Origin: Dehalococcoidia bacterium
GTDB lineage: Bacteria; Chloroflexota; Dehalococcoidia; Lucifugimonadales; Australimonadaceae
Reading direction: 5' to 3'
DNA: 64,000 bases
Assembly (NCBI GenBank): GCA_965220225.1
Contig: OZ244813.1
Location: 2,826,570-2,890,569, forward strand
This document shows, piece by piece, positions 1 to 64,000 of this stretch. The translations under genes and the position numbers were made by a program. How positions within the stretch are numbered: the first letter of the stretch is position 1; every line of letters starts with the position of its first letter. The notes below the pieces were generated by a model. It was not told where the DNA came from and did not search any database. It saw only the letters and a list, made by a program, of their open reading frames with translations.

Positions 1-413
1 GCGACCCGCCCCGCAAGGGCGTCATCATCGTGCTCGCGAACGTGGGCTACTCGCTCGGCCTCGCCATGCTGGGGCTCGCCGCGCTGGCGCTGGCGTCGTG
101 GTTCTACGTCGCGCTCGCCGTGCTGGCGTTCCTCGGCCTGATGGACGTCGTCAGCTTCACCGCGAGGCAGGCGCTCATCCAACTCGTGGCGCCCGACTAC
201 TACCGGGGCCGCGTGGGCAGCTTCTCCTCGATCCTCGCCGGGCTGGGGAACGGTACGGGCTCGGCGGTCATAGGGGGGGTGTCATCCATCGCCGGCGTAC
301 CCGGAGCGTTCATCATCAACGGGTGCATCTGCCTGAGCATCACCGCGGCATCCGGGTTGACGTGGCGCGGCATCTGGCGCCACGATCAGCGCACCGAGGC
401 CCCCGCCGATTGA
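1..413 (+). CDS. MFS transporter, C-terminal part (5' truncated)
   Basis: Hydrophobic helices and an 'LIQLVAPDYYRGRVGS' motif typical of MFS_3/EntS-like exporters. Confidence 0.75.
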   Translation, partial: DPPRKGVIIVLANVGYSLGLAMLGLAALALASWFYVALAVLAFLGLMDVVSFTARQALIQLVAPDYYRGRVGSFSSILAGLGNGTGSAVIGGVSSIAGVPGAFIINGCICLSITAASGLTWRGIWRHDQRTEAPAD

Positions 414-426
414 GCGGCGCCCTGCC

Positions 427-1176
427 CTACGCCGACGCCTTGCCCTGCGCCGCGACCGCTGCCATCGCCTGCTCGACCGCGGCCTGGTCGCCGAGGTAGC
501 GGCTGCCCTGCGGCGTGAGGTCGTCCGCGAGGTCGTAGACAAGCGGAACGCCGGTGGGGATGTTCAGGTCGATGATGTCAGCGTCGGAGATGTTATCGAG
601 GTGCTTCACGAGCGCGCGGAGGCTGTTGCCGTGCGCGACGATGAGGACGCGCTTGCCCGCGCGGATGTCCGGTGCGATCGTGCTCTCCCAGTACGGTACG
701 AACCGGGCGACCGTCTCCTTGAGCGCCTCGGTCAGGGGCATCTCGCCGTCAGGGATGGCGCCGTAGCGGCGGTCGCGTCCGGGGTGGCGCTCGTCGTCCG
801 GCGTGAGCGCGGGAGGCGGCACGTCGTAGCTCCTGCGCCAGAGGAGCACTTGCTCCTCGCCGTGCTCGGCGGCGGTCTCCGCCTTGTTGAGCCCTTGGAG
901 TGCGCCGTAGTGGCGCTCGTTCAGCCGCCAGTCGCGTATGACGGGGAGCCACATGAGATCCATCTCGTCGAGCACGATCCAGAGCGTCCGGATGGCCCGC
1001 TTGAGGACGGACGTGTAGGCGACGTCGAAGGTGAACCCCTCCTCCAGCAGCAGTTGACCGGAGCGCGCAGCCTCCTCCCGTCCGGTGTCGGTGAGGTCGA
1101 CGTCGGTCCAGCCGGAGAAGCGGTTGGACAGGTTCCAGTCGCTTTCGCCGTGTCGCAGGAGCACTACCTGGGGCAT
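427..1176 (-). CDS. gpmA: 2,3-bisphosphoglycerate-dependent phosphoglycerate mutase
   Basis: [27 protein letters not shown] and LNIPTG motifs. Confidence 0.95.
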
Positions 1177-1304
1177 CGTTCATCCTCCGCGTCGTGTGTC
1201 ACATGCATTGTGCCACAAGGCACGCGACAGTTGTTGTCATGTCGAGCGAAGCCGGAGGCCGAGTCCGCGCTTTAGCACGCAACATCCTCTCGGGGTGGCC
1301 TTAT

Positions 1305-1349
1305 CCCCTCTCCCCCTGGGAGAGGGTGCCGCGTAGCGGCGGGTGAGGG
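1305..1349 (+). repeat. REP-like palindrome, family A (CCCCTCTCCC-n-GGGAGAGGG...GGGTGAGGG)
   Basis: Hairpin recurring at about 4467, 40068, 40165, 41043, 44058, 46808, 48152, 49496, 49553, 50121, 50234 and 52258. Confidence 0.8.
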
Positions 1350-1422
1350 CGGACCCCACGGCAGCCATGGCGTGATTTCGCGTAGCATCACCGGGTAGGA
1401 GGCCGATGAGAGTGCCCCGCAG

Positions 1423-2736
1423 ATGACCAACCCCCTTCGCAGCCTTGGCGCGCAACAGGCCGCGGCCGGACGCAGCGCCCGTTCGCGCTCCCGCATCAAG
1501 TGGCTCTCTGCTGCCTGCGTCGCCGGTGCAGTCGTGCTGGTCTGGGGCCTTTGGGTTTCCGGAGTCATCTTCAACGGGCCGGTCCCGCTCCCGGCGAGCG
1601 GAGTCGACGCGCCGGTGGACGCGGACGACTGGGCGCTGGCAGGCCGCGACCCCGCGCACACCGCAGCCGTCCCGTCCCACGACGGGTTCGAGGGCGAGGA
1701 GCTGTGGAGGTTCGAGACCCCGCACCCGCTCAGCGCCGCGCCCGCCGTCGCCGACGGGCAGGTCTTCCTGGGAACAGGCAACGACCGGATCGTGGCCTTG
1801 GATAGCACGTCGGGCGATGTGCTCTGGGAGCACCGGTTGACCACTGTTACTGTCACCACTCCTGCGGTGACGCAGGACGCCGTATACGTGACGGTGCGGG
1901 ACGGCCTGCTGCTTGCGCTTGGGCGTCACGGCGGCGCCGAACTGTGGGACTTCCAGGCCGGCAGCGGGTTCTTCGCGTCGCCTGCCGTCTACCGGGGCGT
2001 GGTCTACGCAGGGTCATGGGACGGCGTGCTCTACGCGGTTGACGCTCAGAACGGTCGGTTGCTCTGGACGTTCCAGGCTGACGGGAGCATCGTTGCGCCT
2101 CCGGCTTTCCAGGACGACCTGATGGCCCTCGCCACGGACGACGGACTCGTCTATGTGCTCGACCTCATCACCGGCAGGAAACGGCTCATCTTCGACACCG
2201 TGAACGCCCTCGCGGAGAGCCCGGTATTCGCTGGCGACCTCATCCTCATAGGCACGGGGCGGGGAAGACTGGCAGCGGTCGACCGGATGAAACTCGAGTA
2301 CCCGTTCGAGCGCGCCTTCCGTTCCTGGCGGCAGCAGTTCGTCATCTGGGGGCTGCAGGCGGAACCGCCACTCCCCAAGGGACTGGTCTGGGGACGCATC
2401 CTCGCCCGTGACAGCGCCCTGAGCGGTCCGGCTGTCCTCGATGGTGTGGCGTACCTGGCCAGCCGGGACGGGAGGCTGCACGCGGTTTCGGTCGCCGACG
2501 GTAGCCTGCTCTGGGAGTACGACACCGGAGCGCTGCTCCACTCCGCTCCAGCCGCGGCAGGCGGTCACGTTTACATCGGCAACGACGCCGGGGAGGTTCA
2601 CGTCGTCGACCGGGCTACCGGCGAGCCGGTTCAAATCATCCAGGCGGGTGTCCCGGTCAGCGGGCAGATCGTCGTAACGGAGCACGGTCTCTACGTCACA
2701 TCCGGGGAAGCAGGAACGCTCATCGCCCTGCGCTAG
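1423..2736 (+). CDS. Membrane-anchored PQQ-like beta-propeller repeat protein (BamB-like)
   Basis: N-terminal TM segment and repeated 'LYAVDA..G.LLW.F' blades. Confidence 0.85.
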   Translation: MTNPLRSLGAQQAAAGRSARSRSRIKWLSAACVAGAVVLVWGLWVSGVIFNGPVPLPASGVDAPVDADDWALAGRDPAHTAAVPSHDGFEGEELWRFETPHPLSAAPAVADGQVFLGTGNDRIVALDSTSGDVLWEHRLTTVTVTTPAVTQDAVYVTVRDGLLLALGRHGGAELWDFQAGSGFFASPAVYRGVVYAGSWDGVLYAVDAQNGRLLWTFQADGSIVAPPAFQDDLMALATDDGLVYVLDLITGRKRLIFDTVNALAESPVFAGDLILIGTGRGRLAAVDRMKLEYPFERAFRSWRQQFVIWGLQAEPPLPKGLVWGRILARDSALSGPAVLDGVAYLASRDGRLHAVSVADGSLLWEYDTGALLHSAPAAAGGHVYIGNDAGEVHVVDRATGEPVQIIQAGVPVSGQIVVTEHGLYVTSGEAGTLIALR

Positions 2737-2861
2737 TTGAGTCGGACCCCACACAGCGCAAGACTATGCGCTAACCGGCGTCTAAAGTTCACTTAACCAC
2801 ACCCAGCCCTCTGCACGGTACGTTCTTGGATGAACCAGTCCTCACTTGGGGGGTGCGCTAT

Positions 2862-3710
2862 ATGGGTAACTCGGATACGTATTTCGTCCACCTGAGCGAT
2901 ACGCACATCCTGGCCCACGAAGACGAACGACTCTACGGAAACGACACCACCGCGAATTTCAGGGCGGTCATAGATCACTTGGAGACTGAGCAGATAGAAC
3001 CTTCTTTCGTCCTCATCACCGGAGACCTCACCGACCACGGCGAATGGCCCAGCTACCGCAGGCTTCGCGGCCTCGTCCGGGAAACCGAACTGCGGCTCGG
3101 CGTTCCGGTGCTTCTCGTGCTCGGCAACCACGACCGCCGCTCGGCATTCCGCCAGGCGATACTCGGCGACGCCGAGGCTACCGACGCGGACGAGTACTAC
3201 TACGCCACGACGATCAACGGCCTCCGCATCATCGTCCTCGATTCAACCATCTCAGGACGGGACGACGGCGAGATCGGGCCGCGCCAGCTCGAATGGCTGG
3301 AGGATCAGTTCGCCTTCGGCCCGGTAGGGCAGCCGACAGTGATCGCCCTGCACCATCCCCCTCACCTTGCCGCCAACACCCATCTCGATGGCTTCGCCCT
3401 GGAGGACCGCGAACGTCTGGAACGCGTGATCGCCCGCCACAACGTGCTGGCGGTCCTGAGCGGGCACACGCATCTCTCCTCGCACGCCCGCTTGGGGAAC
3501 GCGGCGTCGCTCTCGGCGCCGTCCACCGCGTATCTGGCGAACCCCGCTCCGGGCCGCGATTTCTGCAGGACATCGGGCATCGGTTTCAACATCGTGAGCC
3601 TGAGATCAGGGAAGATCACCTCGCACCCGGTCATACTGCCGGCCCCGTCAGCATTGTTGCAGTACGTCCCACCGTCCATCGATTCCGAGCTTCTGGCGGC
3701 GATCGCCTAG
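2862..3710 (+). CDS. Metallophosphoesterase (CpdA/Icc-like)
   Basis: DTH, GDLTD, GNHD, HHPP and GHTH calcineurin-like motifs. Confidence 0.88.
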   Translation: MGNSDTYFVHLSDTHILAHEDERLYGNDTTANFRAVIDHLETEQIEPSFVLITGDLTDHGEWPSYRRLRGLVRETELRLGVPVLLVLGNHDRRSAFRQAILGDAEATDADEYYYATTINGLRIIVLDSTISGRDDGEIGPRQLEWLEDQFAFGPVGQPTVIALHHPPHLAANTHLDGFALEDRERLERVIARHNVLAVLSGHTHLSSHARLGNAASLSAPSTAYLANPAPGRDFCRTSGIGFNIVSLRSGKITSHPVILPAPSALLQYVPPSIDSELLAAIA

Positions 3711-3716
3711 TACCAT

Positions 3717-4463
3717 ATGGAAACCCTGACGCAGACGAGACAGATCGACATCCCCGGCGTGCACAACATGCGCGACACCGGCGGCTACCCCGCAGCCGGC
3801 GGCTGTACGACGCGCTGGGGCACACTCTTCCGCTCCGCACGCCTGCACGCGTTGGGTCCGTCGAGCATGCAGATGCTGGTCGACATGGGCATCCGCACGG
3901 TCGTGGACCTTCGCGGCGAGGGCGAGATCGCCAGAGCGCCCGACACCTGCGCCGATTGGCCGGGCATCGCCTACAAGCACATCCCGCTCACTCCTGCCCA
4001 CATCAGGACGAACGGCGACCGCCCTGCCAACCTCGAAGCGCAGAACGAACGCTACCTTGAGGACTCGTCAGAGCAGATAGCGATGGTGCTGCGGGTGCTG
4101 GCCCGGTCCAACGCGTTTCCGGCGATCGTCCACTGCACCGCGGGCAAGGACCGTACCGGGATCATCACCGCCCTCCTGCTGGCGCTCGTTGGAGTCCCCG
4201 ACAACGTCATCGCTGACGACTATCTCCTCAGCCTGCACGGCGCTGCTCCTGTCCTGGAGGCGCTGCGGGTGGAGGGCGCCGCGAGCGGCTGGGACCTCGA
4301 CCACCTCGAGCGGATGCTCGAATGCCGCCCGGAGGTGATAACGCACACGCTGGACGTGCTGCGGCGGCGCCACGGAGGCGTGGAGCGCTACCTCTCGCAG
4401 GCGGGAGTATGGCTCGCTGACCTGCAGACCCTGCGCGCCGCGCTCCTCGAGCCTGCCCGGTAG
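3717..4463 (+). CDS. Tyrosine-protein phosphatase (Y_phosphatase3/PtpB-like)
   Basis: NMRDTGG, VVDLR, HCTAGKDRTG P-loop and DYLLS. Confidence 0.9.
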   Translation: METLTQTRQIDIPGVHNMRDTGGYPAAGGCTTRWGTLFRSARLHALGPSSMQMLVDMGIRTVVDLRGEGEIARAPDTCADWPGIAYKHIPLTPAHIRTNGDRPANLEAQNERYLEDSSEQIAMVLRVLARSNAFPAIVHCTAGKDRTGIITALLLALVGVPDNVIADDYLLSLHGAAPVLEALRVEGAASGWDLDHLERMLECRPEVITHTLDVLRRRHGGVERYLSQAGVWLADLQTLRAALLEPAR

Positions 4464-4466
4464 GAT

Positions 4467-4502
4467 CCCCTCTCCCTACAAGGGGAGAGGTTAGGGAGAG
4501 GG
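4467..4502 (+). repeat. REP-like palindrome family A
   Basis: CCCCTCTCCCTACAAGGGGAGAGGTTAGGGAGAGGG just after the stop codon. Confidence 0.75.
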
Positions 4503-4694
4503 TACTGCGGAGGGGTGGGGCGTCGGGTGCCATCGGTTCCGCCAACCACTGACACGCGCCCCTTTCGCGGTCGCGCCCTGCCCTCGTAGGCTGGTTGCAT
4601 GACCGTCGTACGGACAGCACCCATAGACAGCGCCTATACCTCGCGCCTCAGCTATAGACAGGGTCTATGGTTCCGCCGCCAACTTCTGAAAACG

Positions 4695-4845
4695 TTGGCA
4701 TCCTTGCATCCTTGGTCGCGGGAAGCAGGCCGTGGCCTTGTAAACACCCCAAACCAAGGATGCCAAGAGTGCCAGATCGAGCCTTCGGTTTACTCGTGGG
4801 CGCCGACCAAGAATGCCAGGAACGGGGTGCCATTGGCATCCTTGG
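4695..4845. repeat. Iteron-like TTGGCATCCTTGG direct/inverted repeats around GGGAAGCAGGCCGTGGCCT
   Basis: About 5 copies in both orientations; a homologous block lies at 49971-50095. Confidence 0.65.
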
Positions 4846-4916
4846 CCGGACCCGCGCTTTGACGCGCGAGGGGGCGGGTGCTATACCGCGTCCATACGTG
4901 GGAGGAGGTATGTGCC

Positions 4917-6020
4917 ATGGCAAGCAAGTTGCAGGTCGTTGACGGGGACGGACACCTGGTGACGGACATCGCGGCGGTGGCAAGCCGCATGCCGCAGGAG
5001 TTTCTGAACCGCGCGGGAGGCAGCAGCCTCGGCAACATCTTCCCGCCGATAGACCACCTCCACGCCGCTCAGCCCGTCGCGACGCCGCCGGGGTCGTTCC
5101 CCAAGATCGGCGTCGAGGAGTGGCTCATGTTCATGGACGAGGTCGGCATCGACTGCGCCGCGCTCTTCCCGACAGGCGGCCTGTCCTACGGACGCATCGT
5201 CAACAGGGACTGGGCCATCGCCGTGTGCCGGGCCTACAACGACTGGCTCTACGACACCTACGTGAAGAGCAGTCCGCGGTTCGTTGGCCTCGCCCTCATC
5301 CCCATGCAGGAGCCGGAGGAGGCCGCCTTGGAGCTGCGCCGTGCCGTCAACGACCTTGGGATGGCGGGCGCGATGCTCCCGACGCGCGGACTCCCGAACC
5401 ACCTCGGCGCGAAGGAGTACTGGCCCGTGTACGAGGAGGCCGACCGCCTCGGCTGCTGCCTCGCCGTCCACGGCGGCTCGCACAGCGGCATGGGGTTCGA
5501 CCACCTGAACGTCTACGCGCCCGTCCATGCGATGGGCCACCCGGTGGGGCTGATGACCGCCTTCGCCGGCGTCGTCTTCAACGGCGTCCTCGACCGCTAC
5601 CCGAACGCGCGCTGGGGCTTCCTCGAGGGCGGCGTCGCCTGGTTCATGCTCTGCATGGAACGGTTCGACCGCTCCTATGAAACGCACATCGACCTCGACC
5701 CGCGCGGAGAGCTGCTGCAGTTGCGCGACGGCGAACGCGTGAGCGACTACATCCTGCGCCATATCCACGACGGACGCCTGTTCGTCGGGTGCGAAGGCAC
5801 CGAGCCGCTCATCTCGGAGGCGCTGCGCCTGACGAGCGGAAAGTGCTTCGTCTTCTCGTCCGACTTCCCGCACGAGGTCAACGCGGAGATCTGCAAGCAC
5901 GAGCTCAGCGAGATCTTCGAGAACACGAAGATCACCGGCGAGGAGCGGACGGGCGTGCTGTCTGAGAACGCCCGCGCGCTCTACGGGCGGCCCGTTGCCG
6001 CAGGTCTCGAAGCCCACTAG
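4917..6020 (+). CDS. Amidohydrolase_2 family protein
   Basis: DGDGH, RAYNDW, AVHG, FLEGG and SSDFPH motifs; GGAGG RBS. Confidence 0.88.
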   Translation: MASKLQVVDGDGHLVTDIAAVASRMPQEFLNRAGGSSLGNIFPPIDHLHAAQPVATPPGSFPKIGVEEWLMFMDEVGIDCAALFPTGGLSYGRIVNRDWAIAVCRAYNDWLYDTYVKSSPRFVGLALIPMQEPEEAALELRRAVNDLGMAGAMLPTRGLPNHLGAKEYWPVYEEADRLGCCLAVHGGSHSGMGFDHLNVYAPVHAMGHPVGLMTAFAGVVFNGVLDRYPNARWGFLEGGVAWFMLCMERFDRSYETHIDLDPRGELLQLRDGERVSDYILRHIHDGRLFVGCEGTEPLISEALRLTSGKCFVFSSDFPHEVNAEICKHELSEIFENTKITGEERTGVLSENARALYGRPVAAGLEAH

Positions 6021-6050
6021 CGTGCCTGCGACTTCCGAAGGAGGCAGCCC

Positions 6051-7043
6051 ATGACAGTGATGGTGACGGGGGGATGCGGCCTCGGCGGATCGTTCGCGGT
6101 CCGCTACGCGCTCGACCAGGGCGAGGACGTGGTCGCGTTCGACATCGCGATCAAGACCGAGCTCCTCGACGACGTGAAGGACCGCGTGCGGTTCGTGAAG
6201 GGCGACATCTCCAACGCCTCCGAGGTATTCGGCGCGGTAGCCGACAACGGCGTGCGCCGTATCCTGCACACGGCCAGCTTCCTGACCGGCCCGGCGTACG
6301 ACCGCCCGCTCGCGGCGGCGCAGACGATGGTCATCGGCACGCTCAACGTGCTGGAAGCGGCGCGGGCGCTCAAGGTGGAGCGCGTGGTGCACGTCAGCAC
6401 CGGCAAGACCGTCCCGACGGCGCGCCAGTTCGCCGAGGCCGCGGGCTCCGGCAACGTGAAGATCATGCCGGACCCCTACACGAGCCATAAGGTCGCCACG
6501 GAACTGCTCTGCAACGACTACCGAGGTCTGTACGACATGGACGTCATCGTCATCTACCCCGGCCAGCTGTTCGGGCCGGGGTACGACTTCGCGGGAGGCT
6601 TCGGGCGCGCGCTCAAGCCCATCGTCGAGAAATCGCTGCGCGGCGAGCTGGTGGTGCTCGACTCGTGGGACGCTGCCGCGGTGTCGACGCCGCGCGAGCT
6701 CAACCCCACGCCGCCCATCCGCACCGTGCCCGTGATGTACGCCTCCGACGCGGGGCGCGGCGAGATGATGGCGACACTCGCGGACGAACTCCCTGCCAAC
6801 GTCTATCGCCTCCAATCGAAAGAGGAGCTGACCATGTATGAGATCACGCAGATCATCATGCGGCTCATACCCGGCTCCTCCATCGAGGCGCCGGAGCCGG
6901 AGGTGCGCGGCGGGCCTGTCGACCCCGATTCGCCCGCGAACCGGCACTTCGGCTTCGCCCCCGAGTACGACATGGAAGCTGGCCTCCGCGAGTACATCGA
7001 CTTCCTGCAGACAGGGAGGTACCGCCGCCTCCTGGGCGCCTAG
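6051..7043 (+). CDS. NAD-dependent epimerase/dehydratase
   Basis: VTGGCGLGG Rossmann motif and YTSHK (YxxxK). Confidence 0.85.
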   Translation: MTVMVTGGCGLGGSFAVRYALDQGEDVVAFDIAIKTELLDDVKDRVRFVKGDISNASEVFGAVADNGVRRILHTASFLTGPAYDRPLAAAQTMVIGTLNVLEAARALKVERVVHVSTGKTVPTARQFAEAAGSGNVKIMPDPYTSHKVATELLCNDYRGLYDMDVIVIYPGQLFGPGYDFAGGFGRALKPIVEKSLRGELVVLDSWDAAAVSTPRELNPTPPIRTVPVMYASDAGRGEMMATLADELPANVYRLQSKEELTMYEITQIIMRLIPGSSIEAPEPEVRGGPVDPDSPANRHFGFAPEYDMEAGLREYIDFLQTGRYRRLLGA

Positions 7044-7046
7044 CCG

Positions 7047-8324
7047 ATGGCGCAGCCCCCAGGAGTGCAGAGAGGCGGGGACCCGGAGACCGAGCGAACG
7101 CCGGGGCTGCTCAGCAAGGCGGCGCTGCCCGTCTTCTCTGCGTTCTTCCTGTGGGGCTTCGGGACGGGGGCGCTCTGGATGGCCCGGCCACTGCTCGCCT
7201 ACGAGCTCGGCGGCTCCCTCTTCCTCGTAGGACTCGTTTCGGCAGCCAGCGCAGCCCCCAGGATGCCCGGAGGCCCGCTGGCGGGGATGGTCGCCGACAG
7301 GCTCGGGCGGCGTCCGGTAGTGGCGGCGGGCGCGATCCTGCATGGCGGAGCCGCGGCCCTGCAGGCGTTCACCGACAGCTACGCGGTCTTCCTTGGCCTC
7401 GAACTCTTCTCCGGGCTCGGCGTAGCCGTATGGATGACGGGATCAGCCGCGCTGCTCGCGGACTTCACTCGGGTGACCAACCGGGGCCGGGGGGTCGCCC
7501 TGCGGAACACCTCCATGCGACTGGGCATACTCGCGGGACCGGCCGTCGGGGGAGCCATCGCGGCGGCGGTCGATATCCGCGCCGTCTTCATCTTCATCGC
7601 GGTGACCAAGATCTTCATCGTGGCTATCGCAGTGCTGCTGATCCGGGAAACGCGGCAGGCTGCGGTGCAGGTCGACGAGAGGCGAACAGAGCAGCCGCGA
7701 CGCCTCCCGCGACTGGACGTATCGATATTCAGGACGCGGAACTTCATCACGCTGAGCGTGGTGACGCTCGCGGTGGGCCTCGTGACCGCGGGGCCGGGCG
7801 CGTTCCGGACCTACTTCCCCGTGCAGGCCGAGGAGGTGGGGCTCAGCATCGAGGAGATCGGTGCGGCGATCAGCATGTCCGGCATACTCGCGATGCTGGC
7901 GGCGCTGCCTGCGGGCGGGCTGGCAGACTGGTGGGGACGCAGGCCGCTGCTGCTGGTCGGACTCGTGACGATGGCGGCGGGGATGTTCCTGACCCTCGGG
8001 ATGGACGCCCTGATGATGGCGCTGGTGGTAGCGAGCGCGTTCAGCATCGGCGAGGTCACCGGCACGAACACGCTCCAGACCTACGCTATGGACCTCGCGC
8101 CGGTGGACAAGCGGGGCTACTTCCTGGGGACGTGGCAGGCAACTATGGACTTCGGCCACCTGGCCGGTCCGCTCCTCGTGGGCGCCATCGCCGCGCCGCT
8201 GGGCATCCCCGCGGCATTCGGCATCGTGGGGGGTGTGCTGCTCCTGTCGGCGGCATTTCTGGCGGTCTCCGGGACGGACCGCACCGCGAGCCCCTCCGCC
8301 ACGGGCGGCGGAGGCCCGGGTTAG
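7047..8324 (+). CDS. MFS transporter
   Basis: About 12 TM helices; motif A twice (GMVADRLGRR, GGLADWWGRR). Confidence 0.9.
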   Translation: MAQPPGVQRGGDPETERTPGLLSKAALPVFSAFFLWGFGTGALWMARPLLAYELGGSLFLVGLVSAASAAPRMPGGPLAGMVADRLGRRPVVAAGAILHGGAAALQAFTDSYAVFLGLELFSGLGVAVWMTGSAALLADFTRVTNRGRGVALRNTSMRLGILAGPAVGGAIAAAVDIRAVFIFIAVTKIFIVAIAVLLIRETRQAAVQVDERRTEQPRRLPRLDVSIFRTRNFITLSVVTLAVGLVTAGPGAFRTYFPVQAEEVGLSIEEIGAAISMSGILAMLAALPAGGLADWWGRRPLLLVGLVTMAAGMFLTLGMDALMMALVVASAFSIGEVTGTNTLQTYAMDLAPVDKRGYFLGTWQATMDFGHLAGPLLVGAIAAPLGIPAAFGIVGGVLLLSAAFLAVSGTDRTASPSATGGGGPG

Positions 8325-8365
8325 ACGCGTGAGGCGACGCCCGATGGCGACTTCTGTGTAACGCT

Positions 8366-9610
8366 TCAGCCAGCGACGAACCGAGAGAAGGCTTCGTTCC
8401 CGAGGAGGCGTCCGTCTTCCGTGAGGCGGAGCGCGTCGCCGTCCCACTCCAGCAGGCCGAGGTCGACGCACTCCGCGGTCGGGCCCGGAAAGGCGTCGCC
8501 GATGCCCTCGCCGAAGCGCTCGCGGAACGTTTCGTCTGAGACCCCGGCGTTCAGACGGAGGCCCATCATCATCGTCTCGGCCATCGCGTCGCGGCGGCTC
8601 GTGGGCTCGCAGTAGCCAGTGGCAGCGGCAGCGGCGACGGCGTCTGCATCGATGGCGGCCTCGGCCTCCCAGGCATTGACGCGCTCGATGTAGGCGCGTG
8701 GCGGGTTGACGTTGGCAAAGCGAACGCCGAATGTGTCGAGCCCTCCGACGCCGTAGAGGTAGCTGTGCGCACCGGGACCCACGCCCAGGTACGGCAGGCT
8801 GCGCCAGTAAGCCAGGTTGTGGACGCTCTCCCTGCCCGGCTTCGCCCAGTTGGATATCTCGTACTGCTGCAGTCCGGCATCGCCGAGCATCGTTTGCGCG
8901 CGGAGGTACATCTCGGCCGCGAGGTCCGGGTCGGGCTCGGGCGTCCTGCCGAGGCGTACGTCGGCCTCCAGCGGCGTGCCGGGCTCGAGTGTGAGGGAGT
9001 AAGCGGAGAGGTGGTCCGTCTCGAGGCGGATGGCCTGCTCGACGGAGCGCTCCCAGACGGCGACCGGTTGGCCGGGCAGCCCAAACATGAGGTCGATGCT
9101 CACGTTTTCGAACCCCGCGTTGCGGGCATCGCGCACAGCCTGCGCGGCGCGTGCGGCGTCGTGGCGTCGTCCGAGCATCGCAAGCTCGGCATCGCTGAAC
9201 GACTGCACCCCGATGGAAACACGGTTGAAGCCCGCATCGCGCATCGCCGCGAGGCGCCCGGGCGAGCAGTCGCCGGGGTTCGCCTCCAGCGTCGCCTCGA
9301 CATGGGCAGGCAGAGCGAAGGCCTCGCGTATCGCGTCCATCAGGCGTTGGAGGTCGTTTGGCGGGAGGTAAGACGGAGTACCACCGCCGAAGAAGACGCT
9401 GGCGAGCGTCGGGCGTTCGAGCCACGCCCCCCACTGCTCGATCTCCCGCACCAGCGCCGCGACGTAGGACGGCATGAGCGGCTCGATGCCCGCGTAGGTG
9501 TTGAAGTCGCAGTAGGGACACTTGGACTCGCAGAAGGGGATGTGCACGTAGAGCGCGAGCCCGCTGCTGAGAGCCGGTTGCCCGTCCTGCATTGCGCCCG
9601 ACCCGCTCAC
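8366..9610 (-). CDS. hemW: Radical SAM heme chaperone HemW
   Basis: LYVHIPFCESKCPYCDF, FFGGGTPS, YEISNW and HNLAYW. Confidence 0.9.
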   Translation of the reverse strand: MSGSGAMQDGQPALSSGLALYVHIPFCESKCPYCDFNTYAGIEPLMPSYVAALVREIEQWGAWLERPTLASVFFGGGTPSYLPPNDLQRLMDAIREAFALPAHVEATLEANPGDCSPGRLAAMRDAGFNRVSIGVQSFSDAELAMLGRRHDAARAAQAVRDARNAGFENVSIDLMFGLPGQPVAVWERSVEQAIRLETDHLSAYSLTLEPGTPLEADVRLGRTPEPDPDLAAEMYLRAQTMLGDAGLQQYEISNWAKPGRESVHNLAYWRSLPYLGVGPGAHSYLYGVGGLDTFGVRFANVNPPRAYIERVNAWEAEAAIDADAVAAAAATGYCEPTSRRDAMAETMMMGLRLNAGVSDETFRERFGEGIGDAFPGPTAECVDLGLLEWDGDALRLTEDGRLLGNEAFSRFVAG

Positions 9611-9625
9611 TACCCTGCCCTCCTG

Positions 9626-10726
9626 CTAGACGTTGAACAGGAAGTTGACGACGTCGCCGTCGCGCATCACGTAGGTCTTGCCCTCGGTGCGCAGGAGCGC
9701 CTGCTTGCGCGCCTCGGCGATGCTGCGCGTCCGAGCCAGGTCCCCGTAAGCAACGACCTCGGCGCGGATGAAGCCACGCTGGATGTCCGAGTGTATCTTG
9801 CCGGCGGCTTCCACCGCGCTCATACCCTTCGTGATCGTCCATGCGCGGCTCTCGTCCTCGCCCGTCGTCAGGAACGAGATGAGCCCGAGCAGGTCGTAGG
9901 AGAGGTTGATCATGCGGTCGAGGCCCGGCTCTCCCGCGCCGAGTGATTCGCGGAACTCGGCCTCGTCCTCCGGCTCCATCTGTGCAAGGTCGGATTCCAG
10001 CTTCCCGCATAGTGCGGCGGCGCCGACGCCGGGGCGGGCGAGGCGTTCGCGGATCTCGGCCTCGGTGGCGTCCGTGGCGTCGATGGCGTCCTCACCGATG
10101 TTGAAGACGATGATGAGCGGTTTGGCAGTGAGCATTTGGAAGTTCTCCAGGAAAGGCCTCGCCTCCACAGGCAACTCCTGCTCGCGGACCGGGACCTCAT
10201 CCTCCAGTCCGGCGCGTATCAGGCCGAGGATGTGCTGCTCGCGGGTTAGCAGGTCGCGCTCCGCCTGCCGCGCCGAACGCAGCTGCGAGGAGATGCGCTC
10301 CTGCCGCCGTTCGAGGATGGCCAGGTCCGAGAAGGTGAGCTCCAACTGCATGGTCGCAGCGTCACGATAGGGATCGACCGTCTCCTGCACGTGCGGAACG
10401 GAAGGATCGTCGAAAGCGCGCGCCACGAGCAGCAGAGCATCGCAGCGCTGGAGGAGGTTGAGGTACTCGCCACCGATCCCTTTCGTCTTCCCGAAGCCTT
10501 CCGGCGCGGCGGGGATGTCGATGTACTCGACCTCGGCGTGGACGATACGCTTCGGCTTGGAGATCTCGGCGAGGACGTCGAGGCGCGGGTCCGGCACCTT
10601 GGCGACGCCGATGTTGGGCTGCGAGGAGCCGCTGCGGAACGACGCCGTCTCGGCGTGGCCGCGCGTCACGGCGTTGAAGATGGTGGTCTTGCCGGAGAGC
10701 GGCAGTCCGAATATGCCGATGGCCAA
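9626..10726 (-). CDS. ychF: Redox-regulated ATPase YchF
   Basis: GLPLSGKTT P-loop, AGKIHSDIQRGFIRAEV and EGKTYVMRDGD; probable TTG start at 10726. Confidence 0.92.
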   Translation of the reverse strand: MAIGIFGLPLSGKTTIFNAVTRGHAETASFRSGSSQPNIGVAKVPDPRLDVLAEISKPKRIVHAEVEYIDIPAAPEGFGKTKGIGGEYLNLLQRCDALLLVARAFDDPSVPHVQETVDPYRDAATMQLELTFSDLAILERRQERISSQLRSARQAERDLLTREQHILGLIRAGLEDEVPVREQELPVEARPFLENFQMLTAKPLIIVFNIGEDAIDATDATEAEIRERLARPGVGAAALCGKLESDLAQMEPEDEAEFRESLGAGEPGLDRMINLSYDLLGLISFLTTGEDESRAWTITKGMSAVEAAGKIHSDIQRGFIRAEVVAYGDLARTRSIAEARKQALLRTEGKTYVMRDGDVVNFLFNV

Positions 10727-10794
10727 GGAACAGACCTCGCGGGGCAAAGATAGCGCCCCGCACCGGCGGGGCTGCGCCTCCGATTCTATCCCAC

Positions 10795-12567
10795 CTACCC
10801 GCCGAGCACCTGCGCCGCGAGCACGACGACGGCGAACGTGAGCAGGACAGCGGCGATCGCGATGCCCATGGGTGGACGTCCGATGAAGGCGAGCGCCTCG
10901 TCCGGCCCGCGTTCGCGTGCATAGGCGCTGAGCCGCAACAGGCGCGCCCACCCGGTGGCCGGGGCAACGGCCATGGCGCTCACGCGCCGCGAAAGCGCTC
11001 CAACGAGCCGTTCGCAGAAGGTGAACACGGCTTCCAGCGGGGTCTGTATCAGAACGCGTGCGATCGGCCCGGCCTTCCGGTAGAGCCAGTCGGTATCGAT
11101 GGTGATGGTCGCCTCGCCGCCGAGCCTCCCGCGCAGCAGCCAGAACCCGACCGCCGTGAATCCGAGCATCTGGAGCGTCCGCACGACGTGGTCGGCGTAG
11201 TACGGCTCGTAGGTGACTGGGAAGGGCAACAGGTCGTACAGAGCGGTGTAATGAACACCAATCCCAATGCACAAGGCTGCAGCCAGCACCATCGCGACGA
11301 TCATCCCGCGCGGTACCGGGCCGACGTGGATGTCGTCCCGCTTCGGCCCGAACCAGGTGAAGTACGGGAGCTTGAGGCCGGTGTGCAGGAACGTCCCCAC
11401 CGACGCGAGATAGAGCAAGGCCACCGCCCAGTAGATGTGCTCCTTCTCCGCCGCGTAGGCGACCAGCGACTTGGAAACGAAGCCGCTGAACAGTGGGAAC
11501 GCCGAGATGGCGAACGCGCCCACCATGTAGAGCACGACGACTGTCTTCATCCGGTCGGATATGCCGCCCAGGGCCGTGAGTGTGCGGCGGCCGGTGGCGT
11601 AGACCGCGGCGCCCGCGCCCATGAACAGCAGACCCTTGTAGATGACGTGGGCGAACGCATGCGCGACCGCTCCGTTGATCGCGATCTCGGTGCCGATGCC
11701 GACGGCGGCCACCATGTACCCCACCTGGCTGATGATGTGGTAGGCGAGCAAGCGCCGGATGTCGTTCTCCAGTACGGCGAAGACGACGCCATAGAGGGCC
11801 ATGATGACGCCGAGGATGATGAGGATCTCCCAGCCGGCGAAACCGCGAGCGAGAACGTAGACCGCGGTCTTCGTGGTGAAGGCGCTCAGGAACACGCTGC
11901 CGGTGACCCCGGCCTCGGGATAGGCATCGGTGAGCCACGCGTGCAGCGGAACGATCGCGGCGTTGATTGCGAACCCTCCGAGGACGAGCCAACCGGCGAC
12001 CGTGCCTTCGAAGAGAGTGAAGTCGAGCGAGCCGCCGGTGCCCAGGTGCCACAGGATGCCCGCCAGCAGCGTGCTGCCGCCAACCATGTGCACGAACAGG
12101 TAGCGCGTGCCCGCGCTGCGCGATCCGGGGTAGCCCCCTGCCCAGACCAGGTAGGCGGACGCGAGCGCCATCAGCTCCCAGAAGACCACCAGCGTCAGCA
12201 GGTCCCCGGCGAACACGACTCCTAGCGAGGTGCCCGCGTAGCCGAGGGCGGCCGCCTGCTGGTAGCGGTCCTCGAGGTGCCAGGCGTAGATCCCGCCCAG
12301 CGCGGCGGCGATCGCGAACACGTACCCGAACACGATGCTCAACTTGTCGGCGCGCAGCGGCTCCAGTTCCAGCGTGAGGTCATTGAAGGGGACAGGAGGT
12401 AACCAGGTGAACTTCCAGGAATCGCCCGCATCGATGCCCCATATCAGATAGGCAAGAACGACCAGCGGAGCGCCGACCGCGATGGCCTTGCGAACGATGC
12501 TCACGGGCATCAGCGCGACGACCCCCGCCGCGACGAGCAGGATGATGACGGGAGGGAAGCTAGCCAT
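10795..12567 (-). CDS. Mrp antiporter subunit D/A-like (Proton_antipo_M)
   Basis: PLHAWLTDAYPEA and RRLLAYHIISQVGYM. Confidence 0.85.
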   Translation of the reverse strand: MASFPPVIILLVAAGVVALMPVSIVRKAIAVGAPLVVLAYLIWGIDAGDSWKFTWLPPVPFNDLTLELEPLRADKLSIVFGYVFAIAAALGGIYAWHLEDRYQQAAALGYAGTSLGVVFAGDLLTLVVFWELMALASAYLVWAGGYPGSRSAGTRYLFVHMVGGSTLLAGILWHLGTGGSLDFTLFEGTVAGWLVLGGFAINAAIVPLHAWLTDAYPEAGVTGSVFLSAFTTKTAVYVLARGFAGWEILIILGVIMALYGVVFAVLENDIRRLLAYHIISQVGYMVAAVGIGTEIAINGAVAHAFAHVIYKGLLFMGAGAAVYATGRRTLTALGGISDRMKTVVVLYMVGAFAISAFPLFSGFVSKSLVAYAAEKEHIYWAVALLYLASVGTFLHTGLKLPYFTWFGPKRDDIHVGPVPRGMIVAMVLAAALCIGIGVHYTALYDLLPFPVTYEPYYADHVVRTLQMLGFTAVGFWLLRGRLGGEATITIDTDWLYRKAGPIARVLIQTPLEAVFTFCERLVGALSRRVSAMAVAPATGWARLLRLSAYARERGPDEALAFIGRPPMGIAIAAVLLTFAVVVLAAQVLGG

Positions 12568-12823
12568 CGCGGTGCTCCCCGGGTTCGGCCTCAACGTGCT
12601 CGCCGGTATACGGGTCGTCGTGCTTCATCAGGAAGGTGTGGCCAACCCATTTCGAGATGACGACGATGCCGATGCAGCCCACCAGGCCGAAGCCCACCCA
12701 GAACAAGGGCTCGTCGCTTCCGGCGAAGAGGAACTTGCGGTCGGGAACAAAGAACCGCTCAAGCACAACTGAGAGCACAACGCCGATGGCGACCGCGATG
12801 ACGATGGGCCTATCGATGATCAT
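12560..12823 (-). CDS. Small membrane protein of the Mrp operon
   Basis: Two TM helices; overlaps both neighbours. Confidence 0.7.
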   Translation of the reverse strand: MIIDRPIVIAVAIGVVLSVVLERFFVPDRKFLFAGSDEPLFWVGFGLVGCIGIVVISKWVGHTFLMKHDDPYTGEHVEAEPGEHRDG

Positions 12824-14337
12824 GGCGTCCCTCCGGCAAGCGCAACGGACTGCGGAAAGGCGTCAGCGGCAACGGTCGATGCGAGCTCGAAGAAACCGAG
12901 CGGCAGGTCCGGCGCGATGCCCCAGACCAACGCCAGCACCGCTGTCACGGCGATGGGTGCGACCATGCGCATGTCGGCCTCGCCGTACCGCGTGTGGTCG
13001 GGCGAGGAGCGCAGGAACGCCCGGATGACGATGGGGAAGAGGTAGCCCGAGGCGATCAGTCCGCTGACGAGGTAGACGATGAGGAATACCTGCTGGCCGA
13101 CCTCCACGGCGCCCCAACCGAGGTACATCTTGCTCGTGAACAGGATGAACGGAGGGATGCCCACCATGCTGAGCGAGGCGAGAGCGAAGGAGCCCATCGT
13201 GATGGGCATCTGGCGCCCGATGCCGTCCAGTTCGCTCACGTTCTCCTTATGCGTCCGCACGTGGATGGCGCCGGCCACGAAGAACATCGTGATCTTGGTG
13301 ACGCCGTGCCCCACGATGTGGAGCAGTGCGCCCGTGAGCGCAAGCGGGCCGATGAGCGCAACGCCGAGCACGATATAGGAGAGGTGGCTGATTGTGGAGT
13401 AGGCCAGCCTGCGCTTGAGGTTGTCATGCCGCAGCGCGAGCGTCGAAGCGATGAGCAGCGTCCCTGCCGACATGACGGCAAGCACCAACCACGCGCCCAT
13501 GTCGTCCAGCAGCGACGCGCCGAACACGAACACCACTACCCGCACCATGCCGAACACGCCAGCCTTGACGACGGCGACTGCGTGCAGCAGCGCCGAGACC
13601 GGCGTGGGCGCGACCATCGCGCTCGGCAGCCAGCTGTGCAGCGGCATCACCGCCGCCTTCACTCCGACTCCTCCGGCGAGCAGGACGAACAGCCCCCATT
13701 GCTCCGCGCTTTCCAGTCCCGCTCCGTCGAGGAGCCCGCCTGCCTGGAACGTGGCATCGATGCCCAGCACGTGCAGCCAGGCAGCCGCACCGATGAGCAT
13801 GACGCCGCCGGAAAGCGTGTACGCGAGGTACTTGCGTCCGGCGACCAACGCCGTCTCTGTCTCCCGGTGCGTGACCAGCGGGTACGTGAAGAGCGAGAGC
13901 AGTTCGTAGAAGAGGACGAACGTGAGCAGGTTCTCGGCCAGCGCCACTCCAGCGGCAGCGGCGATGCTCAGGGCGAATGCAACGAAGAATCGGGTCTGCT
14001 TCTGTTCGTGCTCGCCCCGCATGTAGCCGACCGCGTAGACGCCCGCCAGCACCCAGAGCACAGAGACGAGCAGGCCGAAGATCATTCCCGCCGGGTCAGC
14101 GCGCAGCGCGATGTCGATCCCGGGAGAGAGTTCCAGCAGCACCGTGCGGTGGATGCGCCCGTCCAGGGTGTCGGTGAGCATCAGTACGACGATGACCACC
14201 ATTGCGATGCCTGCGAGCGTGGCCCACGCATCGCGCAGGTTCGGCCAGCGTCCCGTCGTGAGCGCAGCGAGCACGGCAGCGCCCACCGGAACGAGCACGG
14301 CGGCGAGCGGGAGCCCGGATGCGAAGTTCTCGCTCAC
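12820..14337 (-). CDS. Mrp antiporter subunit D family
   Basis: PLHSWLPSAMVAPTPVSALLHAVAVVKAG and LKRRLAYST. Confidence 0.88.
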   Translation of the reverse strand: MSENFASGLPLAAVLVPVGAAVLAALTTGRWPNLRDAWATLAGIAMVVIVVLMLTDTLDGRIHRTVLLELSPGIDIALRADPAGMIFGLLVSVLWVLAGVYAVGYMRGEHEQKQTRFFVAFALSIAAAAGVALAENLLTFVLFYELLSLFTYPLVTHRETETALVAGRKYLAYTLSGGVMLIGAAAWLHVLGIDATFQAGGLLDGAGLESAEQWGLFVLLAGGVGVKAAVMPLHSWLPSAMVAPTPVSALLHAVAVVKAGVFGMVRVVVFVFGASLLDDMGAWLVLAVMSAGTLLIASTLALRHDNLKRRLAYSTISHLSYIVLGVALIGPLALTGALLHIVGHGVTKITMFFVAGAIHVRTHKENVSELDGIGRQMPITMGSFALASLSMVGIPPFILFTSKMYLGWGAVEVGQQVFLIVYLVSGLIASGYLFPIVIRAFLRSSPDHTRYGEADMRMVAPIAVTAVLALVWGIAPDLPLGFFELASTVAADAFPQSVALAGGTP

Positions 14338-15878
14338 GACACCCCCGGCAACAGGACGTGTTCCATGATTACAACATTCGCGACGCCGAGCACGACCGTC
14401 GCGGCAGCCAGCAGGACGAGCGGGAGCCAGACGTCCAGGGGAGCCTCGCGCGCTCGCTCCACCACCGGACGCACCGCCTCCTGCTCGACCGGCTGCGGCA
14501 CGCCGCCTTCAGGGGAGTCGTGCTCGTCATCGTGATGGGCGGACGGCTCGGGCTTCGCGGGGCGCAGGTAGACCTGCTCCAGCACCTTGAAGAGGTAGAC
14601 GGCGGTCAGCAGGGTGCTCAGCAGCACGACCACCACCACCAGCCACTGCCCTTCATGGACGCCCGCCTGCACCATGTACCACTTGCTGAAGAAACCAGCA
14701 GTGGGCGGGATCCCGACCATCGCCACTGAACCGACAGCGAATGCACCCATCGTGAGCTTCATGCGCGGTCCCAGCCCGGCAAGGTTGTGGGTCCGCTGCA
14801 ACCCGACACGCAAACGTATGGAGCCTGCCGCCAGGAAGAGCGTGGCCTTCATCGCCGCGTGGTTCACGACGTGGAGCAGGGCAGCGGCAATGGCGAGGGG
14901 CGTGCCGAGCCCGATGCCGACGGCGATGAACGCGAGTTGGCTGATACTGCTGTACGCCAGCATCCGGCGGATGTCCGTCTGCCCTGCCGCGGCGACGGAG
15001 CCGAACACGATGCCGATAAGGCCGAGGATGAGCAGTGCATCGGCAACGGGGACCGTGCCGGTAAGGTATCCGGCGGGGAACACGCTCAGGAACATGCGGA
15101 GCATCGCGTAGGCGGCGACCTTGGTCATCACCGGGGCGATGAGGGAGTTCACCGAGGATGGCGCATGCTCGTAGGCGTCCGGCAACCAGAGGTGCATCGG
15201 CACGAGCGCCATCTTCAGGCCGAGGCCGGTGAAGATGAACACCGCGCCCGCCTGCACCGCCCTCGTACTCTCTGCCCCTTCCAGCAACTGGCGCGCCTCG
15301 ATCATGTTCAGCGTACCGGTCGCGAAGTAGACGAAGCCGACTCCCAACAGGTAGAACGCCCCGCCGATGGAGCCGATGATGAGATACCGGAAGCCCGCGA
15401 GCATCGCCCTGCGTCCCCCGATGAAGACGAGCGCGTAAGCGGCGAGTGACGCTATCTCCAGGAAGACGAAGAGGTTGAACAGGTCGCCCGTGACGACGAT
15501 CCCGGTGAGGCCCGCGATCAGCAGTAACACGAGGCCGTAGAAGATACCCGGGCGATCGCCTGCTTCGCGCTCGGCCCAGCGGCGCGTCGAGATCAGGACG
15601 AGCAACGAAACGCTCGTCACGACGAGGCTGACGAACGCTGCCACCTCGTCGATCACGTACTCGATGCCGACGGGCGGTTCCCATCCTCCCAGGGCATAGC
15701 GGATCGTTCCATCCTGCAGCACCTGCCCCAGCGACAGCGCGGACGCGACGACAGAGACGGCCAGCGTGGCAAGGGCAATCCCGAACGGGCTCTGCCGCCA
15801 CTTGCGCCCGAGGATGGGAACGACGACCGAGAACAGCAGGGGAGCGCCGACGATGAATGCGGGGAGTTGCTGCTCCAC
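14334..15878 (-). CDS. Mrp antiporter subunit D family
   Basis: GGWEPPVGIE, GDLFNLFVFLEI and PMHLWLPDAY. Confidence 0.88.
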   Translation of the reverse strand: MEQQLPAFIVGAPLLFSVVVPILGRKWRQSPFGIALATLAVSVVASALSLGQVLQDGTIRYALGGWEPPVGIEYVIDEVAAFVSLVVTSVSLLVLISTRRWAEREAGDRPGIFYGLVLLLIAGLTGIVVTGDLFNLFVFLEIASLAAYALVFIGGRRAMLAGFRYLIIGSIGGAFYLLGVGFVYFATGTLNMIEARQLLEGAESTRAVQAGAVFIFTGLGLKMALVPMHLWLPDAYEHAPSSVNSLIAPVMTKVAAYAMLRMFLSVFPAGYLTGTVPVADALLILGLIGIVFGSVAAAGQTDIRRMLAYSSISQLAFIAVGIGLGTPLAIAAALLHVVNHAAMKATLFLAAGSIRLRVGLQRTHNLAGLGPRMKLTMGAFAVGSVAMVGIPPTAGFFSKWYMVQAGVHEGQWLVVVVVLLSTLLTAVYLFKVLEQVYLRPAKPEPSAHHDDEHDSPEGGVPQPVEQEAVRPVVERAREAPLDVWLPLVLLAAATVVLGVANVVIMEHVLLPGVS

Positions 15879-15880
15879 GG

Positions 15881-16258
15881 CTATTTCCTCATCTCGTCCA
15901 GCAACTCGCGTTCGTCGAGCGTCCCGAACTCGCGGTAGATGGAGACGAGGAAGCTGAGTGCGACACCGGTGATTGCCACGCCCACGACGATGGCCGTGAG
16001 CATGAGCACGTGCGGCAACGGGTTCACGTAGTCGTCCGGGTCCACGTGTTCGGCGCCGTGCACGCTGTAGAGGATGGGGAGCGTCGCTCCTTCCAGCAGG
16101 GAGCCGCTGATGAAGAAGAGGATGATGGCCGACTGGAAGATGCTCAGGCCGATGACCTGCTTGACAAGGCTGCGTTTGCCGATCATGCCGTACAGGCCAA
16201 CGACGAGGAGTACGGCGGTCGCCCAGTACGGAAAGCGTGCTGCGATCTCGTCGATCAT
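15881..16258 (-). CDS. Mrp antiporter subunit C
   Basis: NPLPHVLMLTAIVVG motif. Confidence 0.88.
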   Translation of the reverse strand: MIDEIAARFPYWATAVLLVVGLYGMIGKRSLVKQVIGLSIFQSAIILFFISGSLLEGATLPILYSVHGAEHVDPDDYVNPLPHVLMLTAIVVGVAITGVALSFLVSIYREFGTLDERELLDEMRK

Positions 16259-16710
16259 TGGCGCGAGCTGCCCGCGATGAGGTCGTAGATGAGCACCAAC
16301 ACGCCTGCGACGCCGAAGAACACGCCGATCTCGACGATGAAGATGCCCATGGAGCGGGCGGTGCGGTGCTCGCCGGCGAACTGGTTGTACCACTCCACGG
16401 GGATAGGGGCGTAGTCCAGGAAGTTCGCGCCGAGGATGAGCGGCAGGATGCCCCCGAACATGTAGATGCCGAGGCCGATGCACGTCAGCCAGATCAGCAG
16501 CCCCTGCGGTATACGCAGCGCCGCCTGCCGGTTCCCCAGCGCGAGCCGCACCAGCAACAGCGCGGCGGCGACGATGGCCCCGGCCTGGAAGCCGCCGCCC
16601 GGGCTAAGCTCGCCGTGCAGCAGCACGTAGACGCCGAAGACGAGGATGAGAGGCACCATGAAGACCCGTGCGATGAAGTGCAGGAGCATACTGTCGTACC
16701 GGTCATTCAT
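16255..16710 (-). CDS. Mrp antiporter subunit B (MnhB domain)
   Basis: HGELSPGGGFQAG. Confidence 0.88.
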   Translation of the reverse strand: MNDRYDSMLLHFIARVFMVPLILVFGVYVLLHGELSPGGGFQAGAIVAAALLLVRLALGNRQAALRIPQGLLIWLTCIGLGIYMFGGILPLILGANFLDYAPIPVEWYNQFAGEHRTARSMGIFIVEIGVFFGVAGVLVLIYDLIAGSSRQ

Positions 16711-17002
16711 CTCCGCTCTCCTCCTCCCGTACCCGTCGGCTGCGTTGGAGCACGAGAACGACGGCCAGTCCGGCGGTGAAGATGACGAACGTCTCCCCGA
16801 GCGTGTCGTAGCTCCGGAAGTCGGCCAGGATGGCGGAGACGAGGTTCGGGATCACCACCTCGGACTCAGTCATCTCCGTCAACTCCGGGGAGAGGTGCTG
16901 GTTCGCAGGCGCGTTGTGGTCCGCGCGGTCCGGCAGGTCGACGGATGCCCAGATGAGCAGGGCGACCAGCCCTGCCAGGAATGCCAGCATGAGCAGCTTC
17001 AA
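16703..17002 (-). CDS. MbhE/MrpB N-terminal-like subunit
   Basis: PNLVSAILADFRSYDTLGE. Confidence 0.85.
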   Translation of the reverse strand: MKLLMLAFLAGLVALLIWASVDLPDRADHNAPANQHLSPELTEMTESEVVIPNLVSAILADFRSYDTLGETFVIFTAGLAVVLVLQRSRRVREEESGDE

Positions 17003-17244
17003 TCCGGGGTCCTCCTGTCCACGATGCTGATGGCGGCTATCAGAAGAACGCCAGTCACGCCCGCGCCCAGCGCGGCCTCCGTGAGCGCGACGTCCACCGC
17101 GCCCATCAGCGCAAGGAGTGTAGCGGCCAGGAAGCTGTACACCGAGAGTGTCGCGATCGCCGCAATCATGTCCCTGACCGAGAGGGCGATCAGTGCGGCC
17201 ACCACGAGCAGTCCGAACAGAGACAACTCAAGCCACCAGATCAT
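16999..17244 (-). CDS. MbhD/DUF4040 subunit
   Basis: AVDVALTEAALGAG. Confidence 0.85.
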   Translation of the reverse strand: MIWWLELSLFGLLVVAALIALSVRDMIAAIATLSVYSFLAATLLALMGAVDVALTEAALGAGVTGVLLIAAISIVDRRTPD

Positions 17245-17543
17245 CCGTCGCCTCCTCTCTTCCAGGGCGACTGTCCCGTACGCAACGCCGCGCGGGTGAG
17301 CAGGTGCGCGCCAACGGGGTTCGCGATTGCGACGAACACCAGGATGAGCGCGAGTTTCAGGCTCACCAGCGTGGCGCCTTCGTGCAGGATGAGGCCCAGG
17401 AGCACGAGGGCGATACCCAGCGTCTCCGACTTCGAGACCGCATGCACACGGGAGTAGAAGTCCGGCAGACGCATCATGCCCAAAGCCGTGATGACCATGA
17501 ACGCGAGCCCCAGACCGATGAGCACGCTGCCTGCAACGCTCAT
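17241..17543 (-). CDS. Mrp antiporter subunit G
   Basis: RLPDFYSRVHAVSK..TLG and NPVGAH. Confidence 0.88.
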   Translation of the reverse strand: MSVAGSVLIGLGLAFMVITALGMMRLPDFYSRVHAVSKSETLGIALVLLGLILHEGATLVSLKLALILVFVAIANPVGAHLLTRAALRTGQSPWKRGGDG

Positions 17544-17845
17544 GCGTCCTCCTCGTCCGCGCCTCGTATCAGCGACCACAACTGGTGCTGGCGCGTCTCC
17601 AGGTACTTGCCCACCGCGGCCGTACCGATGAAGTTGAGCAGCGCATAACTCAGCGCAAGGTCGACGAACATATCGGGCCGCTCGAACACGAACCCGGTGA
17701 GCACGAGCAGGATGACCGCGTTCGTGCCTATGGCAGCGGCGGCCAGCAGGCGGTCGAAGGGGGTGGGACCAACCATAAGGCGGTAGAACAGCGCCGCGTT
17801 GATGGCCACCGCGATAGCCAGCACGGTCACGAACAGCACGCTCAC
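17540..17845 (-). CDS. Mrp antiporter subunit F
   Basis: GPTPFDRLLA and DLALSYALLNFIGT. Confidence 0.88.
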   Translation of the reverse strand: MSVLFVTVLAIAVAINAALFYRLMVGPTPFDRLLAAAAIGTNAVILLVLTGFVFERPDMFVDLALSYALLNFIGTAAVGKYLETRQHQLWSLIRGADEEDA

Positions 17846-18453
17846 GGCAACTCCTGTTCGATTGCAACGACATCGGTCAGCTGCACGCTATCAGGAGCAC
17901 TTTCACTGAAGATCCCCGCCACCTTGCGCTGGATGCTCCCCTCTTCCACACCCTGCCTGCTCCTGGCAGAGAGGCAGTGCACTACGAACCTCCCATCCGA
18001 AACGTCCATCGTCACCGTGCCAGGTGTGAGTGTTATGGACTGTGCAAGCAGCACCTGTGCGGACTCCGAACGCAACGACGTCTCGAACTCCACGAGGCTC
18101 GGCTTCACCGGCAGCCGGGGGTGCAGCACGAGATAGGCCACGTGCAGGTTGGAGAGCGCTATCTCCCAGAACAGCCATAGCGTGTAGAGGACGGAGCGTA
18201 AGAAGCCGCGGACGAACCACCCGAACGGGTATGGAACGTGTCGGAAGCGCAACTCCTGGTCGCCCGCGAACAGCCAGTGCGTGAGCGCAGTCCCGGCCAC
18301 TGCGACGACAGCGCCCGTGACGAGGAATTCGATCTCGGTGTGGCCGGAGAATGCGAACCAGACGGCGAAGAGGGCCAGCGTCTGGATCGTCCATCTGAGC
18401 ACCTGCCGTATCTTGGATGGCCGGACATCCACCTGACGGGGTTCGTTGCTCAT
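17842..18453 (-). CDS. Mrp antiporter subunit E
   Basis: LAQSITLTPGTVT..VH motif. Confidence 0.88.
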   Translation of the reverse strand: MSNEPRQVDVRPSKIRQVLRWTIQTLALFAVWFAFSGHTEIEFLVTGAVVAVAGTALTHWLFAGDQELRFRHVPYPFGWFVRGFLRSVLYTLWLFWEIALSNLHVAYLVLHPRLPVKPSLVEFETSLRSESAQVLLAQSITLTPGTVTMDVSDGRFVVHCLSARSRQGVEEGSIQRKVAGIFSESAPDSVQLTDVVAIEQELP

Positions 18454-18666
18454 TCAACCAAGGTCCGTATCGTGCTCATGTTCGCTCGCTTGCGGCAAGG
18501 TAGCAGGCTACGAACGGCGTGTGAGGACTGTCAAGGAGACACGGTGGCAGAACACCTCGGCCGAGCCCTTGACGGGCTCCGGGTGGTCAACCCGCTCATG
18601 GCGTCCGCCGGTGGCTCACCGGGGTTCGCGAGAACCTATAATCTGCTCGCAAGCAAGGAGGCGTCC

Positions 18667-19473
18667 GTGGCGCTCACATTCGAGATCGGCGACGAGTCCC
18701 GTCCTAAGGGGCATGCCCTGCTCTATTTCGGCAGTCCGCAGGCCGGGCTGCTGGCAACGTACGTTGTCCTGCTCCCGGTGAAGATGGACATGAGCAAGTA
18801 CCTCCCGCCCATGCTCGCGGCGCAGTTGGGGGGACTCGCGAGCGAGATGATCGGCGACGGCGGCGGCAGTTTCGCCGCCCCACCCATCCCGGAGGAAGTG
18901 GAATCGATCGAGCCGCTGCGCCACTTGGCGGAACTGCGGGGCGACGACTTCGTCTGGGGCGGAGACATGGTGCTGGGCGACCTCCAGGCAGCGATGCGGC
19001 AGGCCACGGAAGCCGTACACGAATACGAGACGCTCTACCAGCGCTACCTCGACGCCAATCCCCAGCCCGCTCCGGCTGCCCCCGAACGTTCGCTGCCTGG
19101 CGACGCTGGGGACACGAGCGGCAGCGTGCAGCAGGTCGTCTACGGACTGATGAGCGACCGCGACCGGCTCGCGGAGTTGTCGAAACTGGTCGGCGCCATG
19201 CGGTTCGCGCTCGAATCGCAGGACCATACGCTCGCTGAGGAGACGGACGTTTCACTGCGGGCATTGGGGCAGGCCCTTCCCGAGCGGTTCTGGGCCGAGC
19301 GCGTACGTGGAGCAGCCCGCAACCCCTCCGACGCCGGGGCGCGGCTCGCGCAACTGTACGTGGAGCGCTGCTACAAGCTGCTGGATGAGGACTTCGCCGC
19401 GGTGCAGACCCTGGAGGAGCAGATCTCCCTGCTTGCCGATGAGGCCCCGCCCCAGGGGGACATACGCGGCTAG
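18667..19473 (+). CDS. Conserved hypothetical protein
   Basis: AAGGAGG RBS before GTG at 18667; host-like codon bias; PKGHALLYF N-terminus. Confidence 0.7.
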   Translation: MALTFEIGDESRPKGHALLYFGSPQAGLLATYVVLLPVKMDMSKYLPPMLAAQLGGLASEMIGDGGGSFAAPPIPEEVESIEPLRHLAELRGDDFVWGGDMVLGDLQAAMRQATEAVHEYETLYQRYLDANPQPAPAAPERSLPGDAGDTSGSVQQVVYGLMSDRDRLAELSKLVGAMRFALESQDHTLAEETDVSLRALGQALPERFWAERVRGAARNPSDAGARLAQLYVERCYKLLDEDFAAVQTLEEQISLLADEAPPQGDIRG

Positions 19474-19488
19474 TCCCGCGCTGCCCTG

Positions 19489-22311
19489 TCACTCCGCATA
19501 GGTCATCGACGCCCAGGTGGGCCCTGTTTTCACGTCTATCTGCAACGGCACGCTCATCTCCAGGGCGTTCGGCATCACTTCCTGCAGCATGCCGACCAGC
19601 TCCTGCTCCTCCTCGACGGGCAACTCGAATACGAGCTCGTCGTGCACCTGGAGCAGCATCCTGCTCCGGAATCCGTCCCTTTCGAGGCGACGCTGGATGG
19701 CGACCATCGCCTCGTTGATGACATCGGCGGACGTACCCTGGACGGGCATATTGAGCGCGATGCGCTCTCCGGCCTGCCGCACCGGATAGTGCGGCGAGCG
19801 CAACTCGTGGATGTAGCGCCGGCGACCCAGGAGCGTCTCCGCATAGCCGTCCAGCTTCGCGCGCTCAACGGTATCGTCGAGGAAACTCTTCACCGTGGGG
19901 TAGGTCCCGAAGTACGAATCGATGAATGCGGCGCCCTCCTCGCGGGTGAGCTCGGTCTGCTGCGATATCCCGAAAGCGCTGAGGCCGTAGGCCACACCGA
20001 AGTTCATCACCTTGGCGAGACGGCGCATGTCCCGCGTCACCTCCCCGAGCGCCACGCCGTAGATGAGCGACGCGGTGGAGGAATGGATGTCTTCACCGCG
20101 CTCGAACGCGGCCATCAACGCGGGGTCCTGGGACAGGTGCGCGAGCACGCGGAGGTCGATCTGGGAGTAGTCAGCGCTGAGCAGCGTCCATGCGGGGCGT
20201 TGCTCGGCGATGAACGCCTCCCGGACGCGCAGGCCGAGCGGTGTGCGGATGGGGATGTTCTGAAGGTTGGGGTCCGCGCTTGCCAACCTGCCGGTGGCGG
20301 AGCCTGCCTGGTTGTAGGTGGTGTGGATGCGCTTCGTCCTCGGGTTCACCTGCAACGGAAGCGTGTCCACGTAGGTGGACTTGAGCTTGGTCAGTTCGCG
20401 GTAGCGCAGAACGTGTCCGATGACGGGGTGATGGTCGCGCAGGTTCTCGAGGATCGAAGCGTCGGTCGAATAGCCGGTCTGCGTCCGACGCCCGGACGGC
20501 AGCTTGAGGTCCTTGAAGAGCAGGTCGCCGAGTTGGGACGGCGAGTTGATGTTGAACTCGTGGCCTACGGCCTCATAGGCGGCGCGCTCCTCGACCTCGA
20601 TCTCGCCCGCGATCTCCTCGTTCAGTTCCGCGAGCACGCTGCTGTCTATGGCGACGCCGTGCGTCTGCATGCGAGCGAGCACGGGCACGAGGGGCATCGC
20701 GTGCTTGTCGTGATAAGCCGTGAGGCCGTCGCGTTCCATGTCCTCGGCAAGCGCACGCTGCAGTTGCAGCGTCACCGCGGCGGCGGTGGCGGCATACTCC
20801 GCGGCGTCCGCCACCGGGACGGCGTCGAACGTGATCTGCTTGCGTCCGGTGCCGGTCAGGTCGGTCAACGCCTGCAACTCGACGTTGAGCCGGTTGAAGG
20901 CGAGCGGCTTGAGTGACAGCGCCTTCTCGCCCGTGAGGTGTGCCGCGACCATCGTGTCGGATGCGACGCTCACGTCGGTCGGCGACAGCCCGTAGTTGGA
21001 AAGCAGTGTAAGCGTGAAGTTGAGGTTGTGGCCGGAGACGGGTCTGCTCTGGAGCACCGGCAGGAGGACGGCCAGGGCCTCTTCCGCGGACAGCTGCTTC
21101 CCTTCCGTGTGTCCTACCGGAACGTAGTGCCCTTCACTTTCGTCAACCGCGAAGGCCAGCCCGGCGAGCGCTGACTCCATCGCGCGGGGAACGGCGGCGT
21201 GTGCCTCCACCACGAGTGCGGATGCGGCGCCCAGGCGTGCAACGAGAGCGTCGAGCGCGGCAGGGGTGTCCACGATCGTCACGCGGGCGTCCGCCTCGAA
21301 CATCGATTGCGTTTCGACAGCGGGAGCCTCCGCCGCTGGCTGTTGCTCGCCGGGCTGCGACGGGATACGCGCGACGAGACTGCTGAACTCCAATTCCCGG
21401 AAGACGTCCAGCACGTCGTCCCGGGAGAACCCGCCGAACGCCGCCTCGTCGAAGTCGAACCCCGTAGGCGCTGCGGTCGCGATCGTCACGAGGACCTTGC
21501 TCTTGAGCAGTTGCTCCGAATGCTCCCGCACGAGGCCCTGGATCCGGGGCGGCGTCACCTCGTCTACGCGCTCGACGAGCGATTCCGCGCTGCCGAACTC
21601 GTTGATGAGCTTCACGGCGGTCTTCGCGCCGATGCCGGGGACGCCGGGGACGTTGTCGGAAGTATCCCCGGTGAGCGCCTTCACGTCGCGCTGCTGCGCA
21701 GGCTCGAGCCCGCCGTAGCGTTCGCGCACGGCATCCTCGTCGTACACCCGTGTATCGCCGAAGCCGGTGGTCAGGAGGACACGGACGTGTGGCGAGACGA
21801 GTTGCAGCGTGTCCGTATCGCCGGTGGCGATGAGCGTATCGACGCCGTGCTCCGTGCTCCATGCTGCGATCGTGCCGAGCACGTCGTCGGCCTCGTAGCC
21901 GGGCGACTCCAGGACCGGAACGCGAAACGCGTTCATCACCTGCTTCACGCGCCCCACGTTGCGGGTCAGTTCGGGCGGGATCGGAGGACGGGTTGCCTTG
22001 TACTCCGGGTACAGGTCGTCGCGGAACGTGCGGCCCGGCGGATCGAACGCGATGGCAACGTGTGTCGGCTTGTGGTCCGCGAGGGTCTTGAAGAACGTGG
22101 TGGTGAAGGAGTAGGCGCCGCGAACGTCCTCGCCGGTCGCCCGGATTGTGAGTGGTTGCGCCTGTCGGAGTGCGAACCACGCACGGAAGACCATCGCGTG
22201 GCCGTCCATGAGCAGCAGCATTGGCTTCCCGGGGTCCGAAGGAGAGGCGGCTTCGGGTGCTGCCTCGCCGAAGAGAGAGGGGCCGTCTGCCGGGGAAGGC
22301 CTGCGGGCCAT
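19489..22311 (-). CDS. polA: DNA polymerase I
   Basis: 5'-3' exonuclease (GYEADD, GDTSDNVPG) and polymerase motifs (ADYSQID, KVMNFGVAYG, QVHDELV). Confidence 0.97.
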   Translation of the reverse strand: MARRPSPADGPSLFGEAAPEAASPSDPGKPMLLLMDGHAMVFRAWFALRQAQPLTIRATGEDVRGAYSFTTTFFKTLADHKPTHVAIAFDPPGRTFRDDLYPEYKATRPPIPPELTRNVGRVKQVMNAFRVPVLESPGYEADDVLGTIAAWSTEHGVDTLIATGDTDTLQLVSPHVRVLLTTGFGDTRVYDEDAVRERYGGLEPAQQRDVKALTGDTSDNVPGVPGIGAKTAVKLINEFGSAESLVERVDEVTPPRIQGLVREHSEQLLKSKVLVTIATAAPTGFDFDEAAFGGFSRDDVLDVFRELEFSSLVARIPSQPGEQQPAAEAPAVETQSMFEADARVTIVDTPAALDALVARLGAASALVVEAHAAVPRAMESALAGLAFAVDESEGHYVPVGHTEGKQLSAEEALAVLLPVLQSRPVSGHNLNFTLTLLSNYGLSPTDVSVASDTMVAAHLTGEKALSLKPLAFNRLNVELQALTDLTGTGRKQITFDAVPVADAAEYAATAAAVTLQLQRALAEDMERDGLTAYHDKHAMPLVPVLARMQTHGVAIDSSVLAELNEEIAGEIEVEERAAYEAVGHEFNINSPSQLGDLLFKDLKLPSGRRTQTGYSTDASILENLRDHHPVIGHVLRYRELTKLKSTYVDTLPLQVNPRTKRIHTTYNQAGSATGRLASADPNLQNIPIRTPLGLRVREAFIAEQRPAWTLLSADYSQIDLRVLAHLSQDPALMAAFERGEDIHSSTASLIYGVALGEVTRDMRRLAKVMNFGVAYGLSAFGISQQTELTREEGAAFIDSYFGTYPTVKSFLDDTVERAKLDGYAETLLGRRRYIHELRSPHYPVRQAGERIALNMPVQGTSADVINEAMVAIQRRLERDGFRSRMLLQVHDELVFELPVEEEQELVGMLQEVMPNALEMSVPLQIDVKTGPTWASMTYAE

Positions 22312-22313
22312 CG

Positions 22314-22667
22314 CTATGCGCCTCGCAGCGGTTTGAAGAAACTGTGCAGGAAGTTCCGGCTGTGTGCCCAGCGGTGCGTCCGACGCACGGCTTCGTCGGA
22401 GAGTATGCCGGTAGCCGTGGTCACCTTTATCGCCTTGTAGCCCTTCGCCGGCAGCAGTGGAGCGTCGTCCGACACGGTTACGGAGTAGCCCTGCTCTCGA
22501 AGCCAGTCCCGCAGGGCCTCGTACCCCTTCGCCTTGCGGTTCGGGGTGACGTAGACATAGAAGTCCTTGGAGCCCGCTACCTCGTGGAAGTGCTCGTCGG
22601 CGATTTCCGTTCCCTTGCCCGAGCCTTCGCGCAGCTTCGCCCGGTTCATGCCCTGCCTGTAGACCAT
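22314..22667 (-). CDS. Hypothetical protein upstream of polA
   Basis: 117 aa; extended -10 TGcTAGAAT 6 nt before the ATG; stop 2 bp before polA. Confidence 0.65.
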   Translation of the reverse strand: MVYRQGMNRAKLREGSGKGTEIADEHFHEVAGSKDFYVYVTPNRKAKGYEALRDWLREQGYSVTVSDDAPLLPAKGYKAIKVTTATGILSDEAVRRTHRWAHSRNFLHSFFKPLRGA

Positions 22668-22756
22668 GCGCCGATTCTAGCAGCGCCGCGAACATTCGCC
22701 ACGCTCGCCCGGGCTGACAGCGGAATCGCCCGCGCGAGGCAGTTGGAGGCCGGCGA

Positions 22757-22786
22757 TTGACAGCACCCTTGCCGGACAGGTAGCGT
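22757..22786 (+). promoter_or_regulatory. Sigma70-like promoter of tctC-1
   Basis: TTGACA-N18-TAGCGT; equivalents at 24225-24253 and 25684-25713. Confidence 0.6.
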
Positions 22787-22867
22787 TACGCAGGCTGTAA
22801 CGGTCTGGAGGAATTCATCAGCCGTCATACGTAGCGGCGTGCCGGTAGACGCATGGAGGTTTCTCGC

Positions 22868-24154
22868 ATGGCAAAGATGAGCAGAACGATCGGAGCACTC
22901 GGGGCGATCAGCCTCATGCTCGCCCTTATTCTCGCCGCCTGCGGCGGCGAAGAGGAGCCGACGGCCACCCCGCGTCCCGCCGCGGAGCCTACTCCCACGG
23001 CGATGATGGCGGCTGAACCCACGCCCACGGCGATGATGGAAGAGAAGCCCACTGCGGCGCCCGACACCGGCACGGACACCGGCCCTGCGCCCACACCGAC
23101 ACCGGTCCCCCGGCCGACGGCCACGCCCGTACCGGTCGACCCCGGCTTCGACGCCGAGGCGTACTTCAAGGGCAAGACCATCAGCATGATGGTCGGCTTC
23201 AACCCCGGCGGCGGCACCGACGCTCAGGCACGGTTCATGTCCCGCGCATGGTCGGAGTACATCCCCGGCAATCCGCGCATCGTCGTCCGGAACCTGACAC
23301 CGGTCGTCGTCGAGCGCAACTTCGTCTGGAATGCCAGGCCGGACGGTCTCACCATCGCGGTCGAGGCGACGGCGGGCATCTTCGACCAGATAAGCCCGCA
23401 GGCCCAGTACGACATGCGGGAGGTCTCCATGATCGGCGTCACCTCCGGCAAGGACCAGTTCTGGATGATCCGCGGCAACCTGCCGTACGGCTGTATCGAC
23501 ACTGCGTTCGGTGAAACCAGCCCCGTGCTGACCATCGGCACGAGTGCCCCCACGCCTGCCGACCTCGGGTCCACGGTCTCGATCCCGTGGCTGGCGGACA
23601 ACTTCAACCTCCCGCTGGAGATCCGGAACGTCTCTGCTGCAGGCTCTGCTCAGCAGTACATCATGCTGGAGCGCGGCGACGTGAACTCGTGGACGTCATC
23701 CACCGTCTGGAACCAGCTGCCCATCACCCGGCCCGGCTGGATCAGGGACGGTTTCCTCCGCCCGTTCGTGGACCTCTCCTTCCCCGGCTACGAGTTGGGG
23801 CCGAACGCGGAAGGCCCGTACGACTGCCCGAAGGCGGAGAGCTTCTTCACCTCGGACGAGATGCTCCAGGAGTGGATCGCCATCACCGGGCCGCGCACCT
23901 ACGCGTCCAAGAACATCATCGGCCCGCCCGGCATCCCCGCCGGCCCGCTGCAGGCCTTGCGCGACGCGCTCACCACGGCGATGAACGATGAGGCGTTCGC
24001 GACGAGCATGACGAAGTTCACGGGCATCCCCAACAACTTCACGGACGGAGCAACGGCACAGCAGGAGTTGCACGACACAACCGAGCAGTTCCTGGACAAC
24101 CTGGACATCATCTCGGCAGCCCAGCAGAGCGCCTTCGAGAAGTACGTCAGGTAG
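22868..24154 (+). CDS. Tripartite tricarboxylate transporter substrate-binding lipoprotein (TctC/Bug), copy 1
   Basis: Lipobox LAAC, PT-rich linker, GFNPGGGTD, PDGLT and ERGDV. Confidence 0.85.
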   Translation: MAKMSRTIGALGAISLMLALILAACGGEEEPTATPRPAAEPTPTAMMAAEPTPTAMMEEKPTAAPDTGTDTGPAPTPTPVPRPTATPVPVDPGFDAEAYFKGKTISMMVGFNPGGGTDAQARFMSRAWSEYIPGNPRIVVRNLTPVVVERNFVWNARPDGLTIAVEATAGIFDQISPQAQYDMREVSMIGVTSGKDQFWMIRGNLPYGCIDTAFGETSPVLTIGTSAPTPADLGSTVSIPWLADNFNLPLEIRNVSAAGSAQQYIMLERGDVNSWTSSTVWNQLPITRPGWIRDGFLRPFVDLSFPGYELGPNAEGPYDCPKAESFFTSDEMLQEWIAITGPRTYASKNIIGPPGIPAGPLQALRDALTTAMNDEAFATSMTKFTGIPNNFTDGATAQQELHDTTEQFLDNLDIISAAQQSAFEKYVR

Positions 24155-24176
24155 TCATACCGCCGATACGAGAGAC

Positions 24177-24209
24177 GAGAGCCACCCCGTTCTGGACGGG
24201 GTGGCTCTC
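24177..24209 (+). terminator. Hairpin terminator after tctC-1
   Basis: GAGAGCCACCCCGT/ACGGGGTGGCTCTC stem. Confidence 0.65.
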
Positions 24210-24332
24210 TCGCATTTTCGAGGTTTGACAGGGTCTACCGGGATAGATAGGGTTACGCCCAGCCTGCGAGCGAAAGCTCCACAGGCTGTGTTTACGTTGT
24301 TCGTCGCAGGGACTACACGGGGAGGTTTTCGG

Positions 24333-25619
24333 ATGCTGAAGATATTCAGGAAGATCGGAGCCATAGGGGCAGCAGCCCTGGTTCTCTCCGCATTCCTCGT
24401 CGCCTGCGGTGGCGAAGAAGAGCCGACGGCCACGCCGCGTCCGGCTGCGGAGCCCACCCCCACCGCCATGATGGCTGCAGAGCCCACGCCCACGGCGATG
24501 ATGGAAGAGCAGCCCACTGCGGCGCCTGACACCGGCACCGATTCCGGCCCCGCCCCCACGCCTACGCCGGTCCCGGCGCCCACCCCGACCCCGGTCCCGG
24601 CTGACCCGGGCTTCGACGCCGAGGGCTACTTCAGTGGCAAGACCATCAGCCTGATGGTCGGCTTCAACCCCGGCGGTGGTACGGACGCGCAGGCGCGCTA
24701 CATGTCCCGCGCATGGCCGCGGTTCATCCCCGGCAGCCCGCGCATCGTCGTCCGGAACCTGACTCCGGTCGTCGTCGAGCGTAACTTCGTCTGGAACTCG
24801 AAGCCGGACGGCCTGACCCTCGCCATCGAGGCGACCCCCGGTGTCTTCGACCAGTTCACCCCGCAAGCCCAGTTCGACATGCGGGAAGCAACCATGATCG
24901 GTGTCACCTCCGGTAAGGAAGGACTCTGGGTCATCCGCGGCACCGTGCCGTACAACTGCATCGACTCCGCCTTCGGTTCGACGGAACCCAAGCTGACTGT
25001 TGGCACCAGCGCGCCGACGCCTGCCGACCTGGGATCGATGGTGGCCGTGGGCTGGCTGGCTGACAAACTGAACGTGCCGTTCGAGATCCGGAACGTCTCC
25101 GCCGCCGGCTCCGCGGAGCAGTACGTCATGATCGAGCGCGGCGACGTGAACTCGTGGGTCTCCGGCACGATCTGGGACCAGTACCCCAGGACGCGCCCGG
25201 GCTGGACCGGCAGCGGGTTCATCCGCCCGTTCGCAGACCTGTCGTTCCCCGGCTTCGACCTCGGACACAACGGTGAGGCCGACTTCCACTGCCCGAACGT
25301 CGCGGATGAATACCTGGAAGGCGACGACCTCGCCCTCTGGGTCGCGATGCGCGGTCCTCAGATCTACGCCTCCAAGAACATCATCGGCCCGCCAGGCGTC
25401 CCGAGCGACGTGGTCGCCACGCTCCGCAAGGCGCTTGCCGACGCGATGGCGGACGAGGGGTTCGCCACCGAGATGCAGAGCTTCACGGGTATCAAGAACA
25501 CGTTCACGCATGGCGACGTCGCACAACAGGAGCTGACCGACACCGTCAACGCGTTCATCGATAACCAGGACCGGATCGGCGAAGTGACGCAACTGGTGTT
25601 CGACAAGTACGTGCGCTGA
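24333..25619 (+). CDS. TctC/Bug lipoprotein, copy 2
   Basis: Paralog of copy 1 with lipobox LVAC; GGAGG RBS. Confidence 0.85.
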   Translation: MLKIFRKIGAIGAAALVLSAFLVACGGEEEPTATPRPAAEPTPTAMMAAEPTPTAMMEEQPTAAPDTGTDSGPAPTPTPVPAPTPTPVPADPGFDAEGYFSGKTISLMVGFNPGGGTDAQARYMSRAWPRFIPGSPRIVVRNLTPVVVERNFVWNSKPDGLTLAIEATPGVFDQFTPQAQFDMREATMIGVTSGKEGLWVIRGTVPYNCIDSAFGSTEPKLTVGTSAPTPADLGSMVAVGWLADKLNVPFEIRNVSAAGSAEQYVMIERGDVNSWVSGTIWDQYPRTRPGWTGSGFIRPFADLSFPGFDLGHNGEADFHCPNVADEYLEGDDLALWVAMRGPQIYASKNIIGPPGVPSDVVATLRKALADAMADEGFATEMQSFTGIKNTFTHGDVAQQELTDTVNAFIDNQDRIGEVTQLVFDKYVR

Positions 25620-25642
25620 GTCAACCGGACCGGAGCGCTTGG

Positions 25643-25677
25643 AGAGAGGCCTGCCGCTATCGGCAGGCCTCTCTTTT
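25643..25677 (+). terminator. Intrinsic terminator after tctC-2
   Basis: AGAGAGGCCTGCCG/CGGCAGGCCTCTCT stem followed by a T run. Confidence 0.75.
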
Positions 25678-25785
25678 CATTGATTGACAACACTCCCGCT
25701 GGACGGATAGGGTTTTACATCGGCCTGCGGGGGTTCCCGGAGGCTTCATTACATACATCGTTTTCAGACGATAGGGAGGTTTCGG

Positions 25786-27063
25786 ATGGTGAAGATGTCC
25801 GGGAAGATCGGAGTCGTCGGAGCTCTGGGCCTGATGCTCTCCCTGGTACTTGCAGCCTGTGGCGGCGAAGAGCCGACGGCAACGCCCCGCCCCGCTGCGA
25901 CGCCAACGCCCGAGGCGATGGCGGCAGAGCCGACGCCTACTGCAATGATGGCAGAAGAAGCGACGCCCACTCCCTTGCCTGAGGGCGTTACCGCAGCGCC
26001 TGCGGTGCCGACCCCGACGGCGCGTCCCACCGCAACCCCCTTGCCGGTCGACCCCGGCTTCGACGCCGAGGCGCACTTCAAGGGCAGGACCATCAGCTTG
26101 CTGGTGGGCTTCAACCCGGGTGGCGGCACTGACGCGCAGGCCCGGTTCATGTCCCGCGCATGGTCGAAGTTCATCCCCGGCAACCCCCGCATCATCGTCA
26201 GGAATCTGACGCCGGTTGTCGTTGAGCGCAACTTCGTCTGGAACGCCAAGCCGGACGGCCTGACCCTCGCCATCGAGGCGACTCCCGGTGTCGCGGACAT
26301 GTTCACCCCGCAGGCGCAGTTCGACGTGCGTGAGTCGACCATGATCGGCATCACCTCCGGCGGCGAGGGCGCCTGGGTCATCCGGGGCACGCTCCCCTAC
26401 GACTGCGTGGAGGACGCCTTCGACTCCGCTGGACCGAAAGTTACGGTGGGCTGGAGCGCACCGACACCTGCCGACCTGAGTTCCAACGTTTCCATCGGCT
26501 GGTTCTCTGACAAGTTCAACATTCCGCTGGAGATCCGGAACGTCTCAGCCGCGGGATCCGCCGAGCAGTACGTCATGATCGAGCGCGGCGACGTGAACTC
26601 CTGGGTCACGGGCACGATCTGGGACCAGTACCCCGTTACCCGGCCGGGATGGACCAGGGACCAGTTCCTCCGCCCGTTCGCAGACCTGTCGGTCCCCGGG
26701 TTTGACCTGGGGCACAACGGCGAGGCCGACTTCCACTGCCCGAACGTCGCGGACACGTACCTTGAGGGCGAGGACCTCGAACTGTGGCTCGCCATGCGGC
26801 CGCGGGCGGTCATAGCGAAGAACATCGTCGGCCCGCCCAACATCCCGGCTGACATCACCCAGGTGCTTCGCGACGCACTGGCGGACGCCATGGCGGACGA
26901 AGAGTTCGCTGCGTCCATGCAGGGCTTCACCGGCATCAAGAACCTGTTCACTGACGGCGCAACCGGTCAGCAGATCGTTATCGACATGGTGAACGGTTTC
27001 GAGGCCAACAGAGGCAAGATCGACGAGTTGCTGCAGATCGTGCACGACAAGTACGTCCGGTAG
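25786..27063 (+). CDS. TctC/Bug lipoprotein, copy 3
   Basis: Paralog of copies 1 and 2. Confidence 0.85.
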   Translation: MVKMSGKIGVVGALGLMLSLVLAACGGEEPTATPRPAATPTPEAMAAEPTPTAMMAEEATPTPLPEGVTAAPAVPTPTARPTATPLPVDPGFDAEAHFKGRTISLLVGFNPGGGTDAQARFMSRAWSKFIPGNPRIIVRNLTPVVVERNFVWNAKPDGLTLAIEATPGVADMFTPQAQFDVRESTMIGITSGGEGAWVIRGTLPYDCVEDAFDSAGPKVTVGWSAPTPADLSSNVSIGWFSDKFNIPLEIRNVSAAGSAEQYVMIERGDVNSWVTGTIWDQYPVTRPGWTRDQFLRPFADLSVPGFDLGHNGEADFHCPNVADTYLEGEDLELWLAMRPRAVIAKNIVGPPNIPADITQVLRDALADAMADEEFAASMQGFTGIKNLFTDGATGQQIVIDMVNGFEANRGKIDELLQIVHDKYVR

Positions 27064-27074
27064 ATGACACGAAT

Positions 27075-27102
27075 GGGCGGCCTGATGGTTGTCAGGCCGC
27101 CC
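27075..27102 (+). terminator. Hairpin after tctC-3
   Basis: GGGCGGCCTGA/TCAGGCCGCCC. Confidence 0.55.
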
Positions 27103-27200
27103 TTCCTGTGCATAGAATCCGCCCGCCCCACTGAGGCCCAGGACGGCCTGCAAGGGGCGGGCGTTCGCTTTAAAGCGCGAACAGGCCAAGGAGGCGAGTC

Positions 27201-29723
27201 TTGGGTGAACTCTACGGAGAACTCGGACAGGCACTTGGATACCTGGCCGACCCGGCCTACTGGATCGTCCTGTTCATAGCGGTTTTCGTTGCAGGCTTCA
27301 CCGGGATGGTGCCTGGGGCGTCTGGCGTCATCATCATGGCGATCTCCATCCCCTTCATCGTGGAGTTCTTCGGCCGCGACCGCGGCGGCCCGAACGACAT
27401 GCGCGCGATCGGTCTGGTCGCTCTGGCCTCGATGACCGGAGTCAACAACACGCTCGACTCCATCCCGGCCATCCTCTTCGGCCAACCTTCCGCCGCAACC
27501 CAGGTGACCTTCCTCGAGGGGCACCAGTTGGCCCGTCAGGGCAGAGCCGCCCATACGCTGGGCGCCGTCTACGCCGTCTCAGCCATGGGAGGCATCATCG
27601 GCGCAACGGTACTGGCGCTGCTCATACCGGTGGCCAAGCCGATCATCCTGAAGTTCAGCTTCCCTGAGATCGCGGCGGTTGCCTTCTTCGGCATCGTCAT
27701 GGTTGCCGCGCTCAGCGCCGGCGCCATGGCGAGGGGGCTTGCGGCAGGCGCGCTGGGCGTGCTGCTCGGTACCGTCGGCATCAACCCCATCACCGGCGAC
27801 GTACGTTACGTGTTCGACCAGCCGAACCTGTGGGAGGGGTTGCCCATCGTCGTCGTGACCATCGGTTTCTTCGCCCTCCCGGAGATGATCGACCTCGCCA
27901 TCGCCAGGAGGCCCGTCGCTCCGCCTGACTCGGTCGTCAACACGCGCGAGGTCTGGCGAGGAGCGAAACACGGCTTCACCCGGTGGCCGATGGTGATACG
28001 CCAATCGGTGTTCGGTGTCATCCTCGGGGCGATACCGGGCGTCGGCGCCGCGGTCATCGACTGGCTCTCCTACGCGTTCGGCATCTTCTGGACCAAGGAT
28101 AAGAGCCAGTTCGGGAAAGGGTCGCTGGACGGCGTGCTCTTCGCCGAGTCGGCACAGAACTCCAAGGAAGCCGGGCAGGCGCTCCCCACGCTCACGTTGG
28201 GCGTTCCGGGCGGTCTCGCTTGGGTGCTGGTCTACGTGGCGATGCAGGCGCTCGATATGACGCCTGGCCCACGGCTCCTGGGCGACCAGGCCGACGTCAT
28301 GATCCTGTTCGTGCTGACGCTGGGCATCGGTAACCTCATCGTGACCTCGATCGGCATCGTCGCCACCGGCCAGTTGGCGAAACTCACCCGCATCCCCTAC
28401 CCGCTCATCGGCGGCATATTCATCCCCATCGTCATACTTTCCACGGTCATGAACTGGACGTCATGGCTCGCGCTGCCCGTGGCGGCGGTATTCATGGGCA
28501 TCGGCATCATCATGAAACTCTTCCAGTGGCCGCGCCCGCCGTTGCTCCTCGGCATCATCCTCGGGCCGATCATCGAAGAGAACTTCCTCTCCGCTCTGAA
28601 CGTCGTGGACCCCTTCACGATCGGCGGCTTTGAGAGCGAGGTCCTCGGCGTGTTGCTGCGCCCGCTGACCATCGCGCTGATCGTCATCGCCTTCGCCACT
28701 GCCTACTTCTTCTCGCGCGCGGCGCAGAGCCGGGGGCTCACTACAACCACGCAGGCTCCGGCAGGAGGTTCGGGCACCGGCCCCGACGATCGCGCCGGGA
28801 TATTGAGGCGGCTGGTGGAAGTGCGCAACGTCCCCATCTTCCTGGCCATCGCGGGAAGCATAGCGTTCTACTGGGGCAGCCTCGGCTTCATGTCGGTGGA
28901 GTCCTGGTTCCTGACGCGGCTCATGGTCGTGTTCGTCATCATCCTGTCCCTGGTGCAGCTGTTCTTCCACCTCCGCGAACGGGGCCACCGGCACGTCGAC
29001 ATCATGGACCTGGGGATGCACAGCCTCGCCCTCCCCGGAGCGAAGCAGGCTATCTGGATCCTAGCTACCGGCTTCCTGATGTTCGCCATGCTCACTGGCA
29101 CTATAGGCTTGCGATGGGCTGTCATCGCCTTCGCAGGCTACGTCCCCTTCACCCTGCTGGCTGGGAACAGCCTCCCACTGGCCAGGGGCATCCTCGTCGG
29201 TGTAGTCACCGGCGCGCTGTCCGGCATCGCCGCGAGCCTCATCGGCATCACGGGGGCTTCTGAGACCTTCGCGGCGGACACCGACGCTGTCGCCGACACG
29301 GGACGGATCATCGCCACGAGCGCAACCGTGGCCGTCGCCATGACCGTGGCCGTCTCGGTGAACGCGCGAGGTGTCGGCGGGATGCCGGGGCTTCCTGGTG
29401 TGATGGGAGTGGTCGCCCTTACCTTCATCGTGACCGTGTGTATCGCGGCAGGAATGACCCGGGGTGGGTTCGCTGAGGTCCCGCTGCTGGCAGCGCTGGG
29501 AGTGCTCACGCTTGGCTTGCTCTTCATCCGGTCGATCAGGGAGTACCAGCCTCCCCCCTCGCTGCAGGGGTTCTTCGCCTGGCGGATACTGGGGCCGATC
29601 ATCACGATGTGCTTCGTCTTCCTCTTCATCTACGGTATGGCGGACAACGTGTTGAGCATCATCTGGCCGCAGCCTGCGCTCCTCGAATGGATAGGGCGGG
29701 AGATCCTCGGCACCGGCGCCTAG
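27201..29723 (+). CDS. Tripartite tricarboxylate transporter permease TctA with a TctB-like C-terminal extension
   Basis: IPAILFGQP, ESAQNS, PTLTLGVPG and LGIILGPIIEENF; about 330 extra TM-rich residues. Confidence 0.85.
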   Translation: MGELYGELGQALGYLADPAYWIVLFIAVFVAGFTGMVPGASGVIIMAISIPFIVEFFGRDRGGPNDMRAIGLVALASMTGVNNTLDSIPAILFGQPSAATQVTFLEGHQLARQGRAAHTLGAVYAVSAMGGIIGATVLALLIPVAKPIILKFSFPEIAAVAFFGIVMVAALSAGAMARGLAAGALGVLLGTVGINPITGDVRYVFDQPNLWEGLPIVVVTIGFFALPEMIDLAIARRPVAPPDSVVNTREVWRGAKHGFTRWPMVIRQSVFGVILGAIPGVGAAVIDWLSYAFGIFWTKDKSQFGKGSLDGVLFAESAQNSKEAGQALPTLTLGVPGGLAWVLVYVAMQALDMTPGPRLLGDQADVMILFVLTLGIGNLIVTSIGIVATGQLAKLTRIPYPLIGGIFIPIVILSTVMNWTSWLALPVAAVFMGIGIIMKLFQWPRPPLLLGIILGPIIEENFLSALNVVDPFTIGGFESEVLGVLLRPLTIALIVIAFATAYFFSRAAQSRGLTTTTQAPAGGSGTGPDDRAGILRRLVEVRNVPIFLAIAGSIAFYWGSLGFMSVESWFLTRLMVVFVIILSLVQLFFHLRERGHRHVDIMDLGMHSLALPGAKQAIWILATGFLMFAMLTGTIGLRWAVIAFAGYVPFTLLAGNSLPLARGILVGVVTGALSGIAASLIGITGASETFAADTDAVADTGRIIATSATVAVAMTVAVSVNARGVGGMPGLPGVMGVVALTFIVTVCIAAGMTRGGFAEVPLLAALGVLTLGLLFIRSIREYQPPPSLQGFFAWRILGPIITMCFVFLFIYGMADNVLSIIWPQPALLEWIGREILGTGA

Positions 29724-29786
29724 GGACCTCGTGAGGCGTGGCAACCGTGGTTGCCACGCCTGCCCCTGCTCTGCTACCTTGCACTC

Positions 29787-30605
29787 GTGGCTCGACGACG
29801 CGGTTCGTCCGCATATTCCAGAAGGTCCTCCGGCAGGCCCAGGACGGGCGGAAGGCAGCGGGGACAGCAGTCCCCGAAGTTCCGGGCGGCCTTCTGCGCC
29901 ACCTGCCTCGTCGACCAGTTCTATCCGGAGGTCGGCGTCGCTGCCGTAAAGGTGCTGCGCCGCCTCGGCGTGGATGTCTCGTTCCCTGAAGACCAGACCT
30001 GCTGCGGGCAGATCGCCTTCAACGGCGGCTTCCGCTCGCATGCGGCCGACGTGGCGAAGCACTTCCTGGACGTGTTCGAGAACGAGGGACAGGTCGTCGT
30101 ACCTTCCGGCTCCTGCGCCAGCATGATCAAGGTCTACTATCGCGAGCTGTTCGAGGACGACCCTGAGACGCTGGAGCGCGCGCAGGCCGTCGGCGAGAGG
30201 ACGCGGGAACTCTCCGACTACATCGTCAACGTCGTCGGCACGTCGGACGTCGGAGCGGCGGCGGAGGGACTCGTGACGTACCACGATGCGTGCCACTTGC
30301 TGCGCGAGCTGCGCATCAAGGAAGCGCCGCGCAACCTCATCGGTGGCGTTCACGGCGTCGAATTGCAGGAGATGGAGGAGTCGGACGCCTGCTGTGGGTT
30401 CGGAGGCCTCTTCTCCGTGAAGTTCCCCGAGATATCGACCGCCATCCTGGACGAGAAGCTGAAGAACATCGCGGAGTCCGGCGCGGGCACTGTGGTCGCG
30501 AACGACTGCGGCTGCCTCATGCACATCCGTGGTGCGATGCAGCGCCGGGGAATGGACGTGCGCGCCGTGCACATCGCCGAACTCCTGGCCGGGGAGAGTG
30601 CGTGA
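29787..30605 (+). CDS. lutA: Lactate utilisation protein A (CCG Fe-S protein); start uncertain
   Basis: TCLVD, QTCCGQ, YHDACH and CCGFGG. Confidence 0.85.
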   Translation: MARRRGSSAYSRRSSGRPRTGGRQRGQQSPKFRAAFCATCLVDQFYPEVGVAAVKVLRRLGVDVSFPEDQTCCGQIAFNGGFRSHAADVAKHFLDVFENEGQVVVPSGSCASMIKVYYRELFEDDPETLERAQAVGERTRELSDYIVNVVGTSDVGAAAEGLVTYHDACHLLRELRIKEAPRNLIGGVHGVELQEMEESDACCGFGGLFSVKFPEISTAILDEKLKNIAESGAGTVVANDCGCLMHIRGAMQRRGMDVRAVHIAELLAGESA

Positions 30606-32077
30606 TGGCAGAGGTCAAGAGCGCCGAGTTCAAGAAGGCGTCCGGCAGAGCGCTGCGCGACGAGAAGCTCCAGCACGCGCTCGAGCACGTCATGGAGCAC
30701 TTCGTCGGCGCGCGGGCCAACATCATCGAGTCCGACTTCGGCGACGAGAGCTGGGAGGCGATGCGCACCCGCGCCGCCGCCATCAAGCAGTCCACGCTGG
30801 AGCACCTCGACTACTACCTGGACATGGTCGACAAGAGCGTCCGCCGCAACGGCGGGCACGTCTACTTCGCGGACGACGCCGCGCAGGCGAACGCCATCGT
30901 GCTCGACATCGCGAAGCGCAACGGCGTGAAGACCGTCATCAAGAGCAAGTCCATGGTCTCCGAGGAGATGGGCATCAACCACATCCTCGAGCGCGAAGGC
31001 ATCGAACCGGTCGAGACCGACCTCGGCGAGTACATCATCCAGCTGGCGGGCGAGACGCCCTTCCACATCATCGCTCCGGCGATGCACAAGACGCGCCAGG
31101 AGGTCTCTTCCCTCTTCCAGGAGTGGCTGAAGACCGCGCCGACGCAGGACATCAAGCGCCTCTGCGTCTACGCGCGCGACGCCTTGCGCGAAAAGTTCGC
31201 CGCGGCGGACATGGGCATCAGCGGCGCCAACTTCGTCGTGGCGGAGACGGGCACGGTCTGCCTCGTCACGAACGAGGGGAACGGCCGTATGACCACCTCC
31301 GCCCCGCGCATCCACGTCGTGCTCGCGGGCATGGAGAAGATCGTACCGGCCATCGAGGACCTGGCGCTCTTCCTGCGCCTGCTGCCGCGCTCCGCCACCG
31401 GTCAGCGCATCACGAGCTACAACACGTTCGTGGGCGGCCCGCGCGCCCCGAGCGACGAGGACGGCCCCGAGGAGTTCCACCTCGTGTTCGTGGACAACGG
31501 ACGGCTCAACCTGCTGCGCGACGAGGTGATGCGGGAGGCGCTGCGCTGCATCCGCTGCGGCGCGTGCCTGAACCACTGCCCCGTGTACCAGAAGATAGGC
31601 GGTCACGCCTACGGCTGGGTCTACTCCGGCCCCATCGGCGCGATCGTGACCCCGCCCATGACCAACATGAAGGTCGCCCGCGACCTGCCCTACGCCTCGA
31701 CTCTCTGCGGAACGTGCAAGGACGTCTGCCCCGTGAAGATAGACATTCCCCGCCTGCTGCTGCACCTGCGCCACAAGGTGGCGGAGGGTGCCCTCGGCGA
31801 GCGCAGCACGACCTGGATGGAGCGCCTGTTCGTGGGCCAGTGGCACAGCGCGATGCGGAGCCGCAAGGCGCTGGAGGGCAAGGCGAACCTCGGCAAGCTG
31901 CTCACGCGTCCGTTCACGCGGGGCGGGACGGTCCGCAAGCTGCCGTTCGCGCCGATGGTGAACGGATGGACGGCGAGCCGCGACTTCCCTGCGCCCGCCC
32001 CTCGGTCGTTCGCGCGGCTCTGGAAAGAGGAGCTCGCCCACGACAATACGCACTCGAACGGAGCGGAGCGGAGGTAG
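30605..32077 (+). CDS. lutB: Lactate utilisation protein B (Fe-S)
   Basis: KSKSMVSEE, ETDLGEYIIQL, CIRCGACLNHCP and STLCGTCKDVCPVKI. Confidence 0.92.
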   Translation: MAEVKSAEFKKASGRALRDEKLQHALEHVMEHFVGARANIIESDFGDESWEAMRTRAAAIKQSTLEHLDYYLDMVDKSVRRNGGHVYFADDAAQANAIVLDIAKRNGVKTVIKSKSMVSEEMGINHILEREGIEPVETDLGEYIIQLAGETPFHIIAPAMHKTRQEVSSLFQEWLKTAPTQDIKRLCVYARDALREKFAAADMGISGANFVVAETGTVCLVTNEGNGRMTTSAPRIHVVLAGMEKIVPAIEDLALFLRLLPRSATGQRITSYNTFVGGPRAPSDEDGPEEFHLVFVDNGRLNLLRDEVMREALRCIRCGACLNHCPVYQKIGGHAYGWVYSGPIGAIVTPPMTNMKVARDLPYASTLCGTCKDVCPVKIDIPRLLLHLRHKVAEGALGERSTTWMERLFVGQWHSAMRSRKALEGKANLGKLLTRPFTRGGTVRKLPFAPMVNGWTASRDFPAPAPRSFARLWKEELAHDNTHSNGAERR

Positions 32078-32080
32078 GCA

Positions 32081-32833
32081 GTGCCCCCCACGCCGGAAGA
32101 ACACCCGAACAAGACAGCCTTCCTGCTGCGTGTCCGCGAAGCGCTGGGACGCACCGAGCCCATCGTCCACATGCCGGACCACCCTTCGCTGAAAGCGAAC
32201 TCCACCCGCCAGCAGGAGAAGGTGCGCACCATCGTCGCGAAGAACGCGGCGCGCCGCAGCCAGTCGCTGGACAGGCTCGCGAGGACCGCATCGGCCGCGT
32301 CGTGGAACGTCCGCAGGGCGGGCGACGCGGAGGAAGCCGCGAGCATCGTCGCGGAGATCGCACAGCAGTCGGGCGTGAAGAACCTCGTCCGGTCCGCTGA
32401 GGACATCTTCAAGCGCGTGAACATAGACACCGCGCTCCGCTCGGTCGGCGTCTCCCCCGCGATCCTTGCGTCCGGCAGGTCGCGGAGCAGGGGCGCGCTG
32501 CGCGACATGGCGTTCCGCGCCGACATGGGCGTCACGGGCGTCTCCTACGCCATCGCGGAGACGGCGAGCTGCGCAGTGATACCGCGCAGGGGCGTGGCGC
32601 GCCTGGCCTCGCTGGCGCCGCCCCGGCTCGTGCTGCTCATCGAGTCGGAGCAGGTCGTTGAAACGCTGGACGACTTCTTCGCCATCACGCGGCTGAACCG
32701 CATGCAGGCGCGCGGGCGGGCGGTCAACTACTTCAACTTCATCTCCGGGCCGTCGCGCACCGCCGACATAGAGCAGACGCTCACCATCGGCGTCCACGGC
32801 CCCGGCGAAGTCCACATGGTCATCCTCGACTGA
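32081..32833 (+). CDS. lutC: Lactate utilisation protein C (LUD domain)
   Basis: FISGPSRTADIEQTLTIGVHGP. Confidence 0.9.
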   Translation: MPPTPEEHPNKTAFLLRVREALGRTEPIVHMPDHPSLKANSTRQQEKVRTIVAKNAARRSQSLDRLARTASAASWNVRRAGDAEEAASIVAEIAQQSGVKNLVRSAEDIFKRVNIDTALRSVGVSPAILASGRSRSRGALRDMAFRADMGVTGVSYAIAETASCAVIPRRGVARLASLAPPRLVLLIESEQVVETLDDFFAITRLNRMQARGRAVNYFNFISGPSRTADIEQTLTIGVHGPGEVHMVILD

Positions 32834-32858
32834 CCGGGACTGACACAGGAGGCGGCGT

Positions 32859-33608
32859 ATGCGCCTGGAAGGCAAGGTCATCATCGTTACGGGCGCGGCG
32901 CGCCACCTCGGGCAGGCCTACGCCGTACGACTCGCGAAAGAGGGCGCGAAGCTCACCGTCGCCGACGTGCTCGACTGCTCGGAGACGGCGCGCCTCTGCG
33001 AGGCCGAGGGCGCCGAGGTGCTCCCGCTCAACGTGGACGTGACGAGCGAAGAGGAGACGATGGCCCTGGCCCGCCGGACCGTCGAGCGCTTCGGACGCGT
33101 CGACGGCCTGCTCAACAACGCCGGCCTCATGCGCAACATCACCGGCCCTTCCCTCATGGACGTCGACCCTGACTGGTGGGACAAGGTCTTCTCCGTGAAC
33201 GCGCGCGGCACGTTCCTCTGCACCAGGGCCGTCTTCCCCTACATGCGCGATCAGGGCGGCGGTAAGATTCTCAACGTCGGCTCCACCACGATGCTCCGCA
33301 CCTCCAACAACGTGCGCGACAGCAACCCGCACTACGTTGCGTCGAAGGGCGCTGTGATGGCGTTCACCCGCGCCATCTGCCGCGAGCTCGGCGAGCACAA
33401 CATCAACGTCAACACGCTCGCGCCCGGCGGCACCGACCAGGACCCCTCGCTCACCGGGGACGAGGCCACGGAAGAGGCATCGCGGGCGTTCGGACGCCGC
33501 GGCGTGCCGAGCGATCTTGCGGGCACCGTGGCGTTCCTCTTCTCCGACGACGCCGACTTCATCACCGGCCAGCTCATCGCGGTCAACGGAGGCAAGGAAG
33601 TCTCGTAG
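32859..33608 (+). CDS. SDR family oxidoreductase
   Basis: TGAARHLG, NNAG and YVASK. Confidence 0.92.
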   Translation: MRLEGKVIIVTGAARHLGQAYAVRLAKEGAKLTVADVLDCSETARLCEAEGAEVLPLNVDVTSEEETMALARRTVERFGRVDGLLNNAGLMRNITGPSLMDVDPDWWDKVFSVNARGTFLCTRAVFPYMRDQGGGKILNVGSTTMLRTSNNVRDSNPHYVASKGAVMAFTRAICRELGEHNINVNTLAPGGTDQDPSLTGDEATEEASRAFGRRGVPSDLAGTVAFLFSDDADFITGQLIAVNGGKEVS

Positions 33609-33618
33609 GTCTGCCCTC

Positions 33619-34758
33619 CTACCCTCCGAACTCCGGCATGACGTGCTCCGCGAAGAGCGAGAGCTGCTCCTTGAACTGCTCCGCGGGCATGCCCTCCGGC
33701 CAGCGGAACATCACCTGGTCCAGGCCGGGGAACTCCTCCTCGTACGCCTTCAACTCGCGGATCACCAGATCCGGCGGACCGCACAGCCACGCGCGCTGCC
33801 TGACGCCTTCCTCTATCGTCGGCACCCTTGCCGGCGCGCCGGGCGTGCCCCACGGACGGCCGTCGTCGTCGACGTAGCGCACGAATCCGAACGGCGCGAA
33901 CCACTTGTACGCCTCGTCGTGGTAGGAGCGCACCTGCTCGACCGCCTCCTCCGGCGTCGACGCGATGGACATCGCGACGCCGAGGCAGAGGTCCTCGCCG
34001 AGCTCGAGGTCCCGGCCTGCCTTCGCGGCCTCCTCCTGGTACGTGTGGAAGATCTGCCGCGCCAGCCGGTCGCCGTTCTGCGTGATCATCCCCTTGATCC
34101 CGTTCTGCGCCATGAAGGGGATCGACCTGCCGCTCGCTATCGCCTGCCATATCTCCACCGGCTGATGGATCGGACGCGGCACCAGCGTCACCTCTGTCGG
34201 CTCGTAGCCGCGGAACTTCTGCGGCGCCGGGATCGTGTAGTGCTTGCCGTGGTGGCTGAACGACTCCTCGTGGAACGCCTTCATGATGACTTCCATCTGC
34301 TCCTCGAACAGCTCCCGGTTGGCGTCCTGGTCCAGCAGCGGAGCGCCGAGCGTCTCCACCTCCCGGGTCTGGTAGCCGCGCCCCACGCCGAAGACCACGC
34401 GCCCGTCCGTGAGGATGTCGGCCATCGCGAAGTCCTCCGCCATCCGGATCGGATGCCAGATCGGGCTCACGTTGAACGCGCAGCCGAACTTCAGGCGCTC
34501 GGTGCGCGCCGCCAAGTACGTCCCCCACAGGATGAGGTTCGGGATGACCTCGTAGCCCTCGTGCTGGAAGTGGTGCTCCGCGCCCCAGAGCGTGTCGAAC
34601 CCGAGCTTGTCCATGTGCTGCGCCACGTCCAGAGACATGTCGTACGCCTTGACGATCTGCTCGTTGGAGAGACGCCGCTCGTCCGGCGGCGTGCCGTCCA
34701 GCCCGACGTTGTCCAGTTCCGTGAAGCCGACGTAGAGGACGGAGAACTTCGTGATCAT
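33619..34758 (-). CDS. LLM-class flavin-dependent oxidoreductase
   Basis: AEHHF, WHPIRMAED, DILTDGR.FGVGRGY and FAEHVMP. Confidence 0.9.
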   Translation of the reverse strand: MITKFSVLYVGFTELDNVGLDGTPPDERRLSNEQIVKAYDMSLDVAQHMDKLGFDTLWGAEHHFQHEGYEVIPNLILWGTYLAARTERLKFGCAFNVSPIWHPIRMAEDFAMADILTDGRVVFGVGRGYQTREVETLGAPLLDQDANRELFEEQMEVIMKAFHEESFSHHGKHYTIPAPQKFRGYEPTEVTLVPRPIHQPVEIWQAIASGRSIPFMAQNGIKGMITQNGDRLARQIFHTYQEEAAKAGRDLELGEDLCLGVAMSIASTPEEAVEQVRSYHDEAYKWFAPFGFVRYVDDDGRPWGTPGAPARVPTIEEGVRQRAWLCGPPDLVIRELKAYEEEFPGLDQVMFRWPEGMPAEQFKEQLSLFAEHVMPEFGG

Positions 34759-34816
34759 CGCCACCTGCCTCGTAGGGGATGCGCGCAGGATAGCAGAGCG
34801 CCGCGCAGGGCTTGGG

Positions 34817-35422
34817 CTACAGTTGCACCGTGCGCGGCGGCACGCGCTGCCGCTCCCGCTCGATGACGGCCATGACCTCCTGCGCGGCGCTGTCGAGGGC
34901 GTCCGTCTCGTTGACGACGACCGCGTCGAACCACGCAGCGTCGCGCATCTCCTGCCGGGACATCTCGACGCGCAGCGCTGTCTCCTCCGCTGACTCGGTG
35001 TCGCGGCTGCGCAGGCGGCGTTCGAGCTCCTCCAGCGACGGCGGCGCAACGAAGATGAGCAGCGCGTCCGGCGCGAGCGCGCGGATCGAGGCCGCGCCCT
35101 GCACGTCCGTACGCACGATGGCGTCGCGCCCCTCGGCGAGCGCCTCGCGCACCGGCGCCTTCGGCACGCCGTAGAGGTTGCCGTACACCTCCGCGTGCTC
35201 CAGCAGTTCGCCGCGCTCCAGCAGTTCCAGGAACTCCTCGCGCGTATGGAACAGATGGTGGACGCCGTGCTCCTCGCCGGGACGCACCGCGCGCGTCGTC
35301 GCGGTGATGGCCCAGAACACCTCCGGGCGCTGTTCCCGCACGAGCGCGAGCATCGCGTCCTTGCCGACGCCGGACGGGCCGGAGACGACGATGAGCAGCG
35401 GATGCGGCTCGGCAGTACTCAC
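34817..35422 (-). CDS. gmk: Guanylate kinase
   Basis: SGPSGVGK, TTRAVRPGE, YGNLYG and DVQGA. Confidence 0.95.
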   Translation of the reverse strand: MSTAEPHPLLIVVSGPSGVGKDAMLALVREQRPEVFWAITATTRAVRPGEEHGVHHLFHTREEFLELLERGELLEHAEVYGNLYGVPKAPVREALAEGRDAIVRTDVQGAASIRALAPDALLIFVAPPSLEELERRLRSRDTESAEETALRVEMSRQEMRDAAWFDAVVVNETDALDSAAQEVMAVIERERQRVPPRTVQL

Positions 35423-35441
35423 CGTGAACGGCGCCCCACGG

Positions 35442-36722
35442 CTACGCGCCCTTCCCCAGCGATTCGAGGTCGTCCCAGAACGTGGGGTACGAGACGGACG
35501 CCGTCTGCGCCGACTGGACCGTCGTCTCGCCTGAGGCGACCAGCCCCGCGACCCCCATCGTCATCGCGATGCGGTGGTCGGCGTACGTCCGGTGCGCCGC
35601 GCCGCGCAGGGCGCGTCCTCCCGTTATGCGCAGGCCGTCGTCCAACTCCTCGACCTCCGCGCCCATCCGGGACAGCTCGACGCGCGACGCCATGAGCCGG
35701 TCGCTCTCCTTCACCCGCAACTCGGAAGCGTCGCGTATAACCGTCGTACCCTCCGCGAAGCAGGCAGCGAGCGCAAGCACCGGCACCTCGTCCACGAGGC
35801 GCGGGATGAGGTCGCCCCCGATCTCCGTTGCGCGCAGGCTGCTCGACCGCGCCACGAGGTCGGCGACGGGCTCGCCGCCTTCGGAGCGCTCGTTCTCGAC
35901 GCTCACGTCCGCCCCCATCATCGCCAGCGCGTCGAGGATACCCGTGCGTGTCGGGTTCACGCCCACGTTGCGCACGCGCACCTCCGCGTCGGGATGGCAG
36001 ACGCCCGCGACGAGCCAGTACGCCGCCGAGCTGATGTCGGCGGGGACCGTCACGTCCATCGCGGTGAGCCGTCCGGGGCGCACGCGCACCGTCAGCCCGT
36101 CCTCGATCACCTGCACGCCCATCGAGCGGAACATCAGCTCCGTGTGGTCGCGGGAGACGGCGGGCTGTTCCAGCGTCGTCTCGCCCTCCGCAAACAGCCC
36201 CGCGAGCAGCAGCGCGCTCTTCACCTGCGCCGATGCGACGGGCATGCGGTACTCGATGCCGTGCAGGCCGCCGCCGCGGAACGTCAGCGGCGCGAGCCTG
36301 CCGCTGTCCCGCCCGTCCACCTCCGCCCCCATCAGGCGGAGCGGGTCCACGATACGCGCCATCGGGCGCGAGCGTATCGAGCGGTCGCCCGTCATCACGG
36401 ACATGAACGGCTGCCCGGCGAGTACACCGGCCATCAGGCGCGTCGTCGTGCCGCTGTTGCCGGTGTTGAGCACGTCCGAAGGCTCCGCGAGGGTGCCGCC
36501 GCGCACCGTGAACGCGCCGTCGTCGTGACGCTCGATCTGCGTTCCGAGCCCTCGGAGCACGCGGAGCGTCGATGCCAGGTCCGCGCCGGTGCCGTAGTTC
36601 TCGACGCGCGCCTCCCCGTCGGCGATGGCGTTGAAGATAGCGGCGCGGTGCGAGATGGACTTGTCGCCCGGCGGAGTAACGTCGCCGCGTAAGCGCCGGG
36701 GATGCCGCACCGTCATCTGCAT
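35442..36722 (-). CDS. aroA: 3-phosphoshikimate 1-carboxyvinyltransferase
   Basis: PGDKSISHR, SAQVKS, ELRVKESDR and DHRIAM. Confidence 0.97.
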   Translation of the reverse strand: MQMTVRHPRRLRGDVTPPGDKSISHRAAIFNAIADGEARVENYGTGADLASTLRVLRGLGTQIERHDDGAFTVRGGTLAEPSDVLNTGNSGTTTRLMAGVLAGQPFMSVMTGDRSIRSRPMARIVDPLRLMGAEVDGRDSGRLAPLTFRGGGLHGIEYRMPVASAQVKSALLLAGLFAEGETTLEQPAVSRDHTELMFRSMGVQVIEDGLTVRVRPGRLTAMDVTVPADISSAAYWLVAGVCHPDAEVRVRNVGVNPTRTGILDALAMMGADVSVENERSEGGEPVADLVARSSSLRATEIGGDLIPRLVDEVPVLALAACFAEGTTVIRDASELRVKESDRLMASRVELSRMGAEVEELDDGLRITGGRALRGAAHRTYADHRIAMTMGVAGLVASGETTVQSAQTASVSYPTFWDDLESLGKGA

Positions 36723-36791
36723 CGAGAACTCGCTCCTGCGGAAGGTGGAGTCATTCTAGCATCGCTGCCGGTGGCGCTCGGGAGCGGGCGC

Positions 36792-37139
36792 CTACTCGAT
36801 GCCCTCCGGCAGCGTGAACCTCCCCGTGCTGTCGGTCTCGATGGGAAGCACGCTCACGACCGCCGCGCGGTCTATCGGGCCGTAGACGTGCGGGAACGTC
36901 TCGCCGTGGGACTCCTCCTCCCGCACCTCCGACGTCAACCGCGCAGGGTCGACGACCAGCAGCACGAGCGCGCGATGTCCCGCGAAGTGCCTCCCGAGCA
37001 CGCCCCGCAGCTGCGCCGGGCGGCAGTTGTGGATGAACCCCTCCGATGCCAGCGAGTCCGGCTCGTAGTGCGGCGTCTCCGCGCCGCGACGCCACGCCTC
37101 CGGCGTCGTCACGTGCAGGATATGGTCTTGCGCTATCAT
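36792..37139 (-). CDS. DUF952 family protein
   Basis: SLASEGFIH and FPHVYGPI. Confidence 0.85.
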   Translation of the reverse strand: MIAQDHILHVTTPEAWRRGAETPHYEPDSLASEGFIHNCRPAQLRGVLGRHFAGHRALVLLVVDPARLTSEVREEESHGETFPHVYGPIDRAAVVSVLPIETDSTGRFTLPEGIE

Positions 37140-37169
37140 CTCCCGCAGTCTCCGTTCCGAGGTTCCGTC

Positions 37170-37334
37170 ATGGCGCTTACCACACCGAACGACCGCACCC
37201 TGATCAACGTCATCGCCGCCTACGAGCGTGAACTCATGGGCCCGAAACTTACCACGAACGAGCTCGCCCGTATCGCCGAGTCCATGAAGCGCATGATGCT
37301 GGACGAACTGCAGTCGGCGAAGTCCTCGCGCTGA
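37170..37334 (+). CDS. Small hypothetical protein (54 aa)
   Basis: GAGG RBS, host-like codon usage, helical character. Confidence 0.5.
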   Translation: MALTTPNDRTLINVIAAYERELMGPKLTTNELARIAESMKRMMLDELQSAKSSR

Positions 37335-37403
37335 ACCCACACAGATCACCGCATAGCAGCGTAACTGTTCAGGCTTCGTGAGGATCAGGTACGTGGAGAG
37401 TCT

Positions 37404-37435
37404 CGTCATTCCCGTACCGGCGGGAATCCAGAGTG
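37404..37435 (+). repeat. dRS3-like palindrome ATTCCC-N8-GGGAAT (family D)
   Basis: CGTCATTCCCGTACCGGCGGGAATCCAGAGTG; near-identical copy at about 41166-41197. Confidence 0.75.
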
Positions 37436-37612
37436 CGCGGGCAGCGCACACGGGAAGTGAGGCAGGGTGTGGACGCTCCGCAAAGCGCTCTGTCTCATCA
37501 TCTCTGAACAGCTACATACCAGTCCTGACATCCCTTCATTGCCGCCCCTCACCGACGTACCCTATCCTGTCGCGGCTCCGGGGGCCCGGGGCGATCCCAG
37601 GAGGTGTACCAG

Positions 37613-37945
37613 GTGCAGAAGTATCTCGTTCTCTATCACGCGTCGGCGGACGCCATGCAAGCGATGATGGACTCCACGCCGGAGGATATGCAGGCCGTCA
37701 TGGGCGCGTGGAAGGCGTGGGCCGACCGGTGCGGCGACGCCCTCGTTGAGATGTCCCCCCTGAGCCCCGGAGGAAGGATGACCGCGTCCGGAAGCTCCGC
37801 GAACGAGATGGGAGTGGTGACCTACTCTGTCCTCCAGGCGGAGAGCACGGATGCCGCGCAGGCGCTGCTCGCGGACCATCCGCACCTGGGGATCGCCGGC
37901 TGCGGGATCGAGGTCTACGGGACGATGTCCCTGCCCTGGCAGTGA
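37613..37945 (+). CDS. YciI-like protein
   Basis: KYLVLY, W.AW, YSVLQAES..A..LL.DHPHL and IEVY; AGGAGG RBS. Confidence 0.65.
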   Translation: MQKYLVLYHASADAMQAMMDSTPEDMQAVMGAWKAWADRCGDALVEMSPLSPGGRMTASGSSANEMGVVTYSVLQAESTDAAQALLADHPHLGIAGCGIEVYGTMSLPWQ

Positions 37946-37955
37946 GCCTCGGGCC

Positions 37956-38642
37956 TCAGACCCCTCTGAGCGCGTCCGCAACCGAGTAGACCGGGCGAAA
38001 GACGTACCCCAGCGGGTTGATGTCCGTCGCGACCGTCAGCACGACGAGGCCTACGAGCACGATGGGCCCGAAGCGCTGCAGTTGTACGACCGCAGGCCAC
38101 CAGCTCCGCGGCGCGATGCCCTGGAGGATGCCGCCGCCGTCCAGCGGGGGCAGCGGCAGCAGGTTGAACACCGCCAGCAGCAGGTTCAGCGCGACGCCGT
38201 ACCACGCGATCAGGCTCGCCCACGCCATCGGTGACAGCGACTGCAGTTCGTCGCGCGTGATGCTGCCGTCGAGCACCCCGATGCGGAAGAGGAGCGCGAA
38301 CCCGACCGCCAGCGCAACGTTCGCCATCGGTCCGGCGGCGGAGACCATCGCCATGCCCGTCCTGCCTGTCCGCAGGCGGGACGGGTTCACCGGCACCGGC
38401 TTGCCCCAGCCGAACCCAGCGATGAGCAGCATGAGCGTGCCCGCCGGATCGAGGTGGCGCTTCGGGTTGAGCGTCACGCGCCCCAGCCGCGCCGCCGTGT
38501 CGTCACCGAGGCGCTGGGCCGTCAAGGCGTGCGACGCCTCGTGGAACGTGATGGCGATGAGCAGCGAGACTGCGATAGCGACGAACCACACGAACGCTCG
38601 GAACGGGTCGTCGAAGAGGCCGGTGATTCCCGCCAGCAGCAT
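37956..38642 (-). CDS. Site-2 protease (M50)
   Basis: HEASH and FNLLPLPPLDG. Confidence 0.92.
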   Translation of the reverse strand: MLLAGITGLFDDPFRAFVWFVAIAVSLLIAITFHEASHALTAQRLGDDTAARLGRVTLNPKRHLDPAGTLMLLIAGFGWGKPVPVNPSRLRTGRTGMAMVSAAGPMANVALAVGFALLFRIGVLDGSITRDELQSLSPMAWASLIAWYGVALNLLLAVFNLLPLPPLDGGGILQGIAPRSWWPAVVQLQRFGPIVLVGLVVLTVATDINPLGYVFRPVYSVADALRGV

Positions 38643-38662
38643 GGCTCCCCCGCGGCGCGGCC

Positions 38663-39442
38663 CTAGTCGTCGTCCCAGTCGTCATCGTCGTCGGGCGGGG
38701 GCGGAGGCGCCGAGCGCGCCGCGCCGAACGACGGCTGGGGGACGGTTGCGCCGGAGCGCTCGCGGTCCCGCTGGCGGGGCGACTTGTGCGGCAGCTCGCG
38801 CAGCATCGAGAGCGTCTCGCGGAAGGCGTCGGCGGTCTGTCCCGCCGCATCCACGATGAGCGCGGATGCCCCCGCGTCGCGCAGCTGCTCGGCGTCCGCT
38901 TTCGCGGGCAGAGCGCCCAGATGCACGAGGAGCCGCTTCGACGTCGCGCCGCGCACGCGGGCCAGCCGCATGAGCTGCGCCACCGTGAGCGGCGCGTCCA
39001 GCGAAACGAGGAACGCGTCCACCGGCAGCTGGTCGATCGTGCGCAGCAGGCTGTCCGGCAGCTCCGGCTGCACCTCCATGACGAGTGTGCGGCCCTCGCC
39101 GGTCAGCGCGCCCGCGGGCGTCGCGTCGGACGAGAACACCTGGAAGTCCGCGCCTCCGGCCTCCTCGGCCTGCCCCTCGTCCGTCCACACGCCGAACAGG
39201 GTGTCGCCGAGCGCCTTGACCGAAGCGTTCAGCGCCGTCTTCTTCACGCTCCCAGCGCCGGTGAGCAGCGCGCCGTCTATCTCCGACGTCGTCACGACCC
39301 CGGCCTGCGCCGCGTCGCCCGCGGCGACCGCCCCCAGCAGCAGCACCGGCGCGATGGACTCGCGCTTCGCGGCGCCGCCGAAACCGAGCGGCTGCCCTGC
39401 GCCCTTCTCGGCGCGTTCGAGTTTCTCTACGAGTTTGCCCAT
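38663..39442 (-). CDS. Hypothetical protein
   Basis: 259 aa with host-like codon bias and an acidic C-terminal tail. Confidence 0.7.
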   Translation of the reverse strand: MGKLVEKLERAEKGAGQPLGFGGAAKRESIAPVLLLGAVAAGDAAQAGVVTTSEIDGALLTGAGSVKKTALNASVKALGDTLFGVWTDEGQAEEAGGADFQVFSSDATPAGALTGEGRTLVMEVQPELPDSLLRTIDQLPVDAFLVSLDAPLTVAQLMRLARVRGATSKRLLVHLGALPAKADAEQLRDAGASALIVDAAGQTADAFRETLSMLRELPHKSPRQRDRERSGATVPQPSFGAARSAPPPPPDDDDDWDDD

Positions 39443-39520
39443 GGAATGTCTCCCCGTCCCAGCCTCCTCCCGCGATGGGCGATTCTACCAGCCGTCTCCT
39501 GCCTGTGCTACCCTCACACT

Positions 39521-40405
39521 ATGGTCAGCAGCCCGCCATCCCGCGCTCCCTCCATGCCGCTGGTGAAGCGACTCGTTGCCGGAGGAGCGGGCTCCCGCCG
39601 CCGCGCCGCCGCACTCATCTTCTCCGGCGCCGTCTCCGTGAACGGCCGGCCCGCCACGGACCTGAACCACCCCGTGAGCGCGTCCGACGCCGTCTCCGTC
39701 AACGGCCAGCCGCTCGCGCAGGCGGAGAAGCGCACCGTCTACCTCCTGCTCAACAAGCCGAAGGGCTACCTCTGCGCCGTGAGCGACTCCCGCGGACGCC
39801 CCACCGTGCTCGACCTCGTGCCGGATGCGCTCCGCGTCGCCGGGCTCGTGCCCGTCGGACGGCTCGACGCCGACAGCACCGGCCTCCTGCTGCTCTCGAA
39901 CGACGGCGCGTTCGTGGAGCGCGTCACGCACCCGCGCTACGGTGTCGTGAAGGAGTACGACGTCCTGCTGGACAGGCCCCTCTCCCCGCGCGACCAAGCG
40001 CGTCTGCTGAGCGGCGTCGAGATCGAGGGCGGTCTGGCTCGGGCGGTGTCGGTTGAGGTCGCGCGCTCCCTCTCCCAGCGGGAGAGGGCTGGGGTGAGGG
40101 TTGGCGGGGCGCGGAGCACGCGGCGCCCGCCCGGTGAGGCGCCCGGTGATGCGAAGGCGGCGCGCCCCCTCTCCCGGTGGGAGAGGGTTGGGGTGAGGGT
40201 TGGGGTGAGGGTTGGCGAGGCGCGCTACGCGGTCGAACTGGCGGAGGGGAAGAAGCGGGAGGTGCGGCTGATGATGCGCGCGGTCGGACGGCGCGTGCTC
40301 CGGCTGACGCGCGTCCGTGTCGGCGGGCTGCGGCTCGGCAGGCTGCCGTCCGGCAGCGTTCGTGAACTCTCGGCGCAGGAAGCGCGAAAGGCGTCTCATG
40401 GCTGA
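39521..40405 (+). CDS. rRNA pseudouridine synthase (RluB/RsuA family) with an in-frame palindrome insertion
   Basis: S4 domain, [32 protein letters not shown] and L.RVRVG. Confidence 0.9.
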
Positions 40406-40937
40406 CTCCGGCAGGCTGGTGTGGATAGATATGGAGATGACCGGGCTCGACCCGGACCGGCACGTGACGCTGGAGATAGCGACGCTCATCACCGACGCGG
40501 ACCTCGAGGTGCTGGCCGAGGGGCCGGTGATCGCGGTCGCCCGCACCGACGACGAGATGGCCCGCATCGACGACTGGAGCCTCCGCACGCACACGGACTC
40601 CGGCCTCCTGGAGCGGGTGCAGGCGTCGACCGTGAGTGTCGAGGAAGCGGAGCGGCTCACGCTCGAGTTCGTGCGCCAGTGGGTGCGCGAGAAGAAGGCC
40701 CCGCTCTGTGGCAACTCCGTGCACCAGGACCGGCTCTTCCTGCGCGCCGAGATGCCCGCGCTGGAGGCGTACCTGAACTACCGCATCGTGGACGTGAGCA
40801 CCATCAAGGAGCTCGTGAAGCGCTGGTACCCGGACCTGCCGCCCCACCGCAAGCGCCGCGCCCACCTCGCCCTCGACGACATCCGCGAGAGCATCGAAGA
40901 GCTCCGCTACTACCGCGAGCGCATCTTCGTGGAGTAG
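40398..40937 (+). CDS. orn: Oligoribonuclease
   Basis: [19 protein letters not shown] and [14 protein letters not shown]. Confidence 0.95.
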
Positions 40938-40948
40938 GCCACGTACCT

Positions 40949-41244
40949 GTCATTTCGAGCGAAGCCGAGAAATCTCTCGGGGCACCCCGCTCGTGGTGAG
41001 CCTGTCGAACCATCCTGCGCAGGCAGGGACCTCGCATCTCACCTCTCCTGAGGGAGGGTTAGGGTGAGGGCCCTCCGGGGTGGTGTGGTGAAGGGCTTGT
41101 CATTTCGAGCGAAGCCGAGAAATCTCTCGGGGCTCTGCCCGCTCATGGTGAGCCTGTCGAACCACCGTCATTCCCGCACCGGCGGGAATCCAGAGTGACC
41201 GGGCAGGTCACGCGGTGGGGTGGTGCCTGGTCCCCTCTCCCTTG
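40949..41244. repeat. Mosaic cluster of REP-like palindromes (families A, B, C, D)
   Basis: GTCATTTCGAGCGAAGCCGAGAAATCT x2, CGCTC(A/G)TGGTGAGCCTGTCGAACCA x2, one dRS3-like copy and family A. Confidence 0.8.
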
Positions 41245-41261
41245 GGGAATTACTAACAATG

Positions 41262-41438
41262 CTAGCCAACCTCTGCTTCCCGCGCTATCAGCATTGCATC
41301 GGCCATCATGTACGCTACCGCAGCATAGCCTACGCGAGTCGCCTCTTCTGTCACAACCTTAGTGTGCGGGTTACTTGCCATCAATCCCGCTAACGCTTGT
41401 CCCGCGAACCAGTCCCGTAGGCTTATGTTGTCCGGCAT
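41262..41438 (-). CDS. Small phage-type hypothetical protein (58 aa, MPDNISLRDWFAGQALAGL...AYMMADAMLIARE)
   Basis: Translated by hand; GGAG RBS; TAATG coupling; resembles the phage 'LRDYFAA..AM..AY..ADAML.AR' family; stop codon lies inside the left TIR. Confidence 0.7.
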   Translation of the reverse strand: MPDNISLRDWFAGQALAGLMASNPHTKVVTEEATRVGYAAVAYMMADAMLIAREAEVG

Positions 41439-41581
41439 TAGTTGCTCCCTTTGTCTTTCTTTTCCTTCTTCTGATACTTGTATCCGCCAGGAGGTGGTGC
41501 GCGGAACTGCATCACGACTTCCGCGATTTCTTCCGCTGTGTAGCCCTTCATATCCTTTGATGGCTTATTGTCCTTCGCCAC
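41438..41581 (-). CDS. Small basic hypothetical protein (47 aa, MAKDNKPSKDMKGYTAEEIAEVVMQF...)
   Basis: GGAGG RBS and GTG start just downstream of the transposase. Confidence 0.55.
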   Translation of the reverse strand: MAKDNKPSKDMKGYTAEEIAEVVMQFRAPPPGGYKYQKKEKKDKGSN

Positions 41582-41604
41582 TGTCCACCTCCCGCTTATC
41601 GAGT

Positions 41605-42558
41605 CTATTCTACTACATTTTGACTTACCAAGTCTTGCCAGCGCAGACGCTTCCCGACAATACCATCGGCCATAACGTCCAACTGTTGAGCCGTGTCCAA
41701 CGGGCGTTGATTGTGACGCCCTGCGAACTCGTTCACATATCTTTGCAAGTGCTTACCGCTCATCTGGTGGTAGGTTCCGTGATACCCACGCTTCAGCATC
41801 GCCCAATGGCTTTCAATGCCGTTGGTGTGCGCCGCTTCATTCACGAACTGCGAAACACCATGCTTCACAATCTTGTGCTCTTGTGGAATGTTCCGGTAGC
41901 CGGAATGTTCATCCGTGTAGACGATTGCATTGTCCGCTACCTGCTCCTCCACAAAGCCTTGCAAGGTTTCCGTCTTGGTGTCAGGTACGACGCGCAAGAC
42001 AACTTTGTTCATTTCACGCCCTTTCGCGCCCATAACCACAACCTTGCCGACTATGCCCGTACCCTTTCGGAGTTTCTTGTTAGCATGCTTGTTCCTTTCC
42101 AAGCCACCGATAAAGGTTTCGTCTACCTCGACCTCACCAGAGAGCTTGTCCATCCCCGCGTTCCACGCTTCCCTGATGCGGTGAGCCATGTGCCAAGCCG
42201 CCTTTTGGGATATCCCCAAGTCACGGTGCAACTTCATGCTGGACACACCCTTAAGGTTCGTAGCGTACAGGTAGAACGCCACCGCCCACTTACTAAGCGG
42301 GATGTTGGAATCGGCAAGAACCGAACCAGTCCGCACAGAGAAATGCTTGCGGCAGTCCCTGCACCTAAATGGCATAGGCTTGCGATTCGCAACCTCACGA
42401 GCATTACCAACCACGCCACAATGCGGGCAAGCAATCCCGTTAGGCCAACGACGCGCAATGAACCACTCTTCCGCTTTGCGCTCGTCAGCAAAGTAGGCAA
42501 TCGCTTCGGTAAGCGAGATACCCTTCCGTTCAGACCTGCCTGGTGCCTTCTTAGTCAT
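41605..42558 (-). CDS. IS1595-family DDE transposase
   Basis: Zn ribbon CPHCG...CRDC, HTH, VEVDETFIGG, YTDEHSGY and HTNGIESHWAMLKR...KHLQRYVNEF..RHN. Confidence 0.95.
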   Translation of the reverse strand: MTKKAPGRSERKGISLTEAIAYFADERKAEEWFIARRWPNGIACPHCGVVGNAREVANRKPMPFRCRDCRKHFSVRTGSVLADSNIPLSKWAVAFYLYATNLKGVSSMKLHRDLGISQKAAWHMAHRIREAWNAGMDKLSGEVEVDETFIGGLERNKHANKKLRKGTGIVGKVVVMGAKGREMNKVVLRVVPDTKTETLQGFVEEQVADNAIVYTDEHSGYRNIPQEHKIVKHGVSQFVNEAAHTNGIESHWAMLKRGYHGTYHQMSGKHLQRYVNEFAGRHNQRPLDTAQQLDVMADGIVGKRLRWQDLVSQNVVE

Positions 42559-42598
42559 ACTTCACATCCTCTTCAAACTAGAATATTGAACTGTGCGA

Positions 42599-42627
42599 AT
42601 CATAACATAAACACTTCCATTTGTCAA
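42599..42627 (-). promoter_or_regulatory. Near-consensus sigma70 promoter for the transposase
   Basis: Minus strand TTGACA-N17-TATGAT with TG extension. Confidence 0.7.
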
Positions 42628-42726
42628 GCGACAACGCGCTCGGATTTACGCCAATTACGTGCATTGCTGGAGGCGGGATTAGTTCAATATCCCTTGTTGA
42701 AAGGCGTGTTCCCGCCTCCAGCAAAC

Positions 42727-42755
42727 TTGACTCCGATATTCGATTGTACTACCAT
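42727..42755 (+). promoter_or_regulatory. Promoter of cargo cassette 1
   Basis: TTGACT-N17-TACCAT; spacer contains TATTCGATTGT. Confidence 0.6.
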
Positions 42756-42760
42756 CATTC

Positions 42761-42853
42761 TGCTACAAGTCCGCTTACCCCTGTGAGTCACCAGGCGGGA
42801 GCGTTGGGCTACCCATGCCCTCCTTGTCAGGCTCGCAGTGCGGACTTGTAGCA
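42761..42853 (+). ncRNA. Structured leader RNA (putative)
   Basis: Perfect 14-bp stem TGCTACAAGTCCGC/GCGGACTTGTAGCA with inner CTGTGAGTC/GGCTCGCAG. Confidence 0.5.
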
Positions 42854-42887
42854 AAGCACCAAGCTCTTGCCGCAAGGAGGGTTCCAC

Positions 42888-43499
42888 ATGCGTTATCTGT
42901 TACTGGTCGTCGTTGTTGCGGGCCTAGTAGCGTGCGCTTCACCGACGCCTACCCCTACGCCAACGGCAACTCCTAGACCTACACCTACTCCAACACCTAC
43001 TGCGACGCCTATTCCAACCGCAACACCTACGCCTACCCCTGAACCAACACCCACACCAACGGCGACGCCTACACCTACCCTGATTCCGACACCTACGTCC
43101 ACTCCATTACCTACGGCAACACCTACACCTATCCACTGGTACAGTCCGCAAGAAATCACGGAGGTCTACCAGACTAATCGTGCTCGTGCTCATATCCTGT
43201 TTGAAACCGGAACCGTCCATATTCAAGGCGAAGTATCCGAATTCCACACAAATCAACTTGGCCTAATCTACCTCGTCAAGCGGCGTGCGCCAGCAAGTGA
43301 TTTCTCATTCCTTACCGAAACAGACGCACAACGCGCCGCTAAGGATTGGAAGGTCATTAGAGCGAAGTTGTCCATCGAACAAGTAGCCGCAATGAACATT
43401 GGCGACCCTATCCGCTTGCGCTGTGATAGGCTTGAGCCTGATGAATACGTAGGGACAGGTGCGGAACTGATTTGCGCTAACCCTGTCCTGACACCATGA
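42888..43499 (+). CDS. Lipoprotein with PT-repeat linker and probable OB-fold (tRNA_anti-like) domain
   Basis: AAGGAGG RBS, lipobox LVAC, (PT)n linker, 'EITEVYQTN...VHIQGEV' and 'IGDPIRLRC' pattern. Confidence 0.7.
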
Positions 43500-43510
43500 G
43501 GCTTGCGCGT

Positions 43511-43633
43511 GGAGAGGTGCCGGAGTGGTTGAACGGGGCCGACTCCAAATCGGTTAGGGGCTTGGAAGTCTGACATTCTGTGTTTGTATTTCCTTTCAGT
43601 CCCTCGCGGGTTCGAATCCCGTCCTCTCCTCCA
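43511..43633 (+). tRNA. Atypical tRNA: anticodon CCA (Trp) on a Ser-like class II body, 51-nt variable arm, encoded CCA end
   Basis: Acceptor GGAGAGG/CCTCTCC; D arm CCGGAGTGGTTGAACGG; anticodon stem GCCGA/TCGGT with loop CTCCAAA; T arm GCGGG-TTCGAAT-CCCGT; U73-CCA. Confidence 0.8.
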
Positions 43634-43665
43634 GCCCCTCCTCACGCGAGCGCGTAGTCTTTGAT

Positions 43666-43695
43666 TTGACTCTATTCGATTGTTAATGCTAACGT
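43666..43695 (+). promoter_or_regulatory. Promoter of cargo cassette 2
   Basis: TTGACT-N18-TAACGT with TG extension; spacer again contains TATTCGATTGT. Confidence 0.5.
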
Positions 43696-43755
43696 CCTTA
43701 GTGACAAGTCCGAACCGTGTTGCGGGGCGGGCTTGTACTCATTTAAGGAGGTTCT

Positions 43756-43881
43756 ATGTTCGTAATGTTCTTTCGGTTCCCTGTGCCCGTTGTCCGTCGA
43801 TTCCGCGTACCGGAACCACCTCGCTCATTGGGGCTAGTTGCCGCCTACGAACGAGCAGGGTATGATTCGGACGCGGGCTAG
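43756..43881 (+). CDS. Putative 41-aa peptide (MFVMFFRFPVPVVRRFRVPEPPRSLGLVAAYERAGYDSDAG)
   Basis: Strong AAGGAGG RBS, partly paired within the upstream hairpin. Confidence 0.5.
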   Translation: MFVMFFRFPVPVVRRFRVPEPPRSLGLVAAYERAGYDSDAG

Positions 43882-43916
43882 TCATGGCTAGCCCGTAGAC
43901 GGCGGGGTAGTTCTCC

Positions 43917-44008
43917 GTGGCAGTGTTGCCAGTGTGGTTAACTGGACGAGGATTCAAACCCTTTGAACGACTCAGTGCGTGGCGGTTCGATTCCGCCTCT
44001 GCCCGCCA
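43917..44008 (+). tRNA. Degenerate tRNA-Sec-like RNA, anticodon UCA
   Basis: Long D stem CCAGT/ACTGG; TTCAAA loop; T arm GGCGG-TTCGATT-CCGCC; G73-CCA; acceptor and anticodon stems imperfect. Confidence 0.55.
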
Positions 44009-44057
44009 GCGTGGACTACCCCGCCGTCACCTTTGGCTAGCATTGTTAGTAATCCCC

Positions 44058-44170
44058 CTCCCTTGAGGGGAGAGGGCTAGGGAGAGGGTGAACCGGCGGT
44101 GTAGGGTGCCTGGTCTAGGGGCATCCCTCGTGGGTGCCCTTGCCCCGCTCATGGTGAGCCTGTCGAACCA
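44058..44170. repeat. REP-like cluster, right part (families A, E, C)
   Basis: CTCCCTTGAGGGGAGAGGGCTAGGGAGAGGG, TAGGGGCATCCCTCGTGGGTGCCCT and CGCTCATGGTGAGCCTGTCGAACCA. Confidence 0.75.
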
Positions 44171-44254
44171 CCCTCGTCGTTCCAGCGCAGGTAGGGACCT
44201 CGCAGCCCTGCCGCGTGGTGTTAGGCCTCAACCAGGCGCGCCCGGCGCCCGTTG

Positions 44255-45124
44255 TCACCTGCGGAGACGCGCAAGCAAGCCGCCGCGCTTAGGCTGGGCC
44301 GGTTCCCCTTGCAGCATCTGCGGGGGAAGCGGTTCCGCAGAAACTAGGTGCTCTGCCACGACGGTGACTGCGCTCAAGCAGCCGGACAGTACCGATATCA
44401 CCGGTGGCCTTCGTTGAAATTCCCTTTCGCTGCCAGTTCCGTAGCCGGGGCTCGCCGCTACTATCTCTTCGTCCCGAAAGCAGACATCGACCATGACGCG
44501 TAGCTCCACACTGTCCTCATGCTCAGTTCCCTGCACGTCGTAGTACAGAGCTGTGCCTCCGATGAGGCGCGACGGCAACCGAGGGGGCTCGACACCATCC
44601 TTGAAACGAGCATCCAGCGACGTATGCGTATTCACCACGTTCAGGTACCGGTGCTTGTCTATGTTGCATATCAGGTGGAGCATCCATAGGTGACGCCCGA
44701 TGTCGCCCCTGAACGGCTGGAACGCCTCGATCAGATCGCAGCGGTCGTGCGTGATTCCTTCGAGTTTCCTCGGAGCAACTTTCAGATACTCCCCTTCTTC
44801 GTCAAAGATTGGGAATTCATTCTGCTTAGTGGGTTCCTTGCCGTTATCTTTGACAAGCGCATAGACGAGGTGGTCCAGGGCAGAACGAAGGTTGTAGGCG
44901 ACCTCCCCCACCCTGATGGGGAAGTCCATTGGAACATACCCCGGATCGCTCTCCCGTACGTGGAAGCGCCGAATCACGGGATTCCTGGCGCGTGACTCCA
45001 TCTCCAGGACCCTGCGCTGTATCTGATACTCGCAGTGTGCGGTGATGTCAGACCGCAGACTTTCCAAACACTCGCGCGCCCGGCGAATCTTCGCGTCTAC
45101 TCCTCGGCTGTCGACCATTGCCAC
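44255..45124 (-). CDS. Hypothetical protein (NLRSALDH ... NIDKHR pattern)
   Basis: 289 aa directly downstream of the methyltransferase. Confidence 0.75.
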   Translation of the reverse strand: MAMVDSRGVDAKIRRARECLESLRSDITAHCEYQIQRRVLEMESRARNPVIRRFHVRESDPGYVPMDFPIRVGEVAYNLRSALDHLVYALVKDNGKEPTKQNEFPIFDEEGEYLKVAPRKLEGITHDRCDLIEAFQPFRGDIGRHLWMLHLICNIDKHRYLNVVNTHTSLDARFKDGVEPPRLPSRLIGGTALYYDVQGTEHEDSVELRVMVDVCFRDEEIVAASPGYGTGSEREFQRRPPVISVLSGCLSAVTVVAEHLVSAEPLPPQMLQGEPAQPKRGGLLARLRR

Positions 45125-45129
45125 GCCCC

Positions 45130-46887
<1,758 letters not shown>

Positions 46888-46942
46888 CTAGGGGCCGGTG
46901 TCGCGGGTTGGGGCGTATGTTCGGTATGCTACACTCTTTGTC

Positions 46943-47962
46943 ATGAGTACTTGGTCGGTTCCGAACTCTGAGAAAGACAAGTTCAACAAAAAGATACGTC
47001 GATACGAACGCGAAGTAGACAACTATGACAACACTTGCCTGTTTGTCACAGCGGGGGCTGGCAGTCGCTGTAGACAACCTACCGTGAAGTGCCATTCAAT
47101 TCCTGAGGCATCTGTGCTGAGTCAATTGCAAGATCTGAATGGTAATGTTCTGGACATTGGTTGGGGCATGATTGAGTGGAGAAATGTCCTCACAGGGAAC
47201 ACTTCTGTAAACTTGGCATCATCAGAATTATTCAGGCCTCGTAGAATTAGCATTTCTGTAGCCTCGACTGCGCCTTTTGCTTGCAATGCTCATGACCAAA
47301 CATTCAGTGTGATTGATCAAGCGAATCCCAATCTCTCGGACTGGCGAGTGCCACTACTGATGGCATACCGTATTGCACTCTTCGCAAATGATCGCTGGAG
47401 AAAGTACGGGCATTTCCTATATAAGCAAGCAGAAATGCTTACAAAGGCACATAGGAATCCCTATGCCCAAGCTGAATTGAAGAGATTAATGGCTCAGCGA
47501 AATCTTCTGAGCCCACAGATGGTTCAGCAAGTAGAAGGGCTAGGTGAACTCTGGTGTAAGGCATCTGCATCTTTATCTGACATGGATGTTGTCTCGCTGC
47601 CTTTCAAGTCCAATTTGAAATTTGCTGCTGCTTTGATGATTGACTCGGGCACATCTTACATAACAATTAGCCCAAGAGGAAATACTACGCACGTTGCGAC
47701 TATAGTATACCGTCGGAAAGACAAGAGGCACGTGGCTGACTACGTCAAACAATTGAAAACACTATCAGGGTTATCTCGTATGACAGCTGATAGTGGAGTA
47801 GGGTTTGTAACTAAATTAATATCTGATGGATTCGGGAGTATGGTAGCGTCACCTTATTCATATGAATCACTTACGAATGAGGAACGTGATGCGATCAAAA
47901 TCAGCATTCATAAACTTAGCAGACCGGAGATATTGGAACAGATGTGGTCGCGCAGAGTGTGA
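46943..47962 (+). CDS. Hypothetical AT-rich protein with a Cys/His cluster
   Basis: C..C..CHSIP...ACNAHD..F; markedly lower GC than the host. Confidence 0.7.
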   Translation: MSTWSVPNSEKDKFNKKIRRYEREVDNYDNTCLFVTAGAGSRCRQPTVKCHSIPEASVLSQLQDLNGNVLDIGWGMIEWRNVLTGNTSVNLASSELFRPRRISISVASTAPFACNAHDQTFSVIDQANPNLSDWRVPLLMAYRIALFANDRWRKYGHFLYKQAEMLTKAHRNPYAQAELKRLMAQRNLLSPQMVQQVEGLGELWCKASASLSDMDVVSLPFKSNLKFAAALMIDSGTSYITISPRGNTTHVATIVYRRKDKRHVADYVKQLKTLSGLSRMTADSGVGFVTKLISDGFGSMVASPYSYESLTNEERDAIKISIHKLSRPEILEQMWSRRV

Positions 47963-48245
47963 GGTGTTCAGAGGGTTCCAAGTACCAAAAAGAGATTGGA
48001 CATGTCACTGAACAAGGAAGACGTATGGCGAATCTACGATATGCCCCTCGACGAGCTAGATAGACCGCCACGCGGTATACACAGCCGCTTGATTGATGCG
48101 CGGACTAGTACCCCACTCCCCTAGAACTCCCGCCTCTGACGAAATGACGACCCCCTCTCCCTCTGGGAGAGGGGCTGGGGGTGAAGGTTGTTTTCATGAC
48201 ACGCGCTCGTTGCGCAGACGCCACACCCCTCCCTACCCTGTCTGC

Positions 48246-49949
48246 ATGACTACCCAACCCGTCCCCGCGCCTGAACAATCCCATATCCCGGACACCCTCC
48301 CGCCGCAGGACAGGGCATACGCCGACCGCCTCACCCGCGCCCTCCGCTGCGGCGTACCCGGCTGCGAGTGCGCCGACGGCCCTATGGTCCACTGTCCCTC
48401 CCACAGCCACGCCGAGGTCCCGACCCTCACCGTCTCCTACGACCCGAAACGCGGCTTCGACTTCCAATGCCTCGTCTGTCCCCCGTTCCGAATCCGGGAC
48501 GCCCTTGTGAAGCGCGGACTCGCGCCGGAAGGGGAGTTCTACACCGCCTTCGGCGCGCAGGAAGCCGGACTCCAACCCTTCTACTTCTTCATTCAGCAGC
48601 CCCAGGACTGGCTCTGGCCCAACCGCATACCGCTCGGCAAGCTCACCCTCATCGCCGGATACCCCTCATCCGGCAAGACCGCCATCGCACTCGACATCGC
48701 CGCCCGCGTCTCCCGTGGCGCAGCCGCCCCCGATCAGCCGGACTCCCTCTTTCCCTCCGCGCCCGTCGTCCTTGCACTGCTCGACGGCAACCCCAAGGCC
48801 GACGTCCTCCCAATCCTCCGCCTGTTCGGCGCCGACTTGGAACGCATCTACCTCGCCGACCTCCTCTCGCCCACGCACCCCGTCGACTACTACCCCGACG
48901 ACCCGCCTGAGGACGATGACGGCCCGTACTCCTTCGAGGACGACGACGGTCTCGATGATGAGGACGACGATGACGTCGAGTACCTGTTTGACAACGACGG
49001 CAACGAGACACGCGTTCCCCGACGCAAGCCGGTCGGCTTGAAAGCCCCCGTTCGCGACCCGTTCTGGACGCCCGCCACTTCCGGCTCGAAACTCACCGCC
49101 CCCTGGCCGCGCCTCGACAAGGTCATGGGACGGCTCGCCAACTACCTTGCCGAGGGGAAGGCCGCCCTCCTCGTCGTCGACCAGGTCGAAGACCTCGCCG
49201 CCATGCACCGCACTCACGTCGCCACCGTCCTGGGCATGCTCAAGGCGCTCGCCGCGCGCTCGGGCGCTGCCGTCGTCGCCCTCGCCCACAACCCCGCGCA
49301 GAACTACCCCCGCGCCGTCACCGCCATACAGAACCGCCTGCCCCTCGCCTCCGTCGTATTCACCACCGCCGTCGTCGAACCGGGCGGACGCCGCTTCCTC
49401 GTCCCCCTCCGCCCCGCCATGAGCGACGATACCCCCGCCATACCCTTCGTCCTTCCCCGTTCTCCGTCGCTCCCGCGGAAGCAGGAGCCTCGCACCCCAC
49501 CTCTCCCTCGGGGAGAGGTCGTCGCGCACAGTGCGGCGGGTGAGCCTCGCATCCCACCTCTCCCTCGGGGAGAGGTCGCCGCGCCCAGCGCGGCGGGTGA
49601 GGGTTTCACCGTCGCCTGGCGCAAGCCCGTCTTCCCCGCCCACATGAAAGCCCTCACCGAGCCCCGCCCCAACGACGGCGCGAAGACCCGCGCCGCGCAA
49701 ACCTTCCTCATGCGCGCCCTCAGCGATGGTCCTCGTCCCGCCGCCGATGTCGAGCGCGAGGCCGCTCTGATCGGCGTCTCGAAGTCCACGCTCGTCCGGG
49801 CCCGCGCGCTCTGCAACGTCAAAGCCTTTCGCGTCGGTACGCCCGGTACCCACACCGGTGCCGGCGCGTGGTACTGGTCCCTTCCGTCAGGAGACACTTT
49901 GCAACAGGATGAGACACCCGCCGCCCCAGCCGAAGTTGTAAACGGATGA
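48246..49949 (+). CDS. AAA_25/RepA-like ATPase with primase-type Zn-binding N-terminus
   Basis: CPSH..PTLTVS..FQC, WLWPNRIPLGKLTLIAGYPSSGKT (Walker A), LLVVD (Walker B), C-terminal wHTH-like segment ending WYWSLP. Confidence 0.8.
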   Translation: MTTQPVPAPEQSHIPDTLPPQDRAYADRLTRALRCGVPGCECADGPMVHCPSHSHAEVPTLTVSYDPKRGFDFQCLVCPPFRIRDALVKRGLAPEGEFYTAFGAQEAGLQPFYFFIQQPQDWLWPNRIPLGKLTLIAGYPSSGKTAIALDIAARVSRGAAAPDQPDSLFPSAPVVLALLDGNPKADVLPILRLFGADLERIYLADLLSPTHPVDYYPDDPPEDDDGPYSFEDDDGLDDEDDDDVEYLFDNDGNETRVPRRKPVGLKAPVRDPFWTPATSGSKLTAPWPRLDKVMGRLANYLAEGKAALLVVDQVEDLAAMHRTHVATVLGMLKALAARSGAAVVALAHNPAQNYPRAVTAIQNRLPLASVVFTTAVVEPGGRRFLVPLRPAMSDDTPAIPFVLPRSPSLPRKQEPRTPPLPRGEVVAHSAAGEPRIPPLPRGEVAAPSAAGEGFTVAWRKPVFPAHMKALTEPRPNDGAKTRAAQTFLMRALSDGPRPAADVEREAALIGVSKSTLVRARALCNVKAFRVGTPGTHTGAGAWYWSLPSGDTLQQDETPAAPAEVVNG

Positions 49950-49970
49950 GATTGTTATTGCCTTAATGGC

Positions 49971-50095
49971 GGGAAGCAGGCCGTGGCCTGTGAAATACCC
50001 CTCGAAGGGCGGTTAAGAATGTCAAAACAGACCCGCGCTCCACTCTTGGAAAACCGATTAAGAATGTCAGCGGTGTCCCCCGTTGACATCCTTAA
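49971..50095. repeat. Iteron-like TTAAGAATGTCA / TTGACATCCTTAA repeats after GGGAAGCAGGCCGTGGCCT
   Basis: Two direct copies and one inverted copy; homologous to 4695-4845. Confidence 0.65.
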
Positions 50096-50120
50096 TCAGA
50101 GCGAGACCCCTACTGCCTGC

Positions 50121-50280
50121 CCACCTCTCCCCCTGGGAGAGGTCGACGCGCTTGCGCGGCGGGTGAGGGTGACCCGGTGGCGTGGGGGCGGTGCCTTGTG
50201 TAGGGGCGTCCCTCGTGGGCGCCCTTCGGGCTCCCCTCGCCCTCTGGGAGAGGGGAACGCGCTTCAGCGCGCGGTGAGGG
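50121..50280. repeat. REP-like cluster (A-E-A)
   Basis: Two family A hairpins flanking TAGGGGCGTCCCTCGTGGGCGCCCT. Confidence 0.75.
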
Positions 50281-50291
50281 TTGGGGTCTTC

Positions 50292-50738
50292 TCAGCCGCC
50301 GACCTTCTTGGTCAGGTTGCGGCCGAACTCCTGCATGATGCCGTCCGTCTTGCGCTTGATGATGCCCTGGCCGAACTCGCCAAGCTTGCCCATGATGTTG
50401 GCGTCCGAGTGCACGACGAGGTTGCTGCCGCCGTCACCGGCGTCCTCGACCGCCATGTCGATCTTCACGCGGACGTTGCCCGGCACCTTGCGGTCCGCGC
50501 CCTCGCCGGTCATGGAGACGCGCATCGCGGCGTCGTCCCGGGAGTCCACCTGCAACTTGCCCACGAGTCCCAGCGCAACGGGGCCGACGCGCACCTTCAC
50601 CGTGCCGGTGTACGTTCCGTCCGTCTCGGCAACGTCCGCCGCGCCGGGGATGCACATGCCGACCGCCGGGATGTCCGTCACGAACGCCCAGAGCGCGTCC
50701 GGCGAAGCGTTGACCTTATAGGTGTAGCTGAAGTCCAT
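50292..50738 (-). CDS. CoxG/SRPBCC family protein
   Basis: CIPGA, VKVRVGPV and GKLGEFGQGII. Confidence 0.85.
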   Translation of the reverse strand: MDFSYTYKVNASPDALWAFVTDIPAVGMCIPGAADVAETDGTYTGTVKVRVGPVALGLVGKLQVDSRDDAAMRVSMTGEGADRKVPGNVRVKIDMAVEDAGDGGSNLVVHSDANIMGKLGEFGQGIIKRKTDGIMQEFGRNLTKKVGG

Positions 50739-51021
50739 TCGATGCCCTTTCAGGGAGAGGATCGCCCCGCGCGCGGCGGGGCCTCTCCCATGATAGGAGC
50801 GCACCCCCGCTCCGGCAACCGGAGTCCTTGCGGACCGCGCTCTGGCGTAATCTTTCCCACCCACCCGCCCGAACGCTTGTGGGGGACACCCCCACTCCCC
50901 CGGCATAGGGGCTCTGCCCCTCTGCACTCCCTATCGACATCTTTGCAGAGAGGCAGTTATTGCTCATCACGCGCCTCACGAGAGGGAGCAGACCCGAGGG
51001 CTCGTGGTAGGCTGGCCTCCC

Positions 51022-52491
51022 ATGCGTGCCCGCAGGCTCCCAACCAGACTGCTCCCCATCGCTGCCCTTCCGCTCCTCGTGCTCACCGCACTCGCGGGGG
51101 TTGCGCACGCTCCGAGCGCCGCCCTGCCCGCGCTGGAGCTGGAGCGCGTCTTCCCGGCGCTGACGTTCGAGCGGCCCGTGCTGCTCACCCACGCGGGCGA
51201 CGGCTCAGGGCGGGTGTACGTCGTGGAGCAGCACGGCGTGGTCCACCGCATCGACCCCGCTACGCCGGACCGGACGGACGTCTTCCTGGACATCAGCCCG
51301 CGCGTGAGCCGTCGAGGGAACGAGGAGGGGCTGCTGGGGCTGGCGTTCGACCCTGCGTTCCCGGAGAACGGGCGCTTCTACGTCTACTACAGCGCGGCGT
51401 CGCCTCGCCGGTCGGTGCTGTCGCGGTTCGAGACCGGCGCGAACGGGCTGGGCGACCCCGCATCGGAGGCCGTGCTGCTGGAAGTGGCCCAGCCGTACTC
51501 CAACCACAACGGCGGGATGATCGAGTTCGGGCCGGACGGCATGCTCTACGTGGCGCTCGGCGACGGAGGCTCCGCGGGCGACCCGCGGCGCCACGGGCAG
51601 GACCTCGGCACGCTGCTGGGCGCCATCCTCCGCATCGACGTGACGCAGCCGGCGGGCGGCGCTCCGTACGCGATACCCGCCGACAACCCGTTCGCCGGAC
51701 GCGACGACGCCCGCGGCGAGATATGGGCCTACGGCCTCCGCAACGCGTGGCGCTTCTCGTTCGACCGGGAGACCGGCGACCTGTGGACGGGCGACGTCGG
51801 CCAGAACGCGCTGGAGGAGGTGGACGTCGTCCGGCGAGGCCGCAACTACGGCTGGAACGAGATGGAGGGCTCGCGCTGCTTCCGGCCTGCGTGCGACCCC
51901 GGCGCCTTCGAGCCGCCCGTCGCGGAGTACGGGCGCGACATGGGCTGCTCGATCACCGGCGGCTACGTCTACCGCGGGCAGCGCGTCCCCGACCTGCGCG
52001 GCGTTTACCTGTACGCGGACTTCTGCTCCGGGCGCATCTGGGGACTCCGCTACGACGGCGAGCGCGTCACGGAGCAGGCACAACTCGCCCGTGCCGAGTT
52101 CCAGGTGCCGTCGTTCGGAGAGGACGAGGCGGGCGAGGTCTACGTGCTCGGGTTCGACGGGGGCATCTACACGTTCGCCGGGCCGCCCGGACAGGCGACG
52201 CAGCCCTCACCCACGCCCACAGGAACGGTTGCGGAACCCGGCCCTACCCCGCAGGTCCACCCTCTCCCCAGCCCTCTCCCCTCGAGGGAGAGGGGGTCGG
52301 ACGCTCCTTCGCCCACCCCAACGAGCCCGCCCGGGCAGCCAACTCCGACACCCCAGGCTGCGATCGGCACGCACATGCCCTCGATGTCAGGCGGTGGCGC
52401 CGCGTGGGGCATCGTCGTGGCGGCGATCGTGGTGGCCGCGCTCGCGGGCGGAGTCGTCTACGCCGGGCGGCGGTTCCGGAGGAGGCGTTAG
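51022..52491 (+). CDS. PQQ-dependent glucose/sorbosone dehydrogenase family protein with C-terminal TM anchor
   Basis: NHNGG..FGPDGMLY..GDGG, IWAYGLRN.WRFSFD and DVGQ. Confidence 0.9.
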   Translation: MRARRLPTRLLPIAALPLLVLTALAGVAHAPSAALPALELERVFPALTFERPVLLTHAGDGSGRVYVVEQHGVVHRIDPATPDRTDVFLDISPRVSRRGNEEGLLGLAFDPAFPENGRFYVYYSAASPRRSVLSRFETGANGLGDPASEAVLLEVAQPYSNHNGGMIEFGPDGMLYVALGDGGSAGDPRRHGQDLGTLLGAILRIDVTQPAGGAPYAIPADNPFAGRDDARGEIWAYGLRNAWRFSFDRETGDLWTGDVGQNALEEVDVVRRGRNYGWNEMEGSRCFRPACDPGAFEPPVAEYGRDMGCSITGGYVYRGQRVPDLRGVYLYADFCSGRIWGLRYDGERVTEQAQLARAEFQVPSFGEDEAGEVYVLGFDGGIYTFAGPPGQATQPSPTPTGTVAEPGPTPQVHPLPSPLPSRERGSDAPSPTPTSPPGQPTPTPQAAIGTHMPSMSGGGAAWGIVVAAIVVAALAGGVVYAGRRFRRRR

Positions 52492-53135
52492 CCCGCGGCG
52501 CCCCGCTTGAACATCTCCACTACCTCGTCCGCCGTGCGGATGCGCGCGAAGATGGGGAAGATGCGCTCCATGAACATGTTCAGGTTGTCGTCCGGGCCGG
52601 AGCAGGCGTCGCTGACGACCACGATGTTGAAATCGAGGTCGCGCGCCGAGTAGGCCGTGCTCGCGATGCCGATGTGGATCGCGCCGCCGAACAGGACGAT
52701 GGTGTCGATGCCCCTGGTGCGCAGGCTCAGCTGCAGGTGCGTCTGGTGGAACGAGCTCCACCGGTGCTTCGCGATCAGGTAGTCGTCCGGTGTCGGCGCC
52801 AGCTCGTCGATGACCTCGGAACTCCAGCTGCCGTGGGAGACGTTGCGGTACGCCGTCGTGAAGCCCTGGTCCGGGTCCTCCCACGGTTCGAGCGCGTAGT
52901 TCGTGTCGGAGTAGATGTGCGCCGAGTCCGACCCGTCAGGGCGGTGGTCGGCCTTCGGGTAGAACGACGGGACGCCGAGCGCCGACGCCACCTCCCGCAC
53001 CTTCACGCAGTTGGCCACGATCGGCTCCATCTTCCTCTGGTTCTCCTCGCTGGAGCCCCGGAAATAGACGTTGAGCATGTCGAAGAACACGAGTCCGGTC
53101 TTCTTCGGATCGAGCGCATCGTACGGCATCGCCAC
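52488..53135 (-). CDS. Isochorismatase-family hydrolase
   Basis: FDMLN, KHRWSSF and VVSDACS. Confidence 0.85.
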   Translation of the reverse strand: MAMPYDALDPKKTGLVFFDMLNVYFRGSSEENQRKMEPIVANCVKVREVASALGVPSFYPKADHRPDGSDSAHIYSDTNYALEPWEDPDQGFTTAYRNVSHGSWSSEVIDELAPTPDDYLIAKHRWSSFHQTHLQLSLRTRGIDTIVLFGGAIHIGIASTAYSARDLDFNIVVVSDACSGPDDNLNMFMERIFPIFARIRTADEVVEMFKRGAAG

Positions 53136-53241
53136 CCTCCTTTTGGTCCGGCATCGGGGACGGCTGTAGGCTATGGTTGCCCCGTTGCCGCGTCAAATCA
53201 ACATCGATGAACAGGATGGACAGAATGGGGGAACAAGCAGC

Positions 53242-54117
53242 ATGAGAGCCACGACACGCTTACGCGAACTGCTGGCCGCGCCGGGCATCGTCCCGGCGCC
53301 CGGAGCGTACGACTGCCTCAGCGCCGCCGTCATCGAGCGCGCCGGGTTCCCGGTCGTCTACATGACCGGCGCGGGAACGTCGATATCCCGGACCGGCTAC
53401 CCGGACATCGGCCTCACGACGATGAGCGAGATGGTGGCGAACGCGGCGGCCATCGCCCGCACGGTGAGCGTGCCCGTCATCGCCGACGCGGACACCGGCT
53501 ACGGCGACGTGCTGCAGGTGCGGCGCACGGTGCGCGAGTACGAGCGCGCGGGCGTCGCGGGCATCCACATCGAGGACCAGGAGTCGCCCAAGCGCTGCGG
53601 TCACCTGGACGACAAGCGCGTCGTGCCGGCAGAGGAGATGGTGCGCAAGCTGCACGCTGCGCTCGACGCCCGCGAGGACGACGACTTCACGATCATCGCC
53701 CGCTGCGACGCGCTCGCCGTCACCGGCTGGGACGACGCCCTCCGCCGCTGCGAGGCGTACGTCGAGGCGGGCGCGGACGTGCTCTTCCTGGAGGCGCTCC
53801 AGACGCGGGAGCAGGCGATGGACGTGACCGGCCGGTTCGACGTGCCCGTGCTCTACAACTTCGTCGAGACGGGGAAGTCCCCGCTGCTGCCCGTCGCCGA
53901 GCTGGAGGCGCTGGGGTTCAAGCTCGTGATATTCCCCATCAGCGCGATGCTCGCCGCGCTCAGGACGATGACCGACCTGATGCGCGAGCTGCGCGAGACG
54001 GGCACGACCGCGCACCTCGTCGCCGACCGCATGGTCAGCATCCAGGAGTGCTTCGACACCGTGGGGCTGTCCGACATGCTCGCGCTGGATGCGGCGTACG
54101 CCGGCTCCGTGAGGTGA
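53242..54117 (+). CDS. Isocitrate lyase/PEP mutase family (PrpB-like)
   Basis: ADADTGYG and HIEDQESPKRCGH. Confidence 0.9.
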   Translation: MRATTRLRELLAAPGIVPAPGAYDCLSAAVIERAGFPVVYMTGAGTSISRTGYPDIGLTTMSEMVANAAAIARTVSVPVIADADTGYGDVLQVRRTVREYERAGVAGIHIEDQESPKRCGHLDDKRVVPAEEMVRKLHAALDAREDDDFTIIARCDALAVTGWDDALRRCEAYVEAGADVLFLEALQTREQAMDVTGRFDVPVLYNFVETGKSPLLPVAELEALGFKLVIFPISAMLAALRTMTDLMRELRETGTTAHLVADRMVSIQECFDTVGLSDMLALDAAYAGSVR

Positions 54118-54135
54118 GACAGGCAAGCCCAACTC

Positions 54136-54357
54136 TTAGAGCAGCTCTACGAACTCCTCAACACCTATCCCAGCCTGCCTGATGATTGCGCGCAGGGTGC
54201 CACGGTCCAGTTCCCGGTGGTCGGGAACGACGAGTTGGGCAAAGGGGTCGTCTCGCCGCAGCACGATATGACTCCCGCGCTGACGTCTGACAGAGAATCC
54301 GACACTGACGAGGGCCTTGATGCACTCCTGCCCGGATATCCTGGGCAGCCCTGTCAT
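54136..54357 (-). CDS. hicA: HicA family toxin
   Basis: GF..RQRGSH and VVPDH..L.RGTL..I. Confidence 0.9.
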   Translation of the reverse strand: MTGLPRISGQECIKALVSVGFSVRRQRGSHIVLRRDDPFAQLVVPDHRELDRGTLRAIIRQAGIGVEEFVELL

Positions 54358-54560
54358 ACCGCTACGACTAGTGCCTCGAAGCGCTCTTCGGGAACCGGCA
54401 GGCCATCTTCCTCAAGGGCTGCCACGTACTCCCTGATGGCCTCCTTGATATTGGCGATAGCCGTGTCTTTAGTCTCTCCCTGGCTGATACAGCCGGGGAG
54501 GCTGGGACATTCAGCAACCCAGTAGCCGTCCTCACCCGGATGGAGCACCACTTGTCGCAT
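54354..54560 (-). CDS. hicB: HicB family antitoxin (short form)
   Basis: YWVAECPSLPGCISQGET...NIKEAI. Confidence 0.9.
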   Translation of the reverse strand: MRQVVLHPGEDGYWVAECPSLPGCISQGETKDTAIANIKEAIREYVAALEEDGLPVPEERFEALVVAV

Positions 54561-54659
54561 CGTTTCACCCTTCACCCGACTCTTGGCAACCTTTCTGAGG
54601 ATAGCACTCCACTCCTCCTGCTGACATGCTCGCACTCGATGCGGCTTGCGCGGGCAGTG

Positions 54660-56321
54660 CTATCCCCTCTGCCTGATGTCTCGCCGCTGGAACAGCACGA
54701 ATGACAGGCCGATGAGGACCACAGAGAGCGCGATCAGAACGGCAGCGTTTCCCCAGTCCATGCCGTTGTTGAGCGGGTCGCTGCCCAGGTAGTAGTGGAA
54801 CGGCGACAGCCACGCGATGCTGGCAAGGGCATCGTTGATGGCCACCAACGAGGTCAGCAGGTGGAAGGCAAGGGCCGCGCCCGCCGCCCCGAACACGGCA
54901 ACCGACGTGCGTCCCGTACCGGCACCGAGCGCCAGGGCGAGGGAGCCGAACACCAGACCCACCACCACCTGGAGCGCGGACGTCGCGGCGATGTTGCCTA
55001 TGGACATGCCGAGGTCGCCCAGCACGGAACCGAGCGCGACGCCAGCAAACGTCGCGACGCCGACGGCGATGCCGAACAACACCATCGTGACGGCCTTCTC
55101 CAGAACGATCCGGGACCGGGATATCGGATTGGACAGCAACAGCGCCATCGTCCTGCGCGACTCCTCCCCCGCCAGCGCTCCCGCGCCCATGATCGCCGTT
55201 ACCAGGATGACCGACAGGGGGGCCATCAGGCCGAAGGTCTCCAGCGTGTACCAACCCTCGGGCGTACCCAGGTCTCCGCCTCCGAAGAGCGCGATCAGCT
55301 CCTCCGGGAAGTTGTGGAACGCGATCCGCGTCTCCTCCGGCAACGACGCATACATCGGGCCCAACATGACGCCCATGACCAGGAACATCGCGGCCGACGT
55401 GACGAGGAGCAGGGTCTGGTAGTCCGAGACCGTCTTGACCCATATCGACGAGACCCTGGCCGAGCCGGCGAGCCGGCCGATCATCCTGTTGAGGAGCGGG
55501 TTGCCCCGCACCCTGTCCAGCAGCGAGGTGCCGACTGACTGGCTTCTCAGGTCACGGCGGTTGAACCCAACCAAGGCGACGACCAGGAGAGTGACAGACG
55601 CTGAAGCCAGCAGCGCCAGGTGTCCCCACGCAATGCCGTTGTAGACCGGCTCGCTGCCGTCGAAGTAGTACCAGGGGAACGCTTTCCGCAGGCCCTCCAG
55701 CCCCTGGACGAGGGGCAGGAGGCCCACGGCAAAGAAGGACAGCACCAGGATGCCCGACGCCGCGCCCGTCGCCGTGTCCCGATTGCCGGTCGCGGCGCCG
55801 ATGGCCAGGGCAAGCATCCCGTAGAAGACGGCGTTGACGTACAGGTGGAGCGCCAGGGCTTCCACGTTCAAGCCGCCGATCTCGACACCCAGCAGGGCGG
55901 CCATCGGGTGGACCGTGATCCAGATGGCGACGACGGCAAGTGCCGTGAGCAGGACGAGGGCCAGGACCTTGGACAGCAGGACGTGCGTGCGGCTCTTCGG
56001 GTTCGCGAGCAGGATGTTCATGGTGCCGTTCCGCTCCTCGCCCGCGATCGCCGCGCTGCCCATGACGAGCGCCATCACGGCCACCACCACGGCCCCGAAC
56101 GATCCGAAGACATAGCCGATCGCCAGACCCCCCACGTCGACATCCTCCCCGATGCCGAGCAACGAGCGGAACGCCTCAGGCAGCTCGGTGTAGACGGTGA
56201 GGTCGATGTCCCTGTAGGACGCCATCCCGAACAGCAGCAGCAGCGTGAGGCTGGCTGCCGAGATCGCCCACCCGAGCCAGCGGTCCCGCGCCACCTTGAG
56301 CGATATGCTGGAGAGCGCCAT
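54660..56321 (-). CDS. ABC-2 type permease (two tandem domains)
   Basis: Duplicated AGEE..TM.LL.NP.SR..I..K and PW/F.YY motifs. Confidence 0.88.
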   Translation of the reverse strand: MALSSISLKVARDRWLGWAISAASLTLLLLFGMASYRDIDLTVYTELPEAFRSLLGIGEDVDVGGLAIGYVFGSFGAVVVAVMALVMGSAAIAGEERNGTMNILLANPKSRTHVLLSKVLALVLLTALAVVAIWITVHPMAALLGVEIGGLNVEALALHLYVNAVFYGMLALAIGAATGNRDTATGAASGILVLSFFAVGLLPLVQGLEGLRKAFPWYYFDGSEPVYNGIAWGHLALLASASVTLLVVALVGFNRRDLRSQSVGTSLLDRVRGNPLLNRMIGRLAGSARVSSIWVKTVSDYQTLLLVTSAAMFLVMGVMLGPMYASLPEETRIAFHNFPEELIALFGGGDLGTPEGWYTLETFGLMAPLSVILVTAIMGAGALAGEESRRTMALLLSNPISRSRIVLEKAVTMVLFGIAVGVATFAGVALGSVLGDLGMSIGNIAATSALQVVVGLVFGSLALALGAGTGRTSVAVFGAAGAALAFHLLTSLVAINDALASIAWLSPFHYYLGSDPLNNGMDWGNAAVLIALSVVLIGLSFVLFQRRDIRQRG

Positions 56322-57226
56322 CACCCGGCCTCCTCGTCGGTGTGGTAGTACGTGAGGAATATCTCCTCGAGGTCCGTCTCGCTCGTCCTGATGTCCTCCA
56401 CGGCGTACCGGTCCGTTGCGGCCTTCAGGAGCTCGCCCATGTCGCCGTCGAAGGACATCTCGACGTGGACGCCGCTTGCGACGACGTTGCGCACGCCGGA
56501 AACGGCCTCGAAGACCGATGCGTCCGCCTCCGAGTCGAGCACGAACTCCACCCGGCGCATCGCCTTCGACCTGAGCTCCGCAACCGACTCCACCGTGATG
56601 AGATAACCGTCCCGGATGATCCCGACACGGTCCGCGACACGCTGGACCTCCGAGAGCGTATGGCTGGACAGGAAGACGGTGCACCCCTGCGCAGTCACCT
56701 CGCGCACCATGTTCTGGAACTCCCGCTGGACCAGCGGATCGAGCCCGGCCGTCGGCTCGTCCATAATCAGCAGGTCAGGCCGGTTCATGAAGGCCTGGAT
56801 GATCCCGACCTTCTGGCGATTCCCCGTCGACAGGTCCCCCACCTTCCTCGAAAGGTCGGAGGCCAGGCGTTCGGCCAGCTCGTCGACGTGGGCCCAGTCG
56901 ACGCCTCCGCGCATGTTCGCGAAGTACGTCAGGGTGTCCCGCCCTGTCAGGTTCGGGTACAGGGCGAGGTCTCCCGGGATGTAACCAATACGCCTTCTGA
57001 TCTCCACGGCATCCCGGTGCGCGTCCAGGCCGAGGATGGTGGCCGTACCGGCGGTGGGCCTGATCTCATCCAGCAACACCCTGATGGTCGTCGTCTTCCC
57101 CGCACCGTTCGGCCCGAGGAACCCGAAGATCTCGCCCTCCCCGACGTCCAGTTCCACGTCCTCGATGCCACGGTTCCTGCCGTAGTACTTCGTCAGTCCA
57201 CTCGTGTGAATGGCCGTCGTTGCCAT
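56321..57226 (-). CDS. ABC transporter ATP-binding protein
   Basis: GPNGAGKTT, LSTGNRQK, MDEPT and SSH. Confidence 0.93.
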   Translation of the reverse strand: MATTAIHTSGLTKYYGRNRGIEDVELDVGEGEIFGFLGPNGAGKTTTIRVLLDEIRPTAGTATILGLDAHRDAVEIRRRIGYIPGDLALYPNLTGRDTLTYFANMRGGVDWAHVDELAERLASDLSRKVGDLSTGNRQKVGIIQAFMNRPDLLIMDEPTAGLDPLVQREFQNMVREVTAQGCTVFLSSHTLSEVQRVADRVGIIRDGYLITVESVAELRSKAMRRVEFVLDSEADASVFEAVSGVRNVVASGVHVEMSFDGDMGELLKAATDRYAVEDIRTSETDLEEIFLTYYHTDEEAG

Positions 57227-57390
57227 GCGGCTGCCTCCCTGCAGGTCACTGGTCCTGCCCGAGCGTATCACGCGCGATTCCTTGCAGTATCCCGATCCCC
57301 CATCGTTCGGGAACCGCTGACCGGCGACATATTCCTGCCACATTTCACCCCTACCGTGAGCGGTGTCACGGATCTCACGAAGGAGGTGGA

Positions 57391-58863
57391 ATGATGATCC
57401 GCAAGAAACTGATAGCAAAGTTCCTGGTGGCGATGGCCCTGACAGCCATGTTCCTCACGGCGGTATTCGTCGGATGCACCGGCGAACGGGGCCCCGAAGG
57501 CGGGGACTCCGAGCGCGGGGCGGCGAGCGAGGTCTCCGAGCGCGGCGGCGAGTCCGGCGGGGAGCACGGGGCCGGCGACGAAGGCTCCGGCGGTGAAGGC
57601 GCCGAGGGTAGCAGCGGCGGCGAAGAGGCCAGCGCAGCGGCCCTTGCGCCGGACCAGACGTTCGACGCGGTCCGCGGCGGCGCGCGGTTGGTCATGAACT
57701 ACGACGCCGCGGGCAACGCCTTCGTCGGCACCGTCGAGAACACGACCAACAGCACCCTGACGAGGGTCAGGATCGAAGTGCACATCACCAACGGACCGGA
57801 ACTCGGCCCGACGACCCCGATAGACCTGACCCCGGGCCAGGTGGCGGCGGTCAGCCTGCCGTTCTCGCAGGCGTTCACCGGATGGGTGGCGCACGCGGAG
57901 GTCGGCAGTGGCGAGGGCGGCAGTGAAGGCGGCTCCGAGGGCGCCGGCGGCGAGGGGCACGGCCCCGGCGGCGAAGGCGGCAGCGAAGGCGAAGCTGCCC
58001 GGGAAGCGGCCATGTCCAGCCCGATCACTCCGCTCGACCAACCGTGGAACGGCGTTCTCGGCGGGCTGGCGATCTCCGCGCGGTACGACGCGGCAACCCA
58101 GTCCGTCCAGGCGACGGTGCAGAACACGCTCTCGCAGAAGCTCTGCTACGTGCAGGCGGAACCGCACTTGAAGTCCGGGACGCAGACCGTGGGCGAGCTG
58201 GGGCCCGACGTGCTGGGAGACCTGAACCCCGGCCAGCAGGCGGTGTCCAACGTGTCCGTTTCCAGCGAACCAGGTCTCGCGGGCGTGTCGTTCGACGGAT
58301 ACGTCGTGCACATGGAAGTGTTCGACTGCGCCGGGCCCGGCCCCGTGCCACACACCGGCGGAGAAGGGGCTGAGGGCAGCGGCGGAGAAGGCGCAGGCGG
58401 CGAAGGGCACGGCCCGGGCGGAGAAGGCGGCAGCGAAGGTTCCAGGAGCGAAGGCAACGAGTCCGGCGCATCCGGCGGCAGCGAGGAAGGCAGCGCGGCC
58501 ATGCTGGCGCCGGACCAGACCTTCGACGCAATCCGCAGTGGCGCACGGCTGATCCTGAACTACAACGCCTCCACCAACGCCTTCCTCGGCACGGTGGAGA
58601 ACACGACCAACGGCGTGCTGACAGACGTCAGAATCGAAGTGCACCTCTCCAACGGGACGGAGCTCGGGCCGACGCCCCGGATGGACCTGGCGCCGGGCGA
58701 CGTGGAGCTGGTCTTCCTGCCCTCGACGCAGGCGTCGTTCACCGGATGGGTGGCGCACGCTGAGGTCGGCGGCGGCGAGTCCGGCGGTGAGCATGGCTCC
58801 GGCAGCGGCGGCGGCGAGTCCGGCGGCGAACACGGCTCCGGCGGTGAGCGTGGCAGTGGCTAG
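57391..58863 (+). CDS. Lipoprotein with three related beta-rich domains and G/E/S/H-rich linkers
   Basis: AGGAGG RBS, lipobox FVGC, repeated 'GTVENTT..L..VRIEVH..G.ELGP..DL.PG...W.AHAEV'. Confidence 0.8.
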   Translation: MMIRKKLIAKFLVAMALTAMFLTAVFVGCTGERGPEGGDSERGAASEVSERGGESGGEHGAGDEGSGGEGAEGSSGGEEASAAALAPDQTFDAVRGGARLVMNYDAAGNAFVGTVENTTNSTLTRVRIEVHITNGPELGPTTPIDLTPGQVAAVSLPFSQAFTGWVAHAEVGSGEGGSEGGSEGAGGEGHGPGGEGGSEGEAAREAAMSSPITPLDQPWNGVLGGLAISARYDAATQSVQATVQNTLSQKLCYVQAEPHLKSGTQTVGELGPDVLGDLNPGQQAVSNVSVSSEPGLAGVSFDGYVVHMEVFDCAGPGPVPHTGGEGAEGSGGEGAGGEGHGPGGEGGSEGSRSEGNESGASGGSEEGSAAMLAPDQTFDAIRSGARLILNYNASTNAFLGTVENTTNGVLTDVRIEVHLSNGTELGPTPRMDLAPGDVELVFLPSTQASFTGWVAHAEVGGGESGGEHGSGSGGGESGGEHGSGGERGSG

Positions 58864-58971
58864 AGCCGGGGCCAGTCCGTGGCCGGATATAATCCGGCCA
58901 CGGAGGCACCCGCAGACGGACGCGGCGCCTGAGGAGGCGCCGCGTCCCACGTGGATTCGAGAGGACCAGCG

Positions 58972-59649
58972 ATGAGCGGCACCGTACTGATCGTCGAAGA
59001 CGATACGAGGATCGCGAACTGGGTCAGGGTGTACTTCGAGCGCGCCGGGTTCTCCGCCGAGGTCGCTCACGACGGCATATCCGGCCTGGACCTGGCCCGC
59101 GACCTAGCGCCTGATCTGATCATCCTCGACCTGATGCTTCCCCGTCTCGACGGCGTGGAGCTGTGCCGGATACTGCGCCGGGAGTCGGACGTCCCTATCA
59201 TCATGCTGACGGCCAGGGAGGCCCCCGTCGAGCGCATCACCGGACTGGACAGCGGCGCCGACGACTACATCGTCAAGCCGTTCGATCCGGACGAAGTCAT
59301 CGCCCGGGCCGAGGCAGTGCTCCGCCGCGTGAAGGGCAAGGTGCAGCAGGTGCTGAAGCACGGCAACATCACCCTGAACGAGACCACCGGGGTCGTGACG
59401 GTCGATGAGGAGCCCGTAACGCTGAGCCAGGGGCAGACCGCCCTGCTGTCGACGTTCATGCGCCATCCCAACCAGCTGCTCACCCGCGATCAGTTGATCT
59501 CGCTGGCCTTCAACGATGAGTTCGAGGGGTTCGACCGCGCCATCGACAGCCAGATCGCCCGCCTGCGGAAGCAGATCAATCGGGACGGCAGGCAGCCGAT
59601 CCAGACCGTCTACGGCGGGGGCTACCGGTTCGTGACGGAGGACGCGTGA
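58972..59649 (+). CDS. OmpR-family response regulator
   Basis: VEDD, LDLMLP, GADDYIVKPF and IQTVYGGGY. Confidence 0.95.
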   Translation: MSGTVLIVEDDTRIANWVRVYFERAGFSAEVAHDGISGLDLARDLAPDLIILDLMLPRLDGVELCRILRRESDVPIIMLTAREAPVERITGLDSGADDYIVKPFDPDEVIARAEAVLRRVKGKVQQVLKHGNITLNETTGVVTVDEEPVTLSQGQTALLSTFMRHPNQLLTRDQLISLAFNDEFEGFDRAIDSQIARLRKQINRDGRQPIQTVYGGGYRFVTEDA

Positions 59650-61052
59650 TGTCGCTGCGCTGGCGCATCATGGGCGCGACCATCTTCATCGTCGTTCTCA
59701 CCGTGCTGATCAGCGTCGGCGTGGGCTACTACGCGACGCAGTCCCGTCTGGACGTGTTCGTGGACCGGATAGGCAACGACGAGGCGGTCCAACTGGCCCG
59801 CGATCTGAGCCGGGAGTACACCGCCGCGGGCGGCTGGGGGACCGTGGACACCGCGCTGTCCGAGGCGGGATACGCCTACGAGGGAGGCGGGGAGAGCGAG
59901 GAGCACGGAGAGAGTGAGGAGGAGTCATCGGAACTCTTCCACAACGACCAGATACGAGTTGTCGTCGCAGATGCAGACGGACGCGTGGTGAGAGACAACA
60001 TGTCCGTCCTGTCGCCCGGCGCCGCCGCGTCCGACCTGTCAGGCCGCCGCGAGGCGGTGTTCGACCTCGCCGCGGACCGGCCCGTGGGCCACGTGTACGT
60101 GGACGTGAACCGCTCGTTCCTGTCGACGGAGTCGCACGGGTTCCTCAGTACGCTCCTGTACATCATCCTGATCGGCGGGGCGTTGACGGTGGGCGTCGCC
60201 GTACTGCTGGCTGCCTGGCTGTCCAAGCGGGTCACGGCGCCCGTAACGGCTTTGACGGAGGCAACCGAGGCGATCGCCCAGGGGGATACCGCCCAGCTGC
60301 CGGTCACGTCATCGGACGAACTGGGAAAGATGAGCGTGGCGTTCAACCGGATGACCTCCTCCCTGGAAACCCAGCGCGAACTCCGCAGGCGGCTGATCAA
60401 CGACGTCTCCCACGAGCTGAATACACCGCTGAGCGTGATCCAACTGGAGGCTGCGGGGCTGCGCGACGGACTGCAGAGCGGCGAGAGCGCGTCCGGCCAC
60501 ATCATCCAGGAGGTGGAGCGGCTGCGCGGCCTCGTGACCGATCTGAACTGGCTGGCGGAGACGGACCACGGGGAGTTGCGGCTCACGCTGGAGACAGGTC
60601 CGGTCCACGAACTGCTCGCCGCGGAGGTGGAGCGCTGGCAGCCGCAGGCCGACGCCCGGCAGGTCGCACTGTCACTGGAGGCGTCCGCCGCCCTCCCGGA
60701 CATGAACCTGGATCGTATGCGGATGGGCCAGGCGCTGGGGAACGTGCTGAGCAACGCCATCCGCTGCACCGAGACCGGTGGCAGCATCGTGCTCAGGGCG
60801 GAGCCGCAGAACGGCGATGCGCTGGCCATCTCGATCGCCGACGACGGCATCGGCATCGACGCGGCGGACCTTCCGCACGTCTTCGACCGCTTCTATCGCA
60901 CCGACGAGTCGCGCAGCCGCGGGATAGGCGGCACCGGCCTGGGGTTGGCCATCACGCGCGCCATCGTCGAAGCGCACGGGGGCTCGATCGCCGTTGCAAG
61001 CGACGGGCCAGAGCAGGGAGCGACCGTGACCATCCGCCTTCCGCTGCAGTGA
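59646..61052 (+). CDS. HAMP sensor histidine kinase (BaeS-like)
   Basis: Two TM helices, HAMP, SHELNTPL, N box, DDGIG and GTGLGL. Confidence 0.95.
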   Translation: MMSLRWRIMGATIFIVVLTVLISVGVGYYATQSRLDVFVDRIGNDEAVQLARDLSREYTAAGGWGTVDTALSEAGYAYEGGGESEEHGESEEESSELFHNDQIRVVVADADGRVVRDNMSVLSPGAAASDLSGRREAVFDLAADRPVGHVYVDVNRSFLSTESHGFLSTLLYIILIGGALTVGVAVLLAAWLSKRVTAPVTALTEATEAIAQGDTAQLPVTSSDELGKMSVAFNRMTSSLETQRELRRRLINDVSHELNTPLSVIQLEAAGLRDGLQSGESASGHIIQEVERLRGLVTDLNWLAETDHGELRLTLETGPVHELLAAEVERWQPQADARQVALSLEASAALPDMNLDRMRMGQALGNVLSNAIRCTETGGSIVLRAEPQNGDALAISIADDGIGIDAADLPHVFDRFYRTDESRSRGIGGTGLGLAITRAIVEAHGGSIAVASDGPEQGATVTIRLPLQ

Positions 61053-61150
61053 GCGGACACCCCCTGGAGCATTCCAAGCTCGCTCGGAATGCCAACTACG
61101 AACGGCTATACTGCGCCCGACCCCAACGCGAGGCAGAGGAGGCTCGGCGC

Positions 61151-62314
61151 ATGGCTCCCTACAAACGCATCTCCGGAGACTCCCATCTCGAGGTAGCGAA
61201 CGAGCGCTGGACACACCGCGTAGACCCCGCGTTCCGCGACCGCGCACCCCGCACGGTGAAGCTCGATACCGGCGCGGACGCGACGCAACTGGAAGACCTG
61301 CCCCCCACCCAGAACCCGATGGACCTCTACGGCGGCAAGGGGCGCGACATCTGGTATCCCGGCGGTCAGACATACGAGTCCACGCCGGGCACCGGCCCGC
61401 CGCAGCAGCGCGTGCAGGAGCAGCAGAAGGACGGTCTCGACGCTGAGATACTCTACCCTGCCGTGGTCTGCGGCCCGCGTCTCTGGATGCAGGTGAAGGA
61501 CGACGCCCTCCACCGAGCGCTCTTCCGGGGCTGGAACACCTGGCTCGGCGAGGAGTACTGCTCCGAAGCACCTGACCGGCTGCTCGGCATCGGCGCGGTC
61601 CCCGCCACCGGCGTCGACGACGCCGTCGCCGAGCTGGAACACTGCAAGTCCGTGGGACTGACCGGCGTGCAGTTGATGACGTTCCCCAACGGTGGCGGCA
61701 AGCCCCTGCCGGAGGACGACCGCTTCTGGGCCGCGTCGCTCGACCTGCAGATGCCGGTCTCCATCCACGTCGAACTCGACCGGACCGGCAAGCGCGGCGG
61801 GAAGATGCTCGACTACCCCGCTGAAGACGACCGCGTAACCACGGAACTCGCGTTCCAGGTGCAGCGGTTCGCCGCACGGGGCGGGGGCACGAACGCGGTG
61901 CAACTGCTGCTCTCCGGCCTGTTCGACCGCTTCCCCGACCTGCGCGTCTGCCTCGCCGAGACCTCCATCGGCTGGGTGCCCTTCTTCCTGGAGATCGCGG
62001 ACGTACGTTACAACCGCCACATCCACTGGGCGCAGAGCATGAACGGCTTCACGCCCCTCAAGGCAATGCCCAGCGAACTGCTCAACGAGTACTTCTACTG
62101 GGGCTTCCAGCAGGACCGCTCCGGCGTTGACCTGCGGCACCACATGAACGTGGAGCGGCTCATCTGGGCCGCCGACTTCCCTCACCAGGAGTCGGACTGG
62201 CCGCACTCGGACATGGTCATGGAGCACAACTTCTCCGGCGTCCCGGAGGACGAGGTCTACAAGATGATCGTCCAGAACGCCGTGGACTTCTTCCACCTGC
62301 CGGAGCGGAACTAA
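61151..62314 (+). CDS. Amidohydrolase_2 family protein
   Basis: ISGDSH, SIHV, AET.IGWVP and ADFPH. Confidence 0.88.
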   Translation: MAPYKRISGDSHLEVANERWTHRVDPAFRDRAPRTVKLDTGADATQLEDLPPTQNPMDLYGGKGRDIWYPGGQTYESTPGTGPPQQRVQEQQKDGLDAEILYPAVVCGPRLWMQVKDDALHRALFRGWNTWLGEEYCSEAPDRLLGIGAVPATGVDDAVAELEHCKSVGLTGVQLMTFPNGGGKPLPEDDRFWAASLDLQMPVSIHVELDRTGKRGGKMLDYPAEDDRVTTELAFQVQRFAARGGGTNAVQLLLSGLFDRFPDLRVCLAETSIGWVPFFLEIADVRYNRHIHWAQSMNGFTPLKAMPSELLNEYFYWGFQQDRSGVDLRHHMNVERLIWAADFPHQESDWPHSDMVMEHNFSGVPEDEVYKMIVQNAVDFFHLPERN

Positions 62315-62335
62315 GTAGACCGACGGAGGGCCAAC

Positions 62336-63073
62336 GTGAGCGAGACAGACGAACTGCAAAACGATCTGGTGACCGCATCCACCATCATCGAGTGGGAGTT
62401 CGGGGACATCATCGGCCACGTCGGCGTGCGGCTACCTGACGAGCAGGGCATCGCGGTCAAGATGCTCCGCGCCCCTCAGTTACCCGGAGCCGAGAACTGG
62501 ATGATGCAGTTCGACATGGACGGGAACAAGATCTCCGGCGAGGGCACGGTGCCGGGGGAGGCGGCCATCTACACCCGCATCTTCCGCGCGAAGCCGGAGG
62601 TCAACGCCATCGTCCACGCCCACGCCAACATGTGCATCGCGCTCGGGCTGGCCGGAGTGCCCATCAACGGCGTCCACCTCGCCTCCGCGAAGTTCGCTGA
62701 CGGCCTGCCGGTCCACCCCGTGCCCACCTATGTCTCCGACGACGAAGACGGCGACGCGATCACCCGAACGCTCGGCGACGCGCCCGGCATGACCATCAAC
62801 GGCCACGGCATCGTCACGGTTGGCAAGAGCATCGACGAGGCGTGCTTCACGGCGGTGTACATGGAGCGCACGGCCAAGATCATCCAAGCCGCCCGGTTGC
62901 TGGGGTTCGACCAGGTCGACGGCGCGTTCAGGGAGGAGATGGCCGGCAACGCGCGCAAGATGAGCGAGCGCCAAGCATCCATCAACCGCCCGAAGGTCGA
63001 TCACTCCGACGACTGGCGCTACTACACGAGGAAACTCGAACGCGGCGAGCCGTGGAACCGTGGCTGGACCTAG
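62336..63073 (+). CDS. Class II aldolase/adducin family protein
   Basis: GHVGVR, AIVHAH and GHGIVTVG. Confidence 0.85.
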   Translation: MSETDELQNDLVTASTIIEWEFGDIIGHVGVRLPDEQGIAVKMLRAPQLPGAENWMMQFDMDGNKISGEGTVPGEAAIYTRIFRAKPEVNAIVHAHANMCIALGLAGVPINGVHLASAKFADGLPVHPVPTYVSDDEDGDAITRTLGDAPGMTINGHGIVTVGKSIDEACFTAVYMERTAKIIQAARLLGFDQVDGAFREEMAGNARKMSERQASINRPKVDHSDDWRYYTRKLERGEPWNRGWT

Positions 63074-64000
63074 CCTGATCGCCTCCCGGCGCCGCAGGCG
63101 CACGAGTCTCTTCTGGCCGTTCGACGCCTATTACGGCTGGGCGATCGCGTGGACGGCGCTCATCGTCTCCTTCGCGTCGTCCGTCTTCTACGGCCCAGTG
63201 CTCAGCGTCTGGTTCGAGCCGATCCGCGAGGAGACGGGCTGGTCGTCGTCGGAGATCACGGCGTCGTTCACCATCGGCAGTTTCTCCGGTTCCATCCTCA
63301 CCGCCGTCATCGGCAGGGTGATGGACCGTTACGGGACACGCACCATCACTGCGGTTTCCGGCATGGTGCTCGCGGGGTGCATGATAGGGCTCGCGTTCAT
63401 GCAGGCCCCGTGGCAGATGTGGCTCTTCTTCGGAGCGGGGCGCGCGTTCGCCATCGCGGGCGTGCAGGTCGGCACTACGGTCGCGATCGCCAACTGGTTC
63501 ATCCGCAAGCGTGGCAAGGCGACCTCCTTCGCCGGGTTCGGCCTCCGGGCCGGGCAGGCGCTCGTGCCCCTTGCGGCGGCGGTGATCATCGTGCTGCTCA
63601 CCTGGCGCTGGGCCTTCGGCCTGCTCGCCATCTCCGCCATCCTGCTCATCACCGCGCCGGCGCTGGTCTACCTCCGGCGCAGGCCCGAGGACTACGGCCT
63701 GCTGCCCGACGGCGAACCGCCCCCCAATGCAACATGGAACCCGAGTGGGAACGACGCGCGGGAGACAGAGACGCCGTGGACAGCGTCCCAGGCCCAGAAG
63801 ACGGCTGCCTTCTGGCTCATCCTGCTCACTATGTCGATCATGTTCTTCGCGCAGACGGCAACGAACCTCCACGCGGCGCCGCACTTCCAGGTGCGCGGCG
63901 TCCCGTTCGAGAACTCCGTGGTCGTCGTGTTCATCTTCGCCTCCATCTCGGCGGTGATGACCGTGCCATGGGGCTGGGTCATGGACCGTATCCACGTGCG
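63060..64000 (+). CDS. MFS transporter, N-terminal part (runs off the window; start uncertain)
   Basis: Translated by hand: YYGWAI, GRVMDRYGTR, NWFIRKRGKA and RRPEDYGLLPDG. Confidence 0.85.
   Translation, partial: MAGPSLIASRRRRRTSLFWPFDAYYGWAIAWTALIVSFASSVFYGPVLSVWFEPIREETGWSSSEITASFTIGSFSGSILTAVIGRVMDRYGTRTITAVSGMVLAGCMIGLAFMQAPWQMWLFFGAGRAFAIAGVQVGTTVAIANWFIRKRGKATSFAGFGLRAGQALVPLAAAVIIVLLTWRWAFGLLAISAILLITAPALVYLRRRPEDYGLLPDGEPPPNATWNPSGNDARETETPWTASQAQKTAAFWLILLTMSIMFFAQTATNLHAAPHFQVRGVPFENSVVVVFIFASISAVMTVPWGWVMDRIHV

Follow-up and report, generated by a model that had tools for sequence, protein, structure and literature searches.

Introduction

Insertion sequences of the IS1595 family, as ISfinder and Siguier and colleagues in 2009 reportedly describe them, combine a zinc-ribbon DDE transposase with terminal inverted repeats, an 8-bp target duplication and passenger genes. 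The bacterial Y RNA YrlA, in the 2014 work of Chen and co-workers, is said to be built from a long stem that joins its two ends and a tRNA-like module in which the D and T arms are genuine and the anticodon arm is altered. Helices around an RNA are also familiar from RNase III stalks, in which the leader and trailer of rRNA and some tRNA precursors pair over ~20 bp or more and enclose the mature RNA.

Irregular tRNAs form the other group of close relatives, and the portions of Mukai et al. (2017; PMC5389517) drawn on here describe allo-tRNAs with 8/4 or 9/3 geometry, selC* tRNA-Cys and polycistrons made up of irregular tRNAs that have diverse anticodons and stem-destabilising mutations, one irregular tRNA being a pseudogene that overlaps a transposon-related ORF. 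Its authors suspected a link to transposable elements as well as non-translational roles, an account that a 2020 review repeats in the part consulted (PMC7609411). According to the same portions of the 2017 work, a bacterial tRNA-Sec has a 13-bp acceptor branch (8/5), a 6-bp D stem and a long variable arm, and U73 together with GCA are the main identity elements for CysRS (PMC5389517). SerRS and LeuRS, for their part, ignore the anticodon, as textbooks and the abstract of a further source state (PMC11028032).

In this article, I will discuss a tRNA-like core that is enclosed by a long outer helix near one end of a transposon, found in a 64,000-nucleotide stretch of a Dehalococcoidia-class genome (the window). 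The reading that I favour for its identity and context, with a probability of roughly 0.55, is that the core is a transposon-borne, tRNA-Cys-derived cassette, non-decoding or decaying, which sits in a leader/trailer helix beside the right end of the element; most probably it is not a tRNA-Sec, and no suppressor either. Irregular tRNAs on mobile elements are a known kind, and the caged, exchangeable slot is the part that has not been seen before. A limited literature search, which for PMC5389517 covered material other than its supplements, returned no paper on tRNA cargo of IS1595 elements.

An intact transposon and its passengers

The core is cargo of an intact 2,813-bp IS1595-family transposon (41245-44057), which is single-copy in the host genome, and the patch around the core has a GC content of 0.54 against about 0.66. 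The family assignment follows from a zinc ribbon and DDE transposase, terminal inverted repeats and an 8-bp target duplication; the inverted ends are 25 bp long, the left end, counted over its first 30 positions, agrees with the reverse complement of the right end at 24, and the insertion site is a palindromic repeat dispersed genus-wide. Read from the left, the element has two small ORFs plus the transposase, all on the minus strand; next come a promoter-like site, the structured leader and a lipoprotein-like ORF, followed by the first tRNA, a 41-aa ORF, a hairpin and the caged core (Table 1), and 4 nt separate the end of the cage's 3' strand from the right inverted repeat. This cargo of tRNA and tRNA-like genes, a lipoprotein and tiny ORFs sets the element apart from the IS1595 elements with passenger genes as described for the family. 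The lipoprotein-like ORF matched no Pfam family; a lead that its C-domain resembles PF12869 'tRNA_anti-like' (lead score 0.91) was dropped after hmmscan gave no match to it at E up to 10.

Table 1. Features of the transposon and its caged cargo, in window coordinates
Feature	Position	Strand	Remarks
Left target-site duplication, 8 bp, CTCCCTTG	41237..41244	.	Identical to 44058-44065
Left terminal inverted repeat, GGGAATTACTAACAATGCTAGCCAA	41245..41269	+	Termini GGGAATTA.. shared with 20/38 related loci
Tiny ORF, 37 aa, just downstream of transposase	41438..41551	-	Kept in sister; region 41445-41604 78% identical
Transposase, 317 aa	41605..42558	-	Pfam DDE_Tnp_IS1595 2.5e-40, Zn_ribbon_IS1595 9.3e-09
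Promoter-like site before transposase, TTGACA-17-TATGAT	42599..42627	-	11/12, consensus match only
Promoter-like site of passenger unit, TTGACT-17-TACCAT	42727..42755	+	Consensus match; conserved in sister element
Structured leader, 14-bp perfect long-range stem before lipoprotein ORF	42761..42853	+	Same stem in sister
Lipoprotein-like passenger ORF: signal peptide with Cys, Pro/Thr linker, ~115-aa C-domain	42888..43499	+	C-domain 85-90% nt identity to sister
First cargo tRNA, Ser-type class II	43511..43633	+	RF00005 50.4 bits; 79/91 identical to host tRNA-Ser(GGA)
Small ORF, 41 aa, AAGGAGG ribosome-binding site	43756..43881	+	C-terminal part alignable with sister element
Promoter-like site just upstream of hairpin and cage, TTGCCG-17-TATGAT	43838..43866	+	9/12, consensus match only
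Hairpin directly 5' of cage, GCGGGCTAG..CTAGCCCGT	43873..43896	+	Stem identical in sister, loop differs
5' strand of cage	43898..43913	+	Pairing; first 10 nt identical in sister element
tRNA-like core, closest to tRNA-Cys; TTCAAA at 43953-43958	43919..44004	+	RF01852 34.9 bits (sub-gathering), relaxed ARAGORN, tRNA-Cys alignment
3' strand of cage	44013..44028	+	Pairing; last 9 nt, spacer and inverted repeat identical in sister element
Right terminal inverted repeat	44033..44057	-	Matches left end
Right target-site duplication, CTCCCTTG	44058..44065	.	Inside genus-wide palindromic repeat

The cage, the core and their predicted folding

An earlier note on this DNA had described a 16-bp outer stem around a tRNA-shaped core, and such a stem is indeed present: GACGGCGGGGTAGTTC (43898-43913) is complementary to GGACTACCCCGCCGTC (44013-44028) through 15 Watson-Crick pairs and the wobble T43912.G44014, and these arms, which I will call the cage, were returned by a repeat search as 24 nt at 83% complementarity (43898-43921 / 44005-44028). 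Cage and core together (131 nt) have a minimum free energy of -63.9 kcal/mol, against -45.85 +/- 3.2 kcal/mol for shuffled sequences (z -5.64; 0 of 200 shuffles as good). As a control, leader/trailer pairing was calculated for the 56 ARAGORN tRNAs of the host genome, where the longest ungapped run was 12 bp and the best duplex -33.4 kcal/mol, so that none of the 56 reached the 16 bp and -53.0 kcal/mol of the cage duplex.

Inside the cage, the features that had been read from the letters are all in place, namely a perfect T arm (GGCGG / TTCGATT / CCGCC, 43981-43997), a long D stem of 5 bp (43929-43933 / 43941-43945) with a D loop of 7 nt, TTCAAA with the TCA triplet at 43954-43956, and G44005 followed by CCA at 44006-44008. 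The acceptor and anticodon stems are as imperfect as they had been said to be: the tRNA-Sec model marks non-pairs in both, and because the acceptor has a U43924.U43998 mismatch and a 3' strand one base short, ARAGORN draws the core as 7/4. The variable region spans 15 nt and forms 3 pairs at the most. Folded within the 131 nt, the cage, D arm and T arm have predicted pair probabilities of 0.92-1.0, and the alternative fold that the earlier note had also drawn, with the 5' TGGC paired to the 3' GCCA and the CCA hidden, is the predicted dominant state (pair probabilities of 0.79-0.95 against 0.04 for the acceptor). A dominant fold without an acceptor stem, as predicted for the window copy, is equally compatible with decay and with a switch.

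For the anticodon region, four registers were compared by folding the 91-nt core, and the most stable (-27.6 kcal/mol) is a hairpin in which UUCAAA pairs with UUUGAA and the triplet is buried, followed by an 8-nt loop, AUUCAAAC, on a 4-bp stem (-25.2 kcal/mol), by a 7-nt loop with CAA (-24.0 kcal/mol) and by a 7-nt loop with UCA, which is the least stable of the four (-19.7 kcal/mol) and has two G-C pairs and one G-U pair. Neighbours that resemble U33 and A37 are present in both the UCA and the CAA registers.

Which tRNA the core resembles

ARAGORN with default settings finds 0 tRNA genes in the whole window, and since Rfam at its gathering scores (29 bits for RF00005, tRNA; 47 bits for RF01852, tRNA-Sec) reports a single RNA over the same 64 kb, the tRNA at 43511-43630 (50.4 bits), the core lies below the cut-off of either family. 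The covariance-model check that had been proposed for the Sec-like identity therefore went against it: nothing is reported for the core by RF00005 at the gathering score, and the permissive match to RF01852 amounts to 34.9 bits against the 47 needed (E 6e-5 in 1.1 kb, 43919-44003). With a lowered threshold, ARAGORN calls the core a 7/4 cloverleaf, tRNA-Leu(CAA).

The body can be placed by comparison with the 49 ordinary tRNAs of the host, that is, the 56 ARAGORN calls minus seven odd ones (2267902, 1725274, 2219661, 619901, 2535683, 2073863 and 1681346). The nearest is tRNA-Cys(GCA), with 58 of 70 aligned positions identical and 17 of 17 in the T arm; the indels fall in the 3' strand of the acceptor (one base short), the anticodon loop and the variable region (~10 extra bases). 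The loop CUGCAAA of tRNA-Cys aligns to AUUCAAA in the core if one stem base is deleted, which corresponds to a change of G34 to U. There is no U73 in the core, the discriminator being C44004 in a 7/4 reading or G44005 in an 8/4 reading; the latter needs U43918.C44004 and U43924.U43998 to be counted as pairs, and a 9/3 reading fails with three mismatches. Judged by these alignments, the core is a tRNA-derived gene with a body closest to tRNA-Cys, in which canonical tRNA geometry has been lost.

The earlier note had proposed a Sec-like RNA or opal suppressor with a UCA triplet and had observed that selA, selB and selD are absent from the window. That observation is correct, no sel gene being found within it, and selA, selB, selD and selC all map elsewhere in the host genome (2.94 Mb, single contig): selC lies at 438364-438457 with 69.9 bits against RF01852, and the genome encodes selA, one selB (one SelB wing-domain match), one CysRS above cut-off and selD, which spans the contig ends and carries an in-frame TGA of its own. 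The Sec system is thus already complete without the core, and since the host has this set with one CysRS, a second Sec tRNA is not needed and partners of the selC* type are missing; beside the core, where the neighbours are transposon genes, there is neither a second selB* nor a cysS* lacking the anticodon domain. No gene of the transposon contains an in-frame TGA. The core also departs from the features of a tRNA-Sec in being 7/4 or a mismatched 8/4 rather than 8/5, with a D stem of 5 bp and a variable region of 15 nt. Adding the sub-threshold score and the instability of the UCA register, it is very unlikely that the core is a selenocysteine or stop-codon-reading tRNA. What survives of the earlier proposal is its structural half, a tRNA mimic within a helix that hides the CCA, which recurs in a sister transposon; the Sec-like or suppressor identity is not supported.

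A sister element with a different occupant

The sister element, in genome G018, is 3,063 bp long and has the closest transposase among those of the related genomes, 82% identical, the same ends and an 8-bp duplication of its own; relative to it, the window element is missing two small membrane ORFs. In pairwise comparison, 100-nt windows of the transposase and the lipoprotein C-domain show 76-93% identity, which rises to 100% in the hairpin stem, the first 10 nt and last 9 nt of the cage, the spacer and the inverted repeat, so that the flanks of the sister's slot, ..CTAGCCCGTAGACGGCGGGG and CCCGCCGTCACC followed by the inverted repeat, are the same as those of the window copy. The interior of the cage, the T loop excepted, cannot be aligned between the two. 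In the sister, it is an Arg(CCG)-like tRNA (61 of 73 positions identical to host tRNA-Arg(CCG); RF00005 48.2 bits) without a regular 7-nt anticodon loop, for which ARAGORN gives a two-base 'anticodon'. The minimum free energy fold of the sister (-76.4 kcal/mol, z -6.05) sets a cloverleaf on a helix of 13 bp, a 4-nt bulge and 12 bp, and the discriminator and CCA end are paired in this helix.

Inward of the shared outer 9-10 bp, both helices continue with sequence that is unrelated between the copies and self-complementary within each, over 6 bp here and ~15 bp in the sister. The slot and its outer helix are thus conserved between the two elements, the occupant was exchanged, and the flanks of each occupant are unrelated yet lengthen the helix. 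A role of the helix is argued chiefly from this pattern, and with two sequences it is an argument rather than a test. As two copies of the caged slot are known, in the window's own genome and in G018, there is no statistical covariation for the helix. The window copy looks like a degenerate member of a caged-cassette type.

Distribution and other cargo tRNAs

Of 61 related genomes, 22 contain relatives of the transposase (E <= 1e-20), and the same type of end was found at 20 of 38 related loci, 13 of those 20 with an exact 8-bp duplication. A 146-nt query against the 61 relatives recovered its own copy alone at full length, with partial matches of 22-32 nt in three other genomes, and a 422-nt query against 401 class-level genomes gave nothing but two 30-nt matches. 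Searching two public contig collections with a 19-nt word from the inverted repeat returned the sister contig only, plus one chance metagenome match without a transposon, and a transposase search in 401 genomes of the order gave no further relative above 64% identity.

Related loci were screened for tRNAs with Rfam in subsets, and by T-loop motif and ARAGORN in the others. Most related IS1595 elements are without a tRNA: a T-loop motif is present anywhere in 8 of the 38 loci and in 3 of the 19 that were fetched, and among these matches are several ordinary host tRNAs. Relaxed ARAGORN made 14 calls on 19 related elements, which on inspection by eye are tRNA-like only in the window element, the sister and the element IS-B, the remaining 9 calls having poor T arms.

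Where such cargo exists, its anticodons are unusual for the bodies that carry them. The first cargo tRNA of the window element has the anticodon loop CUCCAAA (CCA, for the Trp codon), U73, a variable arm of ~50 nt and an encoded CCA, and relative to host tRNA-Ser(GGA) its anticodon-stem pairing is kept by a double change, pair 28-42 going from A-U to C-G; at the same position, the sister carries a Leu-type body with GUC. Three IS1595-linked loci in relatives add to the list: L091 has a Ser-type tRNA with CGC, a Leu-type with GCC and, 25 nt upstream of the transposase, a 68-nt tRNA-like gene, L094 has a Ser-type with UAA, and L119 has a Ser-type with GAA (twice) and an Arg-like class I body with GGA. 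Among the class II cargo tRNAs found, a non-random sample, 8 of 8 have an anticodon foreign to the best-matching body. The host has one more IS1595 element, present as two identical copies of 2,777 bp, whose cargo is a Sec-like tRNA of 8/4 form that reaches 42.1 bits against the Sec model, and a further class II tRNA(CAA) enclosed by a helix, Ser-like in its body (2267902-2267996; RF00005 46.6 bits), lies in a small low-GC islet of the host genome without a recognisable transposon.

Likeness to known systems

Like the allo-tRNAs and irregular tRNAs in the portions of Mukai et al. drawn on here, the core is a false positive of the tRNA-Sec model, and it shares with them a non-canonical acceptor/T geometry, destabilising mismatches, anticodons foreign to the body and the arrangement of irregular tRNAs side by side (PMC5389517). 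Unlike the allo-tRNAs described there, which come from Acidobacteria, Clostridia or Proteobacteria, it belongs to a Dehalococcoidia-class bacterium, is neither a clean 8/4 nor a clean 9/3, has a 7-nt D loop instead of a D tetraloop and no long variable arm, is Cys-like rather than Ser-like, and lies within a defined IS1595 element, enclosed by a leader/trailer helix. With selC* tRNA-Cys, as the same pages present it, the core has in common a Cys-type relationship, a Sec-like look and a possible UCA triplet; it differs in lacking U73 and an adjacent selB* or cysS*, in the weak anticodon stem of its UCA register and in its transposon context (PMC5389517).

The likeness to RNase III stalks lies in the leader/trailer helix around an RNA, which is predicted here and encloses a sub-threshold tRNA-like gene on a transposon. 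Compared with YrlA, the core stands in a genome without an Rsr/TROVE gene, has no Rfam match and is located on a mobile element.

Weighing the explanations

On the favoured reading of a tRNA-Cys-derived cassette, the core occupies a conserved slot that lies 4 nt inward of the right inverted repeat, where its leader and trailer would pair over 16-20 bp, and transcription of the slot would run rightward, starting at the promoter-like sites at 43838-43866 or at a point further upstream. The RNA would then fold into a helix and a tRNA-like module with the CCA end paired, the helix may serve as a processing or stability stalk, with a duplex of the RNase III type and RNase P recognising the tRNA-like module, and what results could be a tRNA mimic, small and non-decoding, or no more than a 3' end of the passenger transcript that is defined and protected. 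A bolder version, which I regard as unlikely, would have the IS1595 lineage carry a dedicated tRNA slot that takes up different tRNA bodies, Cys-like here and Arg-like in the sister, that yields locked 'pro-tRNAs' whose CCA is freed only by cleavage of the helix, and which, together with the neighbouring Ser- or Leu-type tRNAs with foreign anticodons (CCA, GUC, CGC, GCC, GAA, UAA), would make up a mobile module for reprogramming or perturbing host decoding on demand.

The favoured cassette has to be held against plain decay or hitch-hiking, which would make the core a dead tRNA pseudogene, leave the cage as a relic of an older hairpin by the inverted repeat and give neither a present function as RNA. 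The sub-threshold model scores, the indels relative to tRNA-Cys, an acceptor that is predicted not to form and the loss of the two membrane ORFs all suit this explanation, and I still find it rather doubtful, since the two inserts, though unrelated, have each retained self-complementary flanks by which the shared helix is lengthened, each has the shape of a tRNA whose CCA end is taken up into the helix, the flanks of the slot are fully identical where coding parts have diverged, and the sister's insert is a good tRNA by model score. An origin at the level of DNA, through insertion of tRNA cassettes into a pre-existing hairpin beside the inverted repeat, is compatible with the data and shares that doubtful standing jointly with plain decay. 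To suppose instead a working decoding tRNA, released from a precursor as a reader of UUG (CAA) or, with the 8-nt loop, of quadruplets or frameshifts, with an amino acid set by the body, seems improbable: the closing pair is an A.C mismatch and G-U makes up 2 of 5 pairs, the cloverleaf is less stable by 2-3.6 kcal/mol than the fold with the buried loop, the 7/4 geometry includes a U.U mismatch, a Cys-like body lacks U73 and GCA, and Ser or Leu identity would require a longer variable region. What speaks for a decoder is the relaxed ARAGORN cloverleaf with CAA, U33 and A37, the intact and mismatched cargo tRNAs nearby (all eight class II cases) and the second caged class II tRNA(CAA) of the same genome.

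A tRNA mimic that binds protein in the manner of YrlA, or a small regulatory RNA of another kind, would match the architecture well, with an end-to-end helix, intact D and T arms and a non-standard anticodon arm, and is nevertheless quite improbable: TROVE/Rsr matches number 0 in the host genome (94.8% complete), YrlA gives no match at E up to 10, and antisense partners of the anticodon arm within the element do not rise above shuffles (longest run 9, with 2-3 G-U; shuffles 9-17). A 7-nt UUCAAAC match to the transposase leader was considered and set aside, as it is not conserved in the sister element. Least probable of all is an opal suppressor, a tRNA-Cys-derived Sec-like tRNA with UCA comparable to selC* tRNA-Cys(UCA). 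The correspondence of CUGCAAA to AUUCAAA by a change of G34 to U, the weak match to the tRNA-Sec model, a T stem of 4 bp, a long D stem and G44005-CCA, which follows an 8/4 reading, speak for it; against it stand the least stable UCA register, the missing U73, the absence of selB* or cysS* neighbours in a genome with one CysRS and one SelB, a complete host Sec system, transposon genes free of in-frame TGA, and a sister slot occupied by a non-UCA tRNA.

What the slot may mean

If the slot is mere decay, a false selenocysteine or suppressor call is still removed, and sub-threshold tRNA-Sec matches in low-GC islets of these genomes are shown to be transposon cargo. Should it be functional, a simple DDE transposon would have a new means of carrying and controlling tRNA-shaped RNAs, and the slot would offer a genomic home to the irregular tRNAs, which in the portions consulted of the 2017 work are only loosely tied to transposable elements (PMC5389517). 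The neighbouring class II tRNAs with foreign anticodons, having Ser or Leu bodies, would be charged irrespective of the anticodon, and transposon-borne mistranslation would then become directly testable.

Cargo tRNAs of IS1595 elements in the host and related genomes, and a further helix-enclosed tRNA

The first tRNA carried by the transposon joins a serine body to a tryptophan-codon anticodon, matching the host tRNA-Ser(GGA) at 79 of 91 positions and possessing U73, an encoded CCA end, a well-paired variable arm of about 50 nt and an anticodon stem that is preserved by a compensatory change. Mismatch between anticodon and body is also found in the IS1595-linked tRNAs of three loci in related genomes (L091, L094 and L119); several of these tRNAs have a strong hairpin upstream, and the 68-nt tRNA-like gene of L091 lies a short distance upstream of a transposase.

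Within the host genome, G000, each copy of a second IS1595 element (locus L034), whose target duplication is AAATGCAA, bears an 8/4 Sec-like/allo-like tRNA that scores 42.1 bits against RF01852, the Rfam tRNA-Sec model, and is preceded by a strong hairpin; the further genes of each copy are a Pro/Thr-rich lipoprotein ORF, a transposase and a small ORF. A second helix-enclosed tRNA of the host, with anticodon CAA, a Ser-like body and G73 (46.6 bits with the Rfam tRNA model RF00005), sits inside a leader/trailer helix of 11-12 bp and is housed in a low-GC islet of 1 kb together with an uncharacterised 132-aa ORF; the tRNA's sole relative, a weak one, is an IS1595-linked tRNA(UAA) in the related genome G057.

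Coordinates of the features discussed in this section (G000:C1, single contig of the host genome; L, locus)
Feature	Location	Strand	Basis
15-bp perfect hairpin, lipoprotein ORF leader	window 42664-42724		
14-bp perfect long-range stem, lipoprotein ORF leader	window 42761-42853		
Lipoprotein-like passenger ORF	window 42888-43499	+	
tRNA, Ser-type class II body, anticodon CCA (Trp codon)	window 43511-43633	+	Rfam model and comparison with host tRNAs
Tiny ORF, 37 aa (MKGYTAEEIAEVV..), immediately 3' of transposase	window 41438-41551	-	
Palindromic repeat, ~46 nt (..CCCCTCCCTTGAGGGGAGAGGGCTAGGGAGAGGGTGAAC..)	window 44052-44099 and 40990-41244		
Fused N6/N4 DNA methylase with Mrr-like endonuclease domain	window 45130-46788	-	
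AAA_25/DnaB-like ATPase	window 48093-49949	+	
IS1595 element (L034), two identical copies, 2,777 bp	G000:C1:1725183-1727957 and 2219570-2222344		
Class II tRNA, anticodon CAA, helix-enclosed	G000:C1:2267902-2267996 (= L128 5003-5097)		
selD spanning contig ends	G000:C1:2938259-2938702 joined to 1-480		
Ser-type tRNA with CGC; Leu-type tRNA with GCC; 68-nt tRNA-like gene	L091 794-884, 947-1045, 2949-3016		
Ser-type tRNA with UAA	L094 2715-2803	-	
Ser-type tRNAs with GAA (twice); Arg-like class I body with GGA	L119 4099-4186, 5187-5261, 5261-5348		

Passenger ORFs and insertion site

The leader hairpin and the long-range stem are both kept in the sister element of genome G018, where the bases of the hairpin are altered yet complementary, and the 37-aa ORF is conserved there as well. 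The C-terminal domain of the lipoprotein-like protein belongs to no Pfam family; a protein-language-model search placed it nearest to clusters with PF12869 'tRNA_anti-like' (OB fold; 0.91), an assignment for which hmmscan gave no confirmation.

The transposon inserted within one copy of a palindromic repeat that is dispersed in many copies across genomes of the genus; 36 of 41 genomes gave a match, nearly all of them through this repeat. Directly to the right, in patchy low-GC DNA, the methylase/Mrr-like fusion and the ATPase look like additional cargo carried by the islet, of a mobile or defence kind.

Decoding in the host

As selD crosses the ends of the single contig, the host genome is probably circular as assembled, and since this gene contains one in-frame TGA, the SelD of the host is itself a selenoprotein. 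The first cargo tRNA of the transposon, if charged, would be expected to insert serine at UGG.
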